The notes under the pieces: generated by a model
What the model was told of the DNA's origin: nothing
What the model saw: only the letters and a program-made list of their open reading frames with translations
The model's database searches: none
Shown here: piece after piece, positions 1-12,963 of the stretch
How the letters are laid out: every line of letters starts with the position of its first letter
Numbering within the stretch: the first letter of the stretch is position 1
Program-made: the position numbers and the translations under genes
From: a virus
Lineage: Duplodnaviria > Heunggongvirae > Uroviricota > Caudoviricetes
IMG/VR virus record: IMGVR_UViG_2541047825_000010
Coordinates: 1 to 12,963 of that record
Reading direction: 5' to 3' (one strand)
Length of the DNA stretch: 12,963 bases

Positions 1-1377
1 TCATACGTCAGCCCCTTGTGCATATCGTCTGCCACGCGCAGCAGGTGCATTTGATGCTGTGCAAATCTGTCTGGCTTCATCCTGGTCACATGCAACAAAG
101 TGTCCGTTGCAGAACCGCTGGTAAACCGTACCAAGTGAGCCAAAACGGTTTTTCGTCACAATGATTTCAGCAAATGGCGCGGCGCTACTGTTCTCGTCAT
201 ATACAGCTTCCCGATAGAGCATGATGATTGAGTCTGCGTCCTGTTCAATGCTTCCTGAATCACGCAAATCTGCGTTTGTCGGGCGTTTGTTTGGTCGCTT
301 CTCAACATCGCGCGAAAGCTGACTCAGGGAGATAACAGGCGTTTTCAGGTCTTTCGCCATCGCCTTCAGGCTTCCGGAGATGTGAGCAATTGCGAGGTCG
401 TTGCGATCTGCTTTCGGCTTCTCAATCAGGCCAAGATAATCCACCATGATGAGTGACAGGTTTGGATTTTCCTGTTTGTGCCGTTCTGCGATTGAGCGTA
501 TTTCTTCGACCGATAACCGCGAGGCATCGACTACCCATACATCCAAATCTGCAAGCTGACTCATGCCGTTAGCAACGCGCGCCCAGCCTTCGTCATCCAT
601 CGATGCAGGATTTCGCAGCACACTAACCGACATCCTCCCGGCGTTGGCAATACTTCGCTCTGCAATCTGCAATGCGCTCATTTCCATTGAGAAAATCAAC
701 ACTCCGCGCCGGACGTCAGAACCAGGAATAACGCGGCTTGCAACGCCTTCGGCAATCTTCAGCGCCAGTTCGGTTTTACCCATACCAGGACGAGCGGCGA
801 TAATCACCAGGTCTTCTGCGTTCATCCCTCCGGTGATGGCGTCAAGTTCGTCGATTCCGGTCTTCAGGGTATCTGACTCTTCTCCGTTCCTCAGACGCCT
901 GTCAAGCGTGTCAGTGTAGTCAGTGATGATTTCCCCTAACCGTACCGGTTTAACCTCGTCACGGGGCTTTCTGATGGCTGAAAGACGCTTTACAAGTTCA
1001 TCCATCGCCTGACTCGATGCGTCGATGGTTCCGCTCTGAATTGGTTCACGCATTTCATCCATGATTTCCAGCACCAGACGGCGGTGATAGTTATCCGCGA
1101 CCATTCCGGCATATCCCTTCAGGTTTGCGGCACTCGGGCAGTTTTTGCTGGTCATCAGGATTGACGTGAAATGCTCCTCTCCGCACGCCTCGGCAACCAT
1201 CAGCGCGTCGATTAAATTTCTGTTTCGCGCCTGCTTGCGGATAACCTCGAAGGCTTTCCGGTAGAGCGGAATTGAAAACGCTTCCGGCTCCAGCGTTGCC
1301 AGAACGTCGCTGGCGGTTGGAGTTAATCCACCAATCAGCAGGCCACCGATAACGCTCGCTTCGATATCCTGTCTCAT
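1..1377 (-). CDS. Replicative DNA helicase, DnaB family (phage P22 gene 12-type), 458 aa
   Basis: Full-length 458-aa ORF. Walker A P-loop [14 protein letters not shown] plus DnaB-like motifs [28 protein letters not shown]. Start ATG overlaps the stop of the upstream O-like gene (ATGA, 1374-1377). Stop codon is at window positions 1-3. Confidence 0.9.
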
Positions 1378-2321
1378 GCAATCCCCCTGTCTGCAAACTT
1401 CCCTTCCCGTACTCCCGTTAACGAATCTTCCCTCAACAGGTAATCAAAATCAGCCGTCCAGCCCGTGTCGTTGTCTCCGAAGTAAAACGGCTTGGCCTGA
1501 TGCACAAACGCCCTGACATACGCTCTGAAACCGTCCACGTTTGGCGTTTTCAGTTGCGGGATGATTTTCTTCAGGCGGCGTTTGCGTTTCTCGTTGACTG
1601 CAACAGCATGTGGAAGTCTGTCACCGACTTCGGTGTTGTAGGCGTTCAGGAAGGATTCGTAGTCGATTCGTTCTGCCTTGCGACGTTCAGGTTTAACCTG
1701 CCCATCGCCGCCCCCATTGGGGGGTAGGGGGGTATTATTTATATTCTTGTTAATACCTTCTTGTTCATGATGTGCGGTTGTTTGTGCGGCTTCATGTGCG
1801 CTTTCATGTGCGGAATGTGCGCTGAAAGCTGCGCCATTACTGGCTTCGTCATGTGCGGCATCATGTGCGGTTGTTTGTGCGGCATCATGTGCGGGTAAAT
1901 TGTCCATTTTTTGAGCATATTCATGGTAATTTGTGATGGTGATCACACGACCTTTTTGCTTCTCTCCATCAATGGAGATCATCCCTTCTTTCACAAAAAC
2001 CTGAAGCATCCGCTCAACCTGATCACGGCTTGCTGGCTTGCCATGTCTGTCGCATAACTGAAGACCTAAATCAGCTGCTGTCACAACCAGTTGACCGGGT
2101 TGCAGATGCCATTCATGACCTTTGAAATTCGCTTTGTATGGCTTTCTGGCGGCATTCAGGAGAAGGTTTTCCCACAGGGTGCGAAGATAAACATCTTTCG
2201 CCCATGACTGTTTCAGAATGCTCCGGTACAACGGAATGTAACCAGTTTTCTGGTTCTCCATCCTGTTGCTCCTGCGCTCGTGTGCGGCGCTGAAATCGTA
2301 GATTTTTGCTGTATTGCTCAT
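1374..2321 (-). CDS. Replication initiator, lambda O / P22 gene 18-like, 315 aa
   Basis: N-terminus [10 protein letters not shown] resembles lambda O (MTNTAKILNF, recalled). Lies between cII and the helicase as in lambdoid replication modules. Its central part is encoded by iteron repeats, giving a His/Ala-rich linker ([18 protein letters not shown]...). Confidence 0.85.
1765..1895. repeat. Candidate origin of replication: iterons inside the O-like gene, next to an AT-rich tract (1731-1764)
   Basis: About seven direct copies of a CATGTGCGG-type motif. The longer unit ATGTGCGGTTGTTTGTGCGGC occurs twice (about 1770 and 1870). The AT-rich block follows in the gene's reading direction, as in lambda ori. 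Confidence 0.6.
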
Positions 2322-2323
2322 AA

Positions 2324-2596
2324 CTACCTGCCTTGACGAAAGACCTTAAGAACATCGTTAAACTGACTTACGGATATGTCTTCTTTGAGAAGCTTTTCCA
2401 GAAATGCGTTTGGAATGAACGTATATCCCTCCTCTTTTGGTAGAGACGGGAGCAACGCCCTCGCCTCAGCCTTCAGAAGCTCAGTTCTGGCAACTTTCAC
2501 AAAAGAGATTTGAGTTCTTTCATCAATGGAACGAAGGAAGCGCAAACGCTTAGCTTCTTTGTGTGTATCAGGTGGATTAAAGCCTTTGTTTCGCAT
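2324..2596 (-). CDS. Hypothetical protein, 90 aa, between cII and the O-like gene
   Basis: Internal ATG at 2594-2596 preceded by a GAGG Shine-Dalgarno. The longer 193-aa track ORF would overlap cII, so the short start is preferred. No motif recognised. Confidence 0.5.
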   Translation of the reverse strand: MRNKGFNPPDTHKEAKRLRFLRSIDERTQISFVKVARTELLKAEARALLPSLPKEEGYTFIPNAFLEKLLKEDISVSQFNDVLKVFRQGR

Positions 2597-2601
2597 ATAA
2601 T
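2573..2601 (+). promoter_or_regulatory. Candidate Po promoter for the oop-like RNA
   Basis: -10 TATAAT at 2596-2601 with a weak -35 TGGATT at 2573-2578 (17-bp spacer), facing the cII 3' end. Confidence 0.4.
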
Positions 2602-2607
2602 TACCTC

Positions 2608-2672
2608 GTTGGATGTTGTTAAAATTCCATTTGTATTTGATCAGAACGCTCGGTTGCCGCCGGGCGTTTTTT
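2608..2672 (+). ncRNA. oop: oop-like antisense RNA overlapping the 3' end of cII
   Basis: 3' portion CAGAACGCTCGGTTGCCGCCGGGCGTTTTTTATT matches the lambda oop 3' end as recalled. Ends in a terminator (stem 2647-2653 / 2660-2666, T-run 2667-2672) lying inside the cII coding 3' end on the opposite strand. 5' end is estimated from the promoter. Confidence 0.55.
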
Positions 2673-2912
2673 ATTGGTGAGAATCGAAGCAACTTGTCGT
2701 GCCAATCGAGCCATGTCGTCGTCAACGACGCCCCATTCAAGAACAGCAAGCAGCATTGAGAACTTTGGAATCCAGTCCCTCTTCCACCTGCTGATCTGCG
2801 ACTTATCAACTCCCACAGCTTCCGCTGTCTTCTCAGTTCCAAGCATTGCGATTTTGTTAAGCAACGCACTCTCGATTCGTAGAGCCTCGTTGCGTTTGTT
2901 TGCACGAACCAT
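2619..2912 (-). CDS. cII: Transcriptional activator CII, 97 aa
   Basis: MVRANKRNEALRIESALLNKIAMLGTEKTAEAVGVDKSQISRWKRDWIPKF... is near-identical to lambda CII as recalled. Upstream context TAAGGAAATACTTACATATG matches lambda. The track ORF start at 2999 is an in-frame upstream extension. Confidence 0.92.
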   Translation of the reverse strand: MVRANKRNEALRIESALLNKIAMLGTEKTAEAVGVDKSQISRWKRDWIPKFSMLLAVLEWGVVDDDMARLARQVASILTNKKRPAATERSDQIQMEF

Positions 2913-2925
2913 ATGTAAGTATTTC
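2890..2925 (+). promoter_or_regulatory. pRE-type CII-activated promoter
   Basis: TTGC-N6-TTGC at 2890-2903 (TTGCGTTTGTTTGC) spanning the cII start, as in lambda pRE. Directed toward cro and c2. Confidence 0.5.
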
Positions 2926-2970
2926 CTTAACAAATAAGGAGTTATGCGCATCAACTTATGCGCGTTGTAT

Positions 2971-3013
2971 TCCCGCATTTCGGCGGGAATGAGGACCATG
3001 ACTGTTAAAGAGC
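2971..3013 (-). promoter_or_regulatory. nutR (boxA + boxB hairpin) between cro and cII
   Basis: On the minus strand: boxA GCTCTTTAACA and boxB TCCCGCCGAAATGCGGGA. Both are identical to the nutL copies at 4104-4144. Confidence 0.6.
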
Positions 3014-3020
3014 AATTTGC

Positions 3021-3206
3021 TTATGCCGCTTTGCGGTAAGCGCTTTCTTGATACTTCAGGGCGCCAGCTGTAACGACTTCCAGTCGATAGGCGTCTTTCT
3101 CTGGGATGACTTCCTTCCACTGAGAGACTGCTGCGTCGCTAATGCCTAACGCTTTAGCTACAGCACGCTGGGTTCCGAAGTGGTCGATAACATCTTTCTT
3201 GTACAT
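3021..3206 (-). CDS. cro: Cro repressor, P22 type, 61 aa
   Basis: MYKKDVIDHFGTQRAVAKALGISDAAVSQWKEVIPEKDAYRLE... is near-identical to P22 Cro as recalled. Divergent from c2 across the operator region. Confidence 0.92.
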   Translation of the reverse strand: MYKKDVIDHFGTQRAVAKALGISDAAVSQWKEVIPEKDAYRLEVVTAGALKYQESAYRKAA

Positions 3207-3220
3207 AGACTCGCTCCGAA

Positions 3221-3286
3221 ATTAAAGAACACTTAAATTATCCACTAAAGGAATCTTAAGTCAAGTTTATTTAAGATGTCTTAACT
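3221..3286. promoter_or_regulatory. OR1-OR3 operators with divergent PR (toward cro) and PRM (toward c2)
   Basis: Three 18-bp pseudo-palindromes of P22 type: ATTAAAGAACACTTAAAT (3221-3238), ACTAAAGGAATCTTAAGT (3244-3261), ATTTAAGATGTCTTAACT (3269-3286). Minus-strand PR: -35 TTGACT (3259-3264), 17-bp spacer, -10 ATAATT (3236-3241). c2 has no Shine-Dalgarno and may be leaderless. Confidence 0.7.
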
Positions 3287-3937
3287 ATGAAAACTCAATT
3301 GATGGGAGAGCGCATTCGCGCTCGGAGAAAAGAACTCAAGATCAGGCAGGCCGCACTTGGAAAGATGGTCGGCGTGTCTAATGTTGCCATATCTCAGTGG
3401 GAACGCTCTGAGACAGAGCCAAATGGAGAGAATCTTCTCGCCCTGGCTAATGCGTTGAAGTGTTCCCCTGACTATCTGATGAAAGGAGAGGAAAGTCTTT
3501 CAAACATTGCCTATCACAGTAGGCATGATCCAAGAGGGTCATACCCTCTGATTAGCTGGGTGAGCGCAGGATGCTGGATGGAAGCTGTAGAACCATATCA
3601 TAAGCGTGCAATAGATAACTGGTACGATACAACCGTAGACTGTTCAGAAGATTCGTTTTGGTTGGACGTGAAGGGAGACTCAATGACGGCTCCGGCCGGT
3701 CTCAGTATCCCTGAAGGAATGATAATACTCGTCGATCCTGAAGTAGAGCCGCGTAACGGGAAACTGGTAGTTGCAAAGCTCGAAGGAGAAAACGAGGCAA
3801 CTTTCAAGAAGTTAGTTATTGATGCAGGCAGGAAGTTTCTAAAACCACTTAACCCACAATATCCGATGATCGAGATCAACGGAAACTGCAAAATCATCGG
3901 CGTAGTTGTCGATGCAAAACTAGCAAACCTTCCATAA
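3287..3937 (+). CDS. c2: Prophage repressor C2 (CI-type, HTH plus LexA-like S24 autopeptidase domain), 216 aa
   Basis: Near-identical to P22 C2 as recalled (MxTQLMGERIRARRKxLKIRQAALGKMVGVSNVAISQWERSETEPNGENLL..., C-terminal GDSM...KL). Confidence 0.93.
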   Translation: MKTQLMGERIRARRKELKIRQAALGKMVGVSNVAISQWERSETEPNGENLLALANALKCSPDYLMKGEESLSNIAYHSRHDPRGSYPLISWVSAGCWMEAVEPYHKRAIDNWYDTTVDCSEDSFWLDVKGDSMTAPAGLSIPEGMIILVDPEVEPRNGKLVVAKLEGENEATFKKLVIDAGRKFLKPLNPQYPMIEINGNCKIIGVVVDAKLANLP

Positions 3938-3960
3938 GGGGGCATTCGCCCCTTTTTTTT
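3938..3960 (+). terminator. Rho-independent terminator after c2
   Basis: GGGGC-ATTC-GCCCC hairpin followed by eight T. Confidence 0.7.
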
Positions 3961-4002
3961 ATTTCCTTTAAAAATCAAAGCCAAACTTAAGTTACGAAAG
4001 AA

Positions 4003-4064
4003 AATTTAAGTTTTCTTCAAAAATACTCTTGACCATTAATTAAAGAGATCTTAAATTTAAGCCA
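4003..4064 (+). promoter_or_regulatory. OL operators and PL promoter
   Basis: Operator-like 18-mers ATTTAAGTTTTCTTCAAA (4004-4021) and ATTAAAGAGATCTTAAAT (4039-4056). -35 TTGACC (4029-4034), 17-bp spacer, -10 TAAATT (4052-4057), with the operator overlapping the promoter. Confidence 0.55.
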
Positions 4065-4103
4065 TCAGCAGGACGCTGGAAGCCAAACGGAACAGATTGG
4101 CAG

Positions 4104-4144
4104 GCTCTTTAACATTGATGGGATTGTCCCGCCGAAATGCGGGA
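4104..4144 (+). promoter_or_regulatory. nutL (boxA GCTCTTTAACA, boxB hairpin TCCCGC-CGAAAT-GCGGGA)
   Basis: Identical boxA and boxB to the minus-strand copy after cro. Lies in the PL leader upstream of N. Confidence 0.6.
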
Positions 4145-4160
4145 ACCAAAGAGTAGTTGG

Positions 4161-4232
4161 CTTTGGGGTGACGTGAAGTGCAGCTGCACGACGGCAACCG
4201 GAAGATAAGCACCCGGCGCGTCACCGCCAAAG
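4161..4232 (+). promoter_or_regulatory. Long-range stem-loop in the N leader
   Basis: CTTTGGGGTGACG (4161-4173) pairs with CGTCACCGCCAAAG (4219-4232). Encloses a perfect 12-bp palindrome GTGCAGCTGCAC (4178-4189). Lies 20 nt upstream of the N start. Confidence 0.4.
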
Positions 4233-4251
4233 TCAATCATCGGAGGTCAAC

Positions 4252-4551
4252 ATGACAGTAGTCATTACATATCTGGCTGACGATAACGCCAGAAATCGCC
4301 GCAGAGCACGCAGACAGGCTCAACGTGAACAGGCAATGCAAGAGCAGCGACTGGCGCGAAAAATTGCGCTAAAGCTCTCTGGTTGCGTCAGGGCAGATAA
4401 AGCAGCATCACTCGGAAGCCTTCGCTGCAAGAAGGCAGAAGAAGTCGAGCGTAAACAGAACCGTATTTACTACCGCAAGCCACGCAGTGAAATGGGTGTG
4501 ACTTGTGTTGGTCGCCAGAAAATGAAATTAGGCAGCAAACCACTTATTTGA
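4252..4551 (+). CDS. N: Antitermination protein N (P22 gene 24 equivalent), 99 aa
   Basis: N-terminal arginine-rich motif NARNRRRARRQAQREQ. C-terminus ...NRIYYRKPRSEMGVTCVGRQKMKLGSKPLI resembles the lambda N C-terminus as recalled. First gene after PL and nutL. Shine-Dalgarno GGAGG. Confidence 0.85.
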   Translation: MTVVITYLADDNARNRRRARRQAQREQAMQEQRLARKIALKLSGCVRADKAASLGSLRCKKAEEVERKQNRIYYRKPRSEMGVTCVGRQKMKLGSKPLI

Positions 4552-4559
4552 GGTGAGAT

Positions 4560-5030
4560 ATGACAAAATCATGGAGCGTACCTTTTCCTGAATCAGAAAC
4601 TGAACATGATGGAATGCCTGTTTTCTGGAGATTCCAGGCGACAGTTGAAGAAGATGGAATCAAAATATTCGCACTTCAATATATAGCTTTTCATCAGACA
4701 GAGCATTATGCATGGTTGGTTCCTGCGCATTGGATTATTGATTTTAAACCAGCACCAAATCAGTGGTTACGGGAATGGAAACAAAGGAGAAATAGATATG
4801 CAATTAAGAAAGTAGCAAAAAATGCAGAAAGATCTTTTGCATTCCCAACGAAGAAACTTGCCATTGAAAGTTTATTGCGCCGGAAGAAATACCATTTAAT
4901 GAGAATCAAACAAGATTTGGCTGTTGTATCAACTCTTGTTGATGGGATGAAGAATATTGATACATCAACACCAGATATTGAATATAACTTTGGACACAAC
5001 CAAGAAACAGAAAATTGGGTATTCTACTAG
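4560..5030 (+). CDS. Hypothetical protein, 156 aa, AT-rich moron
   Basis: ATG 8 nt after the N stop with Shine-Dalgarno AGGTGAG. G+C is lower than neighbours by eye. No predicted transmembrane segment and no recognised motif. Confidence 0.7.
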   Translation: MTKSWSVPFPESETEHDGMPVFWRFQATVEEDGIKIFALQYIAFHQTEHYAWLVPAHWIIDFKPAPNQWLREWKQRRNRYAIKKVAKNAERSFAFPTKKLAIESLLRRKKYHLMRIKQDLAVVSTLVDGMKNIDTSTPDIEYNFGHNQETENWVFY

Positions 5031-5054
5031 GCCGCATAGTCGGCCTTTATTTTT
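5029..5054 (+). terminator. Rho-independent terminator after the 156-aa ORF
   Basis: AGGCCG-CATAGT-CGGCCT hairpin followed by TTATTTTT. Confidence 0.6.
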
Positions 5055-5076
5055 GGCATAAACAACAGAGGTGAAT

Positions 5077-5211
5077 ATGAACGCAGTTGAATTTACAAAA
5101 TGGATGGCAGAGCAAGATATCACAGGAGCCGACGAAAAGGCTGTGTACTACATGGCTCTGCTATGGATTCACAAAGCAAAAGAGGCTGCAAATGCTCTTG
5201 GAGGTGAGTAA
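5077..5211 (+). CDS. Hypothetical small protein, 44 aa (MNAVEFTKWMAEQDITGADEKAVYYMALLWIHKAKEAANALGGE)
   Basis: Not in the ORF track (below 60 aa). Shine-Dalgarno AGAGGTGA 3-10 nt upstream of the ATG. Stop overlaps the next ORF's start (TAATG). Confidence 0.4.
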   Translation: MNAVEFTKWMAEQDITGADEKAVYYMALLWIHKAKEAANALGGE

Positions 5212-5399
5212 TGAAAGTAAAAATAACTGCTTCTAATACCAGTTTTGTTAGTGTTGGTGATATTACAGAAGTAATAACAAACCATGATGGAACACAAGTT
5301 ATGTGGTCTGATTTTTGTAAAAGATATGAGCGAGTCACTTGGTGTAAACTCGTATGGGGCGTCGAATACGAAGAATTACCTGAAATGCATGACGAATAA
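5211..5399 (+). CDS. Hypothetical protein, 62 aa
   Basis: Translationally coupled to the 44-aa ORF. Occupies the ral/sieB-type interval but has no recognised similarity. Confidence 0.5.
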   Translation: MKVKITASNTSFVSVGDITEVITNHDGTQVMWSDFCKRYERVTWCKLVWGVEYEELPEMHDE

Positions 5400-5494
5400 G
5401 CACTGTGTATTCATTCCAACGAGTGAATACACGGAGCAATGTCGCTCGTAACTAAACAGGAGCCGACTTGTTCTGATTATTGGAAATCTTCTTT

Positions 5495-5520
5495 GCCCTC
5501 CAGTGTGAGGGCCTTTTTAT
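5495..5520 (+). terminator. Rho-independent terminator upstream of cIII
   Basis: GCCCTC-CAGTGT-GAGGGC hairpin followed by CTTTTTAT. Confidence 0.55.
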
Positions 5521-5584
5521 ATGCATACCAATAACGCTTCACTCGAGGCGTTTTCGTTATGCAATCAAACAGAAGGAGCATCCT

Positions 5585-5755
5585 ATGCAACAGTTCGCTA
5601 TTGCAGGGGCGGCATCGGTTCGCCCTTTCAACCCGATTTTATCGGTACAGCATTCACGAAAAAATATTTTAACCGGAGCAGACTTTAAACAACCAAGAAT
5701 GAAAAGTTTGCTCGAAAAGCTTTGGGATATTTTGAAACAACAAGGCCGTCCATGA
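5585..5755 (+). CDS. cIII: CIII (FtsH inhibitor that stabilises CII), 56 aa
   Basis: MQQFAIAG... and the central ...MKSLLEKLWDILKQQG resemble lambda CIII (MQYAIAG...WKRLIDILNQPG, recalled). Shine-Dalgarno AAGGAG. The track ORF start at 5480 lies inside the upstream terminator and was rejected. Confidence 0.8.
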   Translation: MQQFAIAGAASVRPFNPILSVQHSRKNILTGADFKQPRMKSLLEKLWDILKQQGRP

Positions 5756-5922
5756 GTTTTATAGATAACTGGTCAGACGAAGAATTCATTCGTCAGATGA
5801 AAGAATTAATCGGTAACGAAGGAGATATTCATGTCACTTGCAACCACCGTGAAGGAGAGCAAGTTACAGAGACGCATGTACACGCGGCAGGCGTTAATGT
5901 ATCGCCAGAAGGGAGATCGTGA
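5752..5922 (+). CDS. Hypothetical protein, 56 aa, in the Kil position
   Basis: ATG overlaps the cIII stop (ATGA). Lambda kil likewise overlaps the cIII end. No sequence similarity recognised, so the Kil role is positional only. Confidence 0.45.
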   Translation: MSFIDNWSDEEFIRQMKELIGNEGDIHVTCNHREGEQVTETHVHAAGVNVSPEGRS

Positions 5923-6011
5923 AGGTGTTCGCGTCTTTTTAAATGCGGCAAAGACTGAAGTATTAAATCAGCGTTATTTCCTTGGGCCATGTCCATTCTG
6001 AGAACAATCAT

Positions 6012-6617
6012 ATGAGCAAAGAATTTTACGCAAGACTGGCAGCTATTCAGGAGAATCTGAACGCGCCAAAGAATCAGTACAACTCATTCGGCAAATATAA
6101 ATACAGAAGCTGCGAAGACATTCTTGAAGGCGTTAAGCCGTTACTGAATGGCCTGTTTTTATCAATCAGCGATGAAGTTGTGTTGATTGGTGATCGGTAT
6201 TACGTGAAAGCCACGGCAACTATTACCGATGGCGAAAACAGTCATACAGCAACCGCTCTTGCACGAGAGGAAGAAAGCAAGAAAGGAATGGATTCTGCAC
6301 AAGTTACTGGAGCTACAAGCTCTTATGCACGCAAGTATTGCCTCAATGGTTTATTCGGCATTGATGATGCGAAAGATGCAGATACCGACGAGCATAAACA
6401 TCAGCAGAACGCAGCAGCAAAGCAATCAAAACCATCACCTACACCTGAACAGGTTCTAAAAGCATTCACTGACGCAGCAATGCAGAAAAACACCGTAGAA
6501 GAGCTTAAACAGGCGTTCGCCAAAGCGTGGAAGATGCTCGAAGGCACACCGGAGCAGCACAAAGCGCAGGACGTTTACAACATCAGACGAGACGAATTAG
6601 AAGGAGCGGCTGCTTAA
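6012..6617 (+). CDS. erf: Erf, essential recombination function (single-strand annealing protein), 201 aa
   Basis: MSKEFYARLAAIQENLNAPKNQYNSFGKYKYRSCEDILEGVKPLL... closely matches P22 Erf as recalled. First ATG in frame; the track start at 5982 is a TTG. Confidence 0.9.
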   Translation: MSKEFYARLAAIQENLNAPKNQYNSFGKYKYRSCEDILEGVKPLLNGLFLSISDEVVLIGDRYYVKATATITDGENSHTATALAREEESKKGMDSAQVTGATSSYARKYCLNGLFGIDDAKDADTDEHKHQQNAAAKQSKPSPTPEQVLKAFTDAAMQKNTVEELKQAFAKAWKMLEGTPEQHKAQDVYNIRRDELEGAAA

Positions 6618-7000
6618 TGGCACATTCGATTACAGTAAGACTAAACAAACCCGCAAGAGAGTTTCAGGCCGGGGAAAATATCGGATTCAACATCCGTGCT
6701 GGCGTTCAGTATTACGATCGCCAGACAAAAAAGAAAGAATGGACAAACTACAGCGCCGTTGTATTTGCCAAGCCGGGAGCGCAAGCGGATTACTACCGTA
6801 GTGTTCTTGTTGAAGGTGGCATTGTGGAAATTACCGGAGAAAACATCAGGGTTGATGTTTATCAGGGGCAAAATGGTCAATCAATCACTCTTGAATTACT
6901 GAATGCAAAGATTGGATTTGCAGCTTCAGGAAACAGCCAACAGCAGCAAAGTAGCAATCATCAAAATCATCCTGAATACGACGATTCAATTCCATTCTAG
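6617..7000 (+). CDS. Compact SSB-like single-stranded DNA-binding protein, 127 aa
   Basis: C-terminal tip PEYDDSIPF resembles the conserved bacterial SSB tail DDDIPF, after a Q-rich linker and a short strand-rich N-terminal domain. Shine-Dalgarno AAGGAG. TAATG overlap with erf. Confidence 0.65.
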   Translation: MAHSITVRLNKPAREFQAGENIGFNIRAGVQYYDRQTKKKEWTNYSAVVFAKPGAQADYYRSVLVEGGIVEITGENIRVDVYQGQNGQSITLELLNAKIGFAASGNSQQQQSSNHQNHPEYDDSIPF

Positions 7001-7023
7001 ATTAGCAAAATAAGGATTCCATT

Positions 7024-7317
7024 ATGCCAGCGCCTCTGTATGGTGCGGATGACCCGCGCCGCTGTTCCGGCAATTCCGTATCGGAGGTGCTGGATAAATT
7101 CAGGAAAAACTACAACCGGATAATGTCGATACCGCAGGAAACGAAAGAGGAAAAGGAATTTCGCCATTGTATATGGCTTGCAGAGAAAGAAGAACGCGAG
7201 CGAATTTACCAGACATCAATCCGACCATTCCGCAAAGCCACATATACCCACTTCCCTGAAATTGACCCGCGCCTGCGTAATTACCGCTCACGCTATGGCG
7301 CTATCAGTAATGACTGA
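7024..7317 (+). CDS. Hypothetical protein, 97 aa
   Basis: Shine-Dalgarno TAAGGA 7 nt upstream. Position after erf and the 97-aa length are compatible with P22 Abc2 (anti-RecBCD), but this rests on synteny and length only. Confidence 0.6.
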
Positions 7318-7327
7318 GGAATTTACC

Positions 7328-7492
7328 ATGAGAGGACTTGCATACAATCCCGGCATTCTTCCGGCAGAAATGATTATTCGCCAACGCGTAAAGCCAATGC
7401 CATCGAGAGAGGAATTGCTTAAGAGAAATTCTTTTCCATCAGTGAATCAAAACAAATATCTGAATGCGATGTGGCGGAGTGGGAAAAAATGA
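7328..7492 (+). CDS. Hypothetical protein, 54 aa
   Basis: Shine-Dalgarno GAGGA 7 nt upstream. Stop overlaps the next start. Confidence 0.45.
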
Positions 7493-7926
7493 AACAAATG
7501 TCACTAATTGAGATGGATGGTTTTCTGAAAGGTAAATGCATCCCACGAGATTTAAAGGTTAACGAAACAAACGCTGAATATCTGGTGCGTAAATTTGCTG
7601 AAGCGGAGGCCAAGTGCGCGGCGCTGGCTGCTGAAGTTGAGGCTGTGAAATCAGCACATCAAGATGCTGTAAACACCATCATGTATACCGCCAATCGAAC
7701 GGGTGTTTTATACACAGAGAAGGCAATTCAAATGTCCTGCAAAACCCCGGCCACCGATGCTTTCCTGACTGAAGTCCGGGCTAAGGCGTTTGATGACCTT
7801 TGCGCGGCGTTCGTTAAGCACGCGTCGGTGTCCGGGCTGGACGATGGCGACTGCGTTACGGTGAAAGAGGCGACTGACGCCCTGCTGCATTGTGCGGAAC
7901 AGCTTCACAAGGGAGTGCATTCATGA
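7489..7926 (+). CDS. Hypothetical protein, 145 aa
   Basis: ATGA overlap with the upstream ORF. Shine-Dalgarno GGAG. Ala/Glu-rich predicted helical segment. No family recognised. Confidence 0.6.
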
Positions 7927-8156
7927 GCAACCTACTACCATGTCCATTCTGTGGCGGTGCAGCGCACGTTGCCAGCGAAGCAGATCACCCTGAATATGGC
8001 TCTGGCGGTCGATTCTATTTCGTTCGATGCGGTACGTGTCGCGCTCAATCTGGTAGCAAATATGCAGCGCCTGGAAATGACTGCGCGATTTTTTATTCAG
8101 AGGTTAGAGCAGAGTGGAATCAGCGAGCAAAGGAGGCAACCAGTGAGCAAGATTGA
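7923..8156 (+). CDS. Lar-family-like zinc-ribbon protein (restriction alleviation), 77 aa
   Basis: N-terminal LLPCPFCGG...C..C zinc-ribbon signature typical of the Lar family as recalled. ATGA overlap with the upstream gene. Confidence 0.6.
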   Translation: MSNLLPCPFCGGAAHVASEADHPEYGSGGRFYFVRCGTCRAQSGSKYAAPGNDCAIFYSEVRAEWNQRAKEATSEQD

Positions 8157-8550
8157 CTATCAGGCACTGCGTGAAGCGGCAGAGAAAGCCGGTGAAGATA
8201 AGTGGCAGGCTAAAAAAATAAATGGTGATTTTTTCGTTATTCGTCACGGTAGTTATACAAGACAGCATGGCTACACATCGTATCAACCCATTGCGGAGAT
8301 TGATTGTAAGCCAGTCCGGGATTTTGTTGCCAAGGCTAATCCGGCTACCGTGCTGGAATTACTGGATGAACTGGAAGCAGCAAAAAAGCGCATTGCAGAA
8401 CTGGAAGCGCGGGAAATATCGCTCCCGGAACGTAGCAGCATGCTTCATCGAACAGATTTTCACGATGATTACCAAACGGTAATGGCATACAAAGTTTCTG
8501 AAGTCATCGATGCAATCCGCGCTACTGGCATTCGCATCAAAGGAGAGTGA
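8143..8550 (+). CDS. Ead/Ea22-like protein, 135 aa
   Basis: GTG start 6 nt after a strong AGGAGG. KIDYQALREAAEKAGED and NPATVLELLDELEAAKKRIAELEA resemble Ea22-family motifs as recalled. Overlaps the Lar-like gene by 14 nt. Confidence 0.6.
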   Translation: MSKIDYQALREAAEKAGEDKWQAKKINGDFFVIRHGSYTRQHGYTSYQPIAEIDCKPVRDFVAKANPATVLELLDELEAAKKRIAELEAREISLPERSSMLHRTDFHDDYQTVMAYKVSEVIDAIRATGIRIKGE

Positions 8551-8551
8551 T

Positions 8552-8839
8552 ATGGCAACTTTGCAGGAATTAATCGACCTGACGCCAGAACAGGAAAAAG
8601 CGTGGAATCGCCTTGTGAAGGCTGTAAAGGATTTCAGGGCAGCCGGAGGAAAGTTTTATAGCGTCCTGGACACGCTGAGCGCATACAACGGCGAGCACGT
8701 TGCCAGCATTGATAACGATAAGGGCTACCACACTGCAAGCGTCTATATGCCTAGCATTGATGCGCCAGGGCTAACCAGTTGGGCTGATGATTGGCACGGC
8801 ATCACGCTGAAAGATGGCGTTGAAGTGGATGAGGACTAA
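8552..8839 (+). CDS. Hypothetical protein, 95 aa
   Basis: Shine-Dalgarno AGGAGAG. ATG 1 nt after the upstream stop. Confidence 0.6.
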   Translation: MATLQELIDLTPEQEKAWNRLVKAVKDFRAAGGKFYSVLDTLSAYNGEHVASIDNDKGYHTASVYMPSIDAPGLTSWADDWHGITLKDGVEVDED

Positions 8840-8842
8840 CAC

Positions 8843-9529
8843 ATGACTACTTTTACCGACAAAGAACTGATTAAAGAAATCAGAGAGCGAATCGGCAGCC
8901 TGGACGTGCGAGACAATATTGAGCGCCTGGCTTATGAAATCGCACTGGCATCGCTGGCAGCAGTATCGGATGAACGAGCAGCCTATGAATTATTTATGGA
9001 GAAGCGTTTCGGGGAATCTGTAGATCGCCGTAGGGCAAAAAATGGCGATAGAGAATACATGGCATGGGATATGGCGCTTGGCTGGATTATCTGGTGTCAC
9101 CGCGCCGCCATGCTTCAGGGTAGCCAACCTGTAAGCCAAACTTACAACTTGCCAGAATTAATCGAAGGCATGGAAGTTTCCATTGATGTAAGCACTTGTG
9201 ATGCTGATTTAGGTAATCGCTATTTCGGCACCGTCACCGAGGCGTTAGAACTTGATACAGCCAAGAATGGTTACATCCTCCTGGTTCAGGACGCAGAGCC
9301 AAACTTCGATGTAAATGGCAACTATCCGGTAATTCCGGATGGTTGGATAAGCTGTAGTGAGCGAATGCCCCCTCAAGATGATTGGATTTTAATTTATTCA
9401 AAGCACGGCGAGTATATGGCAGGACAGGTGCAAGGGGAATACGTGGAGTTGAGCGACGGCACTTTATCGTGGTTAGGGAACGTCTTGTTCTGGATGACGT
9501 TGCCAGAACCTCCGAAGGGGGCGAAATGA
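8843..9529 (+). CDS. DUF551-like phage protein, 228 aa
   Basis: C-terminal DGWISCSERMPPQDDWILIY...WMTLPEPP resembles the DUF551 signature as recalled. Shine-Dalgarno GAGGA. Confidence 0.7.
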   Translation: MTTFTDKELIKEIRERIGSLDVRDNIERLAYEIALASLAAVSDERAAYELFMEKRFGESVDRRRAKNGDREYMAWDMALGWIIWCHRAAMLQGSQPVSQTYNLPELIEGMEVSIDVSTCDADLGNRYFGTVTEALELDTAKNGYILLVQDAEPNFDVNGNYPVIPDGWISCSERMPPQDDWILIYSKHGEYMAGQVQGEYVELSDGTLSWLGNVLFWMTLPEPPKGAK

Positions 9530-9786
9530 TGGATGTAAAAGAGAAGGTTTTGCAGGTGATGCGTTCCCGGGCTGCCCTGCAAGATAAAGCTCTCGGCGGG
9601 GAATATCCATTCACGATAGCAACCTGGAATCTGCGGTTGGCAATGGAGAAGGAATTTCCTGATGAAGAATGGCGTTCGGCAGATTTGCGCAAAATTCTTA
9701 TGGAGCTGGCTAAAGACGGAACAGTATCCAAAGATACCCATGCCAGCCGGATTGGTCAGGCGGTATGGAGACTGGAGGTGAGGTAA
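9526..9786 (+). CDS. Hypothetical protein, 86 aa
   Basis: ATGA overlap with the upstream stop. Shine-Dalgarno AAGGGGG. Confidence 0.6.
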   Translation: MMDVKEKVLQVMRSRAALQDKALGGEYPFTIATWNLRLAMEKEFPDEEWRSADLRKILMELAKDGTVSKDTHASRIGQAVWRLEVR

Positions 9787-10070
9787 TGGCTAACCTGCAA
9801 CTTGCCGTTAAAGGTGAATACTTCGATGCCATGATTCGCGGGGAGAAAACGGAAGAGTATCGCCTGTGTAATGACTACTGGAATAAGCGCCTCGTTAACC
9901 GTAAGTATGACCGCCTGATTATCACAAAGGGATATCCGAAGCGCGACGATTCCAGCCGCAGAATTGACGTCCCGTATGACGGATATGAAATCAAGACAAT
10001 CACACATCCCCACTTCGGCGATAAACCGGTAAAGGTGTTCGCGATAAAGGTGAATATCGGCAATGAATAA
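9786..10070 (+). CDS. ASCH-like small beta-barrel protein, 94 aa
   Basis: LAVKGEYFDAMIRGEKTEEYR fits the ASCH pattern (YF..I..G.KT.E.R) as recalled. TAATG coupling. Shine-Dalgarno GGAGGTGAGG. Confidence 0.55.
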   Translation: MANLQLAVKGEYFDAMIRGEKTEEYRLCNDYWNKRLVNRKYDRLIITKGYPKRDDSSRRIDVPYDGYEIKTITHPHFGDKPVKVFAIKVNIGNE

Positions 10071-10104
10071 CAATCCTCGAACTCGCGGGGATTTCTTTTA
10101 TCTG

Positions 10105-10130
10105 AACTCGCTACGGCGGGTTTTGTTTTA
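10105..10130 (+). terminator. Rho-independent terminator closing the coupled operon
   Basis: AACTCGC-TACG-GCGGGTT hairpin followed by TTGTTTTA. A degenerate upstream copy sits at 10078-10100. Confidence 0.45.
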
Positions 10131-10141
10131 TGGAGATGATT

Positions 10142-10441
10142 ATGGCCTGTTCAACATTCAACCATCTAACGTTACAGAAATACCAGCCAGACCCTGAAGA
10201 TTTATGCTCACTGTGTGGCGGAAATCATGGTAAAGCCGCCATGATCGAATGTAAGGACAAAATCCACATTTGCCTTAATTGCGTTGATGTCCTCGTTGAT
10301 ATCAAAAATGAGAGAGAAGATAAAAAGCGTAGCGAGGCTATTCGCGCATTAGATTCATGGATGCGAGATGGGTATAGTGCTGCGCAAATTTATGACTTCG
10401 CAATATCAAAAGGCGAAATACCAGGAGTGCGCATCGAATAA
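10142..10441 (+). CDS. Hypothetical Cys-rich (CxxC...CxxC) protein, 99 aa
   Basis: Three in-frame ATGs (10130, 10136, 10142). 10142 is chosen for the GGAGA Shine-Dalgarno 5 nt upstream. Cysteine pairs CSLCGG and CLNC. Confidence 0.55.
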   Translation: MACSTFNHLTLQKYQPDPEDLCSLCGGNHGKAAMIECKDKIHICLNCVDVLVDIKNEREDKKRSEAIRALDSWMRDGYSAAQIYDFAISKGEIPGVRIE

Positions 10442-10483
10442 GACGTAACCAATATTCGAATTGAAGAACTGAAAGAACACCAA

Positions 10484-10506
10484 GCCGCCTGATGGCGGTT
10501 TTTTAT
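10484..10506 (+). terminator. Rho-independent terminator
   Basis: CCGCC-TGAT-GGCGG hairpin followed by TTTTTTATT. Confidence 0.6.
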
Positions 10507-10518
10507 TGGAGACAAGAA

Positions 10519-10863
10519 ATGTCAGATTTGGCTATGAAGATTTTGAAATGGCAAACGACTGGCGATGTTGGCATCAGTAGCGCAACTCTTGCCTCAATCG
10601 CATGTGGACTGAAAAAGAATATCTATGGTCATCACTTCGGCGCTCCACATGACGCAGCAGATTTCCGACGATGCGTTGCACTTGTTGAGCAGATTCCAGA
10701 AGTCAGAGATTCATTCGACAAGGTTGCAAAGCGTGTTCCGGCATTCAAAGGCATTCTCAACGAATGGGATTCCCTCGTTGCTCTGTTGAAGTCTGAAATG
10801 AAGATACACGGAAACAAAGCACCAGAGACTTACAGAAGAATTAGCGAGTTACGCAAGGATTAA
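10519..10863 (+). CDS. Hypothetical protein, 114 aa
   Basis: Shine-Dalgarno GGAGA 6 nt upstream. The gene sits between the terminator at 10484-10506 and the two downstream terminators. No family recognised. Confidence 0.6.
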   Translation: MSDLAMKILKWQTTGDVGISSATLASIACGLKKNIYGHHFGAPHDAADFRRCVALVEQIPEVRDSFDKVAKRVPAFKGILNEWDSLVALLKSEMKIHGNKAPETYRRISELRKD

Positions 10864-10868
10864 CCACA

Positions 10869-10945
10869 GCCTCACACTCGATGAGGCCTGTTCATTTCTC
10901 AAGATATCCAGACCTACCATCGCCGCATCAATGCGGTTTTTTATT
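10869..10945 (+). terminator. Two tandem terminator hairpins
   Basis: GCCTCA-CACTCGA-TGAGGC (10869-10887, weak T-run) and CCGCA-TCAA-TGCGG followed by TTTTTTATT (10923-10945). Confidence 0.55.
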
Positions 10946-10952
10946 ACCTGAT

Positions 10953-10968
10953 TTGCAGGTTCGATTCC
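10953..10968 (+). other. tRNA 3'-half fragment: T-arm portion TTGCAGGTTCGATTCC (att-associated)
   Basis: 16-nt match to the T-stem and T-loop of a tRNA (argW-type tRNA-Arg as recalled). Similarity stops right after GATTCC. Confidence 0.4.
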
Positions 10969-10987
10969 CTATTCGGAGATAGCACTC

Positions 10988-11188
10988 ATGCAACACGAAC
11001 TACAGCCTGATTCACTGGTTGATTTGAAATTCATCATGGCCGATACTGGCTTTGGTAAAACCTTCATCTACGACCGGATTAAGTCCGGCGACCTGCCAAA
11101 AGCCAAAGTTATCCACGGGCGAGCAAGATGGTTATATCGTGACCATTGTGAATTCAAAAATAAGCTCTTAAGCCGCGCCAATGGGTAA
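10988..11188 (+). CDS. AlpA/Xis-like excisionase-type DNA-binding protein, 66 aa
   Basis: LVDLKFIMADTGFGKTFIYDRIKSGDLPKAKVIHGRARW fits the AlpA-family HTH pattern as recalled. Shine-Dalgarno GGAGA. Lies next to the att-like tRNA fragments. Confidence 0.65.
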   Translation: MQHELQPDSLVDLKFIMADTGFGKTFIYDRIKSGDLPKAKVIHGRARWLYRDHCEFKNKLLSRANG

Positions 11189-11261
11189 AATAGCGGGTAA
11201 AATATTTCTCACATCTAAAAAACACCATTCTAATCAATCCCCTGCCGCGTCAAGTAGATGT

Positions 11262-11276
11262 CTGCAGGGGACACCA
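11262..11276 (+). other. tRNA 3'-end fragment CTGCAGGGGACACCA (acceptor 3' strand plus CCA; att-associated)
   Basis: Matches the 3' terminus of the same tRNA. No corresponding 5' half anywhere in the window. Confidence 0.45.
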
Positions 11277-11662
11277 GATACCCTTCAAACGATATCTACC
11301 TTCACCCCGTAAAAGATAAGTTTGGCAGCACATTTGCCCTATCTACTCATTTTTCCTGCAACAGGTTGAAATCTCAACACGGTCAGAAAACGCTGATGAC
11401 TAAACAGCCCTGGGCTGGGCGATGTAACCATCACACACAATCCTGATCGCGAAATATGGCGTGACTTGATACTTCACTCCACAATGCTTTCCTTGATGAA
11501 TTCGCAGGCCCGTGATACACGGGACAGGTCGCTGAATTACGACAATGCCCTGGAAATCAGCGAGCCGTGTATCCGGAGTACATTTGAGCGACTGTACCAG
11601 AACATGAATGAGGCGTTTGGATTAGGCGATTATTAGCAGGGCTAAGCATTTTGGTATTATTA

Positions 11663-11706
11663 TTTTCCGGTTGAGGGATATAGAGCTATCGACAACAACC
11701 GGAAAA
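11663..11706. terminator. Inverted repeat, candidate bidirectional terminator at the cscB 3' end
   Basis: TTTTCCGGTTG (11663-11673) and CAACCGGAAAA (11696-11706) with a 22-nt loop and AT-rich flanks. Lies between convergent reading frames. Confidence 0.4.
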
Positions 11707-11715
11707 AGTTTACGT

Positions 11716-12963
11716 TTATATTGCTGAAGGTACTGGCGTTTCCATCACTATTTGCTCACGTTTTTTACTCAGGAAGAAAATGCCAAATAGCAACATCAGG
11801 CAGACAATACCCGAAATTGCGAAAAAAACCGTCTGGTAGCCTGCGTGGTCAAAGAGTATCCCAGTCGGCGTTGAAAGCAGCACAATCCCCAACGAACTGG
11901 CAATTTGAAAACCAATCAGAAAGATCGTCGACGACAGGCGCTTATCAAAATTTGCCACGCTGTATTTGAAGACGGATATGACACAAAGTGGAACCTCAAT
12001 GGCATGTAACAGCTTCACTAATGAAATAATCCAGGGGTTAACGAATAGCGCGCAGGAAAGGATACGCAACGCCATAATCACAACACCGATAAGTAATGCA
12101 TTTTTTGGCCCTACCCGATTCACAAAGAAAGGAATAATCGCCATGCACAGCGCTTCGAGTACCACCTGGAATGAGTTGAGATAACCATACAGGCGCGTTC
12201 CTACATCGTGGGATTCGAATAAACCTGCATAAAAGACAGGAAAGAGTTGTTGATCAAAAATGTTATAGAAAGACCACGTCCCCACAATAAATATGACGAA
12301 AACCCAGAAGTTTCGATCCTTGAAAACTGCGATAAAATCCTCTTTTTTTACCCCTCCCACATCCGCCGCTACGCACTGGTGTTCCTGCTCTTTAAAACGC
12401 ATGTTGATCATCATAAATACAGCGCCAAATAGAGAGACCAACCAGAAGTTGATATGGGGACTGATACTAAAAAATATGCCAGCAAAGAATGCGCCAATAG
12501 CATAGCCAAAAGATCCCCAGGCGCGCGCTGTTCCATATTCGAAATGAAAATTTCGCGCCATTTTTTCGGTGAAGCTGTCAAGCAAACCGCATCCCGCCAG
12601 ATACCCCAGACCAAAAAAGAGCGCCCCCAGAATTAAACCTACAGAAAAATTGCTTTGCAGTAACGGTTCATAAACGTAAATCATAAACGGTCCGGTCAAG
12701 ACCAAGATGAAACTCATACACCAGATGAGCGGTTTCTTCAGACCGAGTTTATCCTGAACGATGCCGTAGAACATCATAAATAGAATGCTGGTAAACTGGT
12801 TGACCGAATAAAGTGTACCTAATTCCGTCCCTGTCAACCCTAGATGTCCTTTCAGCCAAATAGCGTATAATGACCACCACAGCGACCAGGAAATAAAAAA
12901 GAGAAATGAGTAACTGGATGCAAAACGATAGTACGCATTTCTGAATGGAATATTCAGTGCCAT
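11716..12963 (-). CDS. cscB: Sucrose:H+ symporter, LacY-family MFS (CscB-like), 415 aa
   Basis: Twelve-helix hydrophobic profile. Clear LacY-like blocks (DKLGLKK, GPFMIYVYEPLLQ, EYGTARAWGSFGYAIG, PKNALLIG). N-terminus MALNIPFRNAYYRF matches CscB as recalled. Start codon is at the window edge. Confidence 0.85.
   Translation of the reverse strand: MALNIPFRNAYYRFASSYSFLFFISWSLWWSLYAIWLKGHLGLTGTELGTLYSVNQFTSILFMMFYGIVQDKLGLKKPLIWCMSFILVLTGPFMIYVYEPLLQSNFSVGLILGALFFGLGYLAGCGLLDSFTEKMARNFHFEYGTARAWGSFGYAIGAFFAGIFFSISPHINFWLVSLFGAVFMMINMRFKEQEHQCVAADVGGVKKEDFIAVFKDRNFWVFVIFIVGTWSFYNIFDQQLFPVFYAGLFESHDVGTRLYGYLNSFQVVLEALCMAIIPFFVNRVGPKNALLIGVVIMALRILSCALFVNPWIISLVKLLHAIEVPLCVISVFKYSVANFDKRLSSTIFLIGFQIASSLGIVLLSTPTGILFDHAGYQTVFFAISGIVCLMLLFGIFFLSKKREQIVMETPVPSAI

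Follow-up and report, generated by a model that had tools for sequence, protein, structure and literature searches.

Genes and features of the window

The window analysed here, a 12,963-bp stretch of phage DNA (IMG/VR record IMGVR_UViG_2541047825_000010), is 99-100% identical to phage CUS-3 and has further matches to JEP4, Gally and HF4s, all of them P22-like Lederbergvirus. Its gene order is reversed relative to the lambda map. The features discussed below lie as follows:

1-1377, minus strand: P/DnaB-like gene
1374-2321, minus strand: O-like replication initiator, 315 aa (Pfam Phage_rep_O, 3e-15)
2324-2596, minus strand: 90-aa ORF, PHROG 2519, occupying the 'orf' position that separates oop from the O-like gene
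2573-2578, plus strand: TGGATT, the -35 element implied by the earlier note, with a 17-bp spacer; 3/6 match to TTGACA
2596-2601, plus strand: predicted pO -10, TATAAT; 6/6 consensus, without a TG extension
2608-2673, plus strand: predicted oop-like antisense RNA, about 65-66 nt, with its +1 placed by prediction at G2608
2619-2912, minus strand: cII, 97 aa, lambda type, the antisense target (Pfam Phage_CII, E = 5e-48)
2643-2672, plus strand: tO intrinsic terminator, a 12-pair GC-rich hairpin plus six T's, within cII codons
3021-3206, minus strand: cro
3287-3937, plus strand: cI
4252-4551, plus strand: N, followed by the Erf and SSB genes

We read cII from the ATG at 2912, which gives a protein of 97 aa with 2 residues different from lambda cII. 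In the CUS-3 record cII is 126 aa long and starts at 2999. Because the 97-aa form is collinear with lambda cII from the first residue, the deposited CUS-3 start is probably 29 codons too early. The 90-aa ORF begins 23 nt past the cII stop, leaving a 22-nt spacer, and lies ahead of the O-like gene. On the plus strand, an ORF of 48 aa at 2613-2759 was rejected as coding; it has no SD sequence and it crosses the terminator.

Both oop and the 90-aa ORF are unannotated in CUS-3 and in many related prophage records. The segment that carries the two (coverage of at least 80%) is present in 279 of 5,426 complete E. coli genomes and also in about 50 records of Stx2a-converting phages, so the 90-aa ORF and oop together are a common prophage module.

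A predicted antisense RNA gene that ends inside cII

An oop-type antisense RNA gene had been proposed at this position in an earlier note on this DNA, and our analysis bears this out at the level of a predicted RNA. On the plus strand, TATAAT stands 41 nt upstream of an intrinsic terminator that lies inside the 3' end of cII and is identical base for base to lambda tO when the same scan is run on both sequences. The scan gives a hairpin at 2643-2670 with 12 pairs and a 4-nt loop, and a T-run at 2667-2672; the fold energy is -21 kcal/mol (z = -3.3). The predicted RNA would begin at G2608, 7 nt past the -10, in the context cctcGTTGGAT (tcctGTTGATA in lambda), and would end, as in lambda, with the T-run and the A that follows it. 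Counted from G2608 to the T-run it would be about 65 nt long, which agrees with the small size of 65-77 nt suggested earlier. Such an RNA would pair without mismatch with the final 55 nt of cII, stop codon included, and with 11 nt of the spacer between cII and the 90-aa ORF. An overlap of 55 nt with cII is exactly the value found in lambda.

The further claim that the terminator and 3' sequence match lambda oop holds for about 50 nt at the 3' end and does not extend to the 5' ~15 nt or to the promoter region beyond the -10. In a pairwise alignment, positions ~2640-2700 of the window have 2 mismatches against lambda tO/cII, and the alignment is recognisable back to the cII stop at 2619-2621, beyond which the two sequences are unrelated apart from the -10. 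When homology to lambda OOP was sought over the whole RNA, including the 5' stem-loop, it was absent, with only the 3' portion aligning, and folding gave the 5' part a marginal hairpin of 4-6 bp only. Rfam, which apparently has no oop model, returned no match at the gathering score; at a permissive threshold there were chance-level hits to MicC and His_leader (E = 0.6-1.1), driven by the terminator.

We also compared the window with four divergent relatives of the 90-aa variant, from Salmonella, Scandinavium and metagenomes. Their 90-aa proteins are 71-80% identical and the ORFs 69-71% identical in nucleotides, and the 90-aa homologue is always preceded, at 23 nt, by a cII-family gene and followed by one that is O-like. 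A 20-nt block around the -10, CCTTTGTTTCGCATATAATT, is invariant among the relatives, while the putative -35 varies. The terminator hairpin is 98% paired in the relatives, with compensatory changes at two of its pairs (A-U/G-C/U-A at one, G-C/U-A at the other). Across five sequences, the conservation of the -10 block and of the hairpin is supportive of an oop unit rather than conclusive. Conservation of the block could come in part from the constraint of translation initiation on the ORF, and a role as a recombination 'boundary sequence' could account for it as well.

The predicted pO promoter and its -10 element

TATAAT is not abundant in the window, with 2 copies found on both strands of the 12,963 bp against 5.6 expected. 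The copy at 2596-2601 had been described as sitting on top of the start codon and ribosome-binding region of the 90-aa ORF on the opposite strand, and this description is accurate: the ATG of the ORF is the 'cat' at 2594-2596, the first base of TATAAT is the complement of the A of that ATG, and the SD sequence GAGG is at 2604-2607. The hexamer TGGATT at 2573-2578 is not conserved, since relatives show TGGATG, TGGTAC or TGGCAT, and because it is both weak (3/6) and unconserved it is probably not a real -35 element. A consensus promoter scan did not call the pO site of the window. The scan required at least 4/6 matches in each hexamer, a threshold that the -35 of P22's active pO would likewise miss, so its silence on the window is not decisive. 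In sum the window pO combines TGGATT (3/6) and no TG with a 6/6 -10, and the P22 pO, which also has a 3/6 -35, is active.

In about 120 IMG/VR loci with the exact tO core, we determined which gene comes first after cII. Nine ORF classes were found: lambda O (299 aa) and ORFs of 90, 86, 53 (in two junction variants), 48, 47, 233 and 266 aa, of which the 86-aa ORF is a homologue of the 90-aa ORF and the 48-aa ORF is of the P22 orf48 type. All of these classes have their ATG within CATAAT or CATATAAT, at a distance of 49-64 nt upstream from the terminator pattern. Read backwards, the two hexamers are ATTATG and ATTATATG; as a background figure, 3.9% of the ORF starts across these loci have one or the other. 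The nine classes that share this -10 have four different second codons. Judging by these junctions, the ancestral and conserved design of the cII junction has the -10 placed over the next gene's start codon.

The -10 comes in two mutually exclusive versions, TGnCATAAT (5/6, extended -10) and CGCATATAAT (6/6, no TG), the second of which is used in the 90-, 86- and 47-aa classes, phi24B included. The best -35 is 3/6 everywhere except in lambda and in the single 233-aa locus (both 4/6), and pO therefore looks as though it depends mainly on its -10. The two versions look like compensation, an extended against a consensus -10, within a promoter that is independent of the -35. Given this apparent dependence on the -10, the weak TGGATT is not by itself evidence against pO activity, and we consider it likely that the window pO is active, as predicted.

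One further element of the lambda promoter region has no counterpart in the window. Lambda has a LexA-like box, CTGGATCTATCAACAG (38662-38677, 1 mismatch), across +1 to +14 of oop, and we infer that this is the LexA site that PMC5869508 cites from Lewis et al. 1994. In the P22-type variant, CTGGATCAATCCACAG, the LexA-like box is retained, whereas the oop 5' end of the window and phi24B type has nothing similar; a search of window positions 2503-2802 for a LexA-type box gave no match at up to 2 mismatches. The missing box at the oop 5' end suggests that this version of pO may not be under SOS control.

The overlap is shared with lambda

Lambda OOP, pO and tO are the subject of work by Krinke and Wulff (1987, 1990), Hayes et al. 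(2012, 2018) and Olszewski et al. (2014). The overlap of the promoter with the start of the next gene had been presented as an arrangement not present in lambda, and here the earlier note is mistaken. The lambda pO -10, CATAAT at 38683-38688, contains the ATG of O (38686-38688), and the lambda oop +1 (38675) adjoins the O SD sequence AGGAG (38676-38680). A promoter scan of lambda gives TTGAGT-17-CATAAT, preceded by TG, with the hexamer including the O ATG. It is true, as had also been stated, that lambda has no gene between cII and O. The reading put forward earlier is thus partly supported, in that the oop gene, the overlap and the size stand while the contrast with lambda fails.

The geometry can also be read from published work. 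Olszewski et al. 2014 used a lambda pO- mutation in the -10, and only 2 bp separate it from the first codon of O (PMC3985674); the inactivation of pO in Hayes et al. 2012 was a replacement of 38684-38688 (PMC3349717). The latter study described the layout 'cII-oop-orf-O-P', with orf48 of P22 missing in lambda, and aligned 23 phages (Figs S1/S2), with numbering that starts at the ATG of O (lambda), the P22 orf48 homologue or an HK97 gp53 homologue (PMC3349717). The overlap that had been flagged is a conserved lambdoid design that was already published, and the layout of the window is normal rather than new.

Interpretation and alternatives

The segment 2596-2673 on the plus strand is, very probably, the pO-oop-tO unit of a lambdoid phage that resembles CUS-3 and P22, with a -35-independent promoter and a predicted RNA of about 65 nt. 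RNA polymerase would start near G2608 from a -35-independent promoter with the consensus -10 TATAAT, firing convergently to pR, and transcription would stop at tO inside cII to leave the ~65-nt RNA. Antisense pairing of OOP RNA in lambda is followed by RNase III cleavage. By homology with lambda, the ~65-nt RNA would pair, on the pR transcript, with the 3' end of cII, and RNase III-dependent cleavage would then lower CII and favour lysis. The same homology suggests that convergent pO would dampen pR transcription into the 90-aa ORF, O and P. The 90-aa ORF fills the slot that O holds in lambda and orf48 in P22.

It could instead be that the TATAAT and the terminator are inherited without function, the hairpin being kept for the C-terminus of cII and ATTATATG for the translation start of the ORF, so that no meaningful oop-like RNA is made. 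Several features would fit: a -35 that is both weak and unconserved, a -10 that has no TG, the loss of the LexA box and of a 5' stem of the lambda type, and a conserved block that takes in the SD-ATG spacer and codons 1-5. Yet the hairpin is maintained by compensatory changes in diverged cII genes, the same -10 precedes nine ORF classes with four second codons against the 3.9% background, and oop RNA is made in P22, whose -35 is just as weak. We find functionless inheritance distinctly improbable.

The earlier note had suggested that oop transcription and translation of the 90-aa ORF may interfere with each other. If they were antagonistic in a way specific to this phage, either through a duplex that ends 1 nt from the SD sequence or through promoter occlusion, the 90-aa ORF would have an expression linked to lysis or lysogeny, unlike anything in lambda. 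Two points speak for such a coupling: the predicted RNA has its 5' end (2608) opposite mRNA position -12, beside the SD sequence and within a ribosome footprint, and the 90-aa ORF is a conserved, real gene. The identical geometry is nonetheless found in lambda, where the +1 adjoins the SD sequence in the same way, where oop leaves the stability of O-P mRNA unchanged and where the pO- mutant makes slightly more O (PMC3985674). On these grounds a strong effect of oop on translation of the 90-aa ORF is not expected, and with the geometry shared and the effect on O in lambda small, nothing here is specific to the window phage. Interference between promoter use and translation is also physically loose as a mechanism, because RNA polymerase acts on the DNA and ribosomes on the mRNA; a polymerase sitting at the promoter cannot directly stand in the way of ribosomes on a transcript. 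What is documented for lambda is that pO activity reduces pR read-through into downstream genes by transcriptional interference (PMC3985674). A coupling peculiar to this phage seems to us very unlikely, and we keep to the reading of 2596-2673 as an ordinary pO-oop-tO unit.

Beyond annotation, the unit is of little importance. It is common, Stx2a prophages included. Whichever gene follows cII has the pO -10 built into its start codon, and replication modules can for this reason be exchanged with oop kept.

The 90-aa ORF and the O-like gene

Against its divergent relatives, the 90-aa ORF has a dN/dS of 0.03-0.13, with dS above 2 (saturated), and by this measure of coding constraint it is a real gene. 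Members of the family are 86-90 aa long and have an invariant C-terminus, FRQGR. The protein is assigned to PHROG 2519, a family of unknown function, and one NCBI record labels a 90-aa family member 'replication protein'. Residues 55-88 weakly resemble residues 26-59 of lambda O (34 residues; pairwise BLASTP E = 5e-4), and there is similarity to PHROG 678 at E = 0.009. With Pfam Phage_rep_O (PF04492) the protein scored 14.6 bits, below the gathering cut-off of 28.7, and a PDB profile search gave no match. AlphaFold predicts four helices plus a short hairpin (pLDDT 80.5), and Foldseek found no significant neighbour of this model in PDB or BFVD. A search for longer homologues found none, all homologues being about 90 aa.

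The O-like gene itself starts with the ATG at 2319-2321, and its first codons and upstream bases, with the hexamer CATAAC, resemble the start of lambda O, whose N-terminus is MTNTAKILNF. The stretch GATTTTTGCTGTATTGCTCATAAC at window positions 2296-2330 aligns with the lambda pO region TATTTTTGCTGTATTTGTCATAAT but has lost the T that ends the -10, as well as the TG and the -35. It looks like what remains of a lambda-type pO that decayed, dating from the time when the 90-aa ORF, with a pO of its own, came between oop and O. To trace such an insertion, we looked for an O homologue directly after cII with an intact CATAAT; in the Yersinia and Klebsiella relatives the genes upstream are different ones. 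Further into the O-like gene, at 1764-1906, there are two clusters of repeats with a 12-bp period (..CATGTGCGG.., at least 8 copies) that encode peptide repeats rich in AHD/AHE and are probably the origin iterons of the replication module.

A bolder proposal is that the 90-aa protein derives from the first helices of an O-type initiator, now stands on its own and modulates the initiation of replication. We regard this proposal as unlikely, and the O-related modulator role is speculation. If it were true, having its gene directly at pO would link the amount of the protein to the transcriptional interference of pO and pR by which lambda tunes the firing of its origin. A separate proposal, which we likewise regard as unlikely, is that the CGCATATAAT version of pO, having no LexA box, gives an SOS-independent oop in CUS-3, phi24B and 933W-type phages; shut-off of CII during Stx prophage induction would then be altered. 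A pO without a LexA box is, from the sequences, common to the phi24B-type Stx phages and could matter for models of Stx induction.

Comparison with lambda, Stx phages and P22

The predicted unit resembles that of lambda in being antisense to the cII 3' end with the same 55-nt overlap, in its identical terminator and in its orientation convergent with pR. It also resembles it in having a -10 that holds the start codon of the gene after cII and a +1 that adjoins the SD sequence of that gene. That gene is the 90-aa ORF in the window and O in lambda. At about 65 nt, the predicted RNA is shorter than the 77 nt of lambda because the spacer from cII to the next gene is 22 nt against 32. Its 5' 11 nt are unrelated to those of lambda and the long 5' stem-loop of lambda is absent. 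The -10 is TATAAT without TG, where lambda has TG-n-CATAAT, and the -35 is 3/6 compared with 4/6.

Reviews from the Wegrzyn/Nejman-Falenczyk group speak of 'Stx OOP RNAs'. Stx phages of the phi24B/933W type have the same pO -10 and the same oop 5' end as the window, TTCGCATATAATTACCTCGTTGGATGTTGTTAAAATTCC. In phi24B (HM208303) an unannotated 47-aa ORF (MRKTQENKRVNH...) lies between cII and the annotated O, at locus 1365-1508, and the ATG of this ORF is inside the same CGCATATAAT as in the window. The phi24B terminator differs in having a larger loop (GCTCGGTCTTGCACACCGGGCG). In the literature on oop transcripts in phi24B, 933W and CUS-3 we found only reviews, which state that similar sequences exist; OOP-like sequences are reported for the cII-O regions of Stx phages (PMC5488031).

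P22 is also a Lederbergvirus, and shares with the window a small ORF between oop and the replication initiator, an ATG inside the pO -10 and a weak -35. The ORF of the window (PHROG 2519) is unrelated to orf48, the c1 and terminator sequences differ, and the P22 -10 is TGgCATAAT, the ATG of ORF48 being the CAT within tTGgCATAAT. In a lambda/P22 hybrid, a hybrid pO with the lambda -10 and the P22 -35 still gave functional OOP (PMC3349717). OOP RNA is annotated in the BTP1 transcriptome (PMC7067206), and in P22 itself an oop RNA of 63 nt is abundant in small-RNA-seq of infected cells (PMC13397905).

Follow-up and report, generated by a model that had tools for sequence, protein, structure and literature searches.

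The window, by which we mean the whole stretch of 12,963 nucleotides that was analyzed (positions 1 to 12,963 of IMG/VR record IMGVR_UViG_2541047825_000010), is identified from its sequence as a CUS-3/P22-like (Lederbergvirus) prophage of E. coli. On its minus strand lie a lambda-type cII gene (2619-2912; PF05269, E = 5e-48), a 90-aa open reading frame (ORF90, 2324-2596), a gene for an O-type replication initiator of 315 aa (1374-2321; PF04492 Phage_rep_O, E = 3e-15; PHROG 345, E = 1e-99) and, as the third gene of the replication module, a gene for a DnaB-like replicative helicase of 458 aa (1-1377; DnaB_C, E = 1e-78). The initial annotation had placed a 90-aa ORF between cII and an O-like gene, and its coordinates and the PF05269 and Phage_rep_O matches of the two neighbors bear this out. 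ORF90 consists of 90 sense codons followed by TAG, with the ATG at 2596-2594, 22 nt from the end of cII, and the stop codon at 2326-2324. The GAGG Shine-Dalgarno (SD) sequence that had been noticed is present on the minus strand at 2607-2604, with a 7-nt spacer to the ATG. At the other end the stop codon lies 2 nt before the initiator start, as had also been described (TAG 2326-2324, TT, ATG 2321; junction TAG-TT-ATG, 2319-2326, minus strand), and an AGG-type SD for O sits in the final ORF90 codons (CAA GGC AGG). The SD motif ACGAGGTnAATTATATG was kept in 6 divergent loci and in 77 near-identical loci, and the junction CAAGGCAGGTAGnnATGAGCAATACAGC in all E. coli/Salmonella-type loci. This conservation supports the earlier suggestion that ORF90 is likely translated and coupled to the expression of the replication genes.

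There are 96 ORFs of at least 40 aa in the window, and thus a length of 90 aa is by itself within chance. The coding reality of ORF90 is instead settled by its homologs, since frame and length are conserved at 41-80% identity. In codon alignments of six loci, pairwise dN/dS ranged from 0.01 to 0.17 with a mean of 0.09, dN being 0.06-0.22 and dS saturated (>1), while the two shifted frames, used as a control, gave 1.35 and 1.97. Variable columns at codon positions 1, 2 and 3 numbered 25, 24 and 70, respectively. The upstream cII gene was under looser constraint, with dN/dS of 0.08-0.56 against the ORF90 mean of 0.09. By these measures ORF90 is a genuine protein-coding gene under strong purifying selection, neither a chance ORF nor a decaying remnant, and the unusual strength of the constraint is one of the modest new points of this analysis. 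The initial annotation had made its case depend on conservation in related prophages, and it is there that the gene was found to be kept under this selection. A longer in-frame version beginning with GTG appeared in the ORF list (2324-2905, 193 aa) and was rejected: the extension is not conserved, and locus L003 has an in-frame TAG four codons before the ATG, which shows that the 90-aa form is the gene. The opening codons (ATG CGA AAC AAA) are near-invariant, silent sites included, which the predicted oop promoter that overlaps them would explain. The encoded protein has a mass of 10.5 kDa and a pI of about 10, its N-terminal two thirds being basic and its C-terminal third mildly acidic.

An oop-type antisense RNA is predicted on the plus strand at 2608-2675, with the 5′ end inferred by homology with lambda oop. 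It spans the final ~18 codons of cII and ends just before the ORF90 SD, and its terminator hairpin (2643-2670, plus strand) is identical to that of lambda. The candidate -10 element is a perfect TATAAT (2596-2601, plus strand) that overlaps the ORF90 start codon; the -35 element is weak (TGGATT), and a consensus scan called no promoter there. An Rfam scan of the whole window at E-values up to 0.1 gave no match, so that oop lacks covariance-model support, and the predicted assignment rests on homology with lambda and P22 and on position. In lambda the oop -10 (CATAAT) overlaps the start of O in the way that the TATAAT of the window overlaps the start of ORF90, and in P22 an oop promoter and terminator are annotated in the same place, with the -10 overlapping the start of orf48. 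Near-identity between the window and lambda holds as far as the 3′ end of cII and is lost immediately past the stop codon of that gene. An allele of the terminator loop was observed in L025, L071, L083, L086 and other loci, which carry GGCGGCAAC where the window has GGTGTGCAAGAC (2650-2662); the stem survives this 3-nt indel, but the cII C-terminus reads RPVCKTERS in place of RPAATERS. A search for TTGCN6TTGC found a single site, TTGCGTTTGTTTGC at 2890-2903 on the plus strand, located in the 5′ end of cII and pointing leftward, and none in ORF90; this site is expected to be a cII-activated pRE-type promoter.

Lambda was said to have no gene between cII and O, and both its annotation and a published study (PMC3349717; Hayes et al. 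2012) agree. The description of the ORF as extra or inserted holds in so far as lambda has no counterpart; it is lambda-centered, as P22 and many other lambdoid phages fill the slot. Among lambdoid phages the slot is empty in lambda, occupied by orf48/DUF2740 in P22 and many Stx phages, and occupied by ORF90 here. Hayes et al. describe a cII-oop-'orf'-O-P layout, of which lambda is naturally without the orf, and list orf48 (P22, HK022), the homologues hkaW and EC_CP1693_21, HK97 p43, and a gp53 homologue (orf54) (PMC3349717). ORF90 lies in exactly the position described there, although the CUS-3-type 90-aa family was not analyzed in that work. Studies of P22 place orf48 in the replication cassette with no role assigned (PMC8585504; bioRxiv 10.1101/2023.08.15.553423), and in the epsilon34 genome paper the replication gene region likewise takes in the gene that separates cII from the O homologue (PMC2629481). 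We found no functional study of DUF2740 or of a gene between cII and O in the literature.

The slot of P22 orf48 (DUF2740, PF10872; PHROG 1913) is identical to that of ORF90, after cII/c1 and oop, with the start codon inside the oop -10 and the stop codon at the initiator gene, which it overlaps in P22 (gene 18). The two genes differ in that the 48-aa product of orf48 lacks the IPN/O-like C-terminal core of ORF90. Similarity between them was weak: residues 8-27 of orf48, used as a single sequence, aligned with residues 7-26 of ORF90 (hhalign E = 3.6e-4), a comparison of the two family profiles gave an E-value of 0.0042 at a probability of 8%, and PHROG 1913 was weakly matched by 6 of 18 ORF90-family members (best E = 0.0024). 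PF10872 matched none of the 18 at E-values up to 1.

A homology search, which the initial annotation had called for, gave a full-length match to PHROG 2519 (E = 1.9e-57), with residues 1-90 of ORF90 on positions 1-90 of the 90-position profile. All 18 aligned relatives matched it as well; PHROG 2519 is the family of ORF90 itself and is catalogued as being of unknown function. Homologs, always 59-93 aa long and at 41-80% identity, are confined to prophages of Enterobacterales, from the genera Escherichia, Salmonella, Scandinavium, Pseudescherichia, Serratia, Cronobacter, Klebsiella, Providencia, Proteus and Xenorhabdus, and a scan of genome contigs for the family found 6 loci. A deep HMM search of 1.84 billion representatives returned 15 matches, none of which was a longer protein containing the ORF90 domain; the two large ones (1,975 and 2,536 aa) match no more than part of the profile, at positions 35-60 and 37-79. 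Of 5,426 complete E. coli genomes, 279 (~5%) carry ORF90, annotated by PGAP/RefSeq as a hypothetical protein. CUS-3, JEP4 and many Stx2a-converting phages encode the identical protein (100%), and among cultivable phages Kapi1 and Gally have a copy that is 99-100% identical. At full identity it was left unannotated in CP000711.1 (CUS-3, 31677-31946) and in the LC6160xx Stx2a phage series, and the gene is thus missed in several deposited annotations. NCBIfam gave no match to the ORF90 of the window. ORF90 is an ordinary member of a recognized, variable lambdoid slot, and it is already catalogued as a hypothetical protein.

Amino-acid conservation spans the whole of ORF90 and is strongest at residues 39-86. 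The C-terminal core of the family reads G[FY]xxIPNxF[LM][DE]xLLKxD[LF]SVxQFNx[VI]LxxF, and the short forms of Providencia, Proteus and Xenorhabdus consist of little beyond this core. An AF2 model built at first from 12 close sequences was poor (pLDDT 57.6) and was set aside; with a 38-sequence alignment the model was confident (pLDDT 85.7, pTM 0.64) and contained helices at 13-23, 26-51, 63-71 and 76-87 and a short hairpin at 54-59. The structure search proposed at the outset did not bring a relative, as Foldseek of this model found nothing significant in either PDB (best E = 1.4) or BFVD (best E = 0.5). Neither the ORF90-family profile nor the O-like protein matched any PDB entry by sequence.

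The single lead to a function came from comparison with the initiators themselves. Residues 55-88 of the window ORF90 align to positions 6-39 of the Pfam Phage_rep_O profile (PF04492) with 14.6 bits and an E-value of 0.048, below the cutoff of 28.7 bits, and over the same residues the family member P0009 scored 16.2 bits against TIGR01610 (phage_O_Nterm), below the cutoff of 45.5 bits. This TIGR01610 match probably explains the name 'replication protein' used by one source. Across the family, Phage_rep_O was matched by 16 of 18 members at E-values up to 1 (best E = 5.2e-5), and the O-like families PHROG 678 and PHROG 2365 were matched by 15 and 9 of the 18. When ORF90 was compared by hhalign with 11 O N-termini, its residues 32-88 fell on O residues 1-61 (E = 4e-4, probability 35%). 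In a shuffle control of the family HMM against 3,311 targets, the four best were all real N-termini of lambda-type O or P22 gp18, above all 3,300 shuffled decoys. ORF90 shares with the N-domain of lambda O and P22 gp18 the motif order G[YF]-x-x-[IL]-[PS]-N...L[ST]xxQF..[VL]L. We accept from these alignments that the core is probably remotely related to the first strand-helix-helix of the O domain, a homology that is weak but reproducible.

ORF90 has about one third of the O origin-binding domain (~95 positions), without the recognition helix or wing. Its membership in Phage_rep_O or TIGR01610 was rejected, as two thirds of the domain are absent, the scores are below the cutoffs and the iterons lie elsewhere. 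ORF90 is not an initiator. Recent tandem duplication from the adjacent O gene was also dropped, since the short form from Providencia could not be aligned by BLASTP with the O next to it. The same core was found paired with at least 4 different types of O N-domain, and its constancy across these types argues against specific mimicry of the cognate O.

The iterons, CATGTGCGG-type units at 12-nt spacing, form an array at 1764-1906 within the O-type gene, where they encode a His/Ala-rich linker; this array is likely the origin of replication. A repeat search found neither iterons nor notable repeats in ORF90 (2324-2596). The O-type gene has a second in-frame start, ATG 2261 (MENQK), behind a strong AGGAG, while the N-terminus read from ATG 2321 resembles MTNTAKILNF of lambda O. 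Two isoforms of O, with or without an N-terminal tag, are thus conceivable. Gene callers were divided between 2321 and 2261, and the 62-nt gaps between ORF90 and O in some gene calls arose because the callers took the internal MENQK start.

In every distinct locus examined, the O-type gene was directly downstream of the ORF90 homolog, with stop and start abutting or overlapping. The two genes share 4 nt in L015 (Serratia) and L016 (Cronobacter) and 8 nt in L017 (Klebsiella) and the Providencia loci L018, L021 and L022; in the Xenorhabdus loci L023 and L024, where O begins with TTG, the overlap is 14 nt. The gene after O varies, with a lambda-P-type loader in L009 and a primase-helicase in L018 taking the place of the DnaB-like helicase, and in Providencia and Xenorhabdus loci without cII (L018, L023) O still adjoins the ORF90 homolog. 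One Providencia alcalifaciens locus (L022, 831-3209) is a compact element with an integrase, an AlpA-like gene, a 62-aa ORF90 homolog and a truncated O of 178 aa (N-domain only), in which the overlap between homolog and O is kept; it could be a satellite-like element or a decayed prophage.

Co-inheritance was examined in a set of 77 IMG/VR loci whose ORF90 is 98-100% identical to that of the window. Ungapped homology extended at least 1,150 nt downstream, through O and into or through the helicase, in 74 of these near-identical loci. The upstream gene, readable in 71 loci, was a lambda-type cII in 50, a second, unrelated cII type in 20 and an HNH-type gene in 1. In this last locus (L086) an HNH/AP2-like gene of homing-endonuclease type replaces cII, and the oop terminator and ORF90 are retained. 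Upstream conservation of the near-identical loci ends at the 5′ edge of the oop terminator. A breakpoint 0-50 nt upstream of the ATG, indicated by the ungapped analysis, was partly produced by the 3-nt indel in the oop loop and was discarded in favor of the oop 5′ edge as the boundary. Accordingly, cII shares its inheritance with ORF90 only over its final ~18 codons, where oop overlaps it, and the C-terminus KKRPAATERSDQIxMDF is common to otherwise different cII proteins. The downstream homology in 74 of 77 loci, together with the swapped upstream genes, indicates that oop, ORF90, O and the helicase are a co-inherited unit. On this comparison ORF90 is the first cistron of the replication module and not a lysogeny gene, and it belongs with O, not with cII. 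This module membership, together with the likeness of the core to a detached start of the initiator DNA-binding domain, is new in a modest way.

A selected, O-linked gene, conserved coupling and partial O-like sequence together led us to infer that ORF90 may be a co-translated accessory of the O initiator, a reading that we favor tentatively and hold at rather low confidence. ORF90 would be transcribed from pR after cII and translated from its own GAGG SD, and through the abutting stop and start ORF90 and O would be made together. The small protein would then influence how the O-origin complex is assembled or turned over, or would act on something contacted by the O N-terminus. Because it lacks the DNA-reading part of the O domain, it should not bind iterons by itself. 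Since ORF90 stays the same whichever O type or helicase-loading strategy accompanies it, a constant feature would be the more likely target, for example the conserved extreme N-terminus of O (M-S/T-N-T/V-A...), or else a host factor. In lambda O this extreme N-terminus (TNTAKI) is the ClpX recognition motif. Against the accessory model, the similarity to O is short (~35 aa) and below every curated threshold, and lambda replicates without such a gene. A more specific version, which we regard as doubtful, is that ORF90 arose by domestication of a 5′ fragment from a lambda-type initiator gene and is now a separate co-translated mini-protein that would act in trans on initiation, for instance by capping or chaperoning O oligomers at the origin or by modulating ClpXP-dependent turnover of O.

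Somewhat unlikely, and the strongest of the competing explanations, is that ORF90 is an accessory gene unrelated to the initiator, serving host takeover, anti-defence or inter-phage competition, which sits at a recombination-permissive boundary and is merely co-inherited with O. Such a gene would fit the variable content of the slot among lambdoid phages (empty, orf48/DUF2740 or ORF90), a core sequence that does not track the O N-domain type, and the lack of any fold or family match to replication beyond the weak O-like motif. That motif is nevertheless reproducible, and adjacency to or overlap with O was found in every locus over a wide divergence, despite changes of cII and helicase. A defence-related role gained nothing from PADLOC, which gave no credible match for three members of the ORF90 family; JetB was hit by one at an E-value of 0.021, judged spurious, and the other two had none.

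A modulator of the lysis-lysogeny decision, working with cII and oop, for example by stabilizing cII or affecting its proteolysis, is improbable; the idea follows from the effect on lysogeny frequency that the initial annotation had raised as a check. The position of ORF90 immediately downstream of cII, a start codon that falls within the oop -10 and a pR transcript shared with cII all suit such a role, but identical ORF90 alleles stand behind unrelated cII bodies and are inherited with O and the helicase, and homologs persist in the cII-less loci L018 and L023. In addition, the phage already has a cIII-like peptide, encoded at 5480-5755 on the plus strand (MQQFAIAGAASV...SLLEKLWDILKQ), whose likeness to lambda cIII was judged by eye.

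We consider it still less probable that ORF90 is a cis-acting device, in which translation of the ORF brings ribosomes to the O start and accommodates the embedded oop promoter while the peptide itself is functionless. The location of the O SD inside the last ORF90 codons, at a conserved junction, and the first codons, which overlap the oop promoter region and hardly vary even at synonymous sites, are what such a device would show. Conservation, however, peaks at residues 39-86, far from both ends, dN/dS is ~0.09 (with saturated dS), and a further start of O, at 2261, has an independent SD of its own. Finally, it is very improbable that ORF90 is a non-functional relic, a 5′ piece of an earlier O gene that stayed behind when the replication module was exchanged. 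Its C-terminal third is indeed like the beginning of the O DNA-binding domain and breaks off at the point where that domain would go on, and the short forms begin with MSNV... like O proteins. A relic would be expected to drift, however, and what is seen is a dN/dS of ~0.09, a conserved length and a frame that stays open from E. coli to Xenorhabdus. An origin of ORF90 as a fragment is possible together with present-day selection on the gene.

Replication control of lambdoid phages is usually taught from lambda, which is without an ORF90-type gene. Many P22-like, Stx-converting and other prophages appear, from the conservation described above, to carry a selected small gene tied to the initiator by translational coupling. 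If ORF90 modulates the assembly or stability of the initiator, it would be a new component for a classic model system, and the domesticated fragment, if real, would represent a previously unrecognized regulatory layer in lambdoid replication that is absent from lambda. With an identical copy present in Stx2a-converting phages, ORF90 could also affect the induction and replication of these phages.

Elsewhere the window encodes a P22-Cro-type cro, a cI of 216 aa, an N-like gene, and Erf- and SSB-like genes. At the prophage end (10988-12963), torI, a KplE1-type excisionase gene, adjoins an oligosaccharide MFS transporter gene, which we read as a cscB-like sucrose permease gene; neither an integrase nor a tRNA gene lies in the window. 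This arrangement fits modules of the KplE1/CUS-3 type, in which intS is at the opposite prophage end.

Follow-up and report, generated by a model that had tools for sequence, protein, structure and literature searches.

In a 12,963-nucleotide stretch of DNA from a Caudoviricetes virus (IMG/VR record IMGVR_UViG_2541047825_000010; we call the whole stretch that was analysed the window), an 11-nt sequence (GCTCTTTAACA) and an 18-nt hairpin (TCCCGCCGAAATGCGGGA) each occur exactly twice, on opposite strands. This raises the question of whether the two pairs are the boxA and boxB elements of nutL and nutR sites for N antitermination and, if they are, what specificity the N protein of this locus has. 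We find that the N/nut system of the window is real and looks functional, and that relatives already have it annotated. We are confident that the two sites represent nutL and nutR from a lambdoid E. coli prophage (CUS-3/HK620-like, P22 group) and that they form part of an HK620-type N/nut module.

Paired nut sites and the N gene

Both boxA and boxB match exactly at the two sites, as had been claimed in a first-pass annotation of this DNA. The only further match to the boxA pattern has one mismatch and lies at 12387, inside an unrelated gene. Matches to the boxB 18-mer with two or fewer mismatches were found in 0 of 200 dinucleotide-preserving shuffles. The identity between the two boxB copies reaches 19 nt (4127-4145 versus 2970-2988), and identity between nutL and nutR is confined to boxA and boxB. 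The spacer between these elements differs both in length (12 nt at nutL, 14 nt at nutR) and in sequence, and the flanks differ as well. The minimum-free-energy fold of each 18-mer has a 6-bp stem and a 6-nt unpaired loop, and at nutR the flanks lengthen the stem to 8 bp, spanning 2990-2969.

The site that we call nutL is located 3' of PL and 5' of an intact N gene and nutR is located between cro and cII, with both transcribed in the sense orientation (Table 1). Each site is thus in sense orientation behind an early promoter, and the resulting orders, PL-nutL-N and cro-nutR-cII, uphold the earlier assignment of the pair as nutL and nutR. The locus has the boxA, the boxB 3' of boxA, and the paired sense-strand sites of a lambdoid N/nut system. 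Annotated nut sites from phage 21 and HK620, and those of the P22 type, share this boxA exactly. The presence of the N gene 3' of nutL differs from the put-type arrangement of HK022, in which there is no N gene. A search of the whole window against Rfam with an E-value threshold of 1 gave no match; Rfam has no nut-site family.

Table 1. Positions of the nut sites, neighbouring genes, promoters, hairpins, and terminator-like sites in the window.
Feature	Position	Strand	Evidence or remark
cII, lambda-like, first gene 3' of nutR	2619..2912	-	Pfam Phage_CII, E 5e-48, profile positions 1-90/91
Hairpin GCGCAUAAGUUGAUGCGC directly past nutR	2946..2963	-	approximately the position of tR1 as annotated in HK620
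nutR boxB hairpin	2969..2990, core 2971-2988	-	exact match; same as annotated HK620 nutR
nutR boxA	3003..3013	-	exact match; starts 8 nt past the cro stop codon
cro, P22_Cro family	3021..3206	-	Pfam P22_Cro, E 8.7e-28
PR-like promoter, TTGACT-16-GATAAT	3237..3264	-	10/12 consensus positions; upstream of cro
cI/C2-type repressor	3287..3937	+	HTH and S24 peptidase domains
PL-like promoter, TTGACC-17-TAAATT	4029..4057	+	operator repeats overlap; same position as PL of phage 21 and HK620 in their records
nutL boxA (GCUCUUUAACA)	4104..4114	+	exact match; about 47 nt past the PL -10 hexamer
nutL boxB hairpin	4127..4144	+	stem UCCCGC/GCGGGA, loop C-GAAA-U; same as annotated HK620 nutL
boxB RNA, 5'-GUCCCGCCGAAAUGCGGGAC-3'			
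Long hairpin in the N leader, 3' of nutL and 5' of the N ribosome-binding site	4156..4237	+	z-score -2.75
N antiterminator gene, 99 aa	4252..4551	+	PHROG 271 'anti-termination protein N-like', E 4.8e-37
N residues 9-30, ADDNARNRRRARRQAQREQAMQ			
Terminator-like site after the first gene 3' of N	5029..5046	+	6-bp stem with 5 GC pairs, then a T-run
Two adjacent terminator-like sites	5495-5512, 5533-5552	+	consensus scan
Two terminator-like sites	10072-10093, 10104-10123	+	consensus scan
Terminator-like site	10482..10501	+	consensus scan
Terminator-like site, close to where the PL operon ends	10922..10937	+	consensus scan

The protein encoded by the N gene has the two parts that characterize a lambdoid N, an N-terminal arginine-rich motif (DNARNRRRARRQAQRE, residues 11-26) and a C-terminal RNA-polymerase-binding region, with a match to Pfam N_peptide of 20.2 bits that is under the curated cutoff of 27.9. 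A match to PDB 6GOV (E 2.5e-4) aligns residues 62-99 with the lambda N C-terminus. Taken as a whole, the protein is a mosaic composed of an HK620-type arginine-rich N-terminus and a phage-21-type C-terminus. A single register aligns the arginine-rich motif of the window N with those of P22, phage 21, and lambda, with Ala13, Arg16, and Arg21 invariant, and the window motif resembles the P22 and lambda motifs in its RRRxRR core. Lambda N is disordered when free.

There are also hairpins next to the nut sites. The one directly past nutR has no U-run and hence is not an intrinsic terminator by consensus; any role that it has is putative. The long hairpin in the N leader is at what we take to be the position of the RNase III hairpin in the lambda N leader. 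We considered an H-19B-like alternative fold in which boxA pairs with AAAGAG (4149-4154) located 3' of the nutL boxB. We rejected this pairing, as neither nutR nor phage 21 has the complement and divergent copies of nutL read AAAGUG.

Loop fold and specificity of boxB

The first-pass annotation noted that the boxB loop is 6 nt long versus 5 nt in lambda and took this to suggest an N specificity different from that of lambda. The difference in length is literally true, but comparative data suggest that the loop is a GNRA tetraloop and thus nearer to the GNRA fold of lambda and P22 than the count had implied. Among 456 nut hairpins found beside an HK620-type motif and folded with RNAfold with no loop imposed, the only loops observed were CGAAAU, CGCAAU, A-GAGA-U, A-GAAA-U, and A-GGAA-U, in a set whose loci overlap and are therefore non-independent. 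A separate set of loops gathered with a GNRA-shaped regular expression is circular in this regard; the RNAfold tally is free of this circularity. The loops of distant relatives from Pantoea and Erwinia all conform to C/A-GNRA-U (GAAA, GAGA, GGAA, GCAA), and the switch from C to A at the 5' flank of the loop allows Watson-Crick pairing (A-U) with a U that is invariant. The genome contig search that included these most informative Pantoea and Erwinia loci gave four confirmed loci from 62 pattern matches, a low yield that results from N being short. Because the variation of the loop is limited in this way, the 6-nt loop is probably a GNRA tetraloop whose closing pair is C·U or A-U. This restriction predicts the RNA fold of the HK620-type nut class.

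Covariation in the stem was analysed using 26 distinct hairpins, and double changes were found at five of the nine pairs. There were 24 double-change cells versus 9.6 ± 2.9 in shuffles, a value reached by 0 of 500 shuffles, and the covariation score was 0.309 versus 0.203 in shuffles (0 of 500), with every slid register worse; this signal comes from a few divergent lineages, most copies being near-identical and some loci being duplicates of the same contigs.

It is also conceivable, though we consider it unlikely, that the boxB of these genuine nut sites folds in its own way as a true hexaloop, recognized either as in phage 21 or in a new way. Consistent with this, the minimum-free-energy fold leaves six bases unpaired, C·U is a non-standard pair, and the closest overall relatives of the window N are of the phage 21 type, whose boxB is a hexaloop. 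However, a hexaloop with a fold of its own does not account well for central four bases that are only GAAA, GAGA, GGAA, or GCAA, for a change at the 5' flank that creates a Watson-Crick pair, or for an arginine-rich motif with the core seen in P22 and lambda. Moreover, the CUAACC hexaloop of phage 21 itself consists of four bases in a GNRA-like motif with a non-canonical C·C pair at its flanks, and the GACAA pentaloop of P22 is a GNRA fold with one base (C) looped out (PMC12550061).

Natural domain swaps among N proteins provide information about which part of N is associated with the type of boxB. The loop is CGAAAU both where the HK620 motif is joined to a phage 21 C-terminus, as in the window N, and where it is joined to a 933W-like C-terminus, as in HK620 N. 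It is CUAACC where the phage 21 motif is joined to a phage 21 C-terminus (phage 21 N) or to an HK620-like C-terminus (HK629 N), and a lambda motif with a phage-21-like C-terminus (mEp213 N1, HK542) is accompanied by a lambda boxB. Thus, boxB type tracks the arginine-rich motif and not the C-terminus, and these swaps are a clean comparative demonstration that boxB specificity sits in the arginine-rich N-terminus of N. The reverse test used a DNA-selected set of 142 nut sites with enough downstream sequence. Downstream of these sites we found an N open reading frame with NARNRRRA (70 sites), cII (68 sites), or an N with close variants of the motif (4 sites); a lambda, P22, or phage 21 motif was found downstream of 0 of the 142. 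This strict two-way association of boxB with one type of arginine-rich motif, in both the protein-selected and the DNA-selected sets, supports an HK620-type N specificity that differs from those of lambda, P22, and phage 21, in line with the earlier suggestion regarding lambda.

The window has the boxB CCGC-CGAAAU-GCGG and the N motif DNARNRRRA(R/K)R of the HK620-type class, identical to HK620. Across the class, boxB takes the form CCGC-[C/A]-GNRA-U-GCGG. The first-pass annotation had proposed a comparison with the nut sites of lambda, phage 21, and P22, and the window boxB proved to differ from all three. The window has neither the GCCCU-GAARA-AGGGC pentaloop and MDAQTRRRERRAEKQAQW motif of the lambda type nor the CUAACC loop and GTAKSRYKARRAELIAERR motif of the phage 21 type. 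It also does not have the GACAA pentaloop and GNAKTRRHERRRKLAIER motif of the P22 type, since the extra C is absent from its loop, although the P22-type boxB is the nearest to that of the window in stem and closing position.

The HK620-type N/boxB may constitute a fourth ARM-RNA class, one with no cross-reaction with lambda, P22, or phage 21 and with a plain GNRA tetraloop that has a C·U or A-U closing pair and no looped-out base. We regard this as a serious possibility and put it forward tentatively, stopping short of favouring it. The looped-out base of lambda boxB has been linked to NusA engagement. If there is such a class and this link holds, the extra loop base would be dispensable for assembly of the antitermination complex; the HK620-type pair would also, if the class is real, be a ready-made orthogonal peptide-RNA tethering pair. 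In the searchable literature we found no binding, structure, or readthrough experiments on HK620-type N/boxB; for the nut and boxB sites of HK620 and CUS-3 we found only genome papers, in which the sites are not treated.

Spread, integrity, and proposed action of the module

We examined 80 IMG/VR loci picked by N protein alone and found that the nutL boxB is kept in 79 and both copies in 74. The repeats are thus conserved in relatives, a point on which the first-pass annotation had made its reading depend. The distance between nutR and nutL in IMG/VR loci falls into classes of 1.13, 1.67, 1.72, 2.26, and 2.8 kb, so that different immunity cassettes occur between the same nut pair. PL-nutL-N is present at 80% coverage or more in 478 of 5,426 complete E. 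coli genomes, and the ten best matches of this genome search overlie features that bear no label other than 'hypothetical protein'. For annotation, our results locate the two nut sites of an E. coli prophage module that is very common. A few relatives (mEp213 N2, L257, L034) have an HK620-type N without its own nutL, showing that an HK620-type N gene can persist without the site.

The sites and N might be intact by descent in a defective prophage in which the system is unused. No integrase was seen within the window, which breaks off on its left side within replication genes, and 2.5 kb at its right end is shared at 100% with another prophage, one disrupted by an IS, in strain Combat2C1. The rest of the Combat2C1 prophage differs from the window. 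In the related KplE1 prophage, xis (torI) and int are at opposite ends, and with this layout it is expected that int is missing from the window. We judge such a relic improbable given that the N, cro, cI, and cII genes, the two promoters, and the pair of nut sites are all intact, and that the window N is 100% identical to the N of many full-length (37-48 kb) viral contigs.

Another explanation is that the repeats are mere recombination linkers ('boundary sequences') that stem from recent shared ancestry and flank an exchangeable immunity cassette without having an RNA function. The CUS-3 record labels the region from the end of cI to the start of N, including nutL, as 'bsq5; boundary sequence', several immunity cassettes are found between the same nut pair, and most copies are identical, as expected from recent spread. 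However, linkers of this kind are a very poor fit to identity that is limited to boxA and boxB, to a hairpin kept by compensatory changes in divergent Pantoea, Erwinia, and IMG/VR relatives with a loop limited to GNRA, and to a boxB type that tracks the arginine-rich motif of N; we give this explanation very little weight. A linker role is compatible with nut function and is no substitute for it. We find it scarcely credible that the hairpins, GC-rich stem-loops just past promoters, are intrinsic terminators, attenuators, or protein-bound DNA palindromes and not N-binding RNA, because there is no T-run after 4144 or 2971, neither hairpin was called by the terminator scan or has the GC-rich hairpin plus U-tract of an intrinsic (Rho-independent) terminator, the central 6 nt are non-palindromic, the two sites share one fixed orientation with respect to transcription and boxA, and the variation of the loop follows an RNA-fold rule (GNRA) and not a DNA half-site rule.

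We return to the reading of the repeats as nut sites. A consensus scan of the window found 31 terminator-like sites versus 12.6 expected, including several strong sites on the + strand 3' of N, in agreement with the earlier claim that there are many terminators in the PL operon. The site that follows the first gene 3' of N is a candidate target for antitermination. From homology, we infer that N binds boxB and that the system depends on Nus factors and permits readthrough of terminators. Once PL and PR are active, the RNA emerging from each would carry a single-stranded boxA, to which host NusB-NusE should bind. The N-terminal arginine-rich part of N (DNARNRRRARRQAQRE) would bind boxB, 12 nt past boxA in nutL and 14 nt past it in nutR, and the central and C-terminal parts of N, which are of the phage 21 type, would engage NusA and RNA polymerase. 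The resulting polymerase would resist downstream terminators in both early operons.

Comparison with known N/nut systems

The nut sites are already known, since the same sites are annotated as 'putative' nutL and nutR in the GenBank record of HK620 (AF335538), where boxA, boxB, and the nutL flanks are base-for-base the same as in the window. HK620 also has the same layout of PL, N, cro, and cII, and residues 1-64 of its N are approximately 98% identical to the window N. By contrast, the C-terminal third of HK620 N is of the ...CLPNVAIYAAGYRKSKQLTAR type whereas that of the window N is phage-21-type, and the two immunity (cI/cro) cassettes differ. The HK620 genome paper is reportedly that of Clark et al. 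(J Mol Biol 2001).

CUS-3 (CP000711) has 99% DNA identity to the window over cII-cro-cI-nutL-N, an N protein that is 99% identical, and the same two copies of boxB. Unlike the window, it has an insertion between nutL and N. The nut sites are unannotated in the CUS-3 record, and a long cII open reading frame is annotated across nutR.

Phage 21 (OL657228), whose annotated record shows the same layout, has an 11-nt boxA and PL-leader context identical to those of the window, an immunity region with approximately 85% DNA identity, and an N protein in which residues 37-99 are 97% identical. By base-pair count the loop of its boxB is a hexaloop, as in the window. The two differ in that phage 21 has the motif GTAKSRYKARRAELIAERR, the loop CUAACC, and different stems in nutL and nutR, whereas the window has DNARNRRRARRQAQRE, CGAAAU, and identical stems. 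The NMR structure of the phage 21 N peptide-boxB complex is PDB 1NYB.

In P22, the N-terminus of the gene 24 (N) product (MTVITY...) is similar to that of the window N with the same motif register, and boxA is consensus-type. The P22-type nutR boxB, CCGC-C-GACAA-C-GCGG, has the same inner stem as the window boxB and likewise two pyrimidines at the closing position. Its loop is the GACAA pentaloop with C looped out, whereas the window has a four-base GNRA without the extra base. The structure of the P22 N peptide-boxB complex is PDB 1A4T.

The window resembles lambda in overall architecture, gene order, and the RRRxRR arginine core, and the C-terminal regions of the two N proteins are homologous. 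The window cII is approximately 97% identical to lambda cII DNA, and cII together with the oop terminator is approximately 97-100% lambda-like. The differences are in the elements of the nut sites and in the motif of N. The lambda boxA is a shortened CGCUCUUA form whereas the window boxA is consensus-type, the lambda boxB (GCCCU-GAARA-AGGGC) has a 5-nt loop compared to 6 nt in the window, and Trp18 of the lambda motif is replaced by Ala at the aligned position in the window N. These findings leave the established picture of N antitermination unchanged.

Nut sites in the early region

The window holds the early region of a lambdoid prophage, in reverse orientation relative to the lambda map. 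A PL-like promoter on the plus strand is followed by boxA and boxB, a structured leader and an intact ORF for N, the phage antiterminator protein; on the minus strand boxA and boxB begin 8 nt past the stop of cro. This placement of promoters and genes identifies the plus-strand site as nutL and the minus-strand site as nutR. The N ORF matches PHROG 271, 'anti-termination protein N-like' (E 4.8e-37), and over residues 62-99 it matches the lambda N C-terminus (PDB 6GOV, E 2.5e-4); Pfam N_peptide scores 20.2 bits, under its curated cutoff of 27.9.

Features of the early region and of the right end of the window
Feature	Position	Strand	Evidence or remark
cII, lambda-like	2912-2619	-	Phage_CII, E 5e-48; then replication genes
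cII, longest ORF	2619-2999	-	126 aa, start 2999
Strong terminator antisense to cII 3' end	2643-2672	+	30/30 identical to lambda
nutR boxB 18-mer TCCCGCCGAAATGCGGGA	2988-2971	-	exact match
nutR boxA GCTCTTTAACA	3013-3003	-	exact match
cro	3206-3021	-	Pfam P22_Cro, E 8.7e-28
PR-like promoter	3264-3237	-	10/12 consensus positions
Operator-like repeats	3220-3239, 3269-3286, 4000-4020, 4038-4058		~18-20 nt
cI/C2-type repressor and its terminator	repressor 3287-3937	+	
PL-like promoter	4029-4057	+	operator repeats overlap it
nutL boxA GCTCTTTAACA	4104-4114	+	exact match
nutL boxB 18-mer TCCCGCCGAAATGCGGGA	4127-4144	+	exact match
AAAGAG	4149-4154	+	
N-leader hairpin	4156-4237	+	z-score -2.75
N ORF, 99 aa	4252-4551	+	GGAGG ribosome-binding site
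Terminator-like sites	5029, 5495, 5533, 10072, 10104, 10482, 10922	+	terminator scan
TorI-like excisionase gene	10988-11188		
Oligosaccharide MFS transporter gene	11716-12963	-	window right end

The first-pass annotation had described boxA and boxB as identical at the two sites on opposite strands, and we found exact matches of both boxes at each. A repeat finder returned 2970-2988 and 4127-4145 as a perfect inverted repeat of 19 nt, and 200 dinucleotide-preserving shuffles contained no match to the boxB 18-mer even with up to two mismatches. The boxA-boxB spacers are unlike, TTGATGGGATTG (12 nt) versus GTCATGGTCCTCAT (14 nt), so identity is confined to the boxes and there is no duplicated block. 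Folding of each boxB 18-mer gives a 6-bp stem and leaves six bases unpaired, and on the minus strand the flanks lengthen the stem to 8 bp (2990-2969).

By the lambda paradigm, boxA would be bound by NusB-NusE and boxB by the arginine-rich motif of N, the central and C-terminal parts of N would engage NusA and RNA polymerase, and the modified polymerase would read through terminators in both early operons. We take the window boxA to match the rrn consensus. A consensus-type rrn boxA binds NusB-NusE about ten-fold more tightly than the shortened boxA of lambda (PMC2800207). The terminators claimed earlier for the PL operon have counterparts in seven terminator-like sites downstream on the plus strand; the scan gave 31 sites versus 12.6 expected. 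Our literature search found no published binding or readthrough experiment on the HK620-type N/boxB class, which combines boxB CCGC-CGAAAU-GCGG with the N motif DNARNRRRA(R/K)R.

Just 3' of nutL boxB, AAAGAG can base-pair with boxA when the leader is folded to minimum free energy. We rejected a functional pairing because AAAGAG is missing from nutR and from phage 21 and is not kept in divergent nutL copies; the pairing at nutL is probably incidental. A long stable hairpin between nutL and the N ribosome-binding site presumably occupies the position of the lambda N-leader RNase III hairpin; in one relative (L211) its interior is replaced and the stem base retained. The operator-like repeat family (TTAAAGA...TCTTAAAT) overlaps PR and PL and presumably constitutes OR and OL, the operators belonging to this immunity type. 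The longest cII ORF crosses nutR boxB and corresponds to a 381-nt CDS in CUS-3; Pfam Phage_CII matches the 97-aa form, whose lambda-like start is the ATG at 2912, over positions 1-90, and the longer ORF was probably annotated with its start too far upstream. The cII region is ~97% identical to lambda although the immunity region is not lambda's, and the antisense terminator lies where HK629 has a feature annotated 'similar to coliphage lambda oop RNA'. At the right end, 10400-12963 matches E. coli strain Combat2C1 with 100% identity, but elsewhere that strain's prophage is different and IS-disrupted; sequence comparison places a mosaic junction near the attachment site.

Conservation and spread

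Among 80 IMG/VR loci chosen solely by N similarity, the exact nutL boxB is kept in 79, and 74 of these also have nutR boxB unchanged on the opposite strand; the repeats are thus conserved in relatives. Distances between the two boxB copies fall into classes of 1.13, 1.67, 1.72, 2.26 and 2.8 kb, and the same nut pair therefore encloses different immunity cassettes. PL-nutL-N matches 478 of the 5,426 complete E. coli genomes at a coverage of 80% or more, and in the ten best matches the underlying features are labelled 'hypothetical protein'.

Positions 2700-4700 are 99% identical to CUS-3, Gally, JEP4, N7 and IME10 and ~85% identical to phage 21. CUS-3 contains the same two boxB copies, and HK620 (AF335538) carries the annotations 'nutL; putative N-utilization leftward' and 'nutR; putative N-utilization rightward', whose sequences match those of the window base for base. 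The nut sites are therefore not new, having been annotated already in a close relative, and they are very common in E. coli.

The gap from nutL boxB to the N start codon ranges from 105 to 616 nt among relatives (L091-L209), the window having a short form of 107 nt, and CUS-3 (L002, 2945-3260) has an insertion there; insertions thus occur between nutL and N. Some relatives have N genes in tandem that differ in specificity. In mEp213 (L004, 1016-1348 and 2501-2773) the lambda-type N has its own lambda nutL, and upstream of the HK620-type N is only a degenerate boxB (stem G to T) without boxA. In an IMG/VR locus, L257, three consecutive ORFs (~2154, 2462 and 3204) encode arginine-rich motifs: an N of P22 type accompanied by a P22 nutL, a 'DNSRNRRRERRK' ORF, and an N of HK620 type. 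Such extra N genes might be relics, might trans-activate other prophages, or might act in exclusion.

Arginine-rich motif and boxB type

The window N has a mosaic sequence by tblastn, sharing 98-100% identity over residues 1-64 with N of HK620, mEp213 and HK630, and 97% over residues 37-99 with its phage 21 counterpart. The central and C-terminal regions fused to the HK620-type motif are of at least six kinds. Aligned in one register, the motifs of the window N, P22, phage 21 and lambda share invariant Ala13, Arg16 and Arg21. In natural combinations, boxB type tracks the arginine-rich N-terminus regardless of the remaining N.

Natural combinations of N motif, N C-terminus and boxB loop
Motif	C-terminus	Source	Loop
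HK620-type	phage 21-type	this window	CGAAAU
HK620-type	933W-like	HK620	CGAAAU
phage 21-type	phage 21-type	phage 21	CUAACC
phage 21-type	HK620-like	HK629	CUAACC
phage 21-type	third type	mEp235, mEpX1	CUAACC
lambda-type	phage-21-like	mEp213 N1, HK542	lambda GAAGA / GAAAA

We also ran the test in reverse, selecting by DNA (boxA plus CGAAAT) 142 nut sites with at least 900 nt downstream. These are followed by an N ORF with NARNRRRA in 70 cases and a cII-like gene in 68; the remaining four precede N proteins with the close variants DTAKNRRRERR, DNTRNRRRARR and DNAKNRRRDRR. No lambda, P22 or phage 21 motif was found downstream of any of the 142. Both the natural swaps and the reverse set argue for the N specificity different from lambda that had been suggested earlier, and this comparative placing of specificity in the arginine-rich motif is a modest addition of our analysis.

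Stem covariation and loop fold

In 26 distinct hairpin variants aligned in a fixed register, five of nine stem pairs show two-sided changes; two outer pairs, for instance, exchange U-A for C-G, and the second pair counted from the loop exchanges G-C for A-U. Double-change cells number 24 versus 9.6 +/- 2.9 in shuffles, and the covariation score is 0.309 versus 0.203; neither value was reached in 500 shuffles. All slid registers score worse, and a smaller set gave the same direction.

Relatives from Pantoea, Erwinia and further IMG/VR loci, selected by the arginine-rich peptide alone, proved the most informative. Pantoea piersonii has nutL UCUCCGC-CGAAAU-GCGGGGA, an Erwinia species has nutL UCUCCGC-AGGAAU-GCGGGGA and nutR GCUCCCAC-CGCAAU-GUCGGAGC, and others have loops A-GAGA-U and A-GAAA-U. 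RNAfold, with no loop pattern imposed, was applied to 456 nut hairpins adjoining HK620-type motifs (from overlapping loci, so the counts are not independent) and gave five loop types only: CGAAAU, CGCAAU and A-U-closed GAGA, GAAA and GGAA. The central four bases thus vary only within G-N-R-A; the 5' flank is C or A and the 3' flank always U. In a Pantoea/Erwinia-like nutR sub-lineage (L212, L213, L153 and other IMG/VR loci), stem pair three, counting from the loop, is mismatched as C·C, C·A, C·U or U·C, as if the mismatch itself were conserved.

In our reading the window boxB forms a canonical GNRA tetraloop on a closing C·U mismatch, which some lineages replace by Watson-Crick A-U; this prediction is a further modest addition. 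The 6-nt loop noted earlier stands by base-pair count, and structurally it is probably no departure from the GNRA-recognising family; a true hexaloop fold seems to us unlikely. That the hairpins are terminators or DNA operators fails: no T-run lies 3' of either boxB and neither was called by the terminator scan, the hairpin centre is non-palindromic, both sites keep to the sense orientation and loop variation follows an RNA-fold rule. A pure 'boundary sequence' fails as well, since only the boxes are conserved between nutL and nutR and divergent relatives retain the fold, not the sequence. The first-pass observation and its interpretation are correct.

The proposed GNRA tetraloop has precedents in known systems. 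The phage 21 record annotates boxA-L/nutL and boxA-R/nutR at homologous positions and shares the 11-nt boxA, but its hairpins are unlike those of the window (nutL UCUCAAC-CUAACC-GUUGAGA; nutR UCACC-UCUAACCG-GGUGA). In its CUAACC hexaloop, four bases form a GNRA-like (UMAC) motif with a non-canonical C·C pair at the flanks, and the P22 GACAA pentaloop adopts a GNRA fold with C looped out (PMC12550061). The P22-type nutR, CCGC-C-GACAA-C-GCGG, has the inner stem of the window boxB and likewise a pyrimidine-pyrimidine closing position. Within the GNRA-recognising family, the window boxB class is probably the simplest.

Follow-up and report, generated by a model that had tools for sequence, protein, structure and literature searches.

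A conserved three-way-junction RNA in the N leaders of lambdoid phages, set on a basal stem homologous to that of the lambda N-leader hairpin

Results

The element lies between nutL and N in the early-left leader of a lambdoid prophage

Part of the 12,963-nt stretch of viral DNA analysed here (the window) is the left side of the immunity region of a lambdoid prophage, given in the pL direction. A CI-type repressor gene and N are transcribed in the same direction, as they are in lambda, and pL, boxA, boxB, a long stem, a Shine-Dalgarno (SD) sequence and N follow in that order (Table 1). We infer that the pL transcript starts at A4064 (ATCAGCAGG, as in lambda pL), which gives a leader of 188 nt as compared with 223 nt in lambda. 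The N gene is of the phi21/HK620 type. HK620, CUS-3, N7 and other phages have near-identical genes with the annotation N. The C-terminal 35 residues of the window protein are 57% identical to those of lambda N (BLASTP, E = 4e-11), and its Pfam N_peptide match is weak and under the family cut-off (E = 8e-4). The specificity of boxB and of the RNA-binding arm of N differs between the window and lambda.

A terminator scan found no terminator-like site on the + strand between 3961 and 4600, where P1, the long stem, is followed by CAUCGGAGG, and a promoter scan found no internal promoter on the + strand of the leader. An intrinsic terminator or attenuator was rejected as an explanation of the stem because the transcribed strand has no GC-rich hairpin with a U tract anywhere in 3961-4600.

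Table 1. Features of the repressor-to-N interval (window coordinates)
Feature	Position	Strand	Basis
CI-type repressor gene	3287-3937	+	ORF list; Pfam Peptidase_S24 (1e-30), HTH_3 (1e-16)
Intrinsic terminator (tIMM) past the repressor gene	3936-3960	+	terminator scan; equivalent site annotated tIMM in HK620
pL promoter (-35 TTGACC, 17 nt, -10 TAAATT)	4029-4057	+	promoter scan; HK620 and phi21 annotations
nutL boxA (GCTCTTTAACA)	4104-4114	+	aligned site is boxA-L in phi21 and lies inside HK620 nutL
nutL boxB hairpin (CCCGC-CGAAAT-GCGGG)	4128-4143	+	whole-leader fold; within the annotated nutL of HK620
P0, alternative small hairpin (CCAAAG 4146-4151 with CTTTGG 4161-4166)	4146-4166	+	
P1 5' strand (GUUGGCUUUGGGGUGACGUG), includes the lambda-shared GGCUUUGGGGUG block	4156-4175	+	fold, covariation
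Conserved junction block GAAKUGCAG (J1/2 = 4176-4182)	4175-4183	+	37-variant core alignment
P2 hairpin (GCUG / CGGC, loop CACGA)	4183-4195	+	helix covaries between variants
P3 hairpin (CCGG / CCGG, 11-nt loop AAGAUAAGCAC at 4202-4212)	4198-4216	+	stem covariation, loop near-invariant
P1 3' strand (CGCGUCACC-G-CCAAAGUCAAU), G4226 unpaired	4217-4237	+	fold, model-fitted alignment
Shine-Dalgarno GGAGG of N	4242-4246	+	4 nt past the end of P1
N antitermination gene, 99 aa (arginine-rich N-terminus NARNRRRARRQ, lambda-like C-terminus)	4252-4551	+	

A 20-bp helix closes a compact three-way junction

The original prediction, made from the DNA sequence of the window, was of a large, structured N leader with a long-range pairing of 13-14 nt that ends 20 nt before the N start. 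Both the pairing and its position hold: CTTTGGGGTGACG (4161-4173) pairs with CGTCACCGCCAAAG (4219-4232) as 6 + 7 bp round a bulged G4226, and the ATG at 4252 places the end of the 3' arm 20 nt upstream of N. The segment 4155-4240 folds at -40.6 kcal/mol, as compared with -25.7 +/- 3.3 kcal/mol for 200 dinucleotide-preserving shuffles, none of which was as stable (z = -4.56).

The helix is longer than had been noted. P1 comprises 20 bp (4156-4175 with 4217-4237) with the one bulge at G4226, and its lowest pair probability is 0.83. It starts 13 nt past boxB and ends 4 nt before the SD sequence and 15 nt before the ATG, and thus brings nutL, 13 nt upstream of the helix, beside the N ribosome-binding site, 4 nt downstream of it. 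The 41-nt interior that P1 encloses forms a three-way junction, in the order P1, J1/2 (AAGUGCA), P2, AA, P3.

The RNA is that of the + strand. Under R1, a covariance model built from the compact family only, the + strand scores 103 bits as against 19.5 bits for the - strand, and the folding energies are -40.6 and -34.2 kcal/mol, respectively.

Compensatory changes show that the fold is kept by selection

BLAST searches found that many phages carry the leader and that it has diverged into several forms. IMG/VR was then scanned twice by pattern. The second scan was anchored on two loop motifs only and was therefore blind to P1; together with phage records, the two scans yielded 119 copies of the element, representing 49 distinct true variants.

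In a MAFFT alignment of 27 distinct variants, 92% of the cells in P1 and P3 are paired, as compared with 30-45% when the 3' partners are slid out of register; 11 pairs have changed on both sides, and the covariation score of 0.389 (shuffles, 0.159) was reached by none of 500 shuffles. A model-fitted alignment of 29 distinct N-leader variants, which favours structure by construction, gives 96.7% of cells paired for the same two helices, with compensatory changes at 13 of 24 pairs; for P1 alone it shows changes on both sides at 10 of 20 pairs, and P1 is rich in G-U pairs. The three-helix core (P1, P2 and P3) was aligned for 37 variants. Here 93.5% of cells are paired and the score is 0.524 (shuffles, 0.183), a value that none of 500 shuffles reached, while slid versions scored at most 0.104. 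Over the alignments, compensatory changes thus number 9-13 pairs and 92-97% of cells are paired. The fold is kept by selection.

P2 was revealed by folding the variants individually and by the core alignment, as a hairpin of 3-5 bp directly 3' of GAAKUGCAG. Elsewhere its stem is GUC/GAC, GCC/GGC, GGG/CCC, GCU/AGC or GGC/GCC. The P3 stem covaries at three of its four pairs. The stems vary freely among the 37 variants, while most positions of the junction and of the P3 loop show no variation or almost none: seven of the nine positions of GAAKUGCAG are invariant, with the second G of UGCAG nearly so, and the P3 loop has the near-invariant consensus AAGAUAAGCAY. The module therefore has four parts: a closing helix, the junction GAAKUGCAG, a short P2 whose loop is of the CNNNGA type, and P3 with the loop AAGAUAAGCAY. 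A pseudoknot between the junction UGC and the P3-loop GCA is possible; both are invariant, so covariation cannot test that pairing, and the neighbouring position does not covary consistently.

The palindrome is incidental to the conserved core

The original prediction had also drawn attention to a perfect 12-nt palindrome enclosed by the long-range pairing. The palindrome, GTGCAGCTGCAC, is indeed present at 4178-4189 and is enclosed as described. Perfect palindromes of this length are, however, no rarer or commoner than chance would have them, with two in the window as compared with about 3.2 expected. As a hairpin it was rejected as a conserved feature: only 56% of its cells are paired in the 37 variants, a value no different from that of shuffles, of which 272 of 500 reached its score. 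The conserved P2 competes with the palindrome hairpin, and the P2 fold is only 1.2 kcal/mol weaker (-39.4 as compared with -40.6 kcal/mol). A gap of this size means that thermodynamics cannot choose between the two, and it is the comparison of variants that chooses P2. The palindrome at 4178-4189 is a side effect of where three pieces meet, namely the end of the conserved junction (..GUGCA), the 5' strand of P2 (GCUG) and the first letters of its loop. The emphasis on it was misplaced; what deserves attention is the conserved three-way-junction cap.

These data also bear on whether the conservation might lie in the DNA or in a protein, through the palindrome itself (which contains the PvuII site CAGCTG) as a site for protein binding or restriction, a recombination boundary that owes its conservation only to recent exchange, or the minus-strand ORF at 4057-4236, or might be an artefact of chance. 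Some annotations point that way: in CUS-3 the whole interval from cI to N is labelled 'boundary sequence' bsq5, a hypothetical protein is annotated on the minus strand over the homologous region of Lambda_2E9, the minus-strand CDS plp overlaps the copy of the element in phage P1, and one minus-strand frame is free of stops in 48 of the 49 variants. Nevertheless, the compensatory changes and the G-U pairs belong specifically to the RNA of the + strand, the palindrome is unconserved and about as frequent as chance predicts, and the + strand of the leader has neither a terminator nor an internal promoter. The coding explanation, by the minus-strand ORF or plp, was rejected on two grounds. The spacing of the two invariant blocks is 16, 17 or 18 nt depending on the variant, so that no frame is kept between them, and the window ORF and Plp of phage P1 have no protein similarity (E = 18) although both overlap the element. 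We therefore regard this whole class of explanations as very improbable.

The basal stem is shared with lambda and P22

The original prediction had suggested that the structure might be the analogue of the RNase III hairpin in the lambda N leader. Part of this stands in a stronger form, since the basal stem is homologous in sequence to that of lambda; the palindrome, on the other hand, has no special role in it. The lambda N leader (NC_001416) carries GGCUUUGGGGUGUGUG ... CACACACC-A-CCAAAGCU, with the SD sequence 10 nt past CCAAAG, and its counterpart in the window is GGCUUUGGGGUGACGUG ... CGCGUCACC-G-CCAAAGUC, with the SD sequence 9 nt past CCAAAG. The 5' strand of the window, GGCTTTGGGGTG, is identical to lambda at 12 of 12 nt, and the 3' strands share CACC-R-CCAAAG, with the unpaired purine at the same place. 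The basal stem common to the two leaders is thus GGCUUUGGGGUG / CACC-R-CCAAAG. It also occupies the same slot in the pL leader, in the same order of boxA, boxB, stem and SD sequence. In lambda, however, the stem encloses an unrelated, branched interior of about 90 nt, in place of the 41-nt compact three-way junction.

Although R1 was built from the compact family only, it aligned over its whole length with the leaders of lambda (23.2 bits, E = 1e-3) and P22 (22.6 bits, E = 2e-3), treating their larger interiors as insertions. The leaders of lambda, P22, phi21 and the window all fold alike, and the phi21 leader has the same layout as that of the window. The P22 gene 24 leader likewise consists of boxA, boxB, P0, a long basal stem (GGUUUGG...CC-A-CCAAAGCC), an SD sequence and the gene for the N analogue; its interior is large and unrelated to that of the window. 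In the P22-like phages Salmonella 118970_sal4 and Lambda_2E9 the compact junction stands in place of the P22 interior. The basal stem is thus a homologue of the lambda stem, and it is the interior alone that differs.

A second small hairpin, P0, accompanies the basal stem. P0 forms when the 5' strand of outer P1 pairs with its complement directly upstream, so that P0 and outer P1 are mutually exclusive, and lambda and the window are alike in having it. We found P0 in every nut-type N leader examined, including those of lambda and P22, in the form of nine distinct helices, for example CCAAAC / GUUUGG in P22, CCAGAAC / GUUUUGG in phi21 and UCAAAGC / GCUUUGG in lambda. In leaders of the P22 type, a G that is paired in P0 is mismatched in P1. 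The P0 conformer of the window is 10 kcal/mol less stable than full P1, and P0 is therefore most likely, on these modelled energies, an intermediate that would form co-transcriptionally.

Discussion

A probable role of the N-leader element in control of N

Lambda offers a precedent for such a structure (Steege 1987; Wilson 1997, 2002, 2004, referenced in PMC4419217 and PMC5725501). RNase III cuts a stem-loop in the lambda N 5' untranslated region and so promotes N translation (PMC4419217), and N with Nus factors at NutL represses it (PMC5725501). P1, at 20 bp, is close to the length that fits an RNase III dimer, which accommodates about 22 bp (PMC6212723). We consider it probable, mainly on grounds of homology, that the RNase III-cut hairpin of the lambda N leader has its phi21/HK620-type version in this element. 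The homology supports this identification; cleavage and its regulatory effect in the window would follow from the same homology. The lambda cuts, which we take to lie in the basal stem near +88 to +90 and at about +197 of the pL transcript, would fall, if these positions are right, in the part of the stem that lambda shares with the window.

In the mechanism we propose, N and Nus factors bound at NUTL on the elongating polymerase would be held by P1 beside the ribosome-binding site and would repress N translation. A staggered cut in P1 by host RNase III would then free the N message from the nut RNA tethered to polymerase and relieve the repression, so that N output would track cellular RNase III activity. 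The cap is a module conserved in its own right, and the invariance of its loops hints at a further role. RNase III does not require the near-invariant nucleotides of the junction and loop, a point against this account.

Evidence for processing of a homologous leader comes from P22. P22B, an abundant and stable P22 RNA of 96 nt, covers the interior of the homologous hairpin together with the 3' strand of its stem and has its 3' end 16 nt before the gene 24 AUG (PMC13397905). This shows that the homologous leader is processed in vivo, and it does not indicate the nuclease. The 3' end of P22B falls just outside the stem and not inside it, which counts against the RNase III reading.

The arrangement has a parallel in the leaders of rRNA operons, which carry boxA and boxC and in which boxC is described as being 'delivered' to its downstream complement (PMC8632103). 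As in the N leader, an antitermination signal tethered to polymerase is followed directly by the 5' strand of a long-range RNase III helix. The two have no sequence homology, the rRNA helix flanks 16S rRNA and encloses about 1.5 kb rather than 41 nt, and its outcome is maturation of rRNA and not control of translation.

The stem might also act without being cut, as a scaffold holding NUTL near the N ribosome-binding site so that N represses itself, or as a stabiliser of the mRNA or a modulator of ribosome access, with the exchange between P0 and outer P1 as a step in co-transcriptional folding. The geometry suits such a role, since P1 sets nutL and the SD sequence within a few nucleotides of the same helix end, and so does P0, which in every leader of the nut type, lambda and P22 included, competes for the 5' strand of outer P1. 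Moreover, nutL is far from the SD sequence in the primary sequence of lambda, so that autoregulation there needs more than simple occlusion (PMC5725501). However, the stem shared with lambda is conserved in sequence and not in pairing alone, which better fits a site of recognition or cleavage; cleavage in lambda is documented (PMC4419217); and with full P1 favoured over the P0 conformer by 10 kcal/mol, no equilibrium switch is expected. We therefore think it quite unlikely that the structure acts uncut, and retain the lambda-type cleaved hairpin as the preferred one for the N leaders.

The core also occurs without N

Together with outer P1, the element precedes at least eight types of N gene (HK620-like, phi21-like, P22 gp24-like, H-19B-like, lambda-like and three more) with a fixed spacing to the start codon, and it follows several types of boxB, including those like phi21, P22 and lambda. 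The leader type found in the window is present in 425 of 5426 complete E. coli genomes (about 8%) and is annotated in none of them. Even in the richly annotated records of phi21 and HK620 the element is left blank.

The core is also found with the 9-bp inner helix only, without the CUUUGG/CCAAAG stem, in more than 20 contexts that lack N. At nine of 24 N-less loci a CI-type repressor gene lies upstream on the same strand, which identifies these nine as early-left leaders of N-less temperate phages. One N-less example (L266) has, judging from ORF translations, a leader of about 0.9 kb made up of non-coding modules before YfdQ/YfdR-like genes. At another locus (L027) the element, in this case complete with the outer stem, begins some 10 nt downstream of a sequence roughly 85% identical to the pL leader of HK022 and is followed by an SD sequence and an ORF of 38 codons. 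The largest N-less group comprises phages P1, P7 and D6. The phage P1 copy (73 bits) belongs to the ban operon, which is under C1 control, and comes immediately downstream of tRNA-Asn and tRNA-Thr.

Known RNAs do not account for the element. The put RNAs of HK022 are likewise structured RNAs at the start of a lambdoid pL transcript, but identity with put was rejected, as the best R1 match in the HK022 pL region was an unconvincing 12 bits (E of about 0.1). In L027 the element adjoins the putL-like sequence as a distinct unit; the HK022 segment is one that we take to be putL from its position, the HK022 record having no such annotation. Searches of the whole window against Rfam 15 at gathering thresholds gave no match, permissive searches over 3930-4300 gave sub-threshold matches only, none above 18 bits, and on the N-less loci Rfam found only tRNAs. 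AgvB, AsxR, C4 antisense RNA and known ribozymes were excluded by these searches, and the literature on AgvB/AsxR and the Pas prophage small RNAs concerns RNAs of the late region.

A 9-bp helix is too short for RNase III, and conservation of the core must thus have a cause other than RNase III or N autoregulation. The three-way junction is a reusable module, previously undescribed, that several groups of temperate phages carry on their early transcripts. The strongest form of this idea is that the core (inner P1, P2 and P3) is an autonomous functional RNA throughout, with the outer stem a local add-on and RNase III control secondary or absent; it could then bind a factor from host or phage, or serve generally as a cassette for processing or release on early phage transcripts. 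The near-invariant junction and P3 loop on freely varying stems, the N-less contexts, including those with a CI-type repressor upstream, the position directly after the HK022-putL-like sequence, the copy next to tRNA genes in the ban operon of phage P1 and the failure to match any Rfam family all argue in its favour. Set against these, cores in N leaders always lie inside the lambda-type basal stem, at a fixed distance to the SD sequence. Lambda and P22 combine the same basal stem with different, larger interiors, which suggests that the interior is interchangeable as far as N-leader function is concerned, and recent horizontal spread of one module could explain part of the loop conservation. 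On balance we judge it rather unlikely that the core accounts for the N leaders in this way.

We tentatively entertain a related possibility: the compact three-way junction may be a previously undescribed, widespread phage RNA module with a function of its own, to which P0 and outer P1 add a co-transcriptional switch. If so, the module would be either a fold that binds a factor or a processing or 'release' cassette that detaches the RNAs encoded downstream (N mRNA, small RNAs, tRNAs) from the polymerase-tethered portion of an early transcript. This would explain its siting after many nut specificities, after a put-like site and near tRNAs in the ban operon, and the P0/outer-P1 switch, unannotated in the records examined, would be shared with lambda.

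Implications for lambdoid phages

Expression from pL begins with N, and the pace at which lambdoid phages develop is set by how much N is made. The lambda leader hairpin couples this amount to host RNase III and hence to growth conditions. The conservation of the basal stem, with covariation, in HK620/CUS-3-like, phi21/DE3, Stx-converting and Salmonella P22-like phages suggests, by analogy with lambda, that RNase III-linked control of N may be general among lambdoid phages rather than specific to lambda. At 82 nt, the window element would be a much smaller and better defined substrate on which to study N-leader control. Its cap matches nothing in Rfam, carries no annotation in the records examined and recurs in phage P1 and in leaders that lack N, which makes it a candidate for a new RNA family.

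A hairpin that competes with the basal helix

The leader RNA contains a small hairpin, P0, upstream of its basal helix P1. The 3' strand of P0 also serves as the outer 5' strand of P1, and P0 and the outer part of P1 are mutually exclusive. Every nut-type N leader examined, those of lambda and P22 among them, keeps P0, and the changes between its strands are compensatory.

Features of the leader and its relatives
Feature	Record	Position	Context
P0 hairpin, CCAAAG/CTTTGG	window	4146-4166	between boxB and P1
P0	lambda (L008)	- strand	immediately 5' of GGCTTTGGGG
P0	P22 (L339)	- strand	
Three-way-junction core, 73 bits	bacteriophage P1 (L343)	980-1042 (AF234173 69263-69325)	C1-controlled ban operon
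Insertion between helix P1 and the N SD	CUS-3 (L002)	about 1801-2007	also IME10, Gally, L011, L015, L030

The nutL boxB and the pL region

Read as a 5-bp stem, the boxB of the window's N type (4128-4143) has a 6-nt loop, CGAAAT, whereas the boxB loops of lambda and P22 are GNRA-like pentaloops. If the loop is closed by C and U, the window boxB would instead consist of a C-U mismatch topped by a GAAA tetraloop. Further upstream, the window has just one more perfect 12-nt palindrome, CTTAAATTTAAG (4050-4061), which coincides in part with the pL -10 region and is preceded by related TTAAG/CTTAA half-sites (3983-4016). Together these are probably the OL operators of the window's CI-type repressor.

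The core and its neighbours in other leaders

The core of the element, a three-way junction of inner P1, P2 and P3, also occurs in bacteriophage P1 (not to be confused with the helix), where it immediately follows tRNA-Asn and tRNA-Thr and falls within the minus-strand CDS plp, annotated as a putative lipoprotein; the arrangement is the same in P7 and D6. The core of another viral contig (L267, 4791-5100) has on one side a gene that scores 77 bits as a tRNA in Rfam and reads as tRNA-Asn, and on the other a sequence that by eye resembles a tRNA-Ser gene; the units are flanked by long hairpins of ~19 bp (ACAACGGTAAGGGTATT / GAATGCCCTTACCGTTGT).

In the N-less leaders of records L254, L333, L291, L053 and L027, not far downstream of the element and at a distance of at most ~50 nt in most of them, we observed a short unit that starts with GCTGTGTGTAGTC and ends in an intrinsic terminator. 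This unit has no Rfam match and has the appearance of a small RNA gene. Upstream of the element, the N-less early-left leaders of L266 (5880-5960), L254 and L053 share at their beginning a hairpin motif, ACCACCGNGCCTGANGTGGTTAAAAGNCAGGC, that is similar to the 3' portion of the P22 sas RNA sequence given in PMC13397905.

Insertions and cap exchange

Some phages carry an insertion of ~207 bp (or ~85 bp) precisely between the 3' end of helix P1 and the N SD, bounded by repeated CCAAAGT. In CUS-3 it contains a boxA-like TGCTCTTCC followed by a hairpin, CCCCG-TCTAATTGG-CGGGG, which together may form a second nut-like site. One phage (L281 and L280) combines a lambda-type boxB (GCCCTGAAAAAGGGC) and a lambda-like N (MDSQARRRERRAAKQAEW...) with the compact junction in place of lambda's large interior, and its basal stem has CCUAAA instead of CCAAAG. 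The combination of this junction with that boxB and N indicates that the leader cap has been swapped independently of N and boxB specificity.

Follow-up and report, generated by a model that had tools for sequence, protein, structure and literature searches.

A gene of the HK97 gp45 family coupled to N in a lambdoid prophage, and what its protein may do during infection

The window analyzed here, a stretch of 12,963 nucleotides in all, covers the early region of an E. coli prophage, a lambdoid mosaic of the P22/HK97-like kind. Genes for a DnaB-like helicase, an O-like replication protein, a cII-like protein and Cro are on the - strand and run leftward. Inside the O-like gene, at 1764-1906, there are CATGTGCGG-type repeats with a spacing of 12 nt that are probably origin iterons; this run encodes a His/Ala-rich low-complexity stretch of protein and coincides with a strong AT-skew excursion. 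The P22 c2-like repressor gene (3287-3937) carries HTH_3 and Peptidase_S24 domains, and from there the pL operon runs rightward. The pL-like promoter, TTGACC-17-TAAATT, is found on the + strand at 4029-4057, where it agrees with the consensus at 9 of 12 positions. P22-type operator half-sites lie on either side of it and can be read in the sequence as palindromes of the AnTTAAG/CTTAAnT type. A nutL-like site follows at 4103-4143 (+), with boxA, GGCTCTTTAACA, at 4103-4114 and a boxB-like hairpin, CCCGC-CGAAAT-GCGGG, at 4128-4143. Because this assignment was made by reading the sequence directly against the known boxA consensus, we treat the site as a putative nutL.

The ORF at 4252-4551 (+), of 99 aa, was taken for N in an earlier note made from the sequence alone, and this is borne out by its match to the N-like antiterminator family phrog_271 (E 4.8e-37); the Pfam N_peptide profile gives 8e-4, which is below the Pfam cut-off. 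Its C-terminus, ...GVTCVGRQKMKLGSKPLI, is of the lambda type, and may be compared with that of lambda N itself, which we take to end in ...GITCSGRQKIKGKSIPLI. It is followed by the subject of this report, orf156 (4560-5030, +), which encodes a putative early accessory protein of 156 aa belonging to the HK97 gp45 family. Next come terminator A (5029-5054, +), a hairpin and T-run forming the first intrinsic terminator after pL in the window, and two small ORFs: orf46 (5077-5211, +), of 44-46 aa, which falls in phrog_24660, a family label without a function, and orf62 (5211-5399, +; phrog_10407), which is AT-rich, with a GC of 34.9% and a GC3 of 23.8%. A conserved, structured non-coding linker ending in terminator B occupies 5393-5520 (+). 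The next gene, at 5585-5755 (+), matches the CIII family phrog_550 with E 1e-22 and places orf156 between N and cIII, as had been claimed. Between cIII and erf there is a 56-aa ORF (5752-5922) whose family, phrog_2123, is labelled 'recombinase', and profile matches identify genes for Erf (5982-6617), an SSB-like protein (6617-7000) and Abc2 (7024-7317). Gp33, an uncharacterized protein from the cIII-flanked Erf/Abc2 locus of HK75, is reported to activate the P2 OLD defense (preprint 10.64898/2026.07.10.737580, 2026).

The ORF on which the earlier note had focused is a real gene. Its product is 98.7% identical to gp45 of HK97 and is matched over residues 1-156 of 156 by the profile of phrog_1636, a family of 'unknown function' (E 4.1e-111). 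It is under purifying selection, with dN/dS values of 0.00-0.17 for all pairs of six alleles from E. coli phages, and an alignment of 21 homologues, with identities as low as 55%, has 40 invariant columns. Proteins that are 97-98% identical and are named 'hypothetical protein' occur in 933W (ST933Wp19), H-19B, phi24B (vb_24B_11c), BP-4795, Stx2 phage 86 and Min27, and many Stx1a and Stx2a phages also carry the protein at this level of identity. In all, 83 phage records match orf156. Of 5426 complete E. coli genomes searched with Megablast, 825 gave a match, and in 593 of these it spans at least 80% of the query. The protein is held in two 90% clusters of 798 and 639 members, where the source names are all 'hypothetical' or 'prophage protein', and none of the family records examined bears an annotation other than 'hypothetical'. 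A literature search by accession or locus tag found no paper naming orf156 or HK97 gp45; the matches to 'gp45' were to proteins of other phages, for example HK578 and epsilon15. Nor did searches on 933W locus tags, on anti-defense in lambdoid phages or on HK97 escape mutants recover a mention of the gene. In a 2025 study of the EHEC phages phi296, phi315 and phi419 the anti-defense models of DefenseFinder recognized only methyltransferases, Ral and Gam (PMC12502783), and these three phages carry the gp45 gene. Judging from these comparisons, orf156 is a long-catalogued ORF that was sequenced with HK97 and never assigned a function, rather than a new find, and a specialist would not be surprised to meet a catalogued hypothetical protein in a well-known mosaic slot.

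The coupling of orf156 to N is as tight as had been supposed. The N stop codon (TGA, 4549-4551) overlaps the Shine-Dalgarno sequence that serves orf156 (GAGGTGA, 4550-4556, +), and the gap between this stop and the ATG at 4560 is 8 nt. The same GAGGTGA precedes gp45 in HK97, 933W and ZH063, and in 683R2, a Lederbergvirus, the junction between N and gp45 is as tight as in the window. In HK97, 933W and phi24B the same protein, at 97-99% identity, is likewise encoded right after N, but there an H-19B-type N ends 58 nt upstream of gp45, whereas in the window a lambda-type N extends to within 8 nt. The 58 nt immediately 5' of gp45 are nevertheless identical in the window (4494-4551), HK97 and 933W (2943-3000 and 3383-3440 in loci L001 and L007 of our comparison). 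In the window this block encodes the C-terminal 19 residues of the lambda-type N and in ZH063 it likewise encodes the N C-terminus, while in HK97 and 933W, where N stops earlier, it is non-coding. Since both the window and ZH063 use the block as the end of a lambda-type N, it seems that gp45 was originally coupled to an N of this type, and later swaps of the N module seem to have left a relic of the N 3' end in HK97 and 933W. An alignment of the N proteins shows that gp45 is now found with three different N types.

Terminator A was described in the earlier note as a private rho-independent terminator of orf156. A terminator-like site is indeed present at 5029-5054. It has a 6-bp stem with five G-C pairs (AGGCCG-CATAGT-CGGCCT, 5029-5046) followed by TTTATTTTT, and it is one of 8 sites found in a terminator scan of the region, against 2.2 expected. 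The fold z-score of the 51-nt window that covers it is an unremarkable -0.79, because the hairpin is short. The terminator is not private, for the same element follows other genes. A 32-bp piece at 5029-5060, consisting of GGCCGCATAGTCGGCC and TTTATTTTTGGCATAAA, is 100% identical in four genomes and in different contexts (3000-3030 in locus L004, 3001-3032 in L005 and L006). It lies directly 3' of the gene for Nmad5 in ZH063 and EC571 and directly 3' of a 60-aa ORF in NT1F31. Because it follows Nmad5 in ZH063, it is upstream of gp45 there, and among the matches to E. coli genomes it is also found alone, without gp45. Conversely, in most E. coli matches homology ends at the gp45 stop codon (query position 479), as it does in 16 of the 21 gp45-bearing records of a spread sample. 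Terminator A thus does not travel with the gene; to judge from its distribution, it looks like a portable module-boundary sequence that is shared between cargo genes.

In HK97, 933W and ZH063 gp45 is directly adjoined by a conserved non-coding block of about 130 nt, which is identical to the linker found here at about 5393-5530, and in HK97, 933W and phi24B the gene is followed directly by this linker and terminator B. In the window, terminator A and two small ORFs intervene. Given that gp45 adjoins the linker in HK97, 933W and ZH063, the window has an insertion composed of terminator A, orf46 and orf62; the two ORFs (5077-5399) make up an AT-rich insert that is absent from HK97 and 933W at that position. 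The linker RNA is strongly structured, with a predicted dG of -45.9 kcal/mol and a z-score of -4.81, and none of 200 shuffled sequences was as stable. Within it are two stems, one of them a perfect 12-bp hairpin (5405-5432), and it ends in terminator B (GCCCTCCAGTGTGAGGGC plus a T-run, 5495-5512). A putative terminator is marked at this position in the HK97 record, and a search of 3900-6000 against Rfam gave no match. The linker may represent the tL1 region, or else a processing site of the RNase III type or a small RNA.

With a GC of 36.5%, compared with 47.3% for the rest of the phage part, and a GC3 of 28.7%, orf156 is as poor in G+C as had been judged by eye. In a sliding-window check only 0.4% of all 471-nt windows are as GC-poor, and the minimum for the entire window falls within orf156. 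Genes of the gp45 family lie 3-10 points under their flanks in 12 of 12 loci examined, a deficit that is partly due to amino-acid composition. A deviant composition is also a mark of the HK97-type morons, such as gp15, which consist of a promoter, a gene and a terminator. The resemblance extends to the terminator immediately downstream, but this is the shared element described above, and no autonomous promoter was detected: a consensus scan of the + strand from nutL to the ATG (4150-4560) found no sigma-70-like site with at least 8 of 12 matches. Both the promoter and the terminator scans register consensus matches only and leave room for Rho-dependent termination or a weak internal promoter. 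Of the three moron hallmarks only the composition that departs from the flanks is therefore present, while a promoter and a terminator belonging to the gene are not, and the earlier description of orf156 as a moron is weakened.

Because there is no promoter-like site between nutL and the ATG, orf156 is regarded as a gene of the pL operon, and the repressor should silence it in the lysogen. The pL promoter of lambdoid phages is shut off by repression in the lysogen, transcripts made before N appears end at the first terminators (tL1), and N then gives read-through (PMC8065619). To judge from the anatomy of the operon, orf156 would be transcribed from pL on the N message and translated from the Shine-Dalgarno sequence that overlaps the N stop codon. 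Given its position, after nutL and N but before the first intrinsic terminator, we infer that it would accompany N as a product of the immediate-early, N-independent phase, whether in infection or on induction, and that it would be silent in the repressed prophage. If the order of these elements is a guide, orf156 and N are probably the only two proteins made before antitermination. This immediate-early status is not universal, since terminator A separates N and gp45 in ZH063.

The interval between N and cIII is a variable slot, and the view that it holds accessory cargo is supported by the genes that other prophages carry there, which include Ral and Nmad5. In ZH063, N is followed by Nmad5, gp45 and DUF2528, and in phi296 by small ORFs, then Ral, then gp45. 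In EC571 a reverse-strand ORF comes after N, and then Ral and Nmad5. In Sakai Sp5 an unrelated 83-aa ORF follows N and gp45 is absent from the slot. Nmad5 (PF18757, 9e-72), a putative nucleotide-modification protein, occupies 2388-3011 in both L004 and L005 of the compared loci, in the N-proximal position and sometimes beside Ral. As far as gene content can tell, this pattern suggests that the slot collects DNA-modification or anti-restriction cargo. The Ral protein of lambda and P22 is in this respect a close parallel to orf156, in that both are encoded by small accessory genes of the early pL operon in the same variable slot between N and cIII. Ral, however, is a protein of 66 aa, compared with the 156 aa of orf156, and the two have no sequence similarity, orf156 matching no significant Pfam or NCBIfam family. 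They are not alternatives either, because in phi296, where Ral is annotated as a separate gene, it adjoins gp45 side by side.

The orf156 protein has a computed pI of 9.07 and a GRAVY of -0.59. Residues 61-120 include 18 Lys/Arg and have a pI of 11.1, and this basic core is flanked by acidic ends. The highest mean Kyte-Doolittle hydropathy over 19 residues is 0.56, from which we conclude that there is no membrane segment, and the earlier view of the protein as soluble stands. An AlphaFold model built with the wide-family alignment has a pLDDT of 95 and a pTM of 0.82, and all five models reach at least 93.6. The predicted fold has an N-terminal sheet of three long antiparallel strands (19-55) and two short helices; a short hairpin of basic character (83-95) follows, and then an amphipathic helix 33 residues long (98-130). 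The statement that the protein resembles no characterized family is upheld by profile and structure searches alike. No significant family was found in Pfam or NCBIfam, and when 77 diverse members of the family were submitted to Pfam, only four single noise matches resulted. The best match in PADLOC-DB 2.0, which represents the known anti-phage defense proteins, was Cas1_II with E 0.013 and 12.8 bits, which is noise, as is the best PDB sequence match in a profile search (twinfilin, E 0.21). A fold search of the PDB with the model matched no solved structure. Among the structures in BFVD there are 14 relatives with E < 1e-3, all of them from phages and none functionally annotated. The presence of a FAFxTKxxA motif had raised the idea of an AP2 or integrase-arm DNA-binding domain, and the three-strand-plus-helix fold of AP2 and the integrase N-terminus, like the Tudor-like folds of PipX and PWWP, was considered among the known systems. 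For the AP2 or integrase-arm idea, profile comparison by hhalign gave probabilities of only 0.6% and 0.4%, and it was rejected.

An exhaustive profile search enlarges the family to 87 representatives at E <=1e-3, most of them 130-160 aa in length and 20-28% identical to orf156. In an alignment of 77 members only four positions, G33, T47, K87 and A101, come close to invariance, a pattern that speaks against an enzyme. Positions of His and Cys are not conserved across the wide family, and a metal-binding or catalytic site was therefore rejected. With so few conserved residues, a basic core and a long amphipathic helix, the protein may instead be a binder, which would act on nucleic acid or on an acidic host factor and not by catalysis, although a basic patch is no proof of nucleic-acid binding. 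The anti-restriction protein types T7 Ocr and ArdA offer a parallel in timing, since they are among the first genes expressed on entry, as orf156 would be if its position is a reliable guide. The parallel does not extend to the protein itself: DNA mimics are strongly acidic, in contrast to the pI of 9.07 (11 in the core) of orf156, and its model matches the fold of no solved structure.

More distant relatives place the gene in a range of settings. Homologues in Pectobacterium and Brenneria prophages, 57-62% identical, are encoded by the last gene of the early-left operon, before xis-int, so that proximity to N is not essential to the role of the protein. The homologue lies with small early-left genes, between the repressor side and the integrase, in Marinobacterium, Pseudomaricurvus, two metagenomic prophages and Pseudomonas phage Medea1, and its operon often also contains YqaJ, SSB, RdgC or a cytosine methylase. 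For Salmonella phage NX263 and a Vibrio phage the position is at or near the head of an early operon, before genes for DNA binding or replication, and in the virulent Erwinia phage phiEa2809 the homologue lies among genes for dexA, topoisomerase II, a QueC-like protein and dCMP deaminase. Relatives recognized by fold only are present in other non-lambdoid phages as well. The distant members have no conserved partner gene, and the up- and downstream neighbors are unrelated between loci. With no constant neighbor, orf156 is thus a stand-alone gene, always in an early operon and always co-oriented with it. The relatives in a virulent phage, taken with the fixed early-operon place, point to a role within the infection cycle.

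As a whole, these results lead us to propose, tentatively and without regarding it as established, that orf156 encodes a stand-alone, non-enzymatic, soluble accessory protein of early infection that likely serves host take-over or counter-defense. Of the roles considered, take-over or counter-defense appears the most likely, although as a specific assignment it is doubtful; it is favored because the gene would be expressed very early and because Ral and Nmad5 are found in the same slot, the latter argument being guilt by association. We would extend the proposal further only as a rather unlikely generalization, namely that the gp45 family may consist of widespread, unrecognized early proteins of a fold that the PDB lacks, whose immediate-early placement would serve to neutralize a host defense or to seize a host nucleic-acid process. 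The companion idea, that phages with a lambda-type N, including Shiga-toxin phages, would place the gene in an N-independent transcript ahead of other phage genes, we likewise consider on the unlikely side. A role in counter-defense or take-over, if true, would matter for the host range of Shiga-toxin phages and for their induction, and the probable timing before antitermination makes orf156 a cheap and well-defined target for knockout or expression.

Three other explanations must be weighed against take-over or counter-defense. The one that comes nearest to it in likelihood, while itself unlikely, is that the protein assists DNA metabolism: it would bind phage or host DNA and help in recombination, replication or modification, not against a defense system, and would work with the Erf, SSB and Abc2 module or with phage methyltransferases. 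The basic core of the protein is compatible with such a helper, and its genomic company is suggestive. Operons that contain the gene also encode YqaJ exonuclease, SSB, RdgC, Erf and DNA methylases; of the 11 phage or prophage contexts outside E. coli that were examined, 5 have a cytosine methyltransferase, matched by PF00145 or annotated as such, within about 3 kb in the early-left operon of the gene; and the phiEa2809 homologue sits between the dexA exonuclease, topoisomerase II and nucleotide-metabolism genes. Early-left operons carry such functions anyway, however, so that the association may be positional, and no gene is consistently adjacent among the loci. Further, HK97 and 933W share gp45 and yet differ in their recombination modules (Erf versus Red). 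Another explanation, that orf156 is a regulator of phage gene expression or of the choice between lysis and lysogeny, for instance by binding RNA or DNA and modulating early transcripts or the action of N, would account for the ancient physical linkage of the gene to the 3' end of a lambda-type N, for a basic core that possibly binds nucleic acid, and for the conserved, strongly structured RNA element that comes after gp45 in HK97, 933W and ZH063. We consider it improbable. Outside the E. coli phages the gene is not beside an N-like gene, and gp45 coexists with three different types of N. Moreover, it is absent from the window-like slot of Sakai Sp5, and we know of no counterpart in lambda itself; the protein is therefore dispensable for lambdoid regulation.

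The earlier note had proposed an exclusion, defense or anti-defense function, and of these three guesses protection of the lysogen, by exclusion or defense expressed from the prophage in the manner of sieB or HK97 gp15, is the least favored and has little to recommend it in our estimate. The composition of orf156 is AT-rich and cargo-like, a terminator follows it immediately, it is very common among E. coli prophages and it occupies the interval that in lambda and P22 holds sieB, which determines superinfection exclusion. Yet sieB is a lysogen-expressed gene with a promoter of its own, whereas orf156 is without a promoter-like site and is translationally coupled to N within the repressor-controlled pL operon. 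The protein is soluble, with no hydrophobic or membrane segment of the sort expected of a SieB-like protein, and its best PADLOC score (E 0.013, 12.8 bits) is below significance. Terminator A is a shared junction element. Relatives by both sequence and fold are present in the virulent Erwinia phage, and relatives by fold in other non-lambdoid phages, the gene being always inside early operons. In addition, a text search of a paper on the genes of phi24B that are expressed in lysogen cultures did not recover the locus suffix or accession of this gene, which is weak evidence against the proposal. A protein acting within the infection cycle accords better with this distribution.

The translation at the right end of the window looks by eye like that of cscB, the sucrose permease gene. 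Between the last gene of the pL operon, which ends at 10863, and cscB (10863-11716) we found no integrase ORF and no tRNA gene; the interval contains small ORFs and a 66-aa ORF (10988-11188) that appears by eye to be AlpA/Xis-like. The end of the prophage near 10863-11716 may be truncated or rearranged.

Follow-up and report, generated by a model that had tools for sequence, protein, structure and literature searches.

The window, that is, the whole stretch of 12,963 nucleotides analysed here (positions 1 to 12,963 of IMG/VR virus record IMGVR_UViG_2541047825_000010, Caudoviricetes), carries on its + strand the early-left (pL) operon of a lambdoid or P22-like prophage, and within this operon we probably see two independent modules: a set of small-ORF cassettes, here ORF1 and ORF2, and an RNA hairpin that acts as a processing or boundary element of the gene for the small RNA PreS. 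The PreS module with its terminator tL2a is already known and is present in lambda itself; modestly new is the covariation evidence by which the hairpin counts as a selected element of the PreS locus and as a candidate signal for processing. An earlier reading of the same DNA, made from the letters and their open reading frames (the sequence-only reading), had described the two ORFs and an inverted repeat behind them as one feature; it was accurate as an observation, and its grouping was wrong.

The genes of the + strand follow the order cI-type repressor (3287-3937), N (4252-4551), a 156-aa gene (4560-5030) that resembles HK97 gp45 and 933W L0079, and then an accessory slot; beyond the slot, a structured 120-nt stretch precedes cIII (5585-5755), Erf and SSB, and the opposite strand carries Cro, O-like and DnaB-like genes. 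ORF1 and ORF2 occupy the slot where lambda has ral, and lambda ral stands immediately upstream of an identical hairpin, so that the assignment to a ral/sieB-type interval was borne out by gene order. The upstream edge of the slot is a terminator-like element (Table 1), which together with a GGCATAAACAACAG linker is also found in mEpX1 and of which lambda retains only the 3' half, after ral. No moron-type promoter for the ORF pair turned up at 5030-5077 on the + strand, and ORF1-ORF2 would be expressed only when N permits readthrough of this terminator. A scan for tRNA and tmRNA found nothing, and an extended, 91-aa version of 'cIII' should not be annotated as a gene.

Table 1. Features of the accessory slot and the PreS module in the window, and the four classes of hairpin stem found among PreS-like loci.
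Feature	Position	Strand	Sequence or structure	Basis or remark
Terminator-like hairpin	5029..5055	+	AGGCCG CATAGT CGGCCT + TTTATTTTT	Terminator scan; directly 3' of the 156-aa gene
ORF1, 44 aa	5077..5211	+	MNAVEFTKWMAEQDITGADEKAVYYMALLWIHKAKEAANALGGE	ATG 5077, TAA 5209-5211; SD GAGGTG 5068-5073
Coupling linker	5192..5213	+	GCTCTTGGAGGTGAGTAATG	Holds ORF2 SD and stop/start overlap; recombination joint
ORF2, 62 aa	5211..5399	+		ATG 5211, TAA 5397-5399; SD GGAGGTGA 5200-5207
Linker	5394..5403	+	GAATAAGCAC	Alignments; gives the upstream gene its stop codon and opens the PreS module
RNA hairpin, 14-bp stem	5403..5434	+	Core 5405-5416 / 5421-5432; CAAC loop 5417-5420	Fold
PreS (LPR1), Hfq-dependent sRNA (Hfq dependence predicted here from lambda)	5434..5518	+		Identical to lambda through the terminator stem
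PreS seed region, 18 nt	5468..5485	+	TGTTCTGATTATTGGAAA	Primers P970/P971 and M1/M2 mutagenesis primers, Table S5 of the preprint
tL2a-type intrinsic terminator	5495..5518	+	GCCCTC CAGTGT GAGGGC + CUUUUU	Terminator scan; PreS 3' end
Stem class A			5' arm GUGUAUUCAUUC; loop CAAC; 3' arm GAGUGAAUACAC	n=122
Stem class B			5' arm UAUAGCAGAUU; loop UACG; 3' arm AGUCUGCUAUG	n=47
Stem class C			5' arm UAAUGACCAUU; loop UUAAU; 3' arm AGUGGUCAUUG	n=35
Stem class D			5' arm UAAUGCGGA; loop UUCUGUGAU; 3' arm UCCGCAUUG	n=28

The repeat consists of GTGTATTCA (5405-5413) and TGAATACAC (5424-5432), perfect complements of 9 bp beginning at the sixth base past the ORF2 stop; what comes next is GGAGCAAUG, with no U-tract. 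All of the plain observations about this region, namely ORF coordinates and sizes, the TAATG overlap, the positions of the repeat and the missing U-tract, were confirmed on the sequence, and the arms of the 9-bp repeat were right, but its stem proved longer. Folding gave a core stem of 12 bp with one G·U pair and a CAAC tetraloop (class A in Table 1), of which the 9-bp repeat is the lower part, extended by the basal pairs U5404·G5433 and C5403-G5434 and possibly by pairing of G5400-C5401 with G5436-C5437 past an A·A mismatch. The hairpin is the longest inverted repeat of the window, and its stem is predicted at -18 kcal/mol. When perfect 9-bp repeats with a 3-12 nt loop were counted in 100 dinucleotide shuffles of the window, the mean was 0.46 and 33 of the 100 shuffles held at least one; a perfect 9-bp repeat alone in 13 kb is compatible with chance, and the case for a real hairpin therefore comes from the comparative evidence, not from the repeat itself. 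A Rho-independent terminator at 5405-5432 was rejected, since the stem is A+U-rich (four G-C pairs in 12), is followed by GGAGCAAUG and is absent from the terminator scan, in agreement with the earlier judgement that it is not a classic terminator. A nut site was likewise rejected for 5403-5434, where a 14-bp stem with a CAAC loop stands in place of boxA and a short boxB with a purine-rich pentaloop; boxA (CGCTCTTA-like) matches in the window lay only at 3006-3014 (- strand) and 12386-12394.

The hairpin adjoins a known small RNA. Positions 5400-5512 are 100% identical to the lambda interval between ral and ea10, where, according to a 2024 preprint, LPR1, renamed PreS, is encoded with tL2a as its 3' end (bioRxiv 10.1101/2024.10.31.621285). 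The same source describes forms of about 88 nt and about 68 nt, expression in the lytic cycle only (absent in lysogens, present within 10 min of induction), and an Hfq-dependent RNA that activates dnaN translation and represses alaS (bioRxiv 10.1101/2024.10.31.621285). Its Table S5 primer, seed-deletion and M1/M2 sequences all map exactly to the window: cloning primer P810 begins with GAGCAATGTCGCTCGTAACT at window 5434, the published deletion of the seed, which pairs with dnaN and alaS, removes 18 nt of PreS, and the arm of the full deletion ends in ...GAATACACG (...GTGTATTCATTCCAACGAGTGAATACACG), running through the repeat and one further G (bioRxiv 10.1101/2024.10.31.621285). The alaS pairing segment given there, nt 42-56, falls at window 5475-5489, which agrees with a +1 at 5434, and the distance from 5434 to the U-tract fits the stated length of about 88 nt. 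The pairing of the hairpin ends with the PreS +1, G5434, and the repeat spans -29 to -2. In lambda as published, the hairpin lies just outside the defined RNA; the accessible preprint text contains neither the word hairpin nor stem-loop and does not give the origin of the PreS 5' end.

Hairpin, PreS body, seed and terminator stem are thus base-for-base the same as in lambda, as is the position in the pL operon, after a ral-type slot and before ea10/cIII, whereas the U-tract and downstream flank differ (CTTTTTAT in the window, GATTTTTTAT in lambda) and the upstream gene is ORF2 instead of ral. From this identity, the RNA of the window would be expected to bind Hfq, to be expressed in the lytic cycle and to activate dnaN. 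In HK97, mEpX1 and HK620 the counterpart of 5495-5518 carries a terminator annotation. PreS has no family in Rfam 15: searches of the whole window at gathering thresholds, and of 5000-5620 at E ≤ 10, returned only noise, and Salmonella-type modules together with lambda gave only the Lambda_thermo control hit. A full-text search with the hairpin and terminator sequences gave one irrelevant hit. Other identities for the element were rejected as well: svsR sits at the 3' end of cI, AgvB and AsxR are located downstream of pR', and the paper on the Pas sRNAs makes no mention of PreS, ral, ea10 or cIII. Furthermore, a 31-aa ORF at 5439-5534 is not a gene, as Salmonella-type copies have ATA in place of its ATG and the stretch is PreS RNA.

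We then compared the hairpin across phages. When 5060-5440 was used as the query, only its last 49 bases (5392-5440) were common to hundreds of phages, among them HK97, 933W and H-19B, at 100% identity, and this block occurs in about 2100 of 5426 complete E. coli genomes. Elsewhere it lies directly 3' of ral, of gp45/L0079, of pentapeptide-repeat genes and of others; the repeat thus belongs, as the 5' element, to a separate and widespread PreS/LPR1 and tL2a module that follows many different genes, and not to the ORF pair. Salmonella P22-like phages match PreS from +1 onward only, and their alignment shows different inverted repeats in the same place, between GAATAAGCAC and GAGCAAT. Indeed, a hairpin was present in 232 of 232 PreS-like loci, collected by two viral-contig scans and from loci previously gathered, a sample picked by PreS words that would miss hairpin-less copies also lacking those words. 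Its stem falls into four unrelated sequences, which represent few independent lineages and all stand at a fixed distance from GAGCAAT. In addition, a species-wide scan of genome contigs with the 15-mer GAGCAATRTCGCTCG gave, among the matches listed, one relevant locus, the others being chance matches. Conservation of the repeat in related phages, on which the sequence-only reading had let its proposal hang, was therefore found, in a form that goes beyond conserved letters.

Across 27 distinct sequences, pairing was kept in 95.5% of cells, against 25-53% when the partners were slid, with compensatory changes at eight of the 14 pairs and a covariation score of 0.507, against at most 0.143 in the slid controls; RNAalifold independently predicted the identical helix. 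Within classes, changes fell mostly in the loop or yielded G·U pairs, one class B variant showed a double change of A-U to U-A, and the apical A-U / U·G / U-A and basal C-G pairs were invariant or nearly so. The conserved wobble pairs are G·U in the + sense RNA only and become C·A mismatches on the other strand; the hairpin therefore acts in the pL transcript, and not in duplex DNA or in a transcript of the other strand. Hairpin classes reassort with the types of PreS body, occurring in all combinations, and the hairpin is therefore itself a small module. Its distance to the PreS +1 is fixed across the four classes; in 106 of 122 copies the pairing ends with the +1 G itself, and in nearly all others this G stands 1-2 nt past the stem.

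Given the lack of promoter-like sequence, the class-divergent -10 region and the appearance of PreS only when pL is active, the most likely origin of PreS is excision from the N-antiterminated pL transcript. The foot of the stem keeps a constant contact with +1, which suggests a cut positioned by the hairpin. The transcript would fold the hairpin 5403-5434, and an endonuclease would cut at its 3' foot to release PreS with its mature 5' end. The hairpin would stay behind as a 3' cap that shields the upstream accessory-gene mRNA from 3' exonucleases, and it would insulate the folding of PreS from whichever gene recombination puts upstream. A 5'-monophosphate on PreS would suit RNase E-type trimming to the 68-nt form. 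As to the nuclease that may make the cut, some features count against both RNase III and RNase E. RNase III, whose cleavage depends on rnc and leaves 5'-phosphate and 3'-OH ends, typically acts on about two turns of mostly double-stranded RNA, frequently with an internal loop where the cut falls, and the stem of 14 bp with a possible 2-bp extension (about 17 with the mismatch; 17-nt arms 82% Watson-Crick) is below that length and short for a canonical substrate; for RNase E, the sequence near 5434 lacks the preferred U two nucleotides downstream of the cut. Furthermore, N-modified polymerase is expected to read through tL2a, which counts against simple formation of the PreS 3' end there. RNA processing is nevertheless the best reading of the element. 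The sequence-only reading had offered it beside a protein-binding site, which as a site on DNA is unlikely in view of the four unrelated stems and the RNA-sense wobbles.

The hairpin may instead be only a pause signal, a 3'-exonuclease barrier or a folding insulator, with the 5' end of PreS made by another nuclease. Such a role would account for a stable stem of -18 kcal/mol whose structure is kept while its sequence is free and which sits directly behind the stop codon of the preceding gene, but the fixed stem-to-+1 distance in four classes is hard to explain if hairpin and 5' end are unrelated, as is a +1 G that so regularly forms the last pair. We consider this explanation rather unlikely; it overlaps with the main one, and the two are inseparable by sequence alone.

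That PreS is instead the primary transcript of its own promoter, with the palindrome as promoter or operator DNA, is improbable. The repeat does lie where such a promoter would sit, immediately ahead of the published +1, but no sigma-70-like site was found on the + strand near the hairpin, and the hexamers at -12 to -7, AGTGAA in class A and AGTCTG in class B, resemble neither TATAAT nor each other. The sequence upstream of GAATAAGCAC varies among phages, and what is conserved in the repeat is the pairing rather than the sequence. In the preprint, moreover, PreS behaves like pL transcripts in its absence from lysogens and its rise within 10 min of induction.

The proposed excision of PreS has parallels in known systems. 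RNase III sites of the T7 R1.1 type are hairpins between the cistrons of early mRNA, with an upper stem of about one helical turn, a small loop, a mismatch and a short lower stem; they receive a single cut on the 3' side, so that the upstream RNA retains the hairpin, which stabilises it, and the downstream RNA gains its 5' end. The hairpin of the window is likewise intercistronic in a polycistronic early transcript and of similar geometry, and a cut is proposed here by analogy, whereas its lower stem is limited to 2-4 bp, the RNA released downstream would be an sRNA and not an mRNA, and the sequences are dissimilar. DicF, of the dicBF operon of prophage Qin, is an Hfq-binding sRNA upstream of dicB that is matured from a longer transcript by enzymes that are known. 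Like PreS, it has its gene within a lambdoid prophage, in the early operon next to the immunity region and ahead of a cell-division inhibitor gene (dicB there, kil here), but the two sequences are unrelated, and DicF has an Rfam family whereas PreS has none.

We also examined the two ORFs, each preceded by a strong Shine-Dalgarno sequence (Table 1). In the TAATG overlap, A5211 is shared by the ORF1 stop and the ORF2 start. The claim that they match no recognisable sequence did not stand: ORF1 matches phrog_24660 (E 4e-35) and ORF2 matches phrog_10407 (E 1.5e-45), both PHROG families of unknown function, and they correspond to the RefSeq hypothetical proteins WP_021538742.1 and WP_000865176.1 (PGAP annotation). 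A further match of ORF2 is to the C-terminal domain of phrog_16117. ORF1 differs from a Cronobacter homologue by 17 synonymous and seven non-synonymous changes (dN/dS 0.045), and ORF2 gave dN/dS values of 0.13-0.25 against homologues of 65-73% identity. From the PHROG matches, this purifying selection, the PGAP annotation and the precise cassette junctions described below, ORF1 and ORF2 are real, translationally coupled genes. Searches of Pfam, NCBIfam and PADLOC gave nothing at E ≤ 0.1 for either ORF except one spurious 12-bit hit, and there was no profile match to Ral (PF11058) or to another named early-left accessory family. The ORF1 product is predicted to be a helical small protein. For ORF2, the AlphaFold model (mean pLDDT 89.6) shows a five-stranded barrel and one helix, and the product is predicted from it to be a small SH3-like beta-barrel protein; against the PDB, the best Foldseek match (E 0.24) was a generic SH3/KOW-like resemblance, and a profile search was empty. 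An exhaustive HMM search with ORF2 added a few small homologues and long proteins with scattered, uninformative Pfam matches. Homologues of both ORFs occur only in enterobacterial prophages and on a small number of contigs from metagenomes.

The two genes assort independently of each other. Among the 5426 complete E. coli genomes, 40 carried ORF1 DNA, 94 carried ORF2 DNA and 27 had the two joined; ORF1 occurred without ORF2 in 13 of its 40 genomes, and ORF2 without ORF1 in 67 of its 94. Alternative partners exist on both sides: ORF1 can also have behind it a DUF551 gene or an unrelated ORF of 61-66 aa, and ORF2 is also preceded by XkdD/Y8K6 (PF27050) genes of about 100 aa in Salmonella, E. coli W and metagenomes. 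An obligate two-gene system of the toxin-antitoxin kind was rejected on these counts and partners, and the ORFs do not form a fixed pair. A broader form of this idea, in which ORF1, ORF2 and the repeat make up one unit, for instance a two-protein system (toxin-antitoxin or exclusion) with a 3' RNA element of its own, could draw on the tight translational coupling of the ORFs and on the adjacency of all three features, an arrangement found whole in the 27 genomes. It is nonetheless very improbable, given the separate occurrence of the ORFs, their other coupled partners, the lack of a match in PADLOC, Pfam and NCBIfam, and a hairpin that also follows ral, gp45, pentapeptide-repeat genes and others.

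The exchange runs through short linkers. At the ORF1/ORF2 boundary the linker is GCTCTTGGAGRTGAGTRATG, and the stretch 5192-5213 also ends the unrelated XkdD/Y8K6-family genes ahead of ORF2 and precedes other second ORFs downstream of ORF1; the match to E. coli W starts at window 5188. ALG-x-E C-termini are common to ORF1 and the Y8K6 proteins, because the GCTCTTGGAGRTGAGTRATG linker ends both genes. ORF1 as a truncated Y8K6 protein was rejected, as the two align over the last 15 residues only, where the linker is shared. Similarly, many different upstream genes terminate in ...GCGAATAA, and AACAACAG and GAATAAGCAC flank the cassette at precisely the points between which lambda and mEpX1 have ral or nothing. 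The ral-gene 17 interval of P22-type phages is built in the same way, with homologues of the 62-aa ORF2 in the slot, a one-base stop/start overlap with the upstream gene and the hairpin-PreS module behind; its first gene differs, being XkdD/Y8K6 (PF27050) where the window has the unrelated 44-aa ORF1, and the two share only the last ~20 nt, the coupling linker. By these junctions, ORF1 and ORF2 are separate swappable cassettes that recombine via AACAACAG, GCTCTTGGAGRTGAGTRATG and GAATAAGCAC, and their arrangement is ordinary lambdoid mosaicism. That the repeat is itself a DNA element of this exchange, be it the site of a dimeric protein, a cruciform or a recombination hotspot making the mosaic boundary, is suggested by its location at a mosaic joint between the conserved linkers GAATAAGCAC and GAGCAAT but is scarcely credible, as one protein cannot bind four unrelated stems, the changes are compensatory, and the conserved imperfections, G·T in DNA, are G·U in the + RNA and C·A on the other strand.

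Returning to the hairpin as a processing element of PreS, a wider proposal, which we hold with some doubt, is that it may be a dedicated maturation signal for every PreS-type sRNA in lambdoid and P22-like phages; its shape and invariant pairs (the apical A-U / U·G / U-A and the basal C-G) would be recognised by a nuclease or a dsRNA-binding protein. It would then be a portable device for sRNA release and mRNA capping, in which a single cleavage would both make the 5' end of the sRNA and stabilise the variable mRNA upstream.

For annotation, the repeat belongs with PreS/tL2a and not with the small ORFs, and ORF1 and ORF2 add two small proteins to the large accessory pool of the lambdoid early-left region, an ordinary finding. 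PreS is a recently described phage sRNA that, according to the preprint, raises host DnaN to favour lytic replication, and the hairpin offers a specific, easily mutated candidate for the excision of PreS from the pL transcript. It would help explain how the sRNA functions despite the constant exchange of upstream genes: if the proposal is true, a maturation-signal hairpin lets the sRNA work whichever gene recombination places in front of it.

The coupled pair ORF1 and ORF2 follows the 156-aa gene in the ral-type slot of the pL operon; other features of the window are listed in the table. A hairpin resembling an intrinsic terminator lies upstream of ORF1, so expression of ORF1 and ORF2 should depend on antitermination by N. 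This element is also present in the phage mEpX1; in lambda it is reduced to its 3' half and located after ral. Between cI and N, a promoter-like site (4029-4057) is flanked by the AAACTTAAGTT / AATTTAAGTTT repeat and the CTTAAATTTAAG palindrome, which together presumably represent the OL operators and pL. The perfect 11-bp inverted repeat stands just past the stop of a minus-strand 415-aa ORF (11716-12963) belonging to phrog_17800, a family of unknown function.

Features located in the window
Feature	Position	Sequence or detail
Inverted repeat and palindrome	3983-4061	AAACTTAAGTT / AATTTAAGTTT and CTTAAATTTAAG; between cI and N
Intrinsic-terminator-like hairpin	5029-5055	GGCCG CATAGT CGGCC + TTTATTTTT; directly after 156-aa gene, before ORF1
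Coupling linker	5192-5213	GCTCTTGGAGRTGAGTRATG, 20 nt; SD and stop/start overlap
31-aa ATG ORF	5439-5534	wholly within PreS and its terminator
91-aa TTG-initiated ORF	5480-5755	across tL2a terminator and cIII
Second terminator-like hairpin	5533-5558	AACGCTTCACTCGAGGCGTT + TTCGTT; in cIII leader
Perfect 11-bp inverted repeat	11663-11706	TTTTCCGGTTG / CAACCGGAAAA; arms 22 nt apart

Two reading frames overlap the sRNA PreS or its terminator tL2a. The 31-aa ORF has no family match and its start codon is ATA in the Salmonella-type copies, so gene annotation should leave it out. The extended 91-aa form is annotated as 'putative cIII' in mEpX1; the real cIII (phrog_550) starts at ATG 5585. No match to the Rfam model Lambda_thermo was obtained in the window's cIII leader, whereas lambda's cIII is matched. 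HK97, mEpX1, Dewey and the Salmonella copies also have the second terminator-like hairpin in conserved form.

Mismatched variants of the hairpin at the 5' edge of PreS are rare. The viral contig L327 carries A·A in place of one C-G pair, both partners having changed, which weakens the fold to -5.9 kcal/mol, and another, L275, carries a single G-to-U change (-7.1 kcal/mol); these may be decaying prophage copies. The 79-aa database protein P0012 is a frameshifted ORF2 variant that reads past the stop into the hairpin and PreS 5' region (...KHCVFIPTSEYTEQCRS); though listed as a protein, it is really non-coding RNA sequence.

A 58-aa ORF2 homologue (66-68% identical) was found in three metagenome contigs (L016-L018), surrounded by many small unannotated ORFs. 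No lambdoid genes can be recognised on these contigs, so the family also occurs outside the pL slot. At the ORF1/ORF2 joint, the linker is shared by unrelated upstream genes (the window; L005, L010, L013, L145), on which it confers the same ALG-x-E C-terminus, and it appears to be a portable joint for translational coupling and recombination.

What the first reader, a model, noticed from the sequence alone, without database searches (positions are those of the whole stretch)
6617..7000. Compact SSB-like protein with a canonical SSB C-terminal tip, coupled to Erf
The 127-aa protein ends in ...PEYDDSIPF, mimicking the DDDIPF tail that bacterial SSB uses to recruit partner proteins, and has a Q-rich linker. 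A phage SSB mimic coupled to a single-strand annealing protein could redirect host SSB-interacting proteins.
Basis: partly seen in the sequence, partly recalled or inferred. Interest (0 to 1): 0.45.

Follow-up and report, generated by a model that had tools for sequence, protein, structure and literature searches.

The report
Prophage SSB-like protein beside Erf
This is a real but already catalogued lambdoid-prophage gene (the HK97 gp40 / HK022 type, called "SSB-1b"): a very divergent single-stranded-DNA-binding protein that keeps the host SSB's C-terminal docking tip and sits in the phage recombination module just after the annealing protein Erf.

Summary
ORF 6617-7000 (+) encodes 127 aa ending PEYDDSIPF, with a Q/N/S-rich linker. 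Its ATG overlaps the erf stop codon (TAATG).

It is a true, very divergent SSB homologue rather than a mere mimic.
- **Sequence:** hhalign aligns it to E. coli SSB with aromatic residues at all four ssDNA-stacking positions. Pfam and TIGRFAM do not reach threshold.
- **Tip:** an FDD(D/S)IPF-like tip is kept in 156 of 217 family members despite hypervariable linkers.

The gene is not new. It is 99% identical to a phage HK022 ORF and 94% to HK97 gp40, which a 2025 paper named "SSB-1b" from predicted structure. It occurs in 579 of 5,426 complete E. coli genomes and has not been studied experimentally.

The most likely role is a Rec-module SSB whose tip recruits Erf and/or host SSB partners, as shown for HK620 SSB-Sak4.

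One side finding: Erf's C-terminal three-helix module recurs on Sak4-, Rad52- and RecT-type annealing proteins. It may be the tip receptor.

The parts
6617..7000 (+). SSB-1b (HK97 gp40 / HK022-type) gene, 127 aa plus stop
   Evidence: Translation. PHROG 44 SSB, E 2e-28. 99% identical to the HK022 ORF and 94% to HK97 gp40.
6617..6925 (+). OB-fold domain, residues 1-103
6926..6973 (+). Disordered Q/N/S-rich linker, residues 104-119
   Evidence: pLDDT below 50 for residues 108-121. 12/16 residues are Q/N/S with none charged. Length and sequence are hypervariable across the family.
6974..6997 (+). Acidic C-terminal tip PEYDDSIPF (residues 120-127), SSB-Ct-like
   Evidence: Aligns with E. coli SSB ...DFDDDIPF. 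The family consensus is FDD(D/S)IPF, present in 156/217 members.
6600..6619 (+). Shine-Dalgarno GAAGGAG (6600-6606) and the TAATG stop/start overlap with erf (6615-6619)
   Evidence: Read directly from the sequence. The same overlap occurs in 79/80 related viral loci.
6012..6617 (+). erf, a single-strand annealing protein of 201 aa counted from the ATG at 6012
   Evidence: Pfam ERF E 2e-44 over residues 5-143. 75% identical to P22 Erf.
6432..6614 (+). Erf C-terminal three-helix module (residues 141-201), a candidate docking site for the SSB tip
   Evidence: Lies outside the Pfam ERF domain and matches no Pfam family. AF2 pLDDT 92, three helices. The same module occurs on AAA_24/Sak4 (E 1e-15), Rad52 (E 8e-8) and RecT-type annealing proteins. 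Its function is inferred.
7024..7317 (+). abc2, the anti-RecBCD gene that completes the Rec module
   Evidence: Pfam PF11043 E 7e-63. PHROG 656.
4029..4057 (+). PL-like promoter that would drive the early-left operon (N, erf, ssb, abc2)
   Evidence: Consensus scan only. An N-like antiterminator lies at 4252-4551.

Best explanation
The gene encodes a small, highly diverged member of the bacterial SSB superfamily: the HK97 gp40 / 'SSB-1b' type found in lambdoid phage recombination modules. It is transcribed from PL with erf and abc2, and its translation is coupled to that of erf.

**Proposed mechanism**
1. The OB domain coats the single-stranded DNA produced during phage recombination and replication.
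2. The flexible Q-rich linker presents a C-terminal FDDxIPF-type tip that is chemically equivalent to the host SSB-Ct.
3. Through that tip, the ssDNA-bound protein recruits proteins that recognise SSB-Ct. The most likely partner is the phage's own Erf, via its C-terminal three-helix module. Host SSB-interactome proteins may also be recruited. Annealing would then proceed on SSB-coated DNA instead of being blocked by it.

**Shown here:** the ORF, the coupling to erf, the predicted fold, the remote homology, the conservation of the tip, and the gene context.

**Inferred:** ssDNA binding, oligomeric state, and which partner binds the tip.
For: - **Remote homology:** hhalign against Enterobacterales SSB gives probability 87.7%, E 3.4e-6. 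It places Y32, Y45, F50 and Y82 opposite E. coli W40, W54, F60 and W88. That these four residues stack on ssDNA is my own knowledge (Raghunathan 2000). Y45 and F50 are invariant and Y32 nearly invariant in the family.
- **Family assignment:** PHROG 44 SSB, E 2e-28.
- **Tip:** conserved in 156/217 members with hypervariable linkers.
- **Context:** always in a recombination module. erf-X-abc2 in 80/80 close loci. Distant members lie directly after ERF, AAA_24/Sak4-like or Rad52-type annealing proteins, or after RecT plus exonuclease.
- **Precedents:** HK620 SSB occupies the same slot, and its last 6 residues are required to load and stimulate Sak4 (PMC5928155). The Redβ C-terminal three-helix bundle binds the SSB-Ct peptide (PMC6393309).
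- **Erf C-terminal module:** predicted to be three helices and shared by four unrelated annealing-protein cores.
Against: - No Pfam SSB hit. TIGR00621 scores 16 bits against a cut-off of 54. The family profile finds no SSB among PDB sequences.
- No evidence on oligomeric state.
- The gene is interrupted by an IS element in the viable phage mEp234 and frameshifted in HF4s. The HK97 reference has a 1-nt insertion that removes the tip. The gene, or its tip, is thus dispensable for plaque growth.
- Relatives lacking the tip still sit next to Erf. P22 Erf works with no phage SSB. The tip-Erf link is therefore not obligatory.
Confidence: 0.7

Rival explanations
1. Decoy or hijacker of the host SSB interactome. 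The main role of the tip would be to compete with host SSB for ExoI, RecQ, RecJ, RecO, PriA, the Pol III chi subunit and similar proteins. This would either pull them onto phage DNA or titrate them away from host DNA, rather than serve Erf.
For: - The tip consensus FDD(D/S)IPF is almost the host sequence DFDDDIPF.
- A Leminorella member carries exactly PMDFDDDIPF.
- A 2026 preprint proposes such interference with ExoI for another phage SSB-like protein with an FDDDIPF tip.
Against: - Nothing here shows binding to any host protein.
- The gene is fixed inside recombination modules next to annealing proteins, which points to a recombination role.
- The two roles are not mutually exclusive.
Confidence: 0.15
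2. An OB-fold adaptor that does not act as an SSB. It could be a functional replacement for P22 Abc1, which occupies the same slot between erf and abc2, working with Abc2 on RecBCD.
For: - P22 has the unrelated Abc1 at exactly this position, with the same stop/start overlap with erf.
- The HK620 gene in this slot was first annotated as abc1.
Against: - No sequence similarity to Abc1.
- The HK620 'abc1' proved to be a genuine SSB.
- Aromatic residues are conserved at the ssDNA-stacking positions.
- Family members occur in modules that lack Abc2: Vibrio phages with RecT plus exonuclease, and loci with RdgC.
Confidence: 0.05
3. A replication SSB, or a substitute SSB that lets the phage avoid dependence on host SSB or affects defence systems that monitor SSB and ssDNA. 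Any link to Erf would be incidental.
For: Phage SSBs are documented triggers of Retron-Eco8, AbpAB, Hna and DRT10. This rests on the titles and abstracts returned by the literature search and on the preprint read.
Against: - The gene sits in the PL recombination module, not with the O/P-type replication genes at 1-2321.
- No defence-related evidence was obtained for this family.
Confidence: 0.1

Closest known systems
HK97 gp40 / phage HK022 unnamed ORF = 'SSB-1b' of lambdoid Rec modules (Genome Res 2025, PMC12315714)
   Same: Same gene: 94% identical to HK97 gp40 and 99% to the HK022, mEp043 and mEp213 ORFs. Same erf-X-abc2 context. The paper classifies it as SSB-like from AlphaFold 3.
   Different: Nothing substantive. 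The paper does not discuss the C-terminal tip. The HK97 reference sequence carries a 1-nt insertion that replaces ...DDSIPF with ...DDSNPILI. No experiments exist.
E. coli SSB and the bacterial SSB family (PF00436 / TIGR00621)
   Same: OB fold, aromatic residues at the W40, W54, F60 and W88 positions, a disordered low-complexity linker, and an acidic ...DDxIPF tip.
   Different: - Sequence similarity is below every curated threshold.
- The protein is much shorter (127 vs 178 aa), with a linker of about 16 aa.
- The tip is YDDSIPF rather than FDDDIPF.
- It is phage-borne and non-essential.
- A tetrameric state is unknown.
HK620 SSB (HkaK, 'SSB-2'), the cognate SSB of Sak4 (Hutinet 2018, PMC5928155)
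   Same: Same slot (annealing protein - SSB - abc2). Has a host-like tip (NDYPPF). The tip was shown to be needed for loading the annealing protein and stimulating annealing. This is the best functional model.
   Different: No detectable sequence similarity. 195 aa. Partners Sak4 rather than Erf.
Sf6 / ES18 Rec-module SSB ('SSB-1')
   Same: A phage SSB directly after an annealing protein that carries the same C-terminal module. Its tip is ...NFDDSDIPF.
   Different: A canonical SSB close to E. coli SSB in sequence, whereas the window protein is a separate, sequence-isolated family (215 clusters among 1.84 billion representative proteins).
Redβ C-terminal domain binding SSB-Ct (Caldwell 2019, PMC6393309)
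   Same: A small three-helix C-terminal module on an annealing protein that binds the SSB C-terminal peptide. The Erf C-terminal module is also predicted to be three helices.
   Different: No sequence match between the Erf module profile and any Redβ chain in the PDB. Binding by the Erf module is untested.
P22 Abc1
   Same: Occupies the same position between erf and abc2, with the same stop/start overlap.
   Different: Unrelated sequence: 94 aa, with no Q-rich linker and no IPF tip.

Membership tests
Bacterial SSB family (Pfam PF00436 / TIGR00621) | Sequence match above the curated family threshold | tested here: not met
   No Pfam hit at E<=1. TIGR00621 scores 16.4 bits against a cut-off of 53.95. 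The family profile finds no SSB among PDB sequences at a significant E-value.
Bacterial SSB family (Pfam PF00436 / TIGR00621) | N-terminal OB fold of the SSB type | tested here: met
Bacterial SSB family (Pfam PF00436 / TIGR00621) | Aromatic ssDNA-stacking residues equivalent to E. coli W40, W54, F60 and W88 | tested here: met
   hhalign (probability 87.7%) pairs Y32, Y45, F50 and Y82 with them. These residues are invariant or nearly invariant in the family. The result depends on a remote alignment.
Bacterial SSB family (Pfam PF00436 / TIGR00621) | Disordered linker followed by an acidic tip ending in -IPF | tested here: met
Bacterial SSB family (Pfam PF00436 / TIGR00621) | Homotetramer that binds ssDNA cooperatively | not testable with these tools
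   Needs biochemistry or multimer modelling.
SSB-1b (HK97 gp40 type) of lambdoid Rec modules | Close sequence identity to HK97 gp40 | tested here: met
   94% identity over 127 aa, E 1e-80.
SSB-1b (HK97 gp40 type) of lambdoid Rec modules | Located inside the early-left Rec module between the annealing protein and the anti-RecBCD gene | tested here: met
   Order erf (6012-6617), this gene, abc2 (7024-7317). Same order in HK97 and HK022.
PHROG 44 (single strand DNA binding protein) | Profile match | tested here: met
   E 2.3e-28, residues 2-127.
HK620 HkaK-type SSB (SSB-2) | Sequence similarity to HkaK | tested here: not met
   BLASTP E 72.
P22 Abc1 | Sequence similarity to Abc1 | tested here: not met
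   No alignment at E<=100.

The most novel reading that the evidence does not exclude
The roughly 57-aa three-helix module at the C-terminus of Erf (window 6432-6614) may be a portable receptor for FDDxIPF-type SSB tips.
- It has been grafted onto at least four unrelated annealing-protein cores in enterobacterial phages: Erf, Rad52/Sak, RecT and Sak4/AAA_24.
- SSB-1b would keep a host-like tip so that the same receptor can use either the host or the phage SSB as a landing pad.
- If so, this would give a simple, transferable docking code between annealing proteins and SSB.
Probability: 0.3. Interest if true: 0.55.

Novelty: already known. Interest (0 to 1): 0.27.

Why it matters
- **Annotation:** the gene is labelled 'hypothetical protein' in RefSeq, yet it occurs in 579 of 5,426 complete E. 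coli genomes, about 11%. It also occurs in classic phages (HK022, HK97, Sf101, CUS-3, Stx phages). It can be annotated as a Rec-module SSB-like protein.
- **Recombineering:** pairing an annealing protein with its cognate SSB is known to improve recombineering and its portability between hosts (PMC12054835). An Erf plus SSB-1b pair is an untested, compact candidate.
- **Docking module:** the shared C-terminal module on annealing proteins, if it is the tip receptor, would explain how Rec-module parts are shuffled so freely. The 2025 survey left this point open.

Tried and rejected
**Searches that gave nothing**
- Pfam scan of the protein: no hit.
- phmmer and family profile against PDB sequences: only weak matches (7d8j SSB E 0.04; RIM1 E 0.5) and poly-Q noise.
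- tRNA and Rfam scans of the window: nothing.

**Comparisons that ruled out a relationship**
- BLASTP to HK620 SSB: none.
- BLASTP to P22 Abc1: none.
- Profile search of 1.84 billion representative proteins: only 215 clusters and no bridge to canonical SSBs.

**Searches that were too narrow to be useful**
- Viral-contig scan: returned only 97-100% identical loci, so it gave no diversity.
- Genome-contig scan: only 12 loci.
- Homologue search with the Erf C-terminal module: only short fragments, so the module's distribution could not be counted at scale.

**Other dead ends**
- Supplementary tables of the 2025 Rec-module survey are not held.
- The profile of the Erf C-terminal module against the PDB hit only a 27-aa helix of colicins E2, E3 and E9 (E 4e-4). 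I regard this as helix resemblance, not homology.
- Multimer modelling was not available.

Full report
**1. The observation**

Window 6617-7000 (+) translates to a 127-aa protein: MAHSITVRLN...AKIGFAASGNSQQQQSSNHQNHPEYDDSIPF*.
- The erf stop TAA (6615-6617) overlaps the ATG at 6617-6619 as TAATG. A GAAGGAG Shine-Dalgarno sits at 6600-6606.
- The upstream ORF, 201 aa from the ATG at 6012, is Erf (Pfam PF04404, E 2e-44). The downstream ORF at 7024-7317 is Abc2 (PF11043, E 7e-63).
- Residues 104-119 are 12/16 Q/N/S with no charged residue. The last eight residues have pI 4.05.
- BLASTP against E. coli SSB aligns only the tail...PEYDDSIPF with ...PMDFDDDIPF.

The description is correct at the stated coordinates.

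**2. Is the tail more than chance?**

I collected the family from two searches.
- Of 217 full-length members, 145 end in an acidic-xPF tip and 11 more carry it with a short extension.
- The consensus is F(W/Y)-D-D-(D/S)-I-P-F, with P at position -2 in 145/145 and F at -1 in 141/145.
- The linker between domain and tip varies from about 15 to about 110 residues and is poorly conserved.
- From family composition, such a hexapeptide at a fixed position is expected at about 1e-6.

The tip is therefore under selection. A minority of about 28% lacks it. Several of these are frameshifted or truncated sequences. One coherent subgroup ends in Q/N-rich ...NFxQPQR.

**3. What the protein is**

*Sequence.* Sequence methods barely connect it to SSB.
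- There is no Pfam hit.
- TIGR00621 scores 16 bits against a cut-off of 54.
- The family profile finds nothing significant among PDB sequences.
- Across 1.84 billion representative proteins the profile finds only 215 clusters, so the family is small and sequence-isolated.
- PHROG 44, 'single strand DNA binding protein', does match at E 2e-28.

*Structure.* The structural evidence is clear.
- AlphaFold2 with a 41-sequence alignment gives pLDDT about 95 for residues 1-105. The model has eight strands and one helix (residues 55-63), the OB topology, followed by a disordered tail.
- The 50 best Foldseek PDB hits are all SSB or PriB, with E down to 3e-5 and probability 1.0.
- Among predicted viral structures (BFVD), every named hit is a phage SSB.

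*Remote homology.* Profile-profile alignment to Enterobacterales SSB gives probability 87.7% and E 3.4e-6 over residues 32-94.
- It places Y32, Y45, F50 and Y82 opposite E. coli W40, W54, F60 and W88.
- That these are the four ssDNA-stacking residues is my own knowledge of the 1EYG structure, not something tested here.
- Y45 and F50 are invariant and Y32 nearly invariant in the family.

I conclude that this is a genuine, strongly diverged SSB-superfamily protein with the full three-part SSB architecture. It is not a tail-only mimic.

**4. It is already catalogued**

- The protein is 99% identical to an ORF in phages HK022, mEp043 and mEp213. It is 95-98% identical to ORFs in HK544, HK633, Sf101, CUS-3 and several Stx phages, and is usually annotated 'hypothetical protein'.
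- It is 94% identical to HK97 gp40.
- A 2025 survey of lambdoid recombination modules names HK97 gp40 'SSB-1b'. The basis is an AlphaFold 3 fold resembling bacterial SSB with 15% or less sequence identity. The survey states that these proteins have not been studied experimentally (PMC12315714). It does not mention the C-terminal tip.
- One likely reason is that the HK97 reference sequence has a one-base insertion seven codons from the end, giving ...DDSNPILI*. Without that base it reads ...DDSIPF*.
- The gene is present in 579 of 5,426 complete E. coli genomes, up to four copies each. PGAP labels it 'hypothetical protein' next to 'ERF family protein'.
- Vibrio phage relatives (about 50% identity) are annotated 'nucleic acid-binding, OB-fold protein' or 'single strand DNA binding protein'.

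**5. Genomic context**

The window is the early region of a lambdoid prophage.
- Its gene order is: replication genes (1-2321, minus strand), repressor, PL-like promoter (4029-4057), N-like antiterminator (4252-4551), small ORFs, erf, this gene, abc2, ea-type genes, and an excisionase-like ORF.
- All 80 close relatives in IMG/VR carry erf, this gene and abc2. The same stop/start overlap occurs in 79 of them.
- Distant family members also sit in recombination modules:

| Immediately upstream | Where seen |
|---|---|
| ERF | several metagenomic contigs |
| AAA_24 / Sak4-like protein | Leminorella |
| Rad52_Rad22 proteins | Yersinia |
| RecT plus YqaJ exonuclease | Vibrio phage 1.236.O; a metagenomic contig |

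- In P22 the same slot holds the unrelated Abc1.
- In HK620 it holds the unrelated SSB HkaK.
- In Sf6 it holds a canonical SSB ending NFDDSDIPF.

**6. Most likely mechanism**

The best experimental precedent is HK620. Its Rec-module SSB binds ssDNA, stimulates Sak4-mediated annealing and recombineering, and needs its last six residues (NDYPPF) for Sak4 to bind SSB-coated ssDNA (PMC5928155). In addition:
- Redβ binds the E. coli SSB C-terminal peptide, and the interaction requires its three-helix C-terminal domain (PMC6393309).
- The specificity of annealing proteins for SSB tails is considered the main determinant of recombineering host range (PMC12054835).

By analogy, I propose that the OB domain coats ssDNA and the tip recruits Erf and/or host SSB partners. 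ssDNA binding, oligomeric state and partner identity are all inferred.

**7. Side finding that bears on the mechanism**

*The module is shared between unrelated cores.*
- Erf residues 141-201 (window 6432-6614) lie outside the Pfam ERF domain and match no Pfam family.
- The same module ends the Leminorella AAA_24 protein (52% identity over 54 aa, E 1e-15). It also ends the Yersinia Rad52-type proteins (36%, E 8e-8) and divergent Erfs.
- In phage records it lies at the end of genes annotated RecT-like (Tyrion gp35, phiV10, SPN1S), Rad52/22 (mEp235, mEpX2; the related HK75 and Sf6 genes are annotated 'phage recombination-related protein' and 'Erf-like') and 'ATP-binding protein' (Erwinia vB_EhrS_59).
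- AlphaFold2 predicts three helices with pLDDT 92.

*It does not depend on a phage SSB.* The module occurs with SSB-1b, with a canonical phage SSB (Sf6), with Abc1 (P22) or with no phage SSB at all (Tyrion). Its partner is therefore probably something common to enterobacterial hosts. The invariant host tip DFDDDIPF is an obvious candidate, and SSB-1b copies it.

*Tip and module tend to go together.* All eight annealing proteins I examined directly upstream of tip-bearing SSB-1b genes in Enterobacterales carry the module. The four Erfs upstream of tip-less SSB-1b genes do not.

*Caveats.*
- The sample is small.
- The HMM was built from the positive cases.
- The contrast is confounded by host clade.
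- The module is physically adjacent to the SSB gene, so plain linkage could produce the same pattern.

I treat it as a testable lead with probability about 0.3.

**8. Evidence against the main explanation, and caveats**

- The gene is cut by an IS element after about 49 codons in the viable phage mEp234.
- It is frameshifted in HF4s.
- It has lost its tip in the HK97 reference sequence.
- It is therefore accessory, presumably because host SSB can substitute, as in P22.
- Nothing was tested about tetramerisation.

**9. Verdict**

The kind of system is known, and this very gene has been catalogued as SSB-like, although it has never been tested experimentally. Interest is modest. The shared C-terminal module on annealing proteins is the one element that may deserve follow-up.

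Noticed in passing
window 6432-6614 (Erf residues 141-201); L087 3138-4001; L103 2246-3001; L109 1236-2177: A roughly 57-aa, confidently predicted three-helix module ends Erf. It also ends non-homologous annealing proteins: AAA_24/Sak4-like, Rad52_Rad22 and RecT-like. It has no Pfam family, and it occurs both with and without a phage SSB downstream.
   Followed up: partly
L004 3787-3810 (HK97 gp40 3' end) compared with window 6974-7000: The HK97 reference has one extra base seven codons before the end, giving ...DDSNPILI* instead of ...DDSIPF*. The annotated gp40 therefore hides the SSB-like tip. It is either a sequencing error or a real tip-loss mutation.
   Followed up: yes
L095 2001-3295 (phage mEp234); L002 2501-2896 (phage HF4s): The SSB-1b gene is truncated by an IS insertion in mEp234 and split by a frameshift in HF4s. 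Both are isolated, plaque-forming phages, so the gene is dispensable for growth in the laboratory.
   Followed up: partly
L086 3021-3503, L092 3001-3522, L111 2501-3013, L112 2501-3049, L113 2501-2980: A subgroup of the family lacks the IPF tip and ends in Q/N-rich tails (most often ...NFxQPQR). The neighbouring Erfs have different C-termini. In L086 and L113 an RdgC gene follows two genes downstream.
   Followed up: partly
window 10988-12963: An excisionase/AlpA-like ORF (10988-11188) is followed after about 530 bp by a sucrose/oligosaccharide MFS permease gene on the minus strand (11716-12963). There is no integrase gene or tRNA in between, so the prophage end looks unusual or degraded.
   Followed up: no
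window 7890-8156 and 7951-8550: A Lar-like restriction-alleviation ORF (PHROG 599) overlaps, in another frame, the start of an Ea22-like ORF. The true gene starts here are unclear.
   Followed up: no
Erf residues about 174-200 (window about 6531-6611): The profile of the Erf C-terminal module matches a 27-aa helix in the receptor-binding coiled coil of colicins E2, E3 and E9 (ERQAKAVQVYNSRKSELDAA, E 4e-4). This is probably helix resemblance only.
   Followed up: no
window 6012-6617 compared with L093 856-1473 (P22 erf): The Erf N-terminal domain is over 90% identical to that of P22, but the C-terminal module is only about 40% identical. This marks a mosaic boundary inside the gene, between the annealing core and the C-terminal module.
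   Followed up: partly

Follow-up and report, generated by a model that had tools for sequence, protein, structure and literature searches.

A new mosaic combination of nine small genes in the probable early-left operon of a P22-like Escherichia coli prophage

The stretch of viral DNA analyzed here (12,963 nucleotides, hereafter the window) carries nine tightly packed genes on its plus strand at positions 7024-10070, as read from the ORF list and the sequence itself, and this chain is a new mosaic combination within a well-known kind of phage region (P22 "ea", lambda exo-xis), in which recombination joins cassettes at the borders of genes and domains. The host element is an E. coli prophage adjoining cscB, and the region is very probably the accessory part of an N-antiterminated early-left PL operon of a P22-like/lambdoid prophage. 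A repressor gene, a PL-like promoter, a nutL-like site, and an N-like gene all lie upstream of the chain on the same strand (Table 1), which bears out the PL-operon setting proposed in the initial annotation, with the N_peptide match being sub-threshold. The boxA sequence of the nutL-like site presumably follows the established consensus.

Table 1. Features of the early-left region in the window
Feature	Position	Strand	Basis or remark
cI	3287-3937		
PL-like sigma-70 promoter, TTGACC-17-TAAATT	4029-4057	+	Downstream of cI, between cI terminator (3936-3955) and N-like gene
nutL-like site	4104-4144	+	Read by eye from sequence
boxA GCTCTTTAAC	4104-4113	+	Part of nutL-like site
boxB hairpin TCCCGC-CGAAAT-GCGGGA	4127-4144	+	Part of nutL-like site
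N-like antiterminator, arginine-rich N terminus	4252-4551	+	PF25694 N_peptide E 8e-4, below cut-off; position after PL/nutL
Erf-family single-strand annealing recombinase	6012-6617	+	PF04404 E 2e-44
SSB-like protein, C-terminal DDSIPF	6617-7000	+	phrog_44 E 2e-28; no Pfam match
g1, Abc2, anti-RecBCD protein 2, 97 aa	7024-7317	+	PF11043 E 7e-63; dN/dS 0.18
g2, DUF2737 protein, 54 aa	7328-7492	+	PF10930 E 3e-31; dN/dS 0.23
g3, mosaic protein, HK620 HkaH-like, phrog_614, 145 aa	7489-7926	+	6917 relatives
g4, putative Lar-family zinc-ribbon protein, 77 aa	7923-8156	+	PF14354 38.5 bits, cut-off 28.6
g5, Ead/Ea22-like protein, GTG start, 135 aa	8143-8550	+	PF13935 E 1e-18; same start in PGAP
g6, protein with LTxEQ ... 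ADDxH motif, phrog_2821, 95 aa	8552-8839	+	118 representatives
g7, mosaic protein, C-terminal DUF551 (residues 167-225), 228 aa	8843-9529	+	PF04448 E 5e-10
g8, "Eaa" protein, predicted winged-helix domain, 86 aa	9526-9786	+	
g9, ASCH-like protein, phrog_625, 94 aa	9786-10070	+	Pfam ASCH sub-threshold; dN/dS 0.16
Two terminator-like hairpins	10072-10093, 10104-10123	+	Directly after chain; close terminator-free block

The junctions from the first gene (g1) to the ninth (g9) measure, in order, +10, -4, -4, -14, +1, +3, -4, and -1 nt, with ATGA at the -4 junctions (g2/g3, g3/g4, and g7/g8) and TAATG at the -1 junction (g8/g9), and the tight packing extends upstream to the erf/ssb junction (TAATG at 6617). 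NCBI PGAP made identical gene calls with identical junctions on near-identical DNA of E. coli Combat2C1 and strain 85.0412, so that the tight nine-gene chain of the initial annotation stands on the sequence, the ORF list, and the PGAP calls alike. The 14-nt overlap that it had described is likewise found at g4/g5, where the GTG start follows AGGAGG (8131-8136) by 6 nt, and the same -14 junction was seen again behind 77-aa Lar genes within the set of 80 abc2-anchored phage loci that was our sample for judging typicality. Inside the chain, no promoter-like or plus-strand terminator-like sites were found. A 44-aa ORF at 10063-10197 was considered as an extension of the chain and rejected as spurious, having no PHROG match and no PGAP call and spanning the terminator-like hairpins.

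The chain had also been called translationally coupled, a description that holds in part. Its overlaps and short gaps of -14 to +10 nt appear compatible with translational coupling, but obligate coupling was not supported, because every gene has its own Shine-Dalgarno (SD)-like match (4-8 nt, spacing 4-10, at 9/9 starts, against a background of 25% of all region positions) and because the junction RNA shows no excess of structure over shuffled sequences, with 70-nt junction windows folding no better than shuffles (z -0.85 to +1.71) and no RNA structure found to mask the junction ribosome-binding sites. Gene structure and operon context are observed directly, and we infer that transcription from PL would cover erf, the SSB-like gene, and all nine genes of the chain in a single message. 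Abc2 would act with the recombination module, and the other eight genes would be independent, individually exchangeable cassettes, for which overlapping stop and start codons, with an SD in the end of the preceding gene, would serve as standard compact joints. Such overlaps would permit ribosome re-initiation, while each gene would also be able to initiate alone.

Profile searches with each ORF supported the Lar-like, Ea22-like, and DUF551-like assignments of the initial annotation, failed to support the ASCH-like one, and newly named two of the ORFs that had been left unassigned (said to be four, although five lengths, 97, 54, 145, 95, and 86 aa, had been given). The first of these, of 97 aa, is Abc2: it matches PF11043 at 209 bits (cut-off 25) with residues 1-97 on profile positions 1-97, matches phrog_656 (E 2e-54), and is ~90% identical over 97 aa to P22 Abc2 (PDB 8B1T), with Pro68 kept. 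In P22, this proline engages PpiB, and Abc2 binds RecC, alters the response of RecBCD to Chi, and redirects RecBCD towards phage recombination (PMC9836394). The erf gene is encoded nearby with a single SSB-like gene between, and g1 belongs with this recombination module. Within the nine-gene chain, Abc2 alone has a tested function, and only via the P22 orthologue. The 54-aa ORF is a DUF2737 protein (PF10930, 107.7 bits, cut-off 25), whose gene directly follows abc2 in 68 of the 80 loci. DUF2737 was rejected as an obligate Abc2 partner, since it was also found behind two unrelated genes.

Three of the remaining proteins draw on a mosaic superfamily. The g5 product is a predicted Ead/Ea22-like coiled-coil protein, matching PF13935 at 68.4 bits (cut-off 27) with residues 2-101 on profile positions 1-90; it has no match to the solved C-terminal domain of lambda Ea22, and a search of solved structures at E<=1 gave only the unrelated RepB. 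The lack of a lambda-type C-terminal domain is consistent with the variability of this domain among Ea22 proteins (PMC10834534). The g7 product is a DUF551 mosaic protein (PF04448, 40.5 bits, cut-off 22), which matches PHROGs segment by segment and shows borders of within-gene recombination near aa 40, 93, and 158. For g3, 6917 relatives of 130-240 aa were found; its N- and C-terminal modules are common to proteins named ead/Ea22-like, with the middle replaced. A paralogous relationship between g3 and g5 was rejected, as BLASTP detected no similarity between them and their sole link is the mosaic modules shared in other proteins. Another protein for which a family had been proposed, g4, is best read as a distant Lar-family member: its zinc ribbon (CPFC at residues 7-10, CGTC at residues 36-39) is recognized by PF14354, yet it scores 29.4 bits against NCBIfam TIGR03655 (anti_R_Lar), below the cut-off of 39.6, and its 26% identity to K-12 Rac Lar/RalR (pairwise E 7e-5) spans 42 aa and covers the zinc ribbon only.

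The conserved g6 family comprises ~118 representative clusters, found in temperate phages and in probably virulent ones, and its profile found no Pfam or PDB relative. The gene itself is under strong constraint (dN/dS 0.06; 51, 61, and 379 substitutions at the three codon positions, in order), has been turned into a pseudogene by a frameshift in one strain, and has varying neighbors across 77 loci; AF2, given a shallow alignment, produced a poor model (pLDDT 51). By contrast with that model, the one obtained for g8 was confident, with an H-strand-H-H-strand-strand topology and strong structural matches, so that a winged-helix fold is predicted with high confidence; the selection signal of g8 is weak (dN/dS 0.42 from 3 pairs; substitutions 17/5/9 by codon position). 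For g9, the score against PF04266 (ASCH) was 14.8 bits versus a threshold of 21.2, with only 41 N-terminal residues (6-46) placed on profile positions 1-37 of 103, and a profile of 5 homologues matched no ASCH chain among solved structures at E<=10. PGAP names an identical protein "ASCH domain-containing", which is annotation only.

Close relatives of g8 (>=94% identity) have a DUF551 C terminus upstream in 67 of 74 loci and g9 next in 48 of 79, each time joined by TAATG, and in strain 85.0412 the g6-g9 block is flanked by the genes for replication protein P and the small terminase. Divergent Eaa homologues have unrelated neighbors and map to nin regions or to the interval separating terminase from portal. 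We therefore rejected an obligate DUF551-Eaa-ASCH module, the linkage being strong in close relatives and absent with divergent homologues, and we read the linkage as recent co-inheritance, though the three could form a functional unit instead of independent cassettes.

The mosaicism of the chain is evident across databases. At least 80% coverage of the 3 kb region was reached in none of 50,697 phage records and none of 5,426 complete E. coli genomes, while partial matches occurred in 581 phage records and 3763/5426 E. coli genomes, and the alignment ends cluster at gene junctions or, inside g3 and g7, at domain borders. Public genomes contain annotated, near-identical copies of every gene in the chain. 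Chains of this kind are the rule among the 80 abc2-anchored loci, where the same junction types recur and the tightly packed genes behind abc2 number 5 in the median and 14 at most, with nine or more in 5 loci. Gene content varies widely there: the 612 genes downstream of abc2 group into 96 families, of which 48 have a single member. Homologues of the chain genes occur across enterobacterial genera with conserved length, dN/dS is 0.06-0.23 for g1, g2, g4, g6, and g9, and the ORFs still lacking an assignment are real, conserved genes. Sequence searches of solved structures matched only Abc2, with nothing for g3-region relatives or for g4, g5, g7, g8, g9, or the g6 profile.

The closest counterpart is the P22-like "ea" region (P22, ST104, L, and HK620 hka; erf-abc1-abc2-...-xis), which shares the operon position after erf and abc2, the compact junctions, and the families abc2, DUF2737 directly behind it, HkaH-like, ead/Ea22-like, DUF551, and ASCH. 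Our region differs in being without abc1, in having an SSB-like gene between erf and abc2, in an order of the nine cassettes that is unmatched at the above coverage, and in a TorI/KplE1-like integration module with no int after xis. The functions of most genes in P22-like early-left operons are unknown (PMC8022706). The lambda/Stx exo-xis region (ea22, ea8.5, orf60a, orf61, orf63, orf73) is likewise an early PL-transcribed, non-essential block running from recombination genes to xis; it too has an Ead/Ea22 member, and the portable DUF551 domain occurs in it (PMC10834534, PMC7093339). However, Erf/Abc2 here replace Exo/Bet/Gam, the orf60a-orf63 cassette that is conserved there is absent, and g5 is without the C-terminal domain of lambda Ea22. 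In the K-12 Rac prophage (recE-recT-ralR(lar)-rcbA-xisR-intR), a Lar-family zinc-ribbon gene is also found downstream of recombination genes and upstream of xis, but g4 is only distantly related to it, as described above, and Rfam detected no RalA-like RNA here.

What the cassettes do in such an operon has several possible answers. Families, conservation, and mosaicism are observed, and each function is predicted. It is quite possible, if short of probable, that, like the exo-xis genes of lambda and Stx phages, the cassettes chiefly modulate development or host physiology and would tune lysogenization, induction, and host survival, not counter immunity. In support, g5 is a genuine Ead/Ea22 member, and modules of that mosaic superfamily recur in g3 and g7; in lambda and Stx phages Ea22 favors lysogeny (PMC7093339), YfdS, which is linked to oxidative-stress tolerance, contains DUF551 (PMC10834534), and the modeled winged helix makes g8 a possible DNA-binding regulator. 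The C-terminal domain that would confer specificity differs, however, as the missing lambda-type match of g5 illustrates, and Abc2- and Lar-type functions lie outside this class.

We consider it somewhat unlikely that the products of g2, g3, g6, and g8, along with those of g7 and g9, act in counter-defence, being made early from PL and neutralizing restriction-modification or other immunity alongside Abc2 and Lar. The genes are small, turn over quickly, and occupy a fast-evolving accessory region beside a proven RecBCD modulator and a Lar-family gene, and distant relatives of g6 sit in arrays of small early-type genes in other phages. Screens of accessory regions find counter-defence genes by this kind of association, with Abc2 serving as a control in one of them, and abc1 triggers abortive infection (bioRxiv 10.1101/2023.04.06.535777). 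The chain also resembles phage accessory regions and anti-defence clusters (Silas et al.; anti-CRISPR-type islands) in being a variable small-gene array at a fixed position with at least one proven host-immunity modulator (Abc2), but the other eight proteins match no known counter-defence family (via Pfam and PHROGs) and the array is not marked by a common regulatory gene, of the Aca type for example. Searches of Pfam, PHROG, NCBIfam, and PDB gave no sequence or fold link to known counter-defence proteins, the winged-helix fold of g8 is generic, and some of the cassettes are found outside PL operons too, in PR/nin-type positions. Moreover, the characterized lambda/Stx proteins Ea22 and Orf63 influence the choice between lysis and lysogeny (PMC7093339, PMC10834534), and the sole tested Lar, from which g4 is so distant, is also described as a DNase toxin (PMC4041452). 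An anti-defence role of the remaining cassettes would be guilt by association alone.

That toxin raises the alternative that some genes serve the host as defence, superinfection exclusion, or toxin-antitoxin systems, for instance as a Lar/RalR-type DNase toxin, which we regard as improbable. K-12 Lar is annotated as the endodeoxyribonuclease toxin RalR, whose antitoxin is an antisense sRNA (PMC4041452), and defence genes are inserted beside Ead/Ea22 genes in Salmonella prophages (PMC12373910 supplement). PADLOC, however, returned no match for any of the nine proteins, Rfam and tRNA searches of the window found no RNA, and no minus-strand promoter-like site was found within the chain. In a lysogen, the genes of the PL operon are repressed, and g4 is distant from RalR.

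Read as exchangeable cassettes of an early-left operon, the genes matter little as they stand, being another mosaic version of a region described for two decades in P22, HK620, ST104, lambda, and Stx phages. We think it unlikely that at least one uncharacterized cassette is a new kind of modulator of host immunity or host DNA metabolism, the best candidates being the g6 family, DUF2737, and the DUF551-Eaa (winged helix)-ASCH-like trio. The practical value of the analysis is a shortlist (g6, Eaa, DUF2737, and the ASCH-like protein) of conserved, predicted-early proteins, which are reasonable entries for accessory-gene screens because they are encoded beside a proven RecBCD modulator.

Finally, that some of the nine ORFs are chance or shadow ORFs is largely refuted and highly improbable: the weak codon-position signal of g8, the frameshift of g6 in one strain, and a shadow ORF antisense to g9 that has its own PHROG are outweighed by full-length PHROG or Pfam matches for all nine proteins, lengths conserved in several genera, PGAP calls for all nine, low dN/dS where measurable, and the confident g8 model. 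The antisense ORF (105 aa, 9756-10073) was rejected as a gene, with a dN/dS of 1.5 versus 0.16 for g9 in sense and a reading frame broken in two homologues. Two annotation problems are accordingly flagged, namely the "ASCH" label below its family threshold and phrog_20945, a PHROG built on this shadow ORF.

The nine plus-strand genes between 7024 and 10070 (g1 to g9, listed in the table) form a tightly packed chain, as the initial annotation had proposed from the sequence, with junctions from g1 to g9 of +10, -4 (ATGA), -4 (ATGA), -14, +1, +3, -4 (ATGA), and -1 (TAATG) nt. The GTG start of g5 had also been read correctly: AGGAGG (8131-8136) precedes it by 6 nt, the g4 stop comes 14 nt later, and the start is backed by the Pfam Ead_Ea22 profile, which begins at residue 2, and by PGAP, which picks the same start. 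SD-like matches of 4-8 nt at a spacing of 4-10 were found at 9/9 starts (vs 25% of region positions), and PGAP made the same nine calls with the same junctions on 99% identical DNA of E. coli strains Combat2C1 and 85.0412. No promoter-like or plus-strand terminator-like site was found inside the chain, and two terminator-like hairpins lie directly 3' of it (10072-10123). The tight packing extends upstream, where the erf/ssb junction is TAATG. A 44-aa plus-strand ORF (10063-10197) shares 8 nt with the 3' end of g9, possesses AGGTGA as a good SD-like motif, and would lengthen the chain, but it is probably spurious given that it has no PHROG match and no PGAP call and spans the terminator-like hairpins.

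Features of the window, with coordinates, strand, and remarks
Feature	Position	Strand	Remarks
DnaB-type helicase, replication initiator, cII-like, cro-like genes		-	
cI-type repressor	3287-3937	+	terminator 3936-3955
PL-like promoter	4029-4057	+	
nutL-like element	4104-4144	+	between PL-like promoter and N-like gene; read from sequence; boxA-like GCTCTTTAAC 4104-4113; boxB hairpin TCCCGC-CGAAAT-GCGGGA 4127-4144
N-like gene	4252-4551	+	arginine-rich N terminus; Pfam N_peptide E 8e-4, below cut-off
Several small genes		+	between N-like gene and Erf
Erf recombinase	6012-6617	+	PF04404, E 2e-44
SSB-like gene	6617-7000	+	phrog_44; C-terminal DDSIPF
g1	7024-7317	+	
g2	7328-7492	+	
g3	7489-7926	+	
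g4	7923-8156	+	
g5	8143-8550	+	GTG start
g6	8552-8839	+	
g7	8843-9529	+	
g8	9526-9786	+	
g9	9786-10070	+	
Two further genes, then excisionase		+	3' of chain
Excisionase	10988-11188	+	identical to gene annotated TorI in strain Combat2C1
Sucrose permease gene cscB	11716-12963	-	adjoins prophage end

The window covers the immunity and early region of a lambdoid/P22-like E. coli prophage. The order of cI, PL-like promoter, nutL-like site, N-like gene, and erf supports the PL operon setting that had been claimed for the chain. No integrase follows xis in the window, which is also the case in the near-identical Combat2C1 locus, and no tRNA gene was found in the window by ARAGORN. The SSB-like protein has no Pfam SSB match, and its gene occupies the slot between erf and abc2 that is held by abc1 in P22 and ST104. 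A 156-aa plus-strand gene (4560-5030) comes directly after the N-like gene, where GC content is at its lowest for the window (about 37%). It matches phrog_1636 (unknown function) but neither Pfam nor PADLOC, a terminator-like hairpin (5029-5046) comes after it, and it resembles a moron.

To place the chain among related phages, 80 phage contigs were anchored on abc2 and walked downstream by a simple start/stop/SD rule, which reproduces the nine genes of the window. The junction vocabulary (+10 after abc2, then -4, +1, -1, -8, and -14) recurs across the abc2 loci, and the -14 junction is seen again where an Ea22-like gene comes after a 77-aa Lar-type gene. Tight runs after abc2 (junctions of <=15 nt) have a median of 5 genes and a maximum of 14, with 9 or more in 5/80 loci; these lengths are lower bounds, as several runs end at contig ends. 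The nine-gene chain is thus neither due to chance nor unusual.

The arrangement itself is highly mosaic. The 3-kb chain is partly matched in 581 phage records and in 3763 of 5426 complete E. coli genomes, and no record in either set covers >=80% of it in one place; the best coverage, 75% at 99.3% identity, is at the same chromosomal site in Combat2C1. Across 77 g6-bearing phage loci, the neighbours vary (g7-like in 39, g5-like in 28, g9 in 16, g8 in 3, and Lar in 2), and alignment ends pile up at the g5/g6, g6/g7, and g8/g9 junctions as well as at domain borders within g3 (residues ~40-54 and ~84-101) and g7 (~40, ~93, and ~158). The 612 genes 3' of abc2 in the 80 loci sort into 96 families, of which 48 have a single member, and g3, g5, and g7 share one single-linkage cluster of 144 proteins via common modules. 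Overall, regions of this kind are commonplace and have been annotated before; what is new in the chain is its mosaic arrangement.

Parts of the chain also travel separately. Where g8 relatives are close (>=94% identity), a DUF551 C terminus directly precedes them in 67 of 74 loci, and g9 directly follows them in 48 of 79, invariably through the TAATG junction. Divergent homologues of this Eaa protein (57-72% identity; comparison loci L244-L251) have neighbours with no relation to g7 or g9; several are located in nin regions, between replication genes and NinB/NinG/Q, and one between terminase and portal. Similarly, a g6-g7-g8-g9 block of 98.8% identity is flanked by the genes for replication protein P and the small terminase of another prophage, in E. 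coli 85.0412 (L163, 2528-4043), so that, together with the divergent Eaa homologues, these cassettes are not specific to the PL operon. DUF2737, the family of g2, directly follows abc2 in 68/80 loci and elsewhere follows two unrelated genes: in loci L003-L005, L012, L025, and L039, a DUF2737 gene 88-100% identical to g2 comes after a 104-aa (MKKTPWEKWEVDFL...) or a 93-aa protein, not abc2, and therefore marks the start of an accessory array after different upstream modules. Given this variable placement, we interpret the chain as a set of independent cassettes, at times inherited together, rather than as a nine-component system.

The initial annotation counted four unassigned ORFs while giving five lengths, and two of these belong to known families: the 54-aa g2 is DUF2737 (Pfam E 3e-31) and the 97-aa g1 is Abc2 (PF11043, E 7e-63 over full length; phrog_656 also matches). 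The g1 product shares about 90% identity with the P22 protein of PDB 8B1T/8B1U and keeps Pro68, which in P22 Abc2 engages host PpiB (PMC9836394). P22 Abc2 binds to RecC close to the region that recognises Chi, with a proposed redirection of RecBCD to Erf-mediated recombination (PMC9836394), and we infer that g1 acts likewise; it groups with erf, not with the unknowns. The labels proposed for three other genes hold: g4, a Lar-like zinc ribbon, passes Pfam Lar_restr_allev (38.5 bits vs a cut-off of 28.6) with CPFC...CGTC present, g5 is a clear Ead/Ea22 member (Pfam E 1e-18) in which the lambda-type Ea22 C-terminal domain was not found, and g7 carries DUF551 at residues 167-225 (E 5e-10). Under the narrower TIGR03655 cut-off, g4 scores 29.4 vs 39.6, and its identity to K-12 Lar is 26% over 42 residues only. 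Current annotation names K-12 Lar as RalR, the DNase toxin in a type I toxin-antitoxin pair (PMC4041452), and transfer of function from Lar to g4 would be unsafe. For g9, the Pfam ASCH match is sub-threshold (14.8 bits vs 21.2, N-terminal 41 residues only), an identical protein bears the PGAP name "ASCH domain-containing", and a profile of five g9 homologues matched no ASCH structure; the resemblance may serve as a lead rather than as membership.

Translational coupling of the chain, as first asserted, is possible: the overlaps would permit termination-reinitiation, but each gene has its own SD. Folding of 70-nt windows at the nine starts was no stabler than that of shuffled sequence (z -0.85 to +1.71), giving no indication of masked ribosome-binding sites there.

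For the genes other than g1, three functional readings were weighed, each by its chance of holding for at least some genes; they are not mutually exclusive, and their chances do not sum to one. By analogy to the lambda/Stx exo-xis genes, some of them may possibly be developmental modulators, and Ea22 is indeed pro-lysogenic (PMC7093339, PMC10834534), though we regard this as tentative. Counter-defence by association, the role originally suggested for the unknowns, fits accessory-region logic, and a screen along those lines included Abc2 as a known control, yet we consider it somewhat doubtful. Taken as a whole, the initial interpretation is borne out in part, and the underlying observation in full. 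Host-serving defence or toxin functions are quite improbable, with no PADLOC match and no Rfam RNA.

The remaining three genes differ in what can be said of them. For the 145-aa g3, 6917 relatives (130-240 aa) were found, among them proteins named ead/Ea22-like; one of the latter is nearly identical in its first 47 and last 60 residues with the middle replaced, which makes g3 an internal mosaic, and no direct similarity links it to g5. For the 86-aa g8 (NCBI name "eaa protein"), homologues form 102 clusters that extend to 55% identity, and the wing, SRIGQAVW, is invariant. Its confident model (pLDDT 94; H-strand-H-H-strand-strand) has a generic fold that suggests nothing beyond binding to nucleic acid or a partner, and its nucleotide-level selection signal is weak, owing to only three informative close pairs. 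For the 95-aa g6, 54 clusters of close homologues, all "hypothetical", come from Escherichia, Salmonella, Klebsiella, Enterobacter, Citrobacter, and Cronobacter, and an exhaustive profile search gave 118 representatives of about 90-130 aa sharing LTxEQ...FY.VL...LNG...ADDxH. No member has a meaningful Pfam match, the profile matched no solved structure, and the AF2 model, built from a shallow alignment, is poor (pLDDT 51). Selection on g6 is strongly purifying (dN/dS 0.06; 51/61/379 substitutions at codon positions 1/2/3), and two distant relatives sit within tightly packed arrays of small phage genes. In Combat2C1, the closest complete genome, the g6 homologue (L001, 7529-7707) is annotated as a frameshifted pseudogene, and the g7 equivalent is another DUF551 mosaic of 268 aa.

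Antisense to g9, a 105-aa minus-strand ORF (9756-10073) matches phrog_20945 (E 6e-57). It was rejected as a gene because it behaves as a shadow ORF, with dN/dS of 1.5 in the in-phase antisense vs 0.16 in the sense reading, and is broken in two homologues; phrog_20945 appears to be built on mis-called genes. Just after the chain, a 99-aa plus-strand protein (10142-10441; phrog_3680) carries CxxC...CxxC and weakly resembles the ClpX N-terminal zinc finger (Pfam E 0.014; PDB 2DS7 E 0.05), and could be a ClpX-adaptor mimic; terminator-like hairpins lie on both sides of its gene.

Follow-up and report, generated by a model that had tools for sequence, protein, structure and literature searches.

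The two ORFs that precede the excisionase gene torI in an HK620/Sf6-type lambdoid prophage, one encoding a Cys-rich protein of 99 residues and the other the 114-residue protein ORF114, are probably two unrelated, independently exchangeable early cassettes, whose linkers composed of terminator, T tract and Shine-Dalgarno (SD) sequence would gate transcription into xis and also serve as recombination joints. This part of the prophage forms the far end of its early-left (pL) operon, the so-called exo-xis region, and the stretch of hairpins and two ORFs in front of the excisionase gene is known, ordinary lambdoid phage anatomy rather than a new defense or virulence module. The finding itself carries little weight: the architecture is classic, and names or predictions for most of the hairpins date back decades.

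Gene order at the distal end of the pL operon

The window, i.e. the whole stretch of 12,963 nucleotides that was analyzed, carries on its + strand genes for cI, an N-like protein, CIII, Kil, Erf, SSB, Abc2, an Ea22-like protein, a DUF551 protein and an ASCH-domain protein, followed by the 99-aa ORF, ORF114 and torI. The last four of these genes are located as follows:

9765..10070, + strand: ASCH-domain gene, the last gene 5' of the hairpin cluster (RefSeq annotation of an identical genome; sub-threshold Pfam ASCH match)
10142..10441, + strand: 99-aa Cys-rich ORF (phrog_3680; Sf6 gp19, 933W hypothetical protein; AlphaFold pLDDT 69)
10519..10863, + strand: 114-aa ORF, the "ORF114" of phage 434 (phrog_1229)
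10988..11188, + strand: torI (RefSeq annotation; K-12 CPS-53 layout; PMC3509656)

An earlier note on this DNA had described the same 99-aa Cys-rich and 114-aa ORFs, and both were borne out: RefSeq calls them as CDSs in a 100%-identical genome, and homologues down to 30–60% identity, which retain invariant residues, identify both as real genes. The placement of the pair at the int-proximal end was mistaken. No integrase gene is present in the window, and in the argW-type module to which torI belongs (KplE1/HK620/Sf6) int is located at the opposite prophage end. TorI is the excisionase, or recombination directionality factor, of this module; its gene is the neighbor of ORF114 and the final gene of the prophage, followed by the prophage end (attR) and then by host gene cscB. 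An Rfam search of positions 9500–11800 at E-values up to 1 yielded no match, nor did a scan for tRNA and tmRNA genes.

Hairpins H1 to H5

Scanning of the + strand detected five terminator-like sites between positions 10072 and 10937, compared to 0.43 expected (Poisson P about 9e-5). Upon folding, all five were more stable than their own shuffled versions (z -3.0 to -3.6). They are designated H1 to H5:

10072..10099, + strand: H1, hairpin (10072–10093) AATCCTCG-N6-CGGGGATT followed by TCTTTT; -9.7 kcal/mol, z -3.4
10104..10129, + strand: H2, hairpin GAACTCGC-TACG-GCGGGTTT followed by TTTTGTTTT; -11 kcal/mol; second of a tandem pair with H1
10482..10504, + strand: H3, hairpin (AA)GCCGCC-TGAT-GGCGG(TT) followed by T6; -13.4 kcal/mol
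10869–10887, + strand: H4, palindrome located in the 5' remnant of an older excisionase gene, with the poor T tail CTGTTCATTT
10922..10943, + strand: H5, hairpin GCCGCA-TCAA-TGCGGT followed by T6; -8.3 kcal/mol

A T run directly follows the stem in H1, H2, H3 and H5, but not in H4. Thus, the earlier note was right that the hairpins are real and exceed chance, but wrong in counting four: its first hairpin is H2, so that H1 was missed, and H4 was included despite its poor T tail. H4 is not a convincing terminator, both because of this tail and because it resides in a relic of excisionase coding sequence. The stabilities of the hairpins are modest (-8 to -13 kcal/mol) and therefore some of them may be leaky.

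Four of the hairpins have counterparts that were previously regarded as terminators in related phages. H1 is the hairpin annotated as "tL4" in the GenBank records of 434 and HK022, and it is also present in lambda (29335–29356c); other loci carry unrelated hairpin sequences at the position of H1, followed by the same T tract. H2 is identical in lambda (29299–29324c), and the conserved SD sequence GGAG (10132–10135) follows directly 3'. H3 has the same sequence as the hairpin at 29106–29126c of lambda, which immediately precedes pI and xis and corresponds to "t5" of Bloch et al. The lambda counterparts of H2 and H3 have been predicted as terminators of the exo-xis region (PMC4195576). H5 corresponds to the terminator named t'I in the annotation of phage 434, which carries PMID 6305007; the two match apart from one stem-closing base (GCGGT vs GCGGC). 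Accordingly, the terminator status of H1 and H5 is that given by database annotation of 434 and HK022, and the status of H2 and H3 that given by published predictions for lambda.

In the stem, a C-G pair of H3 is replaced by A-T in H5, a compensatory change, and variants of H5 are present in other loci. Judged by its sequence, H3 probably is the t'I of lambda. The correspondence to t'I thus holds for H3 with respect to lambda and for H5 with respect to 434, but pI and xis do not follow directly 3' in the window: the lambda/434 element CTTGCGTGTAATTGCGG, comprising the cII site and the -35 region of pI, is absent and H5 instead precedes torI.

In sum, the segment resembles the one located 5' of xis in lambda, 434 and HK022 (tL4, orf55, ORF114, t'I) in order, strand and position at the operon end before the excisionase gene, with 95–97% nucleotide identity for H1, H2, the 3' end of orf55, H3, ORF114, H4 and H5. 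It differs in that the 99-aa zinc-finger gene takes the place of orf55, and torI/attR that of pI-xis-int. Therefore, no cII-dependent pI follows H5, and int lies at the other prophage end.

Probable expression through antiterminated read-through

A consensus scan of positions 10040–10990 detected no sigma-70-like site, and none was seen by eye for either ORF or for torI, in agreement with the earlier note, which had identified no private promoter for the 114-aa ORF. This crude scan relied on matches to a consensus; promoters that are weak, need an activator or are not of the sigma-70 type would escape it, and weak ones may be present. The tight spacing between terminators and genes had also been described about correctly. 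After H2, the T tract extends to 10129, with the SD sequence at 10132–10135 and the ATG of the 99-aa gene at 10142; after H3, it extends to 10504, with the SD sequence at 10509–10512 and the ATG of ORF114 at 10519. Both start codons are hence located 13–15 nt past a terminator T tract.

Upstream in the window, a pL-like promoter was detected by scanning at 4029–4057, and elements for antitermination follow:

4103..4143, + strand: nutL-like site, boxA-like GGCTCTTTAACA and boxB-like hairpin CCCGCCGAAATGCGGG, recognized by eye only
4252..4551, + strand: gene for an N-like antiterminator of 99 aa (phrog_271 "anti-termination protein N-like", E 4.8e-37)

The nutL-like site precedes the gene of the N-like protein, which carries the arginine-rich motif NARNRRRARRQAQRE. 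Transcription of the exo-xis region has been described as originating from pL (PMC4195576). The proposal of the earlier note that the Cys-rich protein may depend on N-antiterminated read-through is supported by this constellation, i.e. preceding terminators, lack of a promoter-like site, an N-like protein and a nutL-like site, and both genes are probably expressed in this manner.

We envision that unmodified RNA polymerase arriving from upstream would be halted stepwise at H1/H2, H3 and H5, whereas after infection or induction the N-like protein would modify the pL transcripts, allowing for synthesis of both proteins and, above all, of TorI. Because of the stepwise stop, the two ORFs and torI would be made from N-modified pL transcripts only, and the gate would keep the excisionase silent in the lysogen. 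Termination efficiency, read-through and dependence on N are all inferred. Clustering of terminators directly 5' of the excisionase gene is consistent with a role of transcription termination in protecting lysogeny. The KplE1 (CPS-53)/HK620/Sf6 module likewise encodes a TorI family protein, and at the argW-side locus torI is the final gene, followed by attR. However, in K-12 KplE1 yfdT and ypdJ, and not the ORF114 cassette, precede torI, and maintenance of KplE1 is reportedly controlled by Rho-dependent termination and not by intrinsic terminators. The principle that termination guards excision finds support in Menouni et al.

The 99-aa Cys-rich protein

The 99-aa protein carries an N-terminal CxxC-x18-CxxC element, a predicted zinc finger of the ClpX type; a long helix and a partly conserved C-terminus follow. 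One may therefore ask whether it is a decoy of the ClpX N-terminal zinc domain that binds clients, adaptors or the N-domain itself and shields, for instance, the phage replication initiator from ClpXP. In favor of this idea, 22 members of the family all conserve cysteines C22, C25, C44 and C47, whose spacing is identical to that of C14, C17, C36 and C39 in ClpX. When the PDB was searched with the family profile, ClpX entries were the only matches (top five, best E 0.016), and hhalign aligned the family with the N-terminus of E. coli ClpX with 91% probability over 38 columns. Pfam family zf-C4_ClpX (PF06689) was matched by 16 of the 22 members, all below threshold (best E 0.0013). Moreover, the N-domain of ClpX dimerizes on its own and recognizes MuA, FtsZ and the adaptors SspB and RssB (PMC5415555). 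On the other hand, the protein encoded in the window reaches only 15.7 bits, compared to a gathering score of 27, and AlphaFold yielded a poor model of the finger (pLDDT 56–58). Taking both sides into account, we consider a decoy function unlikely.

What the 99-aa protein shares with the ClpX N-terminal C4 domain (PF06689; PDB 1OVX, 2DS5-2DS8) is the Cys spacing, the motifs CS(L/F)CG and IC..CVD(L/V) and the following helix. Unlike ClpX, it scores below the family threshold, stands alone without an AAA+ module and has an unrelated C-terminal part. It would thus be a zinc-ribbon protein with a finger resembling the domain used by ClpX to bind substrates and adaptors. Most likely it acts by binding a partner protein, and possibly it competes with clients of the ClpX N-domain. 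Homology to lambda Ea8.5, a homeodomain/zinc-finger hybrid, was considered as well and rejected (hhalign probability 0.5%).

The proteins encoded next to xis in Sf6 (gp19) and in 933W/VT2-Sakai are 95–97% identical to it and occupy the same position directly 5' of the excisionase module; they do not differ in substance and represent the same gene. Substitution counts for this gene are 38 synonymous and 36 nonsynonymous changes. Literature searches retrieved neither a published function for the Sf6 gp19/933W/VT2-Sakai homologue nor a functional study of phage-encoded ClpX N-domain mimics. The protein, which occurs in Stx phages and in Sf6, belongs to the "known unknowns", now with a predicted ClpX-type zinc finger.

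ORF114

AlphaFold modeled ORF114 confidently as an all-alpha protein of seven helices (pLDDT 92). Residues S20, P43, D45, D48, R51, C52 and W83 are invariant even across distant relatives, and close alleles differ mostly synonymously (46 synonymous vs 16 nonsynonymous substitutions). The family is very large, with about 2,900 cluster representatives from phages of several bacterial phyla. No solved structural relative was found: PDB searches with the sequence of ORF114 and with the family profile returned noise only, and Foldseek against viral models retrieved uncharacterized family members only. ORF114 is accordingly another "known unknown", with a confident model of a fold that lacks a solved relative. 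Genomic context placed the distant relatives always in clusters of small early genes, with no recurrent partner. A Pfam scan of ten longer proteins containing the ORF114 domain revealed no informative fusion in nine of them, and a literature search for tL4 and ORF114 retrieved no functional study. Of note, the tenth protein (P0218) is a fusion with a CCA-adding enzyme/HD protein, which we treat as an anecdote.

ORF114 probably is a compact helical binder of a host protein. The joint proposal that the 99-aa protein mimics the ClpX N-domain to rewire the choice of substrates and adaptors by ClpXP early in infection, and that ORF114 is the founder of a very large family with an unsolved fold and the signature P-x-D-x-x-D-x-x-R-C targeting a conserved host process, appears distinctly unlikely to us. 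Either mechanism, if true, would amount to a new mode of host takeover hidden in textbook phages (434, HK022, Sf6, 933W). The sharper descriptions of both abundant proteins also make them cheap targets for interaction screens.

Assortment of the two genes

The earlier note had further pointed to accessory cargo near att as a usual site of defense or virulence modules. In this reading, the two ORFs would be lysogenic-conversion genes that are expressed by the prophage and possibly act together. This idea receives some support from their unassigned functions and their location near the prophage end, from the abundance of ORF114 in E. coli prophages (940 of 5426 complete genomes, 17%) and from the presence of both genes in Stx-converting phages. 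However, a search of PADLOC-DB with both proteins at E-values up to 1 matched no family. Both genes have the orientation of the pL operon and are located within it rather than in a separately transcribed moron, with a terminator directly 5' of each gene and no promoter-like site detected. Relatives of ORF114 are also found in a Mu-like early region and in phage genomes that carry no lysogeny genes near the match.

In addition, the two genes assort independently, which argues against a module. Among the E. coli genomes the 99-aa gene is found in 317, ORF114 in 940 and the contiguous pair in 42 (adjacent in 0.8%); about 15 of 80 loci of the 99-aa gene contain ORF114, and 5 of 80 ORF114 loci contain the 99-aa gene. 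The conserved co-occurrence and adjacency of an obligate two-gene module, such as a toxin-antitoxin system or a two-component defense pair, are thus lacking. Altogether, we hold prophage-expressed cargo to be very unlikely, and both proteins would be early phage proteins rather than lysogenic-conversion factors.

Neither protein had been assigned to a recognized family in the earlier note. This applies to function only. Pfam and NCBIfam searches with both proteins gave nothing above threshold, but each is a member of a PHROG family, ORF114 carries an annotation from the GenBank record of 434 onward and the 99-aa protein is Sf6 gp19.

A comparison with morons is nevertheless instructive. In lambdoid phages, these are reported to be extra genes (Juhala et al. 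2000), inserted between neighbors in related phages and equipped with their own promoter and terminator. Relative to lambda, in which H3 abuts pI/xis, ORF114 and H4/H5 are indeed inserted, with a terminator at the 3' end. Unlike in a moron, no promoter was found for ORF114, and a terminator occupies the 5' side instead. Accordingly, expression would be expected during lytic growth rather than in the lysogen.

Gene fossils and recombination joints

Remnants of two genes flank ORF114 in the window:

10442..10492, + strand: fossil 3' end of lambda/434 orf55, DVTNIRIEELKEHQAA* (alignments with 434, HK022 and lambda; translation)
10865..10918, + strand: 5' remnant of an excisionase gene of the HTH_17 type, HSLTLDEACSFLKISRPT, start codon lost, containing H4

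The stop codon of the orf55 fossil is located in the loop of H3; "a portion of orf55" has also been described near xis in 933W (PMC8614690). An intact version of the excisionase fossil, encoding 116 aa, is present in L072, where it starts 3 nt past the stop codon of ORF114 (Pfam HTH_17, 35.5 bits).

The lambda arrangement is H1-H2-orf55-H3-pI/xis, to which ORF114 and H5 are added in 434 and HK022, and in the window the 99-aa gene is found where lambda has orf55. When 80 ORF114 loci were inspected, the 5' neighbor was H2 in 28 cases by direct fusion, orf55 in 20, the 99-aa gene in 2, both genes in 3 and something else in 27. In the direct fusions of H2 to ORF114 the junction falls inside the shared sequence TTTTAT(T)GGAGA. 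The linkers are alike throughout (GGCGG-T-run-AT(T)GGAGA), and because of this resemblance recombination between them would insert, delete or swap cassettes. On the 3' side at least five types of excisionase genes are found, to which the same ORF114 cassette would have been coupled in this way. At the level of sequence, this comparison shows the terminator-SD linkers as recombination joints, a clear example of short regulatory elements with a second role.

The view that the hairpins primarily stabilize or process mRNA 3' ends or are conserved recombination linkers, with transcription passing regardless of N, could appeal to the modest stabilities, to the location of the hairpins exactly at mosaic joints and to H4 being demonstrably a coding-sequence relic, but it is highly improbable given that H1, H2, H3 and H5 carry, on the strand that is transcribed, a stem with T tract as in intrinsic terminators, that H1 and H5 are annotated terminators in 434, the latter with a literature reference, and that the structure is preserved by compensatory changes and by replacement of hairpins. 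Roles as terminators and as stabilizers or linkers are not mutually exclusive.

Position of the two genes within the prophage

The window is a lambdoid prophage's early-left arm, with the + strand following pL transcription. The CIII, Kil, Erf, SSB and Abc2 genes of the pL arm are present, as are Ea22-like, DUF551 and ASCH genes, which are followed by a Cys-rich 99-aa ORF, ORF114 (the 114-aa counterpart of phage 434 ORF114) and torI. The features relevant here are:

3287-3937: cI-type repressor gene
4029-4057: pL-like promoter (TTGACC-17-TAAATT)
~4103-4143: nutL-like site upstream of the N-like gene, with boxA-like GGCTCTTTAACA and boxB-like hairpin CCCGCCGAAATGCGGG; spotted by eye only
4252-4551: N-like antiterminator gene with an arginine-rich motif
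10072-10093, +: hairpin H1
10104-10129, +: hairpin H2
10142-10441, +: 99-aa ORF
10442-10492: 3' fossil of orf55, a lambda/434 gene
10482-10504, +: hairpin H3
10519-10863, +: ORF114
10869-10887, +: hairpin H4
10922-10943, +: hairpin H5
10988-11188: torI, excisionase gene of the KplE1/HK620/Sf6 recombination module
~530 bp past torI, opposite strand: host sucrose permease gene cscB

By eye, the boxA/boxB-like pair is probably nutL. Both ORFs proposed in the earlier note are present, but their assignment to the int-proximal end has to be corrected: in the KplE1/HK620/Sf6 module the integrase resides at the far prophage end from torI, and torI is here followed by cscB. Therefore, the site is the excisionase/attR end. 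The interval between torI and cscB (11189-11715) is expected to contain attR and includes a fragment (~11430-11636) that the identical genome labels as a DUF4942-domain protein. The prophage adjoins the csc sucrose-utilisation locus, beside dsdA.

Two complete E. coli genomes harbour a 100%-identical copy of the 901-bp region around the two ORFs and label each of the pair "hypothetical protein". E. coli Combat2C1, which matches the region at 100%, carries IS100 (istA/istB) inside a phage replication gene (locus L001, 173-1974). An uninterrupted 458-aa ORF is found at this place in the window (1-1377), which therefore derives from a different or uninterrupted copy.

Most hairpins correspond to annotated or predicted terminators of lambdoid phages

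Four terminator-like hairpins had been claimed; these are all present, but the count fell short by one, as H1 was overlooked. A terminator scan detected five + strand sites within 10072-10937 versus 0.43 expected from shuffles (P ~9e-5), and relative to dinucleotide shuffles the folds of H1 to H5 are each more stable by 3.0 to 3.6 standard deviations. The hairpins were identified by alignment to the GenBank records of phages 434 (M60848), HK022 (X51962) and lambda. H1 equals the feature annotated as "tL4 terminator" in 434 and HK022, and in each of the three phages H2 is located directly 3' of H1. Lambda carries a hairpin identical to H3 at 29106-29126 (complement), adjoining xis and the cII-dependent pI promoter; H5 is the feature annotated as t'-I in 434. 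In 1983, Benedik, Mascarenhas and Campbell reportedly studied pI along with t'I, both for lambda and for 434, and theirs is probably the paper cited for 434 t'-I. For this terminator, the complete 434 genome record refers to PMID 6305007. H2 and H3 are among the predicted terminators of the lambda exo-xis region, the distal pL-operon stretch preceding the excisionase gene (Bloch et al. 2014, PMC4195576).

At the sixth stem pair, H3 has C-G and H5 has A-T, a compensatory change, and by sequence both seem to be divergent forms of a single element. The stems are preserved throughout 160 related loci, and the H1 position is sometimes occupied by an unrelated hairpin with the same T tract, which argues for selection on hairpin structure. 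H4 differs from the others: its T tail is poor, and it lies inside an 18-codon stretch (HSLTLDEACSFLKISRPT, 10865-10918) that in other phages begins an intact gene for a 116-aa HTH_17 excisionase, starting 3 nt past the ORF114 stop. Since this start codon is lost in the window, H4 is a relic of coding sequence.

The whole window contains 31 terminator-like sites versus 12.6 +/- 3.6 in shuffles (e.g. 2643-2670, 3936-3955, 5029-5046, 5495-5512), whereas promoter-like sites are depleted (6 versus 18.7 +/- 3.5), as would fit an operon driven by few promoters and interspersed with terminators. A further element, GCAGGTTCGATTCCC at 10955-10969, ~20 nt 5' of the Shine-Dalgarno of torI, is similar to a tRNA T-arm (GGTTCGATTCC) and recurs upstream of a divergent TorI-type gene (locus L082). 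No tRNA was called at 10955-10969; the element may be left over from an attachment site derived from a tRNA, or it may serve the recombination module as a regulatory or binding site.

Probable expression by read-through

The proposal that neither ORF has a recognizable promoter of its own was borne out: a scan of 10040-10990 revealed no sigma-70-like site, and the ATG codons of the 99-aa ORF and ORF114 lie just 13 and 15 nt past the T tracts of H2 and H3, respectively, with only a GGAG Shine-Dalgarno in between. We infer that the hairpins would halt unmodified RNA polymerase heading for the excisionase gene, while N-modified pL transcription would pass through them. The 99-aa ORF, ORF114 and torI would then be expressed only upon infection or induction, and the first two products would be early accessory proteins, like other products of the exo-xis region. 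Transcription termination has reportedly been found by Menouni et al. (2013) to guard prophage maintenance, which would agree with this scheme. So does the absence of a detectable promoter, and the N-like gene together with the putative nutL site would fit as well. The exo-xis region has been described as pL-transcribed (PMC4195576), again in agreement.

Cassette exchange and independent assortment

The gene orders of the related phages are:

lambda: H1-H2-orf55-H3-pI/xis
434 and HK022: H1-H2-orf55-H3-ORF114-H4-H5-pI/xis
window: H1-H2-[99-aa gene]-orf55 3' fossil-H3-ORF114-H4-H5-torI

The window resembles Sf6 and 933W in having the 99-aa gene where lambda, 434 and HK022 have orf55, and it carries torI/attR in place of pI-xis-int of lambda. 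In 933W an orf55 remnant lies beside xis (PMC8614690). Each cassette is bounded by a linker of terminator hairpin, T tract and Shine-Dalgarno, and the linkers are the most widespread parts of the 901-bp region. Among 80 viral contigs carrying ORF114, H2 is fused straight to the ORF114 Shine-Dalgarno in 28; orf55 precedes ORF114 in 20, the 99-aa gene in 2, the 99-aa gene plus orf55 in 3, and other genes, including other small Cys-rich proteins, in 27. The direct fusions read GGCGGGTTTTGTTTTATGGAGACAAGAAATG, placing the cross-over inside TTTTAT(T)GGAGA, which is common to the H2 and H3 linkers. Such comparisons show that cassettes are exchanged at the linkers. The excisionases encoded on the 3' side of ORF114 are of no fewer than five unrelated types: TorI, lambda Xis, an AlpA-like 63-aa protein, an HTH_17 116-aa protein and a protein starting MSEVNLIV. 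Of 80 contigs that carry the 99-aa gene, nearly all have H1-H2 upstream and H3 downstream, and ORF114 is present in only ~15.

Database proteins in which ORF114 fragments are joined to Kil, Erf, Ea22-like protein or dATP/dGTP pyrophosphohydrolase are numerous (P0051, P0053, P0066, P0073, P0088, P0089). They look like deletion scars, suggesting frequent in-frame exo-xis deletions ending within ORF114. At loci L008, L020, L022 and L026 of other prophages, different small Cys-rich proteins (e.g. MSCPKCGSGNIAKEK...CCDCGY...) precede H3 and ORF114, and the position of the joint in the orf55 3' fossil varies; this slot seems to be filled repeatedly by small zinc-ribbon proteins.

The view of a defence or virulence cargo failed its tests, PADLOC yielding no match for either protein. 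A two-gene module is likewise not upheld: among 5,426 complete E. coli genomes, 2,793 contain some piece of the 901-bp region, 317 the 99-aa gene and 940 ORF114, but only 42 the contiguous pair. These counts and the contig co-occurrence indicate that the two genes assort independently. ORF114 is moron-like as an inserted gene that brings its own terminator, yet unlike a moron it lacks a detectable promoter. The finding is real but ordinary, its architecture being already known; what remains of interest is two abundant proteins, one with a putative ClpX-like finger and the other with a predicted fold that has no solved relative.

The two proteins

The 99-aa protein belongs to phrog_3680, catalogued as unknown function. 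It is 95-97% identical to the Sf6 gene 19 protein and to a hypothetical protein of 933W, VT2-Sakai and many Stx phages, and has relatives in Enterobacter and Klebsiella (45-60% identity). The family alignment exhibits a near-invariant N-terminal half, a variable middle and a semi-conserved C-terminus; C22, C25, C44 and C47 are invariant, but Cys 37 is not. The ClpX N-terminal zinc-binding domain shares the CxxC-x18-CxxC spacing and the motifs CS(L/F)CG and IC..CVD(L/V). Pfam zf-C4_ClpX scores below its cut-off of 27 bits with the protein itself (15.7 bits, E 0.014) and matches 16 of 22 family members, likewise all under the cut-off (best E 0.0013). ClpX provided the sole PDB matches of the family profile (best E 0.016), and hhalign aligned the family with the E. 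coli ClpX N-terminus over 38 columns at 91% probability. Kinship with lambda Ea8.5 was rejected (hhalign probability 0.5%). As the ClpX N-domain self-dimerises and recognises MuA, FtsZ and the adaptors SspB and RssB (PMC5415555), a decoy role is conceivable. Our best guess, though a doubtful one, is that the 99-aa protein might compete with ClpX N-domain interactions.

When 1.84 billion cluster representatives were searched with a profile, 2,898 ORF114 relatives emerged at E up to 0.001 and 695 at the stricter limit of 1e-10. Residues S20, P43, D45, D48, R51, C52 and W83 are invariant among 43 aligned, diverse members, and close alleles differ by 46 synonymous versus 16 non-synonymous codon changes, indicating strong purifying selection. 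Distant relatives are encoded in the semi-essential early region of a Mu-like Vibrio prophage (between Kil/DUF3164 and GemA/Mor), in early regions of other temperate phages, and among small early genes beside a recombination exonuclease or Lar-like protein in 58-60 kb Escherichia and Vibrio phages. Therefore, the family is not bound to integration modules or lysogeny. Our best guess is that ORF114 binds a conserved host target. In a single, anecdotal case, P0218 (558 aa), an ORF114-like domain follows a CCA-adding enzyme/poly(A) polymerase head and an HD domain, which possibly points to a connection with tRNA repair, or else is simply a gene-calling fusion.
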